Assembly (NCBI GenBank): GCA_000217635.1 | Contig: CP001817.1 | Span: forward strand, 270,001-302,000 | Length of the DNA: 32,000 bases | Direction of reading: 5' to 3' | Origin: Candidatus Saccharimonadota bacterium | Lineage (GTDB): Bacteria; Pseudomonadota; Gammaproteobacteria; Enterobacterales; Enterobacteriaceae | Part shown: piece by piece, positions 1-32,000 of the stretch | Numbering within the stretch: position 1 is the stretch's first letter | How the letters are laid out: each line of letters opens with the position of its first letter | Notes under the pieces: generated by a model | The model's database searches: none | What the model saw: only the letters and a program-made list of their open reading frames with translations | Told to the model about the DNA's origin: nothing | Made by a program: the position numbers and the translations under genes

Positions 1-821
1 GACTAAACCATAAAAAAATAAAACCGACTTATAAACTTAAGAAAAATGATATTATTACTGTATTTGCTATTAACGTTGCTTTAATTAAAAAAAAGATACT
101 TAAATTAAAACAATCAACTATTAATTTTTTTTTAAAACATATTATATATGAAGATGATCACTTATTAATTATTAATAAACCAACCGGCATTTCAGTTCAT
201 AGTGGAAGCGGAATTAACTTTGGAATTATAGAAATATTTCGAGAAATACGTCCAGATATTTTTTTTTTAGAACTAGTACATCGTCTAGATAAAGATACGT
301 CCGGAGTGTTAATGTTAGCAAAAAAAAAATCAATATTAAAAAAACTACATCAACAATTACGCGATAAAGAAATTTATAAAGAATACAAAGCTATAGTATA
401 TGGACATTGGCCAAAAAATAATATAGTGGATTTACCATTATTAAGAATTAAAAATTTAAATAATAAAAATAAAGTTTGTATACATAATAATGGAAAATCT
501 TCACAAACAAATTTTATAGTACAAAAATATTATCCAAATACTACTTTATTATCAGTTATACCTATTACTGGTCGAACACATCAAATTCGTGTTCATGCTT
601 CTTATTCTGGACATCCAATTTTATTTGATAATAGATATGGTACAAAAGAAATAAAGAAAACAGAAAAAATTTATAAAAAAAATAATATGAGATTATTGTT
701 ACATGCTCAAACTGTAATTTTTATACACCCAAAAAATCAAAAAAAGATTTGTATATACGCGCCTTTATGTAAAAATTTTAAAAAATATGTACATTTTTTT
801 TCAAAAAATATACATAATTAA
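1..821 (+). CDS. rluC: 23S rRNA pseudouridine synthase RluC, 5' end cut by the window edge
   Basis: Frame 3 is open from nt 3. The translation ...IIYEDDHLLIINKPTGISVHSGSG...LVHRLDKDTSGVLMLAKKK...ITGRTHQIRVH... carries RluA-family motifs (HRLD, GRTHQIRVH) and is colinear with E. coli RluC as recalled. The GTG at 306 in the ORF track is internal. Stop is TAA at 819-821. Confidence 0.9.
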   Translation, partial: LNHKKIKPTYKLKKNDIITVFAINVALIKKKILKLKQSTINFFLKHIIYEDDHLLIINKPTGISVHSGSGINFGIIEIFREIRPDIFFLELVHRLDKDTSGVLMLAKKKSILKKLHQQLRDKEIYKEYKAIVYGHWPKNNIVDLPLLRIKNLNNKNKVCIHNNGKSSQTNFIVQKYYPNTTLLSVIPITGRTHQIRVHASYSGHPILFDNRYGTKEIKKTEKIYKKNNMRLLLHAQTVIFIHPKNQKKICIYAPLCKNFKKYVHFFSKNIHN

Positions 822-912
822 AATACTTCTAAGTTATCTTTTTTAAAAGATAAAAAATAAATAAAAAAATAAAAAAATTATTTTTTAAATTTAAATATAA
901 TAGGAAAATATT

Positions 913-1083
913 ATGGCAGTTCAAAAAAGCAAACCAAGTAGATCAAAAAGGGGAATGAGACGCTCCCATGATCATATAAATCTCAAAGAATTATCAAAAG
1001 ATAAAATATCTGGAGAATTACATATCCGTCATCACATTACTAAAAAGGGATTTTATAAAGGAAAAAACAAGAAAACTTTATAA
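913..1083 (+). CDS. rpmF: 50S ribosomal protein L32
   Basis: Absent from the ORF track because it is under 60 aa. ATG at 913, TAA at 1081-1083, 56 aa: [56 protein letters not shown]. The N-terminus is nearly identical to E. coli L32 ([20 protein letters not shown]). AGGA at 902-905 lies 7 nt upstream. Confidence 0.93.
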
Positions 1084-1253
1084 AAAAATGAAATTATTTA
1101 TTGATTTATACATTTATATTTATCTTTAAAAGTCAATATAATAATTAATAATATATTTAATGATAAAAGATATTTTTATAAACAAGCAAATACTATTAAA
1201 ATACATTTTTATTATATATTAACATATAAAAATCTTTCGAAAAAATAAAAAAT

Positions 1254-2195
1254 ATGAAAAAATTTGCAATGATTTTTTCAGGACAGGGGTTGTATAATTT
1301 ACATATATTACAATTATTAATGAAAAAATATTCTTTAATTAAACAAACATTTTATGAAGCATCTGAATTTTTAAAATATGACATACTTAAAAAAATCTTT
1401 AATGTTAATTATCCAAATCAAAAATATCAACTTGACTTTCAATATCTTTTATTAATATCTTCTGTAGCATTATTTCGTTTATGGTTACAAGAATCATTAT
1501 ATATTTATCCTGATATCATAGCTGGACATAGTTTAGGCCAATATTCCGCTTTAATATGTAACAACTCTATAAAATTTATAGATGGATTAAAAATCCTAAA
1601 AATACGTAATCAAATTATACAATCAAATATAAAAAATATATCTTTTTTAACATATGCGATAATTGGATTAAAATTAGAAACAATAAAAAAAATTTGTTTA
1701 TATGTATCTAAAAATCAATCAAAAGTATTTGTTTCATGTATTAATTCAGATATACAAATAGTGATTACCGGACATGATCAAGCTGTATTAAAAGCAAGAA
1801 CTCTATGTAAAAAGTATGGAGCAATATATACGATAAAGCTACCTATCTATATTAGTATGCACTGTAATTTAATGCGAAAAATATCAAAAATTTTTTCGTA
1901 TAATTTAAATGACATAAAAATTTCATTAGGTAAATGTTCTATAATTGAAAATGTTAATGCATCATTTTTATTATCTCGACGAGATATATATTCAGCAATT
2001 ATTAAACAATTCTATCGACCAGTAAAATGGAATAAAATAATTAAAAAAATTAAATCAAATAATATTCAATATTGTATAGAAATAAACTTAAAAAATTCAT
2101 TAAGAAATATATGTATCTTATCTAAAAATATAAAAATATTATCTATAAACTCACCGAATTCTCTTATATCTACTATAGATATTATTAAAAAATGA
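1254..2195 (+). CDS. fabD: malonyl-CoA:ACP transacylase
   Basis: 313 aa and colinear with E. coli FabD (309 aa). It has FSGQG near the N-terminus, the active-site GHSLGQYSA, and HC..LM. The TGA stop overlaps the fabG ATG (ATGA at 2192-2195). Confidence 0.9.
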   Translation: MKKFAMIFSGQGLYNLHILQLLMKKYSLIKQTFYEASEFLKYDILKKIFNVNYPNQKYQLDFQYLLLISSVALFRLWLQESLYIYPDIIAGHSLGQYSALICNNSIKFIDGLKILKIRNQIIQSNIKNISFLTYAIIGLKLETIKKICLYVSKNQSKVFVSCINSDIQIVITGHDQAVLKARTLCKKYGAIYTIKLPIYISMHCNLMRKISKIFSYNLNDIKISLGKCSIIENVNASFLLSRRDIYSAIIKQFYRPVKWNKIIKKIKSNNIQYCIEINLKNSLRNICILSKNIKILSINSPNSLISTIDIIKK

Positions 2196-2929
2196 ATAAA
2201 AAAAATAACATTGCATTAGTAACAGGAGCTAGTCGAGGAATAGGAAAAAATATCGCACTTGCATTAATAAAATTAGGAATATATGTAATTGGAACAGCAA
2301 AAACTAAAGATGGTACCAACAAAATAAATAAAATGTTTGATGAAAAAAAAGGTATAGGCATTAAAATTGATTTTTTAAATATAAAAAAATACAAAGAAAA
2401 AATTAAAAAAATTATTGCTAAAATAGGTATAATTGATATTTTAATTCATAATGCAGGAATTATACATGATAATTTATTAATTAAAATGAATATAAAAGAA
2501 TGGAATGACGTCATTAATGTCAATTTATCTTCAATATTTTATCTTTCTAAAATTATTGTACCTAATATGTTAAAAAAAAAATTCGGACGTATTATAATAA
2601 TTAATTCAGTAACTGGATATTTAGGGCAAATTGGACAAACAAATTATGCCGCTTCTAAATCAGGATTAATCGGATTTATGAGGTCTCTTGCATTAGAGAT
2701 AGCTTCTCGTAATATTACAGTTAATTTAATAGCTCCTGGATATATTATAACAGATATGACAAAAAAAATTTTATTATCTAAAAAAAGGAAAATAATGAAA
2801 AGAATTCCAACTAAAAATTTTGGTACGCCTTCTGATATTACTCATGCAGTATTGTTTTTAATATCTATTAAGTCATCCTATATAACCGGACAAACAATTC
2901 ATGTAAATGGCGGTATGTATATGCCTTAA
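2192..2929 (+). CDS. fabG: 3-oxoacyl-ACP reductase
   Basis: 245 aa. It has the TGASRGIG cofactor motif, NAG, and the catalytic Ser (NSV), Tyr and Lys (NYAASK), and ends HVNGGMYMP as E. coli FabG ends HVNGGMYMV. An in-frame A10 tract lies at 2572-2581. Confidence 0.94.
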   Translation: MNKKNNIALVTGASRGIGKNIALALIKLGIYVIGTAKTKDGTNKINKMFDEKKGIGIKIDFLNIKKYKEKIKKIIAKIGIIDILIHNAGIIHDNLLIKMNIKEWNDVINVNLSSIFYLSKIIVPNMLKKKFGRIIIINSVTGYLGQIGQTNYAASKSGLIGFMRSLALEIASRNITVNLIAPGYIITDMTKKILLSKKRKIMKRIPTKNFGTPSDITHAVLFLISIKSSYITGQTIHVNGGMYMP

Positions 2930-3004
2930 TAATTGCGCTTCTATTAATTTACAATAAAATAATATTTTTTATAAAATAAAGTTTATTAAAATTGAGATAT
3001 CAAT

Positions 3005-3241
3005 ATGAAAAATATTCAAAATAAAATTATTAGTATTATTGCAAAACAATTTCAAAAAAAAGAAAAAGAAATCTCCTTAAAAGATAGTTTTTTAAATAAT
3101 TTTAAAGCAGATTCATTAGATTTTGTAGAGTTAATAATGTTAATAGAAGACGAGTTTAAAATAGAAGTAATTGATATAGATTTTAATAATATTAAAACAG
3201 TAGAACAATTTATTAATATTATTACTAAACTGATTAAATAA
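3005..3241 (+). CDS. acpP: acyl carrier protein
   Basis: 78 aa with the phosphopantetheine-site motif ADSLDFVEL (E. coli GADSLDTVEL). Its position after fabG matches E. coli. Confidence 0.93.
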   Translation: MKNIQNKIISIIAKQFQKKEKEISLKDSFLNNFKADSLDFVELIMLIEDEFKIEVIDIDFNNIKTVEQFINIITKLIK

Positions 3242-3323
3242 AACTATTATTAATTAATATCTTACGATATTTTATGATACTTAATTAATTTATATTAATT
3301 AATCGAAAATATAAATATAATAA

Positions 3324-3353
3324 ATAACATTAATATTTTTAATGTTATTTTTT
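3324..3353 (+). terminator. putative intrinsic terminator after acpP
   Basis: ATAACATTAA (3324-3333) pairs perfectly with TTAATGTTAT (3339-3348) around the loop TATTT, followed by a T-run at 3349-3353. The stem is almost all A/T, so predicted stability is modest. Confidence 0.4.
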
Positions 3354-3394
3354 CTTTAAATAGTATATATATTATATAGTGTATAAATAAAATA

Positions 3395-4390
3395 ATGAAG
3401 AATTATCCATGGTTATTTTCTCAATATAAAAGTATATTAAAAAAATACATAAAAAATAAACTACATCCAATTATCTTAATAAATTCTCGTAAAGGTTTAG
3501 GAATATTTCAATTAATTAAAAATATTAGTCAATGGTTTTTATGTTTAAATAAAAAAAACTTTGTATACTGTAATATGTGTACATCATGTACATTAATTAA
3601 GAAAAAAAATCATCCTGACTTATATGATAAAAATCATTATAAAATAAAAAATAAAACGATAGGAATTGATTATATTCGTTATATTATAAAAAATATTTAT
3701 AAAACCTCACAACAAGGAGGAGTAAAAATTGTAGTAATTAAAAATCTTCAAAATATTACAAAAGAAGCAAACAATGCTTTATTAAAAACTTTAGAGGAAC
3801 CCCCAAAAGATACTTTTTTTTTGTCCACTAATAATTTAAAAAAAATTAATAATACTACTATAAGTAGATCGACTATTTATTATATTAATATTTATAATAA
3901 AACTAATATCATTTTATCATGGCTACAAAAAAATAAAAAAATTTTTATGAATGATTTAAAAACTGCCCTTTTTATTAATAATTTTTCCCCAATAAGAGCT
4001 AATAATTTTTTAAATAGCTCTCAGATAATTCAAAGAAAAAATTTAATGAATATTATATATACATTTATCATGTATAATAATAATATTGATTTGTTATTTT
4101 CATTATTGTACTATAACAATACACATCTTTTTATTACTTGGATATGCTATCTTCTTTTAGATGTAATAAAATTTAGTATTTTTAAAGAAAAAGATATTTT
4201 ATATAATCTTGATCAGTATCATTTGATTAAAAAATTATCTAAAAAAAGTAGCGTACAATACTCATATAAAATTTTAATTTCTTGGATTAAATGTCAATAT
4301 ATATTGAAAACTATCCCATACATTGATAAAAAATTAATTTTAATTGAACAAACTTTATTTTGGAATAATTTATTGAAAAGCAAAAAATAA
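3395..4390 (+). CDS. holB: DNA polymerase III delta-prime subunit
   Basis: 331 aa. It begins MKNYPWL (E. coli MRWYPWL), then has a Cys cluster C..C..C, HPD, NALLKTLEEPP (identical in E. coli) and an SRS/SRC motif. It is colinear throughout. Confidence 0.86.
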   Translation: MKNYPWLFSQYKSILKKYIKNKLHPIILINSRKGLGIFQLIKNISQWFLCLNKKNFVYCNMCTSCTLIKKKNHPDLYDKNHYKIKNKTIGIDYIRYIIKNIYKTSQQGGVKIVVIKNLQNITKEANNALLKTLEEPPKDTFFLSTNNLKKINNTTISRSTIYYINIYNKTNIILSWLQKNKKIFMNDLKTALFINNFSPIRANNFLNSSQIIQRKNLMNIIYTFIMYNNNIDLLFSLLYYNNTHLFITWICYLLLDVIKFSIFKEKDILYNLDQYHLIKKLSKKSSVQYSYKILISWIKCQYILKTIPYIDKKLILIEQTLFWNNLLKSKK

Positions 4391-4407
4391 ATTATCTATG
4401 GAAAAAA

Positions 4408-5175
4408 ATGTTCTTAATTGATACTCATTGTCATATCCATACATTAAATTATAAAAAATTACATAAAAATATAAAATCTGTATTAAATAACGCATTTAAT
4501 AAAAATGTAAAAATGTTTTTAGCAGTATCCACATCTGTTCAAGATTTTAAGAATCTTAAATATTTTACTAAAGGACAAAAAAATATTTTTTTATCCTGTG
4601 GATTACACCCTATTTATAAACATAAAAAATCAGATATTCTAGATCTAGAAAATCTATCACGTCAACATATAGTTATTGCTATCGGTGAAACAGGATTAGA
4701 TTTTTATCGATCTTTGCAAAAAAAAAGAGAACAAATAAAATTATTTGAAAAACACATTTATATATCAAAAAAATTAAAGAAACCAATTATTATACATAGC
4801 CGTTGTGCGAAAAAAGAAACTATATCAGCTTTATATTCATGCCATATTAAAGAAACTTCTGGTATCTTACATTCATTTAATGAAGATATTGATATGGCAA
4901 GAAAAATCCTAGATTTAGGATTCTATATATCTTTTTCTGGTATTATAACTTTTAAAAATGCAGATTATTTACGAAAAGTACTTAATTTTATTCCTATTAA
5001 CCGTCTTTTAATAGAAACTGATTCTCCATATTTATCCCCAGAGCCTGTACGTAATCAAGAAAACCAACCCTCTTATCTATTTTATATTGCAAAATATATT
5101 TCTAATTATATAAAAATGGATTTTTTAATTTTATTTCTATTTTACAAAAAAATTTTTTTACATTATTTAAATTAA
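4408..5175 (+). CDS. ycfH: TatD-family metal-dependent hydrolase YcfH, with the 3' end apparently frameshifted
   Basis: MFLIDTHCHI... (E. coli MFLVDSHCHL), GETGLDFY, IIHSR, LHSF, ETDSPYL. The last 7 codons of the 0 frame lack homology. The conserved NF..LF ending appears in the adjacent frame, which runs to TAA at 5226-5228 (see findings). Confidence 0.85.
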   Translation: MFLIDTHCHIHTLNYKKLHKNIKSVLNNAFNKNVKMFLAVSTSVQDFKNLKYFTKGQKNIFLSCGLHPIYKHKKSDILDLENLSRQHIVIAIGETGLDFYRSLQKKREQIKLFEKHIYISKKLKKPIIIHSRCAKKETISALYSCHIKETSGILHSFNEDIDMARKILDLGFYISFSGIITFKNADYLRKVLNFIPINRLLIETDSPYLSPEPVRNQENQPSYLFYIAKYISNYIKMDFLILFLFYKKIFLHYLN

Positions 5176-5230
5176 ATAATGATTCTAAAAAAGATTATTT
5201 TAAAAAAAATTATGGAAATTCCTTTTAAAT

Positions 5231-5587
5231 ATGAATAATCACAATAATATTTTTCAAAAAATTATTACTAAAAAAATAAAGGTACCTTTTATATATCAAG
5301 ATCAATATGTTACTGCTTTTAACGATCTATTTCCAAAAGCTCCCATACATATCTTAGTGGTATCAAATACCTTAATTCCGTCTATTGATAATATTAATAA
5401 AAAAAATAAAGAAATATTAATGCATATGTATTATGCCGCTACAAAAATTGCGAGAATTACTAAAATTAATAAAAGTGGATATAGGTTAATAATGAACTGT
5501 AATAAACATGCTGGACAAGAAATTCAACATATACATCTCCATATACTTGGAGGAAAAAATTTAGGTCCAATAGTATCAAACATATAG
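5231..5587 (+). CDS. hinT: HIT-family purine nucleoside phosphoramidase
   Basis: 118 aa. It has the histidine triad HIHLHILGG, YRLIMN, and QDQYVTAFND. It is colinear with E. coli HinT (119 aa). Confidence 0.9.
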   Translation: MNNHNNIFQKIITKKIKVPFIYQDQYVTAFNDLFPKAPIHILVVSNTLIPSIDNINKKNKEILMHMYYAATKIARITKINKSGYRLIMNCNKHAGQEIQHIHLHILGGKNLGPIVSNI

Positions 5588-6060
5588 CAACCCCATATAT
5601 TATTAAAAAATGTAATACTATTAGAAAAAAATAAACTTTATTAAACAAAAAATAATTTTTTAAAAAAAATTTTAAAAAAATTAATTTTAATTTATATATA
5701 GAAAATTTATTTTAATTTTTATTAATATGTTACAAATAATGTTTGTATCTATTTTATCTTTAAAAAAGATATTATTAATAAAATATTAAATATATAAAAA
5801 AATTCTATTTTTTTTAAAAATATAAAAAACAATAAAGATATATATTCTAATTTATAGAAATTATATTTTTTATAAAAATATAAAATATTATTACAATTAA
5901 TATTTTATTAAAAATTTTTTTATACCACTATAAAATACAGTCAATTATGCTATATTTTTATAATATTAAGTAAAGAGACATACCATTTTAAAAAAAATTT
6001 AATTATGTAATGAATTAAAATAATTAAAAATATATATTTTTTGATATTAATATGTTATAA

Positions 6061-6096
6061 ACCGTAATATTTTTAAAATATTGCGGTATTTTTTTT
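6061..6096. terminator. terminator-like hairpin abutting the asnS stop
   Basis: ACCGTAATATTTT and AAAATATTGCGGT (6061-6087) form a stem of about 12 bp with one G-U pair, followed on the plus strand by T8 (6089-6096) and preceded by an A-poor context. On the minus strand, downstream of asnS, the hairpin lacks a good U-tract. Confidence 0.4.
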
Positions 6097-7465
6097 AAAA
6101 ATCAGCGTGTTTTACTGTTCTTGGAAAAGGAATTGCCTCGCGAATATTTTTAAGTCCAGTAATATACATAATTAATCGTTCAAACCCTAAACCAAAACCT
6201 GCATGAGGAACTGTACCATATTTTCTTAAATCTTGATACCATATATAATCTTTTTCATTTAATCCTAATTCATGTATACGTTGAGTTAATACACATAATC
6301 GCTCTTCTCGTTCTGAACCGCCGATAATTTCACCAACATTAGGTAATAATACATCAATAGCAGAGACCGTTTGATTATCCGAATTTATACGCATATAAAA
6401 AGCTTTTAAAGATTTTGGATAATTTTGTATAATAATAGGTGCTTTAAAATATTTTTCAACTAAATATCTTTCTTGTTGAATAGATAAATCATTTCCCCAT
6501 GATATATTTTCTTTTATTTCATATGATTTTTTTAATAAAACATTTATAACATCTGTATAATTAATACGTACAAACGGGATAGAAAGAAAAGAATTTAAAC
6601 GACAAAATATATTTGAATCAATATTTTTTTGTAAAAATACTAAATCTGCACCACACTTATTTAATACTTTATCTACAGTATATTTTAATAATGTCTCAGA
6701 TAATTTAGAAATATTATCAAGATTAGAAAAAGCCGTTTCAACTTCTAACATCCAAAATTCGGATAAATGTCTTTTAGTATTTGAATTTTCTGCGCGAAAA
6801 GTAGGTCCAAAAGAATAAACATTCGACAAAGAACATGCGTATGCTTCTAAAGTTAATTGTCCAGATACAGTTAAAAAAACATTTTTATTAAAAAATTTTT
6901 TTTCTTTAATATTATTTGAATCTAACATAGATACTTTAAACATCGATCCTGCGCCTTCAGTATTTATACTAGTAATAATAGGCGTAGAAATCCAAAAATA
7001 ATTTTTTTTATATAAAAAATTATGTAATGAATGATATATAACATTTCTAATTCTTGTAATGGATCCAAATAAATTTGTTCTAGAACGTAAATGACAAAAA
7101 TTTCTGATATATTCTACTGTATGTTTTTTTGCAGACATAGGATACAATGCAGGATTTTCGATCCATCCTAATATAGTAATATTTTTAGCAAGAATTTCAT
7201 ATTTCTGCAGTTTTCCATGTGAATATTGTAATTTACCCTCTATTTGAACAGAACATCCGATAGTTAATTTTAAAATTTCAGTATTGTAATTATTTAATGA
7301 ATTTTTTACAACTACCTGGATAATGTTAATAGTAGACCCATCATAAATACTTAAAAATGATAATCCTTTTTTTGAATCTCTCCGACTACGTACCCATCCT
7401 TTAATAGTAATATTTTTCAATATATATATTTTTGAAAAAATTTCATATATAGATATTACAAACAT
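6095..7465 (-). CDS. asnS: asparaginyl-tRNA synthetase
   Basis: 456 aa and colinear with E. coli AsnRS. Class II motifs include FRAENSNT.RHL.EFWMLE and GGSEREER, and it ends GFGLGFERL...IPFPRT. The SD AAAGGAGAAAAATT lies immediately upstream of the ATG. Confidence 0.96.
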   Translation of the reverse strand: MFVISIYEIFSKIYILKNITIKGWVRSRRDSKKGLSFLSIYDGSTINIIQVVVKNSLNNYNTEILKLTIGCSVQIEGKLQYSHGKLQKYEILAKNITILGWIENPALYPMSAKKHTVEYIRNFCHLRSRTNLFGSITRIRNVIYHSLHNFLYKKNYFWISTPIITSINTEGAGSMFKVSMLDSNNIKEKKFFNKNVFLTVSGQLTLEAYACSLSNVYSFGPTFRAENSNTKRHLSEFWMLEVETAFSNLDNISKLSETLLKYTVDKVLNKCGADLVFLQKNIDSNIFCRLNSFLSIPFVRINYTDVINVLLKKSYEIKENISWGNDLSIQQERYLVEKYFKAPIIIQNYPKSLKAFYMRINSDNQTVSAIDVLLPNVGEIIGGSEREERLCVLTQRIHELGLNEKDYIWYQDLRKYGTVPHAGFGLGFERLIMYITGLKNIREAIPFPRTVKHADF

Positions 7466-7836
7466 AATTTTTCTCCTTTAAAATATTAATAAAAATTTAT
7501 AAAAAATAATTAATTACATTATATTTTTTATAAATATATTATTTAAAAATAATTTATATTAAAACCTTTAAGTTATAATATAACTATATTTAATATAGTC
7601 AATTTAAAATATATTAATTTCTATAAACAAATATATATAAAATTTATATTTTTATTTTTTTTAAAAAAAATTCTATAAATTTGATAAAAAATATTTTTTG
7701 AAATATTAAAATTATTATATAATAATAAAAATATTTATTATTAAAAAAATTATAAAAATAATTATTAATTAATTTATTAAATACATAAAAATAATAAAAA
7801 ATAAATTTTCTAAAAAAAAATATGGAATAAAAAAAT

Positions 7837-9722
7837 ATGATATTAAAATTAAAAAAAGGATTCTTTAAATTATATAATCAATATCTTTTACAAGATATAA
7901 ATCTTGTAATTAATAAAAATGAAAAAATTTGTTTACTGGGAAATAATGGGGCTGGAAAATCCACATTATTAAATATAATTTATAAAAAAATACCATTGGA
8001 TAGTGGGGTTATTGAAAAAAAGAAGGAAATTAAGATAAATTATTTAAAACAAAAATTACCCATTAGAACATGTGAAACAATATATCAAAATATATATAAG
8101 AGCATAGAAAAAAAATCAAATTTTTTATTAGAGTATGAAAATTTAATTAATAAAAAAAAAATTATAGAAAAAAATTTATATAATAATCAAATATATTTTT
8201 TACAATCTCAAATAAGAAAAAATAATTTATGGGATAAATATATAATTGTTAATAAATTACTTAAAGAATTATCATTAAATAAATATTCAATATTGTCTTC
8301 TTTATCCGGGGGTAATTTACAAAAAGTTTCTATCATTAAAATTTTATCACGCTCATCAAACCTTTTGCTTTTAGATGAACCTACTAACCATCTAGATTGT
8401 GAAAGTATTATATGGCTAGAATCTTATATAAAAAAATTTTCCGGAAGTGTACTATTTGTTTCTCACGATCGTTTATTTATTAATAATATTGCAACTAATA
8501 TTGTTGAATTAAATAATAATACTTTAATTAATTGGAAAACAAATAAATATGAAAATTTTATAAAAAAAAATATATAGTGATGAAAATTGAAAAAATTCAA
8601 AATAAAAAATTTAAAAAATGCATTTAAAAAAATAGAAAATAAAAACAAACAGGGCGTTAAAGCACGCACAAAAAGAAATAAAAACCAATAGAACAACATA
8701 AAGATATGAAAAATATTATATCCCTAATTAATAAAAAAAAATATACAATACTCATCAATATCCAAAAATAATAAATATTTCAAATTCTTCCCATAAAACT
8801 ATGATTAAGATAAATAATATTAATCTAATATATAATAATATACATATAATAAAAAATTTTTCTGATAAAATATTATATGGCGAAAAAATAGCTCTTGTAG
8901 GCTCTAATGGATGCGGAAAAAGCAGTATATTAAAAATATTATTAAAAAAGCTGCTTCCAAATAATGGCAGTGTTACATATAGTAATCAAATCAAAATACA
9001 AGAATTAGATCAAGAATATGATCTTCTTGAAAAAAATAATTCAGTTTTAGAAAATCTTTCTTATGGCAAGGATAGTATTGAAATTAATAAAAAAACGTAT
9101 ACTATAATCGGGCTTTTAAAAAAGTTTCTTTTTTCTGAAGACCAAATTTATTCCCCTGCAAAATCTTTATCTGGAGGTGAAATTAGTCGATTATTGTTAT
9201 TAAAATTGTTTTTTAAACCAAGTAATGTATTAATTCTTGATGAACCAACAAATCATTTAGATTTTAAAATGTTAAATTTTTTAGAAAAATTTTTAATGAA
9301 CTACACTGGAACAGTAATTTTTGCAAGTCATGATCGATATTTTGTTAATAAAATATCAAAAAAATTATGGTTTTTTAATAAAAAAGGATCAATTTCTGTA
9401 AATATTGGTGATATTGAAAACATTTATCAAAAAATATATAAAGAAAAAAAATTTAGTTTAAAAACCATAATAAAAAAAAACCTAAAATTAGAATAAATCC
9501 TATAAATAAAAAATTAAATAAAGAACTAAAAGATATCCCTAAAAATATTGAAAAAATAGAAAAAAAAATTGAGAATATATATCAAGAAATAAATAATCAT
9601 AATTTTTATAGAAATAAAGCACAATATATTAAAGATGTATATAAAAAATTATATAAAGAAAAAATAAATTTAAAAATAAATTTTTATATTGGGAGAAACT
9701 AGAAAATATAAAAAATAATTAA
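7837..9722 (+). pseudogene. uup: ABC-F ATPase Uup, disrupted by multiple 1-nt frameshifts
   Basis: ORF 7837-8577 is ABC domain 1 (GNNGAGKST, LSGGNLQK, LLLLDEPTNHLD, SHDR). ORF 8801-9496 is ABC domain 2 (GSNGCGKSS, LSGGEISR, VLILDEPTNHLD, SHDR). The linker (QGVKARTKRN) and the C-terminal coiled coil (...LYWEKLENIKNN*) are present but in other frames. Six frame changes are needed to follow homology to the stop at 9720-9722. Confidence 0.85.
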
Positions 9723-9807
9723 TATTGATTAATTTATTTTAATAGAGAAATATAATACGAAAATCATATTATTCAATAAATATATAAATTTTTTTCAATA
9801 ATAGCTA

Positions 9808-10740
9808 TTAAATATTTAAACATTTTGTAGAACAATAAAAATTAAATTTTTTAGAACAATTTTTGCATTGAATAAACAATCTATGACACCGATGATATGC
9901 GCAATTAATATGAATACTATCAGTTAATTGATTACAATTTCTACATTTAGACAAAATATCATTTGTAACTCGTTCTGCTAATCGATTATCAAATACAAAT
10001 ATTTTTCCTTTAAAATACATCGGTAAAGAATATTTTTGAGTTTGGTTAATATATCCTAAAATTCCACCATATATTTGATAAACGTTTTTAAATTTATATT
10101 TTTTTAATAATCCAAAAGCTTTTTCGCAACGTATTCCTCCGGTACAATATAAAACTATTTTTTTATTTTTATAAGGTAATAAGGTTTCTTTAAGCATATC
10201 TAACTGTTCTCGAAATGTTTTAGAAGGTATTTCTAATGCCTGATAAAAATGTCCGATTTCATATTCATAATGATTTCGTATATCTACAAAAATAGATTTC
10301 GAATCTAAAAATAACTTATTCACTTGAAATGCATTCAAATAATATTTTGAAGAATTTTTTAAAATAGGTACATTATCAATATTGTTGGCAACAAGTTGTT
10401 TTCGAATTTTAATTTGTAATTTCCAAAATGCCATACTTTTGTTTTCAATAGAAAAATTAATATTAATATTACATAAGTTTATATTAATTTTTTTAAAAAA
10501 ACTCATAATTTTATTTACATAAGAATCAGGTACACTAATTTGTGCATTTATTCCTTCATTTGCAATATAAATTCGCCCCAATACATCGTATTTTTTTAAC
10601 CCTATTTGAATATCATTTAATAATTCTTTAGGATAAAATACATTAAAATATTTATATAACGATATAATTGTACGTTTTGTATAATTATGTAAACAAATAA
10701 TTTTCAATATTTTATTAGAAATAATATTTTTCTTTTTCAA
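9808..10740 (-). CDS. trhO: rhodanese-domain tRNA uridine(34) hydroxylase (YceA/TrhO family)
   Basis: 310 aa. It has EGINAQISVP, DIRNHYEYEIGHF, the active-site loop CTGGIRCEKA, and a C-terminal Cys-rich region. It is colinear with E. coli YceA. Confidence 0.88.
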   Translation of the reverse strand: MKKKNIISNKILKIICLHNYTKRTIISLYKYFNVFYPKELLNDIQIGLKKYDVLGRIYIANEGINAQISVPDSYVNKIMSFFKKININLCNININFSIENKSMAFWKLQIKIRKQLVANNIDNVPILKNSSKYYLNAFQVNKLFLDSKSIFVDIRNHYEYEIGHFYQALEIPSKTFREQLDMLKETLLPYKNKKIVLYCTGGIRCEKAFGLLKKYKFKNVYQIYGGILGYINQTQKYSLPMYFKGKIFVFDNRLAERVTNDILSKCRNCNQLTDSIHINCAYHRCHRLFIQCKNCSKKFNFYCSTKCLNI

Positions 10741-10810
10741 AATTTAATAATTCCTTTTTACTTATAAAACACAAAATTTAGAATATAAATTTATATATAA
10801 GTTATATTAA

Positions 10811-13672
10811 TTAAATTTCACTATCTTTTATATAATAAAAATTTTTTTGTTGAATCAACTTATCAAATATTATATTATTTTTTTTTAAACTTTCGATTTT
10901 TTCTAAAACAATAGTTTTCGGGGCATATTTAATAAAACTTTCATTCTTTAAGGTCTTATTTATTTTATTAATAAATTTTTGAATATGAACAATTGATTTA
11001 TTTAATCGTAATAATTCTGTTTTTATATTTATTGAATGAGAAAGGGGAATAAATAATTCGGTATCATCAACTATTCTATATATTGAAGAAGACGTTTGAG
11101 TATATCTAAAAAGTATAACGATATTTTTTACATAAAAAGTTTTTTTTAAAAAATTATAATTTTCTTCTATAAAAATTCTTTTATACATTGAGAAACACTT
11201 AATATATAGTTGCAAACTAAAATTATACCGTACGCCGATATCAATACGTATACTACGTAATTCCAAAGATACTTTTTGAATCCATTTAATAAATTTAAAT
11301 AAATATAAAGGATGTTGATTTTCTTTATATATAGGAAAAGATTCTAAAAGAACTGACTTTATAGGACGATTGTATAATTTATTAAAATTTTCCCATAACA
11401 TATCTGTAATAAATGGTGCAATAGGATGTAATAAACGTATAATTGAACTAAAAACAACAAATAATGTATATTTAACGGACTCCACTTCTTGGTTCGAACC
11501 TGTATTTAAAATTGGTTTAATTGTCTCTAAATAATAATCACAAAAATCACGCCATATAAACTTATACAATAAAGATACAATCTTATCAAAACGATATTTT
11601 TTAAAAAAAATATGATAATTTTTAATAATTATATTTAATTTTAATATTATCCATAGATCTAGAAAAGATTTTTTTAATTTTTTTTGTTTTAAATCTCTTG
11701 TCATATTTAAAAATATAAATCGACTCGCATTCCATAGTTTATTACAAAAATATTTATATCCTTTTAATCTATTCATATCCCAATGTATATTGCGACTAGT
11801 GGATACTAATGATAACAAAGTTAATCGCAATGCATCAGCACCATGAGACTCAATACCATTAGGAAATTGTTTTTTAGTATAAGATATAATTTTTGATAAT
11901 AATTTTGGTTGCATTAAGTTATGAGTTCTTTTTTCTATTAATTTTGATAACTTAATTCCATCTATTAAATCTAACGGATCTAGAGTATTTCCTCTAGATT
12001 TAGACATTTTTTTCCCTTCTTCGTCTTTAATTAATCCTGTAATATATAATTTTTTAAATGGTACTTGTATAATATTATTTATTTTTTTCATTACATACGT
12101 TGTGATCATAATCATTCGAGCAATCCAAAAAAATATTATATCAAATCCTGATACTAATATATTAGTAGGATGAAAATTTTTAATTTTTTTTTTATCAGAT
12201 GGCCAACCTAAACCTGCAAAAGTCCATAAACTAGAAGAAAACCAGGTATCTAAAACATCCGTATCTTGTGTTAAAACAATACTATCTGGAATTAAATATT
12301 CTTTTCTAATTGATTTTTCATTTTTTCCAACATAAACATTATTATTTATATTATCATACCAAATAGGAATTTGATGTCCCCACCATATTTGACGTGAAAT
12401 ACACCAATCTTCAACATTATTCATCCAAGCTAAATACATATTTAGATATTGTTGCGATAAAAATAAAACTTTTCTTTTTTTTACCATTTCAATAGCAGTA
12501 TTAGCTAATTTTTTGGTTTTTAAATACCATTGATTGGTTAACATAGGCTCTAAAATTATTCCACTACGATCACCATAAGGAATAGAACTGTTATATATTT
12601 CAATTTTTTTTAAATATTGCATTTCTTTTAGCATAGATAAAATTTTTTTTCGAGCTATAAATCTATCTAATTTTTTTAATATATCTGGGATTTGAATATT
12701 ATCTTTATATGTTATACTTCCATTCTGATTAAAAATTTCTAATCGATCTAATATTTTTCCGTCAAATGTAAAAATGTTAATCATTGGTAATTTATGAATT
12801 TTTGCTATATTATAATCATTAAAATCATGTGCAGGAGTAATTTTCATACATCCTGTACCTTTATTCATATCAATAGTATAATCACTTATAATAGGAATAA
12901 CACGTCCTATAATAGGAACCAAAACAAAACGACCAATATATTTTTTATATCGAATATCCCTAGGATGAACAGCAATAGCGGTATCACCGAGTAAAGTCTC
13001 AGGACGTGTAGTAGATACAATTAAATATTTTATTTTTTCAATTTTATGTTTTTTTTGTACTAATAAATATTTTATATACCACATATTATGTGATACTGTT
13101 CGATGTTCTACCTCTAAATCAGATACAACTGTTTTAAGGCTCGGATCCCAATAAACTAGTTTTTTACTTTTATAAATATAATTATCTTTATATAACAAAA
13201 TAAAAACTTTTTTTACAGCTTTAGAAAAATTTTTATCTAAAGTAAATCTACTATCATTAACATTAATAAAATTACCTAACCGTTTAACTTGATAAAAAAT
13301 ATTAGATTCAAATTTTTTTTTCCAATTCAAAATTTCTTTTATAAACTCTTTTCTAGAATACGAATCTCTTTTTCTTCCTTTTTTAGTTAATAAATAATTT
13401 TCAACAACCATTTGTGTTGCAATACCTGCATGATCAGTACCTAGTTGAAATAAAACATTTTTTCCTAACATATAATTATATCGTATTAACGAATCCATAA
13501 TCGCCTGTTGAAATGCATGTCCCATATGCAAGGAACCTGTAATGTTAGGCGGCGGCATCATAATACAAAAAAACTTTTTATTAGAATTAATATCTTTTTT
13601 AAAAATATTGTTTTTATCCCAACATTTTTGTATATATCTTTCTATTTTATAAGGATTATATGTTTTTTCCAT
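10811..13672 (-). CDS. valS: valyl-tRNA synthetase
   Basis: MEKTYNP... is identical to the E. coli ValRS start. It has the HIGH-type motif PPPNITGSLHMGHAF, KMSKS (KMSKSRGN), and WCISRQ.WWGH. The ORF track extends 4 codons further (MKII, ATG at 13684), and either ATG is possible. Confidence 0.96.
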   Translation of the reverse strand: MEKTYNPYKIERYIQKCWDKNNIFKKDINSNKKFFCIMMPPPNITGSLHMGHAFQQAIMDSLIRYNYMLGKNVLFQLGTDHAGIATQMVVENYLLTKKGRKRDSYSRKEFIKEILNWKKKFESNIFYQVKRLGNFINVNDSRFTLDKNFSKAVKKVFILLYKDNYIYKSKKLVYWDPSLKTVVSDLEVEHRTVSHNMWYIKYLLVQKKHKIEKIKYLIVSTTRPETLLGDTAIAVHPRDIRYKKYIGRFVLVPIIGRVIPIISDYTIDMNKGTGCMKITPAHDFNDYNIAKIHKLPMINIFTFDGKILDRLEIFNQNGSITYKDNIQIPDILKKLDRFIARKKILSMLKEMQYLKKIEIYNSSIPYGDRSGIILEPMLTNQWYLKTKKLANTAIEMVKKRKVLFLSQQYLNMYLAWMNNVEDWCISRQIWWGHQIPIWYDNINNNVYVGKNEKSIRKEYLIPDSIVLTQDTDVLDTWFSSSLWTFAGLGWPSDKKKIKNFHPTNILVSGFDIIFFWIARMIMITTYVMKKINNIIQVPFKKLYITGLIKDEEGKKMSKSRGNTLDPLDLIDGIKLSKLIEKRTHNLMQPKLLSKIISYTKKQFPNGIESHGADALRLTLLSLVSTSRNIHWDMNRLKGYKYFCNKLWNASRFIFLNMTRDLKQKKLKKSFLDLWIILKLNIIIKNYHIFFKKYRFDKIVSLLYKFIWRDFCDYYLETIKPILNTGSNQEVESVKYTLFVVFSSIIRLLHPIAPFITDMLWENFNKLYNRPIKSVLLESFPIYKENQHPLYLFKFIKWIQKVSLELRSIRIDIGVRYNFSLQLYIKCFSMYKRIFIEENYNFLKKTFYVKNIVILFRYTQTSSSIYRIVDDTELFIPLSHSINIKTELLRLNKSIVHIQKFINKINKTLKNESFIKYAPKTIVLEKIESLKKNNIIFDKLIQQKNFYYIKDSEI

Positions 13673-13774
13673 AATTATTTTCATTATATAGTTATTGTAA
13701 AAAATTTATATTAATTGTAACTATAAAAAATAAATAAAATATATTAATTAATATATAATTATTTAATAAATTAT

Positions 13775-15280
13775 TTATATAAATATTTTAGATTGATTTA
13801 AAAGATATTCGCATAATAATTTATTTGGTCGTCCTGTTGACCCTTTATTTTTATATATTGACGATGCAGTTCCTGCAATATCCAAATGAGCCCAAGGATA
13901 ATCTTTTACAAATTTAGATAAAAAACATGCAGCTACACTAGCTCCCGCTAAACCCTTATCAGAATTATTTAAATCAGCTACTATAGATTTTAAATCATTC
14001 TCATAATCTGAATGTAAAGGTAATTGCCATACTAAATCATTACTAACATTTCCAGACTGTATTAAATCATTAGCTAATTTCTTATTGTTACTCATTAATC
14101 CAGTATAAGTAGCTCCTAATGCTACCATACAAGCCCCTGTTAATGTAGCTATGTCAATAACTAATAAAGGGTTAAACCTAGAAATATATGTTAATACGTC
14201 ACATAAAATTAATCTACCTTCAGCATCTGTATTTAAAACCTCTACTTTTTTTCCAGACATAGTAGTAATAATATCACCGGGACGATAAGAATTTTTTCCG
14301 ATCATATTATCACATCCAGCAAGAATTCCAATAACATTAATAGGTAACCTTAACTCAGATAAAGTAGTTATAATACCGAACACTGAAGCTGCTCCCGACA
14401 TATCATATTTCATTTCATCTAAATTTTTTGATGGTTTAATTGATAATCCCCCTGAATCAAATGTTACACCTTTACCAATTAAGACAATAGGACGTTTCTG
14501 ATTATTAATATTTCCATTATATTTTATAATAGACATAAACGGTAAATTTAAAGAACCGTATGAAACAGATAAGTACGCATTCATCTGTAATTGTTTCATT
14601 TCTTGCTGATTAATAATTATTGTATTTAATAAATCTGGGTATTCTAATTGTAAATTTTTCGATTTTTCAGATAAATATTCAGCATTACATAAATTTGGAG
14701 GCATATTACATAAATTTTTAGTTCTAATTATACCTTTTACAATGGCATTAGAATGTTTTAAAGCTAATTCTGCATTCTTTAAATGTTTTAGATTTTCTAT
14801 ATTTAGAATAATATTTTTTATTACCCTCATTATCCAAAATATATTTAAATTTTTAAATTCATCATTTTGTATAATTTCTTTAGATGTTTCAATAAAAAAT
14901 TTAATCTTTCGATATGCATTTAAATTTAAAACACAACAATTTATTAACAAACATAATATATTTTTTACATGCATTTCTATTAATTTTTTTATACATACAA
15001 TAATTATTTTTTCATAATCAGATTGATTAATTATATTTGTCTCACCACATCCTACCAATAAAATTCGTTTATCTACCATAGTGGGGATCTTATACAATAA
15101 TAAAATTTGCCCGATTTTTCCTTGAAAATCACCGTATTTAATAATTTTTAATATATATTTTTTACTTTTTCGTTTATTACATTCGTCGAATTTAAAAAAA
15201 ACATCCGATTCACCAATTCCAATAACTATGCAATCAATTAACGTATCAAAGTTATTATTATAACAAATAGAAAATTTCAT
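13775..15280 (-). CDS. pepA: leucyl aminopeptidase (cytosol aminopeptidase A)
   Basis: MKFSI... (E. coli MEFSV), VGKGVTFDSGG.SIKP, the NTDAEGRL signature, and ATLTGAC. The ATG at 15280 lies 7 nt after AAGG (15288-15291). The ATG at 15286 used by the ORF track is only 1 nt from it. Confidence 0.93.
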   Translation of the reverse strand: MKFSICYNNNFDTLIDCIVIGIGESDVFFKFDECNKRKSKKYILKIIKYGDFQGKIGQILLLYKIPTMVDKRILLVGCGETNIINQSDYEKIIIVCIKKLIEMHVKNILCLLINCCVLNLNAYRKIKFFIETSKEIIQNDEFKNLNIFWIMRVIKNIILNIENLKHLKNAELALKHSNAIVKGIIRTKNLCNMPPNLCNAEYLSEKSKNLQLEYPDLLNTIIINQQEMKQLQMNAYLSVSYGSLNLPFMSIIKYNGNINNQKRPIVLIGKGVTFDSGGLSIKPSKNLDEMKYDMSGAASVFGIITTLSELRLPINVIGILAGCDNMIGKNSYRPGDIITTMSGKKVEVLNTDAEGRLILCDVLTYISRFNPLLVIDIATLTGACMVALGATYTGLMSNNKKLANDLIQSGNVSNDLVWQLPLHSDYENDLKSIVADLNNSDKGLAGASVAACFLSKFVKDYPWAHLDIAGTASSIYKNKGSTGRPNKLLCEYLLNQSKIFI

Positions 15281-15554
15281 ATACATACCTTAATATATAA
15301 AAAATTAAAAATAAACATAAAAATTTATATATATAATAAAAATTTTTACATTATGATTAAATATGAATTTAATTTCAGATAATTAAATATTATATAATAT
15401 TTATATTTTATATAAAATAACGTTTTATATAAAAGATATTAAATATTAAATATTAATATTCTTTCTTTTTTCAATTAAACAAATTTTGTAAAGTCTATAT
15501 ATTTTTGATACAATAAAGCTATTATATTTCAAAAAATAAAATAGAGTTTTTTTT

Positions 15555-16559
15555 ATGAAAACATTATTTAAGAAAAATTTTTTAAAATTTTCAGATTTTA
15601 CAAAAAAAGAAATTTTATTTTTAATAAACTTTTCCATTTTTTTAAAAAAACAAAAAATGAAAACAAAGAAAATAAAATTTTTAAAAAAAAAAAATATAGC
15701 ATTAATTTTTGAAAAAAAATCAACCAGAACACGATGCGCATTTGAAATTGCTGCACGTGATCAAGGTGCTTATACAACTTATTTGAATTCAAAAGATACA
15801 CATTTGGGATACAAAGAATCTATTGAAGATACCGCAAAAGTTTTAGGATGTATGTATGATGGAATTCAATATCGTGGTTATAATGATAAAACGTTACATC
15901 TTCTAGCTAAATATTCTAATATACCTGTATGGAACGGTTTAACAGATATGTTTCATCCTACTCAATTATTAGCTGACCTTGTTACTATTGTAGAAATTTA
16001 TCCAAAAATTTTATTTGAAAAACTACATATTGCTTATATCGGAGATGCTAAAAATAATATCGCTAATACATTAATAGATGCAGCATATATATTAGGTTTT
16101 AATTTAAATATTATCGCACCCAAAATATATTGGCCAGAAAAAAATATTTTAAATATGTCTAAAAATAACAAAAAAAGAGCGAAAATTACTTGTACAGAAA
16201 ACATTGCAGATGGAGTTAAAAATATTGATTTTATTTATACAGATACCTGGATATCTATGGGGGATAAAAAAACGTGCTGGAAAGAAAAAATAGAAAATTT
16301 AAAAGATTATCAAGTAAATCAAAAAATACTTAAATTAACTAAAAATGTTAATATAAAAATATTACATTGTTTACCAGCATTACATGATAAAAATTCTACA
16401 ATTGGTTTAGAAATACATAAAAAATATAATTTTTCTTCCGGAATAGAGATTTCCAATGACATTTTTTCTTCAAAAGCAAATTTAAGTTTTCAACAATCTA
16501 TAAACAAATTACATTCTGCTAAAGCACTATTAATTTCAACATTATCTGATAAATATTAA
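15555..16559 (+). CDS. argI: ornithine carbamoyltransferase
   Basis: 334 aa. It has the carbamoyl-phosphate motif STRTRCAFE, HPTQ, DTWISMG and HCLPA. It is the same length as E. coli ArgI and colinear with it. It contains an in-frame A12 tract at 15683-15694. Confidence 0.94.
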   Translation: MKTLFKKNFLKFSDFTKKEILFLINFSIFLKKQKMKTKKIKFLKKKNIALIFEKKSTRTRCAFEIAARDQGAYTTYLNSKDTHLGYKESIEDTAKVLGCMYDGIQYRGYNDKTLHLLAKYSNIPVWNGLTDMFHPTQLLADLVTIVEIYPKILFEKLHIAYIGDAKNNIANTLIDAAYILGFNLNIIAPKIYWPEKNILNMSKNNKKRAKITCTENIADGVKNIDFIYTDTWISMGDKKTCWKEKIENLKDYQVNQKILKLTKNVNIKILHCLPALHDKNSTIGLEIHKKYNFSSGIEISNDIFSSKANLSFQQSINKLHSAKALLISTLSDKY

Positions 16560-16646
16560 TTAATTAGATAAAATAAATATTTTTATAAAATATTTAATAT
16601 TATTAGCAATTTTTTTATAGTTTAAAATAAAGACAGCCTAATTAAA

Positions 16647-17033
16647 ATGAAAAATATAAAATCATCCAATAAAGAAATAAAAATATATGGACCATATGCA
16701 CCCTATATTAAATCTGGAAATTTACTGTATATCTCTGGGCAAATTCCAATCGATAATAAAAATAAATTTATTCCTAAAAATATATCAGAACAAACCTGTT
16801 TGTCTCTAAAAAATATTAAAAATATATTAAATATCAATAATTTATGTATGAAACATATTATAAAAACAACAATTTTTACTACAAAATTAGAACAATTAAA
16901 AGAAATAAACTTATCTTATTCAAATTTTTTTAAAAAATATACTAATTTATATCCTACCCGATCATGCGTTGGAGTCTTAAATTTACCAAAAAATGTTTTA
17001 ATAGAAATTGAAGTAATCGCCTCATATAAATAA
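16647..17033 (+). CDS. ridA: RidA/YjgF-family enamine/imine deaminase
   Basis: 128 aa. It has GPYAPYIKSGNLLYISGQIP and PTRSCVGV..LPK...IEIEVIA, and is colinear with E. coli RidA (128 aa). Confidence 0.88.
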   Translation: MKNIKSSNKEIKIYGPYAPYIKSGNLLYISGQIPIDNKNKFIPKNISEQTCLSLKNIKNILNINNLCMKHIIKTTIFTTKLEQLKEINLSYSNFFKKYTNLYPTRSCVGVLNLPKNVLIEIEVIASYK

Positions 17034-17040
17034 TAAAATA

Positions 17041-17059
17041 TATGCCACACAGTGGCATA
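17041..17059. terminator. bidirectional terminator hairpin between the convergent genes ridA and deaD
   Basis: TATGCCAC-ACA-GTGGCATA forms a perfect 8-bp stem that is GC-containing, which is unusual in this DNA. It lies 8 nt after the ridA stop and 6 nt after the deaD stop, with A/T-rich runs on both sides. Confidence 0.5.
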
Positions 17060-17064
17060 ACATT

Positions 17065-18876
17065 TTAAAAATTTATTAATTTAATTATATTTTTAGTATA
17101 TATATTAAAAAATTTATACTCGTCTAGACCTATTTTTTTTGAAAAATATCCCATTCTATTAATAAAATTTTTTCGAATATCATTACTTTTACTATTTTTT
17201 ATCGGTTTAATGCACATCTGTTTATTTAATATACGAGTTCGAGATAAATGATTTAATAAACTATTAGAAATATTTTTCGGTAACTCTACTGTAGAATATG
17301 TAGAAAATACTCTTACATTACCAATGCGTTGACTACTAATATTTCCTTCATTAGCAATAGCTCCAACAATATGACGAATTTCTATTCCATCATCTTTTCC
17401 AACTTCAATTCGAAATGTTTGTATTTCATCTGTTTTTTGAAAATCTTTTGTTGTAGAACGAAATTTATTATCTAAAGTTTTAATATGTTTTTTACGACGA
17501 ACGGTACGAAGAAAAGCAATAGAACTATTATTTTTTTTAAAAGATGGAAATATTTTTTTATCGGGCTTAACAATTAAGGGTCTCTCTCCTTGCGCTAACT
17601 TTAATAAAGCAGCGGATAATTTTTCAAAATTTACTGGTTCCTTTAATTTAAATTTTGGTAACAATAAACGATATTCCTCTAAATCTGGACTATTAAGTTC
17701 TTTTTGTATTTTTTCTGAAAATTTTTGTAATCTCCGTTGACTTAATAATTCACTTTTAGGTAAGATTACTTCTGGTATTGTTAACTTTACAATTCTTTCA
17801 ATATTACGTAATAATCTTCTTTCTCTATTTTCTACAAATAATAACGCTCTTCCAGTACGACCAGCACGACCTGTTCTACCAATACGATGTACATACGATT
17901 CTGCATCCATTGGAATATCATAATTAATTACAAAACTAATACGATCGACATCTAATCCGCGAGCTGCAACATCTGTCGCGATTAAAATATCAAGTTTTCC
18001 ATTTCTTAATCGGTCTAAAGTTTGTTCTCTTAATGATTGATTCATATCGCCATTTAATGCCGCGCAATTATATCCATTTTTTTCTAAAACATCAGCGACC
18101 TCTAAAGTAGCGCTTTTAGTTTTTACAAAAATAATTGTAGCTGAAAAATCTTCCATTTCTAAAAATCGAATTAACGCTTCAGTTTTTTTTCCATAAACCA
18201 TCCAATAACTTTGTTGGATATTAGGTCGCGTAATTCCAGTCGATTGAATTTTTATTTCTACCGGTTTAACCATAAAACGTTTTGAAATTCTACGAATAAT
18301 ATCAGGCATCGTAGCAGAGAATAAAGCTGTTTGATGTTTTTTTGGAAGTTTTGACATAATATTTTCTACATCTTCAATAAATCCCATGCGCAACATTTCA
18401 TCAGCTTCATCTAAAACAAAACTATTTAGATGCGTTAAACTTAAAGTTCCTCTTTTTAAATGATCTAATAAACGACCCGGAGTTCCTACTACAATTTGTG
18501 GTCCTTGACGTAATAATCTTAATTGTACTTCATATTTTTGACCTCCATATAAAGGTAAAACATTTATACCTTTTATATATTTTGAAAATTCTGAAAATGC
18601 TTCTGCCACTTGAACCGCTAATTCACGGGTCGGAGTTAATACTAAAATTTGTGGAGATTTAAAAATGTTTTTTATATTATGCAATAACGGTAATGCAAAT
18701 GCAGCAGTTTTTCCACTTCCCGTTTGAGCCATCCCTAATACATCTTGTCCTAATAACAAATAAGGAATACAAGAAGATTGAATGGGAGAAGGTTTCTGAT
18801 AACCTAAATCATCTAAAGATTTTAATAATAAAGAATTTAAACCAAATATTGAAAATGAATTATGAATTTGAGTCAT
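17065..18876 (-). CDS. deaD: DEAD-box ATP-dependent RNA helicase DeaD/CsdA
   Basis: 603 aa. It has the Q motif (PSPIQ), [18 protein letters not shown] (VLDEADEM), SAT, and [11 protein letters not shown]. The core is highly similar to E. coli DeaD and the C-terminal tail is shorter. Confidence 0.96.
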
Positions 18877-19176
18877 GTAGTATATAAGCCTCTTATATTA
18901 CTATGGCCAGTAAACTACATAACTCACGATAAAAATTTATATTTATCTTCATTAGAAAGTGTGAACCGGCTAAAATTGGATTTGTATAAATATTTTTAAA
19001 ATAATTTATTTTTTATAAAAAAATATTTAATATTAAAAATTACGTTTTTAAAATTGTATACTATAAACTGATTATACAACAAAATAGTTTAGGAAGATAG
19101 TATTTCTAAAATCTATTAGACTAAAATAAAACTTATTTTATATACAAAAAAATTATTTATTTAATAATTGTTATTT

Positions 19177-21261
19177 TTATTTTATATCTTTCATACTTAA
19201 ACGTAACCTACCTTGCCTATCAATTTCTAAAACTTTTACAGAAATAATTTGATCTAATTTAAGATGATCAATAACCTTCAAAACTCTTTTATTAGAAATT
19301 TGAGAAATATGTATAAGCCCTTCTTTCCCTAATCCAATTGAAACAAACGCACCAAAATCTAAAATCCTAATAACTTTTCCAGAATATATTTTTCCTACTT
19401 TAATTTCTGCGGTAATTTCTTGAATACGACGAATAGCATGTTTTGCTTTTTCTTCAATAGTAGCAGATATTTTAACTGTTCCATCATCTTTTATTTCAAT
19501 AATTGTGCCAGTTTCTTCAGTTAACATTCGAATTACCGAACCACCTTTTCCTATTACATCCTTTATTTTTTCCGGGCTAATTTTAATAGTATGTATACGT
19601 GGTGCAAATTTTGAAATCTCTTTTCTTGGATTATTAATTGCACTCTCCATAATATCAAGAATGTTAAATCTAGCTAATTTAGCTTGATATAAAGAGGATT
19701 TTAAAATTTTAGTTGTAACACCGGGAATTTTAATATCCATTTGTAATGCAGTAATTCCTAATCTACTACCTGCTACTTTGAAATCCATATCCCCTAAATA
19801 ATCTTCATCCCCTAATATATCGGATAAAATTACATAAGATTCATCTTTTTTAATTAACCCCATCGCAATACCTGCTATTGATTGCTTGATTGGAATTCCT
19901 GCATCCATTAAAGCTAACGAACCTCCACAAACTGACGCCATTGATGACGAACCATTAGATTCTGTAATTTCAGAAACTACACGAATAGTATATGGAAATT
20001 CTTCAATAGTAGGCATTACAGCTAACAAACTTCTTTTTGCTAATTTTCCATGTCCAATTTCCCTTCGTTTAGGTGAACCTACAACCCCAATTTCTCCAAC
20101 AGAATAAGGCGGAAAATTATAATGAAATAAAAAATTATCTGTACGATCTCCTAACAAATCATCAAGATTTTGAGCATCACGTGAAGTTCCTAATGTTGCT
20201 GAAACTAATGCTTGTGTTTCTCCTCTTGTAAATAAAGCCGAACCATGAGCTCGTAGTAAAAGTCCTGTTCGTATATCAATCGGACGAATTTCATCATACA
20301 TACGCCCATCAATTCTAGAGTGACCCTTCAAAATACGATTACGTATTATATTTCTTTCTAACAAATATAAACTTTCTTCAATTTTTGCTACATCTAAATC
20401 TATATTATTTAATAATAAATGATCTATAAGATTTTTCTTAATTTTACTTAATTTTTTTTGTCTTTCTTTTTTTGTCAATATTCTATAAGCTTTATCAATT
20501 TTACTTTTAACATTCTTAGAAACTAATTTATACAATTCAGTATTTTTTTGTATTAATAAGGTTCGAAGATTAGGAAATTTATTAGCTTTTTCTGAAAATA
20601 CAAGAATTTCTTGAATTAATTTTTTTTGACTTTTGTGTCCAAATATAATTCCATTTATAATTTCTTTTTCAGATAATATACGAGCCTCCGCTTCTACCAT
20701 AAGAATCGATTCTTTTGTACCTGATACTATTAAATCTAATAAACTTTTTTTTATATAATCAGTTTGAGGATTTAAAAAATACTGATTATTATAATAACCC
20801 ACTCGAGCAACCCCTAACGGACCTAAAATAGGTAAACCGGATAAACATAAAGCGGAAGAAACTCCTATAATTGAGATAATATCGGGATTAATTTGCGGAT
20901 TAACAGAAATAACAGTAACAGTAATCTGCACCTCATTTAAAAAATCTTTTGAAAAAAGAGGACGAATTGGACGATCAATTAATCTTGAAACTAAAATTTC
21001 ATTTTCATTAGGTCTACCTTCTCGACGAAAAAAACCTCCGGGGATACGTCCAGCAGCATAAGTGCGTTCTTGATAATTTACTACTAACGGAAAGAATTTT
21101 TGTCCTTCTAAAACAGAATCCCCGCTTACTATTGTAACTAAAACTGTGGTATCATCCATACTAGCTAAAACAGATGCTGTAGCTTGTCTAGCAATTAAAC
21201 CGGTTTCTAATGTAATTGTATGTTGACCATATTGAAATTTATGAACAATCGGATTTAACAA
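19177..21261 (-). CDS. pnp: polynucleotide phosphorylase
   Basis: 694 aa. It begins [19 protein letters not shown] as in E. coli, has [12 protein letters not shown] and KH and S1 domains, and starts with TTG (E. coli pnp also uses UUG), with AAGGA 8 nt upstream. Confidence 0.97.
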
Positions 21262-21423
21262 AATTATATCCTTAATATAAAACTTAATAAATGAAAATCA
21301 CATACACTTTGAAATAAATAAAAAACATTTACATCTTAATAAAATTAAGATATCAAAAAATGTTAAAAAATAAAATATTTTTACAAGTTCGTATTATATA
21401 CTATATCAAATGTCCTAAAATTA

Positions 21424-21448
21424 AGAAAAGAGCTACAGTCGCCCTTTT
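21424..21448 (-). terminator. rpsO terminator / pnp-leader hairpin
   Basis: The minus-strand RNA is GAAAAGGGC-GACUGUA-GCUCUUUUC (9-bp stem with 1 mismatch), followed by UUAAUUUU. It starts about 50 nt after the rpsO stop, in the 236-bp rpsO-pnp spacer, where E. coli has the rpsO terminator and the pnp leader. Confidence 0.55.
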
Positions 21449-21497
21449 CTATCTAAATAGGCTATGAATTATATTAAATAATCATTATCTAAAATTT

Positions 21498-21764
21498 TTA
21501 ATAACGCAAACCCAACTGTTGAATTAAACTAATATAATTTTGATGTTTTTTAGATTTAATATAATTCAATAATTTTCGTCGTCGTGAAACCATATTTAAT
21601 AATCCTCTACGACCACAATGATCTGTTTTATGGAGAGAAAAATGTTTTTGTAAATAATTAATTTTTATAGTTAAAAAAATAATTTGAACTTCAGAACTAC
21701 CAGTGTTTTTTATTTTTCTATATTTTTCTAATATCTCTTTTTTTTTTAACGATGATAATAACAT
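21498..21764 (-). CDS. rpsO: 30S ribosomal protein S15
   Basis: 88 aa from the ATG at 21764, which is preceded by GAGGTG. It has [30 protein letters not shown], and ends LGLRY. The ORF track starts 2 codons earlier at a GTG. It contains an in-frame A10 tract (plus-strand T10 at 21738-21747). Confidence 0.93.
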
Positions 21765-21842
21765 GTACACCTCACATTTTTATAAAATAAAAAATTAAAT
21801 TATAAAAAAATAAAAAATTTTTATAATATATAATTATAGATA

Positions 21843-22772
21843 TTAAATATTTTTTAATATACACTCTGGTATTAAGATTCCTAAATTATTTACCTTTCCA
21901 ATACCTAAAAAAACATTATTTTTATTAGTTATAACAAAAATTGAATTTTTTATAAAATTGTGTGATAAAAAAACATATAATTTTTTTTGAAAACGAATTG
22001 ACTCTAAATGTGATAATCGAATTATAGGATATTCAGAAAAAAAAGAACGAATCGGTAATATAAATGATGAATAATCAAAAAAAGAATAATTTTTTAAAAA
22101 ATTGTTATTTTTTTTTTTAATAAAATATCTGAAAAACTTATTAATTGTGATGTAACATACGGACCCATTCCTAATCTTTTTAAAAATACAATGTGCGCAC
22201 CACATTGTAATATTTTTTCCAATATCCTGTATTAAACTACGAATATAAGTACCTTTAGAACATTTAATCTTTAATTCTAAAAAATTATGACAATATTGAA
22301 TAATATTAATATAATAAATTGTTAAAATACGTAATTTACGAGGAATATTTATTCCACATCTTGCATATTTATACAATGGTTTCCCTTTATATTTAATAGC
22401 AGAAAACATAGGCGGAACTTGTTGTATAATACCATGAAAAGTTTTTAATGTTTGTATAATATTATTAATTTTTACATTAACTTTATATTTTTTTATAACT
22501 TTCCCTGCAACATCACCCGTTGTTGTCACTTGCCCTAATTTTGCTATGACATGATAATATTTAATAGAATTTGTTAAATATTTAGAAAATTTTGTAGCAT
22601 TTCCAAAACATATCGGTAACATTCCAGTAGCTAAGGGATCTAAACACCCAGAAAAACCTGCTTTTTTTACAAAAAATATTTCTTTTATCTGTTGTAAAAT
22701 AATATTTGAAGACAAACCTTTAGGTTTATTTAATAAAAGTATGCCATGAATATCATTATATTTTTTTAACAA
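21843..22772 (-). CDS. truB: tRNA pseudouridine-55 synthase TruB, open ORF with an internal out-of-frame segment
   Basis: TTG start. It has GILLLNKPKG.SS, the catalytic-Asp motif GCLDPLATGMLPIC, and CSKGTYIRSL. The C-terminal part aligns (ILPI...SEYPIIRL). Between 22218 and 22108 the conserved core is encoded in the +1 frame (see findings). Confidence 0.88.
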   Translation of the reverse strand: MLKKYNDIHGILLLNKPKGLSSNIILQQIKEIFFVKKAGFSGCLDPLATGMLPICFGNATKFSKYLTNSIKYYHVIAKLGQVTTTGDVAGKVIKKYKVNVKINNIIQTLKTFHGIIQQVPPMFSAIKYKGKPLYKYARCGINIPRKLRILTIYYINIIQYCHNFLELKIKCSKGTYIRSLIQDIGKNITMWCAHCIFKKIRNGSVCYITINKFFRYFIKKKNNNFLKNYSFFDYSSFILPIRSFFSEYPIIRLSHLESIRFQKKLYVFLSHNFIKNSIFVITNKNNVFLGIGKVNNLGILIPECILKNI

Positions 22773-22818
22773 AATTAATAATCCTATAACAAAAATTGTA
22801 ATATCTTAAAAATAAATT

Positions 22819-23172
22819 TTATAAATTTTCTTTTAAAATACGAGAAATAACCATTCCTTTTGCAAACGAATCGTCGTAAATAAAATATAATTTTGGAATG
22901 ATACGTAAATGTATTGTTTTTCCAAGATGATATCGAATAAATCCTGAAGATTTTTGTAAAATATGTGTTAAAAATTCATTTTTTTTTTTATTTTGAAACT
23001 GTAAAGATGTAAAAAAAACTTTTGCATAATGTAAATCTACAGATAATTGAACAGCTAATATTGTCACACCTAAATGAATACGCGGATCTCGTAAAAAATT
23101 TCTAATAATAACAGAAATTTCTTTATATAAATTTTGCTCTACTCTCATTGACCGACTAAATTTTTTTAACAT
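22819..23172 (-). CDS. rbfA: ribosome-binding factor A
   Basis: 117 aa. It has R..RV.Q.L.KEI..I, DPR, YAKVF, SGFIR..LGK...LR.IP.L.F.YD. It is colinear with E. coli RbfA and contains an in-frame A11 tract (plus-strand T11 at 22979-22989). Confidence 0.9.
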   Translation of the reverse strand: MLKKFSRSMRVEQNLYKEISVIIRNFLRDPRIHLGVTILAVQLSVDLHYAKVFFTSLQFQNKKKNEFLTHILQKSSGFIRYHLGKTIHLRIIPKLYFIYDDSFAKGMVISRILKENL

Positions 23173-23234
23173 ATTATTTCCTAATCAAATATAGATATTT
23201 CTTATTCTATAAAAAATATAACTACTAAAAAAAA

Positions 23235-25367
23235 CTAAATAACACTAGTTTGAAAAACTTCAATAACATCCCCGGTCTGAATATTATTATAATTTTTTAT
23301 ACCAATTCCACATTCTATTCCGCTACGAACCTCATTAATATCTTCTTTAAACCGACGTAATGATTCTAACTCCCCTTCATATATAACAATATTATCTCTT
23401 AATATACGAACAGGATTTGTTCGTTTAACAATACCTTCAATAACCATACATCCTGCAATTAATCCAAATTTTGGAGATTTGAAAACATTACGAACTTCAG
23501 CTAGACCAATAATATTTTGTTTATATACAGGTTTTAATAATCCCGAGATAGATTTTTTAATATCATTAATAACATCATAAATAACAGAATAATAACGTAC
23601 ATCTAATCTTTCTGTTTCTATAATACGTTTTGCTAAAGAATCTGCTCGTACATTAAAACCGATTATTATCGCTAAAGAAGCTAAACATAGTGTGGCATCA
23701 GACTCCGTTATTGCTCCTACACCGGAGGAAATAATATTAATTAAAACAAATTTATTTGATAATTTCTCTAATGAATCTTTAATAGCTTCTAAAGAACCTT
23801 GCATGTCTGTTTTTAAAATAATATTTAATATTGAAATTTTTTTTGCATCATCAATTCCATGAAATAAATTTTCTATATTAGTTTTTTTATTAAAAGATAA
23901 TTTTTTATCACGAAATTTACTTTGACGATATAATGCTACTTCTCGTGCTTTTTTTTCATCTCGAACTACAGTAAACAAATCTCCGGTACTTGGTATTCCT
24001 GATAAACCTAAAATTTCTACAGGAATTGAAGGTCCAGCAGTAAAAACATGGTAACAAAATTCATTTCTAATAGCTTTAATTTTTCCATACTCTAAACCAC
24101 AAATAACAATATCACCTATTTTCAATGTACCTTCGTTAACCAATACAGTAGCAATAGGACCACAACCTTTATCTAAAAAAGATTCAATTACAATTCCGGA
24201 AGCCATGCAATCATATTCTGCTTTTAATTCTAACATTTCAGCCTGTAATAGAATTGCTGCTAGTAATTCATCTATTCCAAAACCAGTTTTTGCAGATATA
24301 GATACAAAAATATTTTCTCCCCCATAATCTTCTGAAATTATTGCATATTTCATTAATTCTTTTTTTATTTTTTCTATATTTATACCAACTTTATCTACTT
24401 TATTTATAGCTACAATAATAGGAACTTGAGCTGACTGCGCATGTCGTATAGCCTCAATTGTTTGAGGCATGATACCATCGTCAGCTGCTACAATTAACAC
24501 TACTATATCTGTTACTGATGCACCTCTAGCTCTCATTGCAGTAAATGCTGCATGACCCGGGGTATCTAAAAAAGTAATAATTCCGTTCGGTGTCGAAACA
24601 TGATATGCTCCAATGTGCTGAGTGATTCCACCTGCTTCTTTTGATACTATTTTTGTAGATCGAATATAATCTAAAAGAGATGTTTTACCGTGATCTACAT
24701 GACCCATAATTGTTACTACTGGAGCACGTATTTTTTTATTGCCTATGTTAATATCACGATCTTTCATTAATGAAATTTCTAACGCATTATCGACATGCAT
24801 TATTACCTTATGACCCATTGCTTCAGAAATAATTTTTGCTGTATGTTTATCTATAATTTGATTTTTTGCAATAACTATACCCATTTTTTGCATATTTTTA
24901 AAAATTATAGAACTTTTTACCGCCATTTTATTTGCTAATTCAGTTATTGATATAGTTTCGCCAACTAAAATATTTCGCATAAATGTTTTTATAGGTTTTA
25001 TAAAACTTTGTTGTAATATAGAACGTCGAGTTTTTTTATGTTTATAATGTCTTCCAAAGCGAGATATACTATTATCTTTCTGTGTCATAAATTTTTTTTC
25101 TGACAATTTATTATTTTTTCGTAATTTGTTATTTTTTATTATTGAACTGGGGTAACGTATTTTCGATACACCGTCATTTTTTAAAGAACTGTTCATAAAA
25201 GTAGGCGCGGACAATGGTTGAACAACATTCTTTTTTTTTGTTTTTAATGTTTTATTACTAGATAAATGCTTCTTATTTGGAGTATTAATATTTAATAATG
25301 TATTATGAGTACGATTAATATTTTTTTTACTATCATTAAAATAATGTGAATTTTTTATTTTTGACAT
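23235..25367 (-). CDS. infB: translation initiation factor IF-2, short N-terminus
   Basis: 710 aa. From [17 protein letters not shown] onward it is highly similar to E. coli IF2, including the G domain [33 protein letters not shown] and NKVDK. It is about 180 aa shorter than E. coli IF2 at the N-terminus, and a TGA lies 7 codons upstream of the ATG. Confidence 0.95.
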
Positions 25368-25771
25368 ATTAACAGATATAATTTTTTTTCATTATTATTA
25401 GTTAATTCTTTTTGTTTTTTAGAAAAATTTTTTTTACTTTTTTAAATAAATTTTGTTTACTTTTTAATTTCACTATTAATCTCATCTCTTTTTATTTTTC
25501 TTAAAAAAAACATTTTAAGTTAAATTATTTTATTAAAATTTACTTTTTTGTTATTATATAACATATTTTTTTTAATAAAAATATTATATAATAATTAAAG
25601 ATAATTACAAAATAACTATTTTTTTAAAAAATTTTTATTATATATAAAGATATTTTTTTTACATTTTAAAATATAAATTATAAAAATTAAATAATATATA
25701 AAACATTAATTAATTTAAAATACTATAATTTTCATATTTATATATTATTAATATATAATTAAAAAACAGTT

Positions 25772-27271
25772 TTATTTTTCATTCTCTGTTTTTTTATTAA
25801 ACCAACATACTTGTCTAGCTTCCATAATTAATTGACCAATTTGTTTATTTGTTAACATTTTAAAATCTCTTAGATCATCAATACTTTGTTCTGCTAATTG
25901 TTCTACTGTATATATCTTTTTTTCTATTAATTTTTGAATAATAACATTATTAATACAATTTAATTTAATAAAATTATTTTGTATAGACGCATCTAAAAAT
26001 ATTTTTTTTTGTTTGCATAAATATTTTTTTAAAATGTTTTTAGCACATGTTTGAATTTTTAGTAATATATCTTTTTTAATTCCAAGCACAGAAAATAATT
26101 CAGACAAAGAAGCTCTAGAAATTAATTCTAAAGAATTAAATCTAGATTTCATTAAAATAGAAATATCTAAATCATTAATATCTAAATATTTTTTTAATAT
26201 TTCTAAAGAACTAAAATTATCCTGTTCTTTTTTTTTCTGAAAAGATTCTAAAGTTTTAACGTTTAATTCCCATCCTGTTAATTGTGATGCTAAGCGAACA
26301 TTTTGTCCATTACGACCAATAGCTTGAGCTAAATGACATGTTTCCACTGCTATATCCATAGAATGATTTTCTTTATTTGCAATAATAAATAATACTTCAG
26401 CTGGTGCCATAGCATTAATTACAAAATTTTCAGACTTTTCGTGCCATAAAATAATATCGATACGTTCTCCGCATAATTCATTAGATACCGCCTGTACACG
26501 AGATCCTCGCATTCCAACGCACGCACCTACAGGATCAATTCGCTTATCGTTTGTTTTAACAGCAATTTTTGATCTTGATCCAGGATCACGTGAAATAGCT
26601 TTAATATCAATCAATTGCTCTGAAATTTCAGGTACTTCTATTCGAAATAATTCAATTAACATTATAGGATTCGATCGACTAATCAATAATTGTGTACCAT
26701 ATATTTCTGAAGATATTTTATATAATATTCCTCTTACTCTATCTCCAATCCTAAAATTTTCTCGGGGTAACATTTCCTTTTTTTTCATTAAACCTTCAAT
26801 ATTACTACCTAAATCAAGCAATACACCATCTCTGTTAATTTTTTTTATAATTCCAACAATAATACGATTTTTTTGTGTCCGAAATTGTTCTATGATCATA
26901 TCGCGTTCTGCTTCACGAACTTTTTGTACAATTATTTGTTTAGCTGTTTGAGTTGTAATACGATCAAATGTTACTGAGTTAATACGATCTTCAATATAAT
27001 CAGATAATTGAATTGTGTTATTTTCAAATTTTGCCGCTTCTAATGTAATTTCTTTTGTAGGATTTAAAACAACTTGTACTACTAACCATCTACGAAATGT
27101 TGTTAAAATCCCATTTTTTCGATTAATATTAACCCGAATATTTATATCTTTCTGATATTTTTTTTTAGTAGCGATAGCTAAAGCACTTTCTAAAGCTTCA
27201 AAAATTTTTTCTTGCGGAAGCGATTTTTCATTTGAAACAGCATCCACAACAGATAAGATTTTTTTATTCAT
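25772..27271 (-). CDS. nusA: transcription termination/antitermination factor NusA
   Basis: 499 aa. It begins [32 protein letters not shown] (nearly identical to E. coli) and has S1 and KH domains ([50 protein letters not shown]). AAGGA lies 9 nt upstream of the ATG. Confidence 0.97.
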
Positions 27272-27352
27272 GATAGTTATCCTTAATCCAGATAATTTTC
27301 TTTAATGAAATAAAAAAACACAAAAAAAATTTATACAATACTTTTCATTAAT

Positions 27353-27380
27353 AAAAAACCCCGAAAGGTCGGGGTTTTTT
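27353..27380 (-). terminator. rho-independent (bidirectional) terminator downstream of leuU and upstream of nusA
   Basis: A6-CCCCGA-AAGG-TCGGGG-T6. This is a perfect GC-rich 6-bp stem flanked by A6 and T6, and is the most canonical intrinsic terminator in the window. On the minus strand it follows tRNA-Leu, as the secG-leuU terminator does in E. coli. Confidence 0.78.
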
Positions 27381-27561
27381 ATTAATGCGAAATACTAATA
27401 TTATGATAATAATTATGATACTTTTAATTATTAATTAAAAAATCTTAATAAAAAACTATTTATTTTTACATAATATAATCCAAAAAAATAATATATTTAC
27501 AAAAAATTTAAAATATAAAAAATAATTTTTATAGAATATACTTTAAAAAAAAAATAAAAAA

Positions 27562-27649
27562 TACCGAAGGTGGGACTTGAACCCACAAACCTATATTTTT
27601 AGGTACTACCCCCTCAAGATAGCGTGTCTACCTATTTCACCACTTCGGT
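27562..27649 (-). tRNA. leuU: tRNA-Leu (anticodon GAG), class II with a long variable arm, no encoded CCA
   Basis: The minus strand reads ACCGAAG-TG-GTGAAATAGGTAGACAC-G-CTATC-TTGAGGG-GGTAG-TACCTAAAAATATAGGTTT-GTGGGTTCAAGTCCCAC-CTTCGGT-A. It has a 7-bp acceptor stem, anticodon loop TTGAGGG and a GTTCAAGTC T-loop. It is colinear with E. coli leuU and sits in the same place after secG. Confidence 0.94.
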
Positions 27650-27759
27650 TTTTATTAACATTTAATTATTACACTATAGATAAAAAATAATATCTGTAAT
27701 TTTGACATAATTATATATTAATTATATAATTTATATATTAAAAATAATGCGAATGAAAA

Positions 27760-27972
27760 TTACATAATATTAAATTTATCAAAAAAAAACAGCATTACTA
27801 AAATCATAGTTATCCAAATAACAGTTGAATTGCGCATTTTTTTAATAAATAACTTAGTTGGAGCGTTATTATTAATAGACGAAAAATCGTTTCCTTCTGT
27901 GGGTTGGAAAATAATAATTATAAGTAAAAAAAATGAAATTAAAAAAAATAAAACTAATAAAAAATAATACAT
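27760..27972 (-). CDS. secG: preprotein translocase subunit SecG
   Basis: 70 aa from the ATG at 27972: MYYFLLVLFFLISFFLLIIIIFQPTEGND... (E. coli MYEALLVVFLIVAIGLVGLIMLQQGKGAD). It has two hydrophobic segments and the secG-leuU synteny. The ORF track starts 3 codons upstream at a GTG (27981). Confidence 0.8.
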   Translation of the reverse strand: MYYFLLVLFFLISFFLLIIIIFQPTEGNDFSSINNNAPTKLFIKKMRNSTVIWITMILVMLFFFDKFNIM

Positions 27973-28187
27973 AATAAACACCGAATTTTAAATAATAATA
28001 TTTCATTATAATGACATAACAGAAATAAAAAAAACAATAAAAAAAAATTCAAACTACTTTATTTAAAATATATTAATTTACATAATAATGTATATTTAAA
28101 AAATTATTTTTATAAAATAATATAACATTAAAAATCTATTATTTATATAAAAAAAATATAACTTTATAAAATTTTTATTATATTTGT

Positions 28188-28219
28188 TGTCTATCTCATA
28201 TAAAAAAAAGAGATAGACA
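28188..28219. other. perfect 10-bp inverted repeat downstream of ftsH
   Basis: TGTCTATCTC (28188-28197) and GAGATAGACA (28210-28219) flank a 12-nt A-rich loop, about 80 nt past the ftsH stop. There is no adjacent U-tract on either strand, so a terminator role is uncertain. Confidence 0.3.
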
Positions 28220-28298
28220 GAATTCTAAAAAATTATATATCTAAAATATTTTATCAAGATTCTAAAATGTATTACATAAAAAATAATAAAATAAATTT

Positions 28299-30119
28299 TT
28301 AATTTAGAGGAGTATTAATAAACTTTCTTGACATTAAATTATTAATTTGAACTATATTAATAGTTTCATATTTTATTAATGCATCTTTCATAGCATGTAA
28401 TATATCAATATTATCATTTAATATTTTTTTGGCTCTCTGATAATTTATTTGTATTAATAAGCGTACCTCTTCATCAATAATGCGAGCTGTTTCATTAGAG
28501 ATATTCTTTGTTTGTACTATTGATTTTCCTAAAAAAACTTCATTATCTTCTTCTGTATATAATAACGGACCTAATTTATCAGAAAAACCCCATTGCATTA
28601 TCATACTTCTAGCTAATTTTGTAGCAGTTTTAATATCGTTACAAGCTCCGGTAGATACATTTTTAGAACCATAAATAATCTCTTCAGCTAAACGTCCACC
28701 ATATAATGTAGAAATTTGCCCTTCTAATTTTTGACGGCTAACATTACATATATCCTCTTCTGGTAAAAATAGGGTCGCTCCTAAAGCATGACCTCGAGGT
28801 ATAATTGTAACTTTATGAACAGGATCATGATCCGGTACTAACCTTCCTATTATTACATGTCCGGCTTCATGATAAGCAATTAATTCTTTTTGAAGTGGAG
28901 TTATAACCATAGAACGTCTCTCTGCGCCCATCATTAATTTATCTTTAGATTTTTCAAAATCTAACATTTTTACAGTTCTTTGATTATGACGCGCAGCTAA
29001 TAATGCAGATTCATTTACCAAGTTAGCTAAATCTGCCCCCGAAAATCCAGGAGTACCTCGTGCAATTATTTTTGGTATAACATCATCCGATAAGGGAACT
29101 TTACGCATATGAATTTTTAAAATTTCTTCACGCCCTATAATATCAGGCAACGAAACTATCACTTTTCTATCAAACCGACCTGGACGTAATAACGCTGGAT
29201 CTAATACATCCGGACGATTTGTAGCTGCTATTACAATAACCCCTTCGTTACCATCAAATCCATCCATTTCTACCAAAATTTGATTTAAAGTTTGCTCTCT
29301 CTCATCATGACCTCCACCTAATCCAGTACCCCGTTTTCTACCTACTGCATCGATTTCATCTATAAAAATGATACATGGCGCAAATTTTCTAGAATTTTCA
29401 AACATATCTCTAACTCGAGATGCTCCAATTCCTACAAACATTTCAACAAAATCAGAACCAGAAATAGTAAAAAATGGAACTTTTGCTTCTCCAGCAATCG
29501 CTTTAGCTAATAAAGTTTTTCCGGTACCAGGGGGACCCACCATCAGTATCCCTTTTGGCATCTTACCCCCCAACTTTTGAAACCGCTTAGGTTCTTTTAA
29601 ATAATCTACTAACTCTAAAACATCTTCTTTTGCTTCATTGCATCCTGCTATATCTAAAAATGTTGTTTTAATTTCATTATTATCTAACATTCGTGCTTTA
29701 TTTTTTCCAAATGAAAATAATCCTTTTCCACCGCCAGTTTGTGCTTGTTTTATCAAAAATAACCATACACCAATTAATAAAATTGTAGGGCACCATGAAA
29801 TAATCAATGAAGTTATAATGTTAGATTCTACAGGAGATACCCCAACTACTTTTACACGTTTTGCTAAAAGTGTATTTAAAAGATTTATATCATACGTAGG
29901 TATACGAGTGGTATATTGAGTTGAATCTTTTTTAATAACTTGTATTGTTTGTCCATTTATATAAGCGTCACGTACTTTATCATGATTAACCTCTGATAAA
30001 AAAGTAGAATAATCAATATCATTCATATTAATATTACGTGAACTTAAATTTTGAAATAAAGATATTATTACCATACCTACAACAAACCATAAAATAAAGT
30101 TTTTAATCATGTCACTCAA
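28299..30119 (-). CDS. ftsH: ATP-dependent zinc metalloprotease FtsH
   Basis: 606 aa. It has Walker [14 protein letters not shown], Walker [10 protein letters not shown], the SRH motif and the zinc site HEAGH. It is highly similar to E. coli FtsH. The TTG start gives [11 protein letters not shown], with GAGG 7 nt upstream. An alternative ATG lies at 30110. Confidence 0.97.
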
Positions 30120-30162
30120 AAGATAACCTCACATTACAATATGTATTAAAAAAATAGAAATA

Positions 30163-30791
30163 TTAAATTCTACGCCTATAAGCTATAATAAATATTTCAC
30201 GAGAATTAATTCGTGATGAATTTGGTTTAAAAATTTTTATTTTAAAAAAATATCATTAATTTTCTTTATGTATTGATTAAACCCATCTCCTTGAAAAAGT
30301 TTAATAATAAAATATCCATTTTTTGAAAGTAAAATATTTGCTATCGAAATAGCAATATCACTTAAATAAAAAGATCTAGCATTATCAACAACTGAACATC
30401 CACTGATATTTGGAGACATATCAGATACAATTGCATTCCAATAATATCGTTTTGAAATAGAAATAATCTTTTTAAAAATAGATTTATTAGAAACATCACC
30501 CTGTAAAAATATTACCCTTTTTAAGGGTTTTATTGGTATAAGATCGCATGCAAGAATATGACCTGATTGTCCGATTTTTTCTTGTAAATATTCACACCAT
30601 CCTCCAGGAGCAGCACCTAAATCAATTATATTCATACCTTTTTGAAAAATATTATATTTTTTATCTATTTCTTTTATTTTAAACCAAGAACGAGATCTTA
30701 ATTTTTTAATATTTCTTTTTTTAATATATAAATCATGAAAATTTCTATGTAACCAGTTTCCTGAACTCTTACTTTTAGTATGACGTTTCAT
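30163..30791 (-). CDS. rlmE: 23S rRNA Um2552 2'-O-methyltransferase RlmE (FtsJ), frameshifted near the 3' end
   Basis: The 0-frame ORF 30237-30791 (184 aa) has the SAM motif DLGAAPGGW plus SDMSPN and IIKLFQG. The last 25 or so conserved residues (KIKIFKPNSSRINSREIFIIAYRRRI*) are in the -1 frame, down to TAA at 30163-30165. The switch is at sense T7 (plus A7 at 30244-30250). The total is 209 codons if one nt is added. Confidence 0.88.
30243..30250 (-). other. homopolymer / U UUU UUA slippery heptamer at the rlmE frame junction
   Basis: The sense strand reads GAT ATT TTT TTA AAA TAA. The heptamer T TTT TTA in X XXY YYZ phase lies one codon before the 0-frame stop. Confidence 0.6.
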
Positions 30792-31030
30792 ATTTATTTA
30801 TATGTAAAGAGTTAAAAAAAATATAAATTTAAAATATTTTTAAATTTTAAAAATATTTAAAAAATATATAATTTATTTTAAAAATATTTTAAAATAAAAT
30901 AAGAAATTAAAAAAAATATAAAATTTTTTAAAAAAAAATATATGTTATTTAAACATTCTAATATAATAATAATCGCGATAATTTCATTAATTAGTATTTA
31001 TTAATATTTTTATAAAAAATATATTTTTTA

Positions 31031-31510
31031 TTAAATATATTCTATTTTAATAATTAAATATTGTATTAATCCGGAAGGAGTTTTAATTTTCACTATATCG
31101 CCATTTTTTTTTCCAATAAGGCCTCTAGACATTGGTGAATAAATAGAAATTGAATTTTCCTTAAGATTAGCTTCATCATCTCCTACAATTGTATATTTAA
31201 ATATATTATCTGTACAGGTCTGTAAAATAGTTACAGTTGCTCCAAAAATTACTACATTACGGAATAATATTTTTTTAACATTAATTACTTGCGCTCGCGA
31301 TAATGTTGTTTCAATTCGTCTAATTTTATTTTCACAAAAACTTTGTTCTTCTCTTGCAGCATGATATTCAGCATTTTCTTTAAGATCTCCTAATTGACGC
31401 GCTTCTGCAATAGCATTAATAATACTAGGTCTTATAATATTTTTTAATTTTTTTAATTCCTTTTTCAATTTATTAAAGCCTTTTAATGTCATAGGAATAT
31501 AACTAGTCAC
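31031..31510 (-). CDS. greA: transcription elongation factor GreA
   Basis: 159 aa with IPMTLKGF.KL..EL..LK...RP.II.AIAEAR..GDLKENAEYHAAREEQ (nearly identical to E. coli) and a C-terminal SP..RGLIGK. The GTG start has GAGGT 6 nt upstream. Confidence 0.94.
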   Translation of the reverse strand: MTSYIPMTLKGFNKLKKELKKLKNIIRPSIINAIAEARQLGDLKENAEYHAAREEQSFCENKIRRIETTLSRAQVINVKKILFRNVVIFGATVTILQTCTDNIFKYTIVGDDEANLKENSISIYSPMSRGLIGKKNGDIVKIKTPSGLIQYLIIKIEYI

Positions 31511-32000
31511 ATTGGTACCTCACTATAAAAAACTATATTATTAAATTATATTATGATAATTTTAAAAAAATATATATTTTAATAAAAACTAATAAATAAA
31601 CATATAAATAATGCAATTAATCTATAGTGTTTCTTAAAATTTTTTTATAAAAAACAAAAACTTTTATTTTTAACGTTTTATTTAAAAATTCATATAAAAT
31701 AATTCTATGTCTTTAAAGAACAAATCTTAAAAATATAATTAAATAATAAAAAAAAGTAATTATTTTTATTTTAAAAAATATTTCTTTATATATAGAAATT
31801 ATATTATAATCACAATATACTATTGTATATAATTTAATTATCTAGAAAAATAGATAATAAAAAATAAAAAAATTATTATTTTTAAATATTAATTTAAAAA
31901 TGCGCTATAATTAATAAAAAATTTATCTATTTCATCACTAATTAAAAATTTATTTATATTATTAAAAAGAAAATTATCGTATGAAATACAAAAATCGAAA

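Follow-up and report, generated by a model that had tools for sequence, protein, structure and literature searches.

Two opposite homopolymer frameshifts hidden in the deposited truB gene of Buchnera aphidicola (Cinara tujafilina), probably an artefact of the assembly

The 32 kb window analysed here (the whole stretch of DNA, not the gene under study) is part of the chromosome of the aphid symbiont Buchnera aphidicola (Cinara tujafilina), CP001817, referred to below as BCt. It contains truB within the gene order nusA-infB-rbfA-truB-rpsO-pnp, which is conserved and is the same in related Buchnera. The 309-aa product of truB is 100% identical to a database protein named tRNA pseudouridine 55 synthetase. 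Scans of the window for tRNAs and Rfam families returned only a tRNA-Leu (27562-27649) and nothing bearing on the shift in truB. The gene and the features inside it are as follows:

21843..22772, minus strand: truB open reading frame as deposited, 309 codons with a TTG start, 309 aa
22213..22218, minus strand: A6 run in the sense strand (T6 in the plus strand), the +1 or extra-base switch; expected true length A5
22119..22212, minus strand: about 32 codons that are out of frame in the deposit; the +1 frame encodes ILQCGAHIVFLKRLGMGPYVTSQLISFSDILL
22108..22118, minus strand: A11 run in the sense strand (T11 in the plus strand), most likely the -1 or missing-base switch; expected true length A12
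22096..22101, minus strand: T6 run in the sense strand, alternative site of the -1 switch, where T7 also restores the frame
22094..22222, minus strand: nested +1-frame ORF of 42 codons that holds the conserved TruB peptide and ends with the TAA at 22094-22096

The initial annotation had proposed that this intact-looking gene is read out of frame between an A6 and an A11 tract, and both tracts lie exactly where it placed them. The deposited frame contains the peptide DIGKNITMWCAHCIFKKIRNGSVCYITINKFFRYFIKKK, and the nested ORF translates as MEKILQCGAHIVFLKRLGMGPYVTSQLISFSDILLKKKITIF, which includes ILQCGAHIVFLKRLGMGPYVTSQLISFSDILLKKK between the tracts. As had also been claimed, the +1 frame is closed on either side, by a TAA at 22232-22234 and another at 22094-22096, and these two stops confine the switches to a few bases around the A6 run and to a second interval, 22097-22119. 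The first switch is bounded by the TAA at 22232-22234 on one side and by ATA TTA, where the +1 homology begins, on the other. The bounds of the second take in either the A11 run or the T6 run at 22096-22101, and the two sites are not separable because the homology is weak and the linker variable. The proposed -1 shift at A11 therefore stands as a shift at or near that run, with the T6 run equally allowed as its site.

A purpose-written frameshift-aware protein-to-DNA alignment, guided for truB by the TruB of the Cinara confinis symbiont, follows the predicted path and changes frame at 22217 (+1) and at 22122 (-1). These are non-triplet indels of opposite sign whose sum is one of the two values, 0 or 3, that keep a frame. 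The distance between them is 95-105 nt, rising to as much as about 120 nt should the second sit in the T6 run. The protein still has 309 aa when the A6 run is shortened, and the A11 run lengthened, by one base. In the deposited DNA the frame shifts by +1 at the first tract and by -1 at the second or close to it, and the ORF stays open while about 32 codons of the conserved core are misread. In the deposited protein the scrambled residues are 186-218, and the segment corresponds to about residues 189-221 of E. coli TruB, at the beginning of the TruB_C_2 region. The expectation that an annotator would overlook such a shift was borne out, in that the deposited product is exactly the misread 309-aa protein.

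Two outcomes had been named in advance as speaking against a hidden shift, namely a 0-frame segment that scores as well against a TruB profile as the +1 segment, and relatives that keep the 0-frame peptide. Both comparisons came out in favour of the +1 frame. The Pfam family TruB_C_2 (PF16198) matches the corrected A5+A12 protein with 38.3 bits (E 1.5e-9, cutoff 29.3) and does not match the deposited frame at all, and among the best 120 database matches the deposited TruB is the only one that lacks PF16198. TIGR00431 rises from 221 bits for the deposited to 238.9 bits for the corrected protein, both above the cutoff of 151.45, and its match reaches profile position 208 of 210 instead of 188. 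Against E. coli TruB (1R3F), phmmer gives 230.6 bits for the deposited and 257.5 bits for the corrected sequence, with residues 5-304 of the corrected protein aligning end to end to residues 8-307 of E. coli TruB. The E. coli peptides that the initial annotation had cited agree with 1R3F, and the span of 79 residues from CSKG to YP that it gave for both proteins is also correct (C171..P249 here, C174..P252 in E. coli). The +1 peptide is kept by the relatives and the 0-frame peptide by none. At the segment the C. confinis TruB (74% overall identity) reads ILKCGAHVIFLKRIQIGPYIESQLINFSDI and another close relative reads ILQCGAHVVCLKRLRIGPYFTSQLINFSDI, and all the other Cinara Buchnera examined have an intact truB. 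When the frame of the BCt row alone is corrected in an alignment of 30 TruBs, L188, C190, H193, L197 and R199 become invariant; the out-of-frame stretch includes the columns of the CGAH...L.R motif. The segment also includes Leu200 (E. coli TruB), which we take to be a conserved active-site residue of pseudouridine synthases.

Outside the segment, the TruB_N catalytic domain (PF01509) is recognised over residues 30-177 with 172 bits. The catalytic Asp D45 (E. coli D48) is invariant in the alignments, and LDPLATG is found within GCLDPLATG. The corrected protein thus resembles E. coli TruB (PDB 1K8W, 1R3F) in its score, in GCLDPLATG and in its operon context, and the deposited protein differs in having no TruB_C_2 match. 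In both versions the C-terminal PUA-type domain (PF09157) scores 13.4 bits, below the cutoff of 21; its precomputed match is also absent from several close Cinara relatives, and in the AlphaFold2 models the C-terminal domain is predicted to be beta-rich, with pLDDT about 75-92. With the same set of 29 homologues supplied for both versions, the mean pLDDT from AlphaFold2 is 79.5 as deposited and 87.0 as corrected, and the pTM goes from 0.75 to 0.82. In 10-residue blocks over residues 191-220 the pLDDT is 79/76/53 as deposited and 95/90/82 as corrected, and the block with the catalytic Asp goes from 60 to 77.

A comparison of tract lengths with relatives had been suggested as a further check. 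It holds for the first site, where the DNA of all three relatives is one base shorter at the A6 run; at the second site the base deficit relative to the same three falls inside the variable linker.

The same frameshift-aware approach, preceded by tblastn, was applied to the other genes of the window with reference genes from the C. confinis Buchnera (LT667503; loci L018 and L020), the closest complete relative. Over 27.2 kb of coding sequence it returned 15 frame switches in 7 genes, every one of them at an A or T run. Thirteen of these lie in six genes other than truB:

uup, six switches: 8573 (-1, A9), 8613 (+1, A6), 8687 (-1, A5), 8743 (-1, A9), 9471 (-1, A9) and 9677 (-1, A5)
infB, within the N-terminal 40 codons: 25421 (-1, A8) and 25380 (-1, A8)
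rlmE/ftsJ, 28 codons from the end: 30253 (-1, T7)
secG, 16 codons from the end: 27789 (+1, T9)
tatD, close to the end: 5129 (-1, T6)
pepA, a possible second compensated pair: 14853 (-1, A5) and 14807 (+1, A6), tentative

The pepA pair is counted as tentative; the sequence around it is poorly conserved, and the alignment scoring may have produced the pair. Owing to its two N-terminal switches, the infB ORF has 710 codons instead of 750. Close pairs (truB, pepA, uup 8573/8613 and infB) are in excess. The fraction of runs affected climbs with run length, from 1-3% at 5-7 nt through 5% at 8 and 27% at 9 to 1 of 2 runs at 11. Eighteen other genes, about 17 kb in all and including valS, pnp, ftsH, deaD, nusA and asnS, are free of switches, valS despite containing 10 runs of 8 or more.

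As a control, the C. confinis proteins were aligned by the same method to three other Cinara Buchnera assemblies (36 kb), which we take not to be 454-based. Apart from a split of holB and end effects, this returned a single internal switch, at an A11 run of hinT. The holB split occurs at a T9/T10 run in both relatives, and the gene is in frame in the BCt window. Genuine long-tract frameshifts (holB, hinT) do occur in the Cinara Buchnera clade. Events are roughly 5-8 times as dense in the BCt window (15 in 27 kb) as in these relatives (about 2 in 36 kb). For validated Buchnera genomes the published number of homopolymeric frameshifts is 1-18 in the entire genome, with 3 in BCc (PMC3164680). Extrapolated from the window to the genome, the number of genes affected would be in the region of a hundred.

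Once their frames are corrected, the affected genes bear no sign of decay. The 627 codons of corrected uup are free of stops, and the BCt branch of this gene is no longer than in lineages with an intact uup (three-taxon ratio 0.97). We considered uup as a decaying pseudogene and rejected this, as the frame-aware alignment is conserved throughout and contains no stops; the fall in tblastn identity along the gene is due to cross-matches between its two ABC repeats. For truB the branch ratio is 0.80 when corrected and 1.19 as deposited, so that the deposited gene inflates the apparent rate of BCt; among ten unaffected genes the ratio lies between 0.45 and 1.32. Third positions of the +1 frame account for 8 of the 13 BCt-specific substitutions in the truB segment (binomial P about 0.035), and 6 substitutions are synonymous in that frame. 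This codon pattern indicates that the +1 frame has been the selected frame for essentially all of the lineage's history. An ancient compensated frameshift was accordingly rejected, the substitutions following the +1-frame pattern and the corrected gene not being accelerated.

Taken together, fifteen homopolymer shifts without decay, in one genome and not in its relatives, have run-length error as their simplest single cause. We consider it probable that the double shift in truB is a homopolymer-length artefact of the deposited assembly. Most likely truB is intact and a normal gene for tRNA pseudouridine-55 synthase. The true sequence would then have A5 at 22213-22218 together with either A12 at 22108-22118 or T7 at 22096-22101. 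The initial annotation had kept two opposite homopolymer errors in the assembly as its fallback; this fits the context much better than the biological reading that it placed first. The observations agree with such an origin in three respects, since the events are confined to homopolymers, their density is far above that of validated genomes, and the affected genes have not decayed.

CP001817, published in 2011, is presumably a 454-only assembly; we regard this as probable because the same laboratory used 454 on C. tujafilina DNA. That laboratory sequenced C. tujafilina bacteriocyte DNA by 454 FLX and Titanium, and later polished a 454 assembly of Serratia from the same aphid with HiSeq reads (PMC4122931). 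A sister project of the same laboratory in 2011 also used 454, and other groups added Illumina data to Buchnera genomes specifically to remove 454 artefacts (PMC3164680). The window shares with 454 homopolymer errors in AT-rich endosymbionts the single-base events at A/T runs, their increase with run length and the full conservation of the corrected genes, in addition to the 454-era date of CP001817. It differs in that two affected runs measure just 5-6 nt, a short length for an error in the consensus; with 454 such an error would be more typical of an 11-mer than of a 6-mer. The events are also clustered by gene, with valS, pnp, ftsH, deaD, nusA and asnS spared, so that an extra assumption such as curation is needed. 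The switch-free 17 kb in particular needs either curation of broken ORFs or real selection. Real frameshifts at long tracts elsewhere in the clade (holB, hinT) likewise count against an artefact.

How a hidden pair could arise from such errors may be pictured as follows. An overcall at the short run would shift the frame, and the ORF would then stop just after the long A-run. The long, unreliable run may next have been set, by the assembler or a curator, to the length that keeps the ORF open. The repair would perhaps have been placed at the nearest long ambiguous run and not at the true error. Checks of ORFs would find only those errors that break an ORF, and compensated pairs and near-terminal shifts would survive in the record. 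The uneven distribution and the close pairs are in keeping with a record whose ORF-breaking errors had been spotted and mended. An independent sequence of the same strain was sought by protein database searches, which found nothing beyond the deposit closer than 74-78% identity, and by exact-pattern scans of metagenome contigs, which gave no match; a look-up of contigs by the exact protein turned up no record either.

It is unlikely, in our assessment, that both tract lengths are real, that is, that a frameshift and a compensating one 95-105 nt away both arose very recently. In favour, E. coli can do without truB, secG, rlmE and uup, and related Cinara Buchnera carry real long-tract frameshifts. 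In Blochmannia the frameshift indels that survive are compensated pairs and 3'-end indels (PMC3622351), the very pattern of the window, and this counts against an artefact and for a real pair. Compensatory frameshift pairs are also known more widely (PMC8935012, PMC8127213), and homopolymer indels are the chief route of gene inactivation in Buchnera (PMC3164680). The truB pair resembles the compensatory pairs of Blochmannia (PMC3622351), animals (PMC8935012) and RNA viruses (PMC8127213) in its opposite signs, its restored frame and its short stretch in another frame, as well as in lying at homopolymers in an endosymbiont. In contrast, the two indels of a Blochmannia pair (Williams and Wernegreen 2013, PMC3622351) are no more than 20 bp apart and alter a few residues of fast-evolving proteins, whereas the truB pair is 95-105 nt apart and alters about 32 residues of a conserved segment of the catalytic domain. 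Among the scrambled columns are some that are invariant in 30 TruBs, so that a compensating mutation would offer selection little benefit. The density of events, the unaccelerated rates and the substitutions in the codon pattern of the +1 frame argue against a real pair as well.

If both lengths were real, the full-length TruB with residues 186-218 scrambled would probably be catalytically dead or misfolded, and RNA polymerase or ribosome slippage at both runs might yield a little correct protein. Poly(A) frameshifts that slippage during transcription corrects in part have been described in Buchnera and Blochmannia (Tamas et al. 2008, as reported in PMC3164680 and PMC3622351). The truB case is similar, as far as those reports describe the earlier ones, in its AT-rich endosymbiont, its A11 run and its still conserved downstream frame. 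The cases so reported are single, ORF-breaking frameshifts at runs of about 9-10 or longer, whereas the truB ORF is open and has a second shift at A6, which is too short for efficient slippage. Both runs would have to slip, and only A11 is of the length (about 9-10 or more) at which rescue is expected. The rate of slippage rises exponentially with run length, and a transcriptome-wide study in Buchnera detected no transcription error that restored a reading frame (PMC5574713). With A6 a poor slippage site, double rescue would be very rare, and slippage at both sites is unlikely to matter. The suggestion of an inactive enzyme or one rescued by double slippage therefore found no support, given the 13 other homopolymer switches, the lack of any sign of relaxed selection and the shortness of the A6 run. 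Slightly less probable again is the joint proposition that both lengths are real and recent and that compensated or terminal homopolymer frameshifts are unusually dense in the BCt genome.

A mixed case, with a real shift at one site and a miscall or an edit by a curator at the other, would leave truB with a single real frameshift, and this too strikes us as improbable. With A5 and A11, the gene would have a long poly(A) frameshift that is partly correctable by transcriptional slippage; with A6 and A12, it would be a fresh pseudogene truncated just past the A-run. Pyrosequencing is unreliable on homopolymers and is not known to tell 11 reliably from 12, so the recorded length of the A-run is little informative either way. 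Frameshifts at an A11 run (hinT) and at T9-T10 runs (holB) in related assemblies favour the mixed case, as does the correction by slippage at long runs documented for Buchnera in the work reported through PMC3164680 and PMC3622351. Against it, an error of opposite sign must fall within about 100 nt of the real frameshift, unless through deliberate curation; moreover, the corrected BCt truB branch is not accelerated, and truB is intact in all other Cinara Buchnera examined. Finally, an old, maintained programmed +1/-1 recoding signal at both runs is extremely improbable and was rejected: the peptide between the tracts is indeed under purifying selection in the +1 frame, but the relatives are in frame at the first site (A3, A4 or A7), the second site lies in a variable linker, and the shift is in the BCt genome alone.

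If the pair is an artefact, as we think probable, truB illustrates that an open reading frame of the right length does not prove a correct sequence, and nr and UniRef list the scrambled TruB as though it were a normal protein. Within 32 kb, uup, infB, rlmE, secG, tatD and perhaps pepA have the same problem, which reaches tables of gene presence and absence. Frameshift-aware alignment to a close relative spots such cases fast and is applicable to other endosymbiont genomes of the pyrosequencing era. A real pair would amount to a compensated frameshift of unusual length across a conserved catalytic core, fixed or segregating, and would provide a natural test of how much damage to TruB is tolerated in a reduced genome. 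The value of the finding is modest as a data-quality warning on a reference endosymbiont genome and low as biology. The homopolymer frameshifts in holB and hinT are better candidates than truB for genes that truly depend on slippage. We also note that a 2024 dataset scores uup as absent for C. tujafilina, by our own count of its columns.

Frame switches outside truB were called by frameshift-aware protein-to-DNA alignment guided by the proteins of the C. confinis Buchnera; a shift of -1 denotes a base missing from the deposited sequence, and a shift of +1 an extra base. The genes concerned in the window are as follows.

4408-5180, plus strand: tatD, with a -1 shift at the T6 run 5121-5126
7837-9713, plus strand: uup, encoding an ABC-F ATPase, with six homopolymer frame switches (8573, 8613, 8687, 8743, 9471 and 9677)
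14807-14853, minus strand: part of pepA, where an A5 run (-1) and an A6 run (+1) may form a compensated pair
25367-25480, minus strand: N-terminal region of infB, with a -1 shift in each of two A8 runs (25421 and 25380)
27741-27972, minus strand: secG (77 codons), with a +1 shift at the T9 run 27781-27789
30166-30797, minus strand: rlmE/ftsJ, with a -1 shift at the T7 run 30244-30250

When its frame is corrected, uup is conserved over its full length, contains no stop codons and has a normal branch length. The 2024 gene-content table scores this gene, by column count, as absent in C. tujafilina and present in C. confinis.

In rlmE/ftsJ, secG and tatD, the shift lies close to the gene's 3' end. 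The shift in rlmE/ftsJ costs the gene its final 28 codons, while the conserved C-terminal peptide KPNSSRINSREIFIIA is carried on in another frame, and the RlmE profile match of the composite product reaches position 207 of 209. Similarly, the tatD shift falls about 20 codons ahead of the gene end, and conservation continues past it in the other frame, as the peptide FISILQKNFFTLFKL. The secG gene, which adjoins tRNA-Leu(GAG) at 27562-27649, is shifted 16 codons upstream of its end, and its corrected peptide scores 43.9 bits against the TIGR00810 secG model (cutoff 30.85). A 2011 paper listed secG as absent from the C. tujafilina Buchnera and the 2024 table scores it as absent for all Cinara Buchnera, despite which the copy in C. 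confinis is intact.

At the opposite end of its gene, the infB ORF begins at an internal ATG because the two -1 shifts cut off the first ~40 codons, leaving 710 aa as compared to 743-750 aa in relatives. The N-terminal peptide (MRLIVKLKSKQ...) matches relatives, but is spread over two other frames.

The two pepA switches are ~14 codons apart, in a stretch of the N-terminal domain where conservation is weak. They may represent a second compensated pair in the window, besides truB, or could instead be an artefact of alignment scoring.

Not every length difference reflects a frameshift. The asnS gene is shorter than in nearly all relatives (456 vs. 466 codons) through in-frame deletions within a variable loop (residues ~187-200), not through a frameshift.

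6095-7465 of the window, minus strand: asnS
3395-4390 of the window, 13274-14265 of the C. confinis locus and 9271-10264 of the SRR21069242 locus: holB, encoding DNA polymerase III delta'
6031-7074 of the SRR33594963 locus: nusA, called at 347 aa vs. 496 aa

The holB gene of C. tujafilina is in frame (T9, ~3813-3824), whereas in both related assemblies a poly-T run splits it into two overlapping ORFs, reading GC+T9 (-1) in C. confinis and T10 (+1) in the SRR21069242 species. These splits are candidates for real frameshifts, possibly slippage-dependent, in an important gene. In the SRR33594963 Buchnera, the nusA alignment stops at a stop codon followed by a frame switch, and the C-terminal domain may therefore be lost or frameshifted. 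In the SRR21069242 Buchnera, hinT (~8378 of the same locus as holB) switches frame close to the N-terminus, in an A11 run, and is called at 88 aa, compared to 117 aa in C. confinis.

Follow-up and report, generated by a model that had tools for sequence, protein, structure and literature searches.

In E. coli, slippery heptamers that lack a stimulator shift the ribosome at no more than about 10 times a background of 0.055%, and U_UUU_UUA, the shift site of HIV-1, is far less shift-prone there than A_AAA_AAG. Reading frames can also be altered during transcription: the E. coli RNA polymerase gives no detectable rescue on tracts shorter than T7 and about 5% rescue of a GFP reporter at T7, while U insertion at a T7 tract in E. 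coli amounts to 0.75% by RNA sequencing (Koscielniak et al. 2018, PMC6260861). In Buchnera, the frequency of transcript insertions grows exponentially as runs lengthen to 11 nt, but the study that measured this saw none that restored a frame. The literature on endosymbionts describes single indels in poly(A) or poly(T) as potentially corrected by slippage; the tracts counted there are of at least 9 bp, one of them of 11, with about 30% corrected transcripts. The gene considered here, rlmE, encodes an enzyme for which K38, D124, K164 and E199 are the reported catalytic residues in E. coli. We find that in the record of one Buchnera it is a conserved, selected gene broken by a single base missing at the junction of a T7 and an A4 run, and that this lesion is best explained as a common type of homopolymer indel and not as a signal for recoding.

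The split frame of rlmE

The window, by which we mean the whole 32,000-nucleotide stretch of DNA that was analysed, comes from Buchnera aphidicola BCt, the symbiont of the aphid Cinara tujafilina, and has a G+C content of about 20%. Seven of the proteins it encodes are identical to BCt proteins of one record (AEH39815-AEH39831) and to those of no other source. Its minus strand carries, in order, greA (31031-31492), rlmE, ftsH (28299-30110), a secG-like ORF, tRNA-Leu, nusA, infB, rbfA, truB, rpsO and pnp. A single uninterrupted frame for rlmE is absent from the BCt record. The 0-frame ORF (30237-30791, minus strand, as are all rlmE features below) has 184 codons, ends in KKINDIFLK and is closed by a TAA at 30237-30239; its product has been deposited in GenBank/RefSeq as an ordinary CDS (AEH39830.1/WP_013877967.1). 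At the junction the sense strand reads GAT ATT TTT TTA AAA TAA AAA TTT TTA AAC. The T7 tract in it (A7 on the plus strand; 30244-30250) is one place where the base may be missing and the sole local tract that may be long enough for RNA polymerase slippage, and directly 3' of it lies an A4 run (30240-30243), an alternative site for the missing base, in which the alignment places its gap. A U_UUU_UUA in X_XXY_YYZ phase, which in this genome often arises by chance, occupies 30243-30249. Read from 30243, the -1 frame translates to KIKIFKPNSSRINSREIFIIAYRRRI and ends in a TAA at 30163-30165; this tail (30163-30243) comprises 26 codons, K184 to I209, bringing the restored RlmE to 183 + 26 = 209 aa. 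An earlier, sequence-only reading of this DNA had described the 184-aa ORF, the T7, the -1 tail and the total of 209 at these coordinates, and all of them are present in the sequence. From the restored stop codon to the ftsH ATG (30110) there is a spacer of 52 nt, compared with 53 nt in the relative L083. We also considered the tail as a separately expressed peptide and rejected this, as it lacks a start codon (ATG, GTG or TTG) and its two beta-strands would not work alone.

The gene is unambiguously an RlmE. Without the tail, the Pfam profile FtsJ (PF01728) scores 139.7 bits over profile positions 2-156 of 181, and the NCBIfam RlmE profile NF008390 scores 195.9 bits over 1-183 of 209; with the tail, these become 167.5 bits over 2-180 and 228.7 bits over 1-207, respectively, such that the FtsJ alignment by which the sequence-only reading had proposed to judge the tail is nearly complete. 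The score of 228.7 is below the curated NCBI cut-off of 269 for NF008390, and other BCt proteins likewise score under theirs, as is expected for a fast-evolving symbiont. The restored protein matches E. coli FtsJ (1EIZ) without gaps (E = 2.4e-51), reaching within two residues of its end. K38, D124 and K164 do not vary in an alignment of 15 sequences, and E199, K189, P190, S193 and S197 are nearly invariant. BCt encodes E199 and these last four residues only in the -1 frame, the E199 codon being at 30196-30198, and the full K38-D124-K164-E199 tetrad is found in the restored protein at the E. coli positions. Both the assignment of the gene to rlmE and the location of its catalytic Glu in the shifted tail, as first read from the letters, agree with these results. 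An AlphaFold model of the restored RlmE (mean pLDDT 89) has beta-strands at 182-188 and 199-207, and the -1 tail would carry most of the former (beta-strand 6) and the latter (beta-strand 7). It is reasonable to predict that the 184-aa product is inactive, because E199 and, according to the model, two of the seven beta-strands in the methyltransferase sheet are missing from it.

Of the 120 homologues that were listed, BCt has the sole shortened RlmE; the other 119 are uninterrupted and 205-228 aa long. The closest relatives among the matches listed (75, 72, 72, 56% identity and so on) are Buchnera from Cinara aphids; their genomes measure 395-448 kb and their RlmE proteins 206-209 aa, and in the five closest of these rlmE is intact and has no T7 tract. 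At the position of the lesion, the DNA of four relatives reads ATC TTT GTA AAA GTA AAA ATT (F-V-K-V-K-I), to which BCt aligns as ATT TTT TTA -AA ATA AAA ATT. Among the relatives compared, only BCt has a T7 tract. The tract was produced by one C>T and one G>T class of substitution, an AT-biased path to homopolymers, and neither the slippery site nor the two-frame layout is conserved in the relatives. The missing base is not placeable, in that T8A4 (F-F-K-I-K) and T7A5 (F-L-K-I-K) each restore the frame; starting from the relatives' GTA AAA GTA, T7A5 requires one substitution fewer than T8A4. The sequence-only reading was thus correct that a T7 is present and overlooked the A4 run, an equally possible site of the shift.

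The conservation of the tail in the -1 frame far exceeds chance. Its 26 codons contain no stop and no second indel. When BCt is compared with three relatives by the Nei-Gojobori method, the tail has a pN of 0.12-0.15, versus 0.14-0.16 for the body of the gene. Body dN/dS is 0.18-0.25 for BCt and 0.21-0.24 among the intact relatives. Judged by these counts, the tail has diverged no faster than the body, consistent with the strong conservation of the out-of-frame tail claimed earlier. The test is small, with about 60 nonsynonymous sites, and even the nearest relative is at a dS of about 0.8; the tail data therefore rule out only an old frameshift. In the comparison across relatives that had been suggested at the outset, the tail is undecayed, and the tract and the split layout are found in none of them.

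The slippery heptamer and a second lesion in ycfH

The sequence-only reading had taken the heptamer at the rlmE junction for a classic -1 slippery signal. This interpretation is not supported, as the motif is ubiquitous, has no stimulator and is not found in the relatives. Across the window's 24 ORFs, 8,593 codons in all, 298 heptamers of the form X_XXY_YYZ are in phase. U_UUU_UUA accounts for 29 of these when the copy in rlmE is counted, and truB has four of the 29. Sense runs of six or more T followed by A are in the U_UUU_UUA phase in 26 of 36 cases (72%), because Phe-Leu is written UUU-UUA here. Taken alone, an in-phase U_UUU_UUA is not above chance in this genome. No stimulatory 3' structure was found at a distance of 5-9 nt; the 114 nt downstream fold with -13.6 kcal/mol (z = -0.85 versus shuffles), and the only hairpin near the shift site begins about 27 nt downstream. 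A Shine-Dalgarno-like sequence (GGAGG/AGGA) is absent from the 30 nt upstream of the heptamer. Furthermore, if U_UUU_UUA were an efficient shift site in Buchnera, many other proteins would be truncated.

All ORFs of the window were screened for missing profile ends. The length of the open -1 or +1 frame past each stop was tried as a screen and rejected as not discriminating, several genes having 24-28 open codons by chance or overlap, and profile end-coverage was used instead to find hidden tails. The screen identified ycfH (4408-5175, plus strand), encoding a TatD-family hydrolase that is annotated with 255 aa, the last 17 of which are out of frame. A T6 tract (GAT TTT TTA ATT; 5121-5126, plus strand) is one base short and forms an in-phase U_UUU_UUA; the lesion reads T6A2, a junction of a T run and an A run. 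Shifted after T6, the gene reads ...KMDFFNFISILQKNFFTLFKLNN..., and the -1 tail (5127-5228, plus strand), which includes NFISILQKNFFTLFKLNN and has its stop at 5226-5228, regains the profile ends and the conserved residues. With this tail, coverage is extended from 1-232 to 1-260 of 265 positions in one profile and from 1-235 to 1-252 of 253 in another, the scores rise by about 8 bits, and N249, F250, L253 and F254, which are nearly invariant in a 12-sequence alignment, are recovered; the annotated C-terminus, FLILFLFYKKIFLHYLN, has none of the four. One relative reads GAT TAT TTT AAT TTT at this site. The product of ycfH has also been deposited as a plain CDS.

The rlmE and ycfH lesions are 25 kb apart, and each is found 0.865-0.870 of the way along its gene. 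Coding A/T runs of at least 6 nt fall in the last 12% of genes in 33 of 245 cases, such that both lesions would be there by chance with p ~0.02; some filter has removed lesions farther upstream in genes. The twin lesion in ycfH also means that the frame split is a feature of the record or the genome as a whole and not an rlmE-specific device. A stop codon adjacent on the 3' side was considered as a stimulator shared by the two sites and rejected, since the stop is one codon off in rlmE and 17 codons off in ycfH. In uup, the one clear pseudogene of the window, a TAA interrupts the frame at 8575-8577, and the frame changes two or more times across the four pieces that can still be recognised. 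The spacer between nusA and infB (25368-25771) contains no coding remnant in any frame and is not another hidden frameshift.

Origin of the missing base

The reading that we place first, and to which we give about an even chance, is that the rlmE base is absent only from the 2011 record, as an uncorrected homopolymer undercall in what we infer to be a 454-based record. A pyrosequencing undercall would have dropped one base in the rlmE homopolymer and escaped curation since the ORF stays near full length (184 of 209 codons); curators presumably repaired frameshifts in the middle of genes and missed those at the 3' ends, and the bacterium would make a normal 209-aa RlmE that 2'-O-methylates U2552 of 23S rRNA. 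Consistent with an error of this kind, rlmE has exactly one lesion, its tail is free of decay with a pN equal to that of the body, and the gene is uninterrupted in all relatives among the 120 matches listed, including those with genomes of 395-448 kb. The same explanation would cover ycfH, with its T6 one base short and its conserved -1 tail, the position of both lesions at 3' ends, as left by a filter that repairs gene-splitting frameshifts, and the deposition of both products as plain CDSs with the lesions unannotated. The true pseudogene uup, with its in-frame stop and several frame changes, looks different. The C. tujafilina libraries produced by the same laboratory in this period were 454 FLX/Titanium, and a sister project was 454-only, although for the BCt chromosome itself the platform is deduced. 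Less easily reconciled with an undercall is the observation that none of the window's 19 coding runs of at least 9 nt or of its 38 runs of 8 nt is out of frame, whereas pyrosequencing should err most on the longest runs; survivors at T6 and T7 would imply many corrections or bad luck. In addition, LT667503, a relative sequenced in another project, has holB split at a T9, and real homopolymer frameshifts in conserved genes are documented in both Blochmannia and Buchnera. Exact-protein look-ups with RlmE, GreA, FtsH and others returned a single NCBI record and no independent BCt assembly or Logan/ENA copy, and BCt reads were likewise absent from the collections searched.

A possible but clearly less probable explanation is that the deletion is real and that non-programmed slippage, mainly transcriptional, still yields some full-length RlmE, thereby keeping the gene under selection. 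The main route would be the addition of an extra U by RNA polymerase on U7, giving ...DIFFKIKIF..., with a smaller share from ribosomes slipping by -1 on U_UUU_UUA, giving ...DIFLKIKIF.... If the lesion is real, transcriptional slippage would be the better route of the two: by analogy, polymerase slippage at the rlmE T7 may be expected to yield roughly 1-5%, and ribosomal slippage roughly 0.5% or less. The lesion lies in a poly(T) of an otherwise intact conserved gene, the tail of which shows no excess divergence, and the E. coli RNA polymerase rescues a -1 reporter from T7 up, on poly(T) in preference to poly(A); likewise, a frameshifted methyltransferase gene has been saved through a T7 in E. 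coli. That transcript insertions in Buchnera climb exponentially with run length would also favor such a rescue, as would the dnaG, dnaX, pth and other genes of Blochmannia that have homopolymer frameshifts without accelerated evolution and the holB split at T9 in a Cinara-Buchnera relative. RlmE is catalytic, and a few percent of full-length enzyme might suffice. However, T7 is at the lower limit for this process, the tracts described in endosymbionts being longer, and the T6 of ycfH is below the GFP-detectable threshold of the E. coli polymerase. The rlmE frameshift is found in no relative compared, and the transcriptome-wide study of Buchnera saw no transcription error that restores a frame. 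The ribosomal share would be constrained by the low level of unstimulated -1 shifting in E. coli, at most about 10 times 0.055%, and by the weakness of U_UUU_UUA.

It is unlikely that the deletion is real and unrescued, in which case rlmE would be a very young pseudogene and the BCt ribosomes would be without Um2552. In favor of this, E199 and the final two strands of the methyltransferase sheet are missing from the 0-frame product, single-base homopolymer indels are regarded as crucial initial steps when endosymbionts lose genes, and, at a dS of about 0.8 to the nearest relative, a lesion of recent date would not show in the 78-nt tail. Yet rlmE is intact in every relative among the 120 matches listed, those with smaller genomes too, and our impression is that gene content is stable across the few relatives examined. 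It would also be improbable to encounter two conserved genes among 24 ORFs simultaneously in a single-lesion state. Among rRNA-modification knockouts in E. coli, that of rlmE is the one for which a major growth defect is reported (PMC9074899). Pseudogenization and assembly error had both been listed as alternatives in the sequence-only reading, and rightly so.

A more general proposal, that both lesions are real and that BCt reaches essential C-termini (in rlmE, ycfH and, by extrapolation to the genome, perhaps a few dozen genes) only by constitutive low-level -1 slippage at U6-U7, we regard as very doubtful. If it were true, the RNA polymerase or the ribosome of Buchnera would slip much more readily on short poly(U) than its counterpart in E. 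coli. Methylation of U2552 in the ribosomal A loop reportedly modulates frameshifting and readthrough, a finding attributed to Widerak et al. in 2005. Because RlmE methylates U2552 in the A loop, expression of rlmE and the fidelity of the ribosome could be coupled if both lesions were real and rescued by slippage.

Most improbable of all is a programmed -1 ribosomal frameshift in which U_UUU_UUA is an evolved signal setting the amount of RlmE, for although an in-phase X_XXY_YYZ lies one codon ahead of the rlmE 0-frame stop, the ycfH lesion has the identical heptamer and HIV-1 shifts at this sequence, the 24 ORFs of the window are replete with in-phase copies (298 heptamers, 29 of U_UUU_UUA), codon usage alone puts 72% of the T>=6+A runs in phase, the downstream z of -0.85 and the absence of a Shine-Dalgarno-like element offer no stimulator, the shift site and two-frame layout are missing in all relatives compared, and a heptamer that is weak in E. 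coli would, if efficient here, cut many proteins short.

Consequences and comparison with known systems

A record error and a real lesion are both of known kinds, and neither alters current concepts. If the record is in error, the C-terminus is incorrect both in the 184-aa entries AEH39830.1/WP_013877967.1 and in the 255-aa entry for YcfH, and a widely used Buchnera reference may hide more 3'-terminal frameshifts, about 25-30 genome-wide at the rate of the window. If the deletion is real, BCt would add T6-T7 cases to the endosymbiont genes that survive a homopolymer frameshift and would offer a natural test of the minimum need for RlmE and of rescue on tracts shorter than those of 9-12 nt investigated to date. 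The literature searched, beyond the reach of which lay the BCt genome paper, contains no mention of this rlmE frameshift that we could find. The most useful outcome would be the correction of two reference protein entries.

Compared with the RlmE/FtsJ/RrmJ family of 23S rRNA U2552 2'-O-methyltransferases, the restored BCt protein has the same length, profile coverage and catalytic tetrad, and its gene has the same greA-rlmE-ftsH order; the coding sequence differs in being spread over two frames in this record. With the programmed -1 frameshifts of E. coli dnaX, IS911/IS3 and HIV-1 gag-pol, rlmE has in common an in-phase heptamer, identical to the site of HIV-1. It differs in that neither a hairpin nor a pseudoknot lies downstream at 5-9 nt, that a Shine-Dalgarno element upstream and conservation among homologues are lacking, and that the motif is ubiquitous; two of the three defining features of programmed -1 frameshifting are absent from rlmE.

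The rescued frameshifts of endosymbionts (Tamas et al. 2008; Wernegreen et al. 2010; Blochmannia vafer, PMC3017870) are similar to rlmE in consisting of a single-base poly(A) or poly(T) indel in a conserved gene of an AT-rich obligate symbiont, with an undecayed downstream frame and an AT-biased origin of the tract. BCt differs from the published cases, the tracts of which are longer, in that its tract is only 7 nt (6 in ycfH), is unshared with relatives and may be an artefact of the record; within this class, rlmE has the first feature, is borderline on tract length and lacks conservation across relatives. A close parallel is the rescue of mboIIM2 deltaA356 (PMC6260861), in which, as in rlmE, a methyltransferase gene has a one-base deletion, with an A run and a T7 just upstream of a premature TAA, and in which full-length protein is made mainly via U insertion at the T7. 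This was an engineered plasmid in E. coli, and its efficiencies may not transfer to the Buchnera RNA polymerase. The rlmE case may work like the frameshifts at homopolymers in Buchnera and Blochmannia that polymerase infidelity rescues, and it may belong to that class as an example with a short tract.

The reading that we place first, a base missing only from the record, has its counterpart in the 454 undercalls of AT-rich assemblies. The BCt window differs from these in that its longest runs are all in frame, and the BCt platform is taken from circumstantial evidence. It is like them in the one-base deficit in an A/T run, in the preservation of the frame downstream, in the presence of a second case within the same 32 kb, and in the position of both the rlmE and ycfH lesions where annotation would not flag them.

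Interrupted reading frames in ycfH, uup and a relative's holB

On the forward strand, the TatD-family hydrolase gene ycfH (4408-5228) carries a hidden lesion at the T6 run 5121-5126, which is one base short. The conserved C-terminus (NFISILQKNFFTLFKLNN...) is encoded in the -1 frame, with its stop at 5226-5228 and the hinT ATG two bases further on, and the C-terminus of the deposited 255-aa YcfH protein is wrong. On the same strand, the ABC-F ATPase gene uup (7837-9690) is a multi-lesion pseudogene with at least four recognisable pieces: 7837-8577 (profile positions 3-244 of 636), with an in-frame TAA at 8575-8577; a linker, 8587-8691; 8801-9496 (profile positions 321-536 of 636); and, in a different frame, a C-terminal coiled-coil segment at about 9470-9690. 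Conservation of these segments is still good.

In L085 (LT667503), DNA from the Buchnera of a Cinara relative, holB, the gene for the DNA polymerase III delta' subunit, is split at a T9 run (about 613-621; ACG CTT TTT TTT TAT CTA CCA) that divides two overlapping called ORFs of 154 and 183 aa. The 331-aa holB is intact in BCt and in another relative.

Homopolymer load of the coding regions

The homopolymer load of the window's coding regions, about 25.9 kb in total, is extreme: they contain 139 A/T runs of at least 7 nt, and on the sense strand poly(A) exceeds poly(T) by 118 to 21. The longest, an A12 run (15683-15694), lies in argF/argI. All of these runs are in frame apart from the cases already described.

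greA start and IF2 N-terminus

At greA (31031-31510, reverse strand), the deposited protein has 153 aa and begins at an ATG at 31492. Starting from the GTG at 31510 would yield a 159-aa version (MTSYIPMTLKG...) that matches profile positions 1-5, and GreA is called at that length, 159 aa, in two relatives; the start in the BCt record may be mis-annotated. IF2 in the window is 710 aa long, with a low-complexity region at its start and a profile match from residue 131 onward; its N-terminal domain appears to have been lost in BCt.

Gene content around nusA

No coding remnant was found in the 405-bp nusA-infB spacer (25368-25771, reverse strand). The ftsH-nusA interval (27272-28298, reverse strand) contains only tRNA-Leu(GAG) (27562-27649) and a 73-aa secG-like ORF (27760-27981); folP and glmM are absent from this interval, where both genes are located in E. 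coli.
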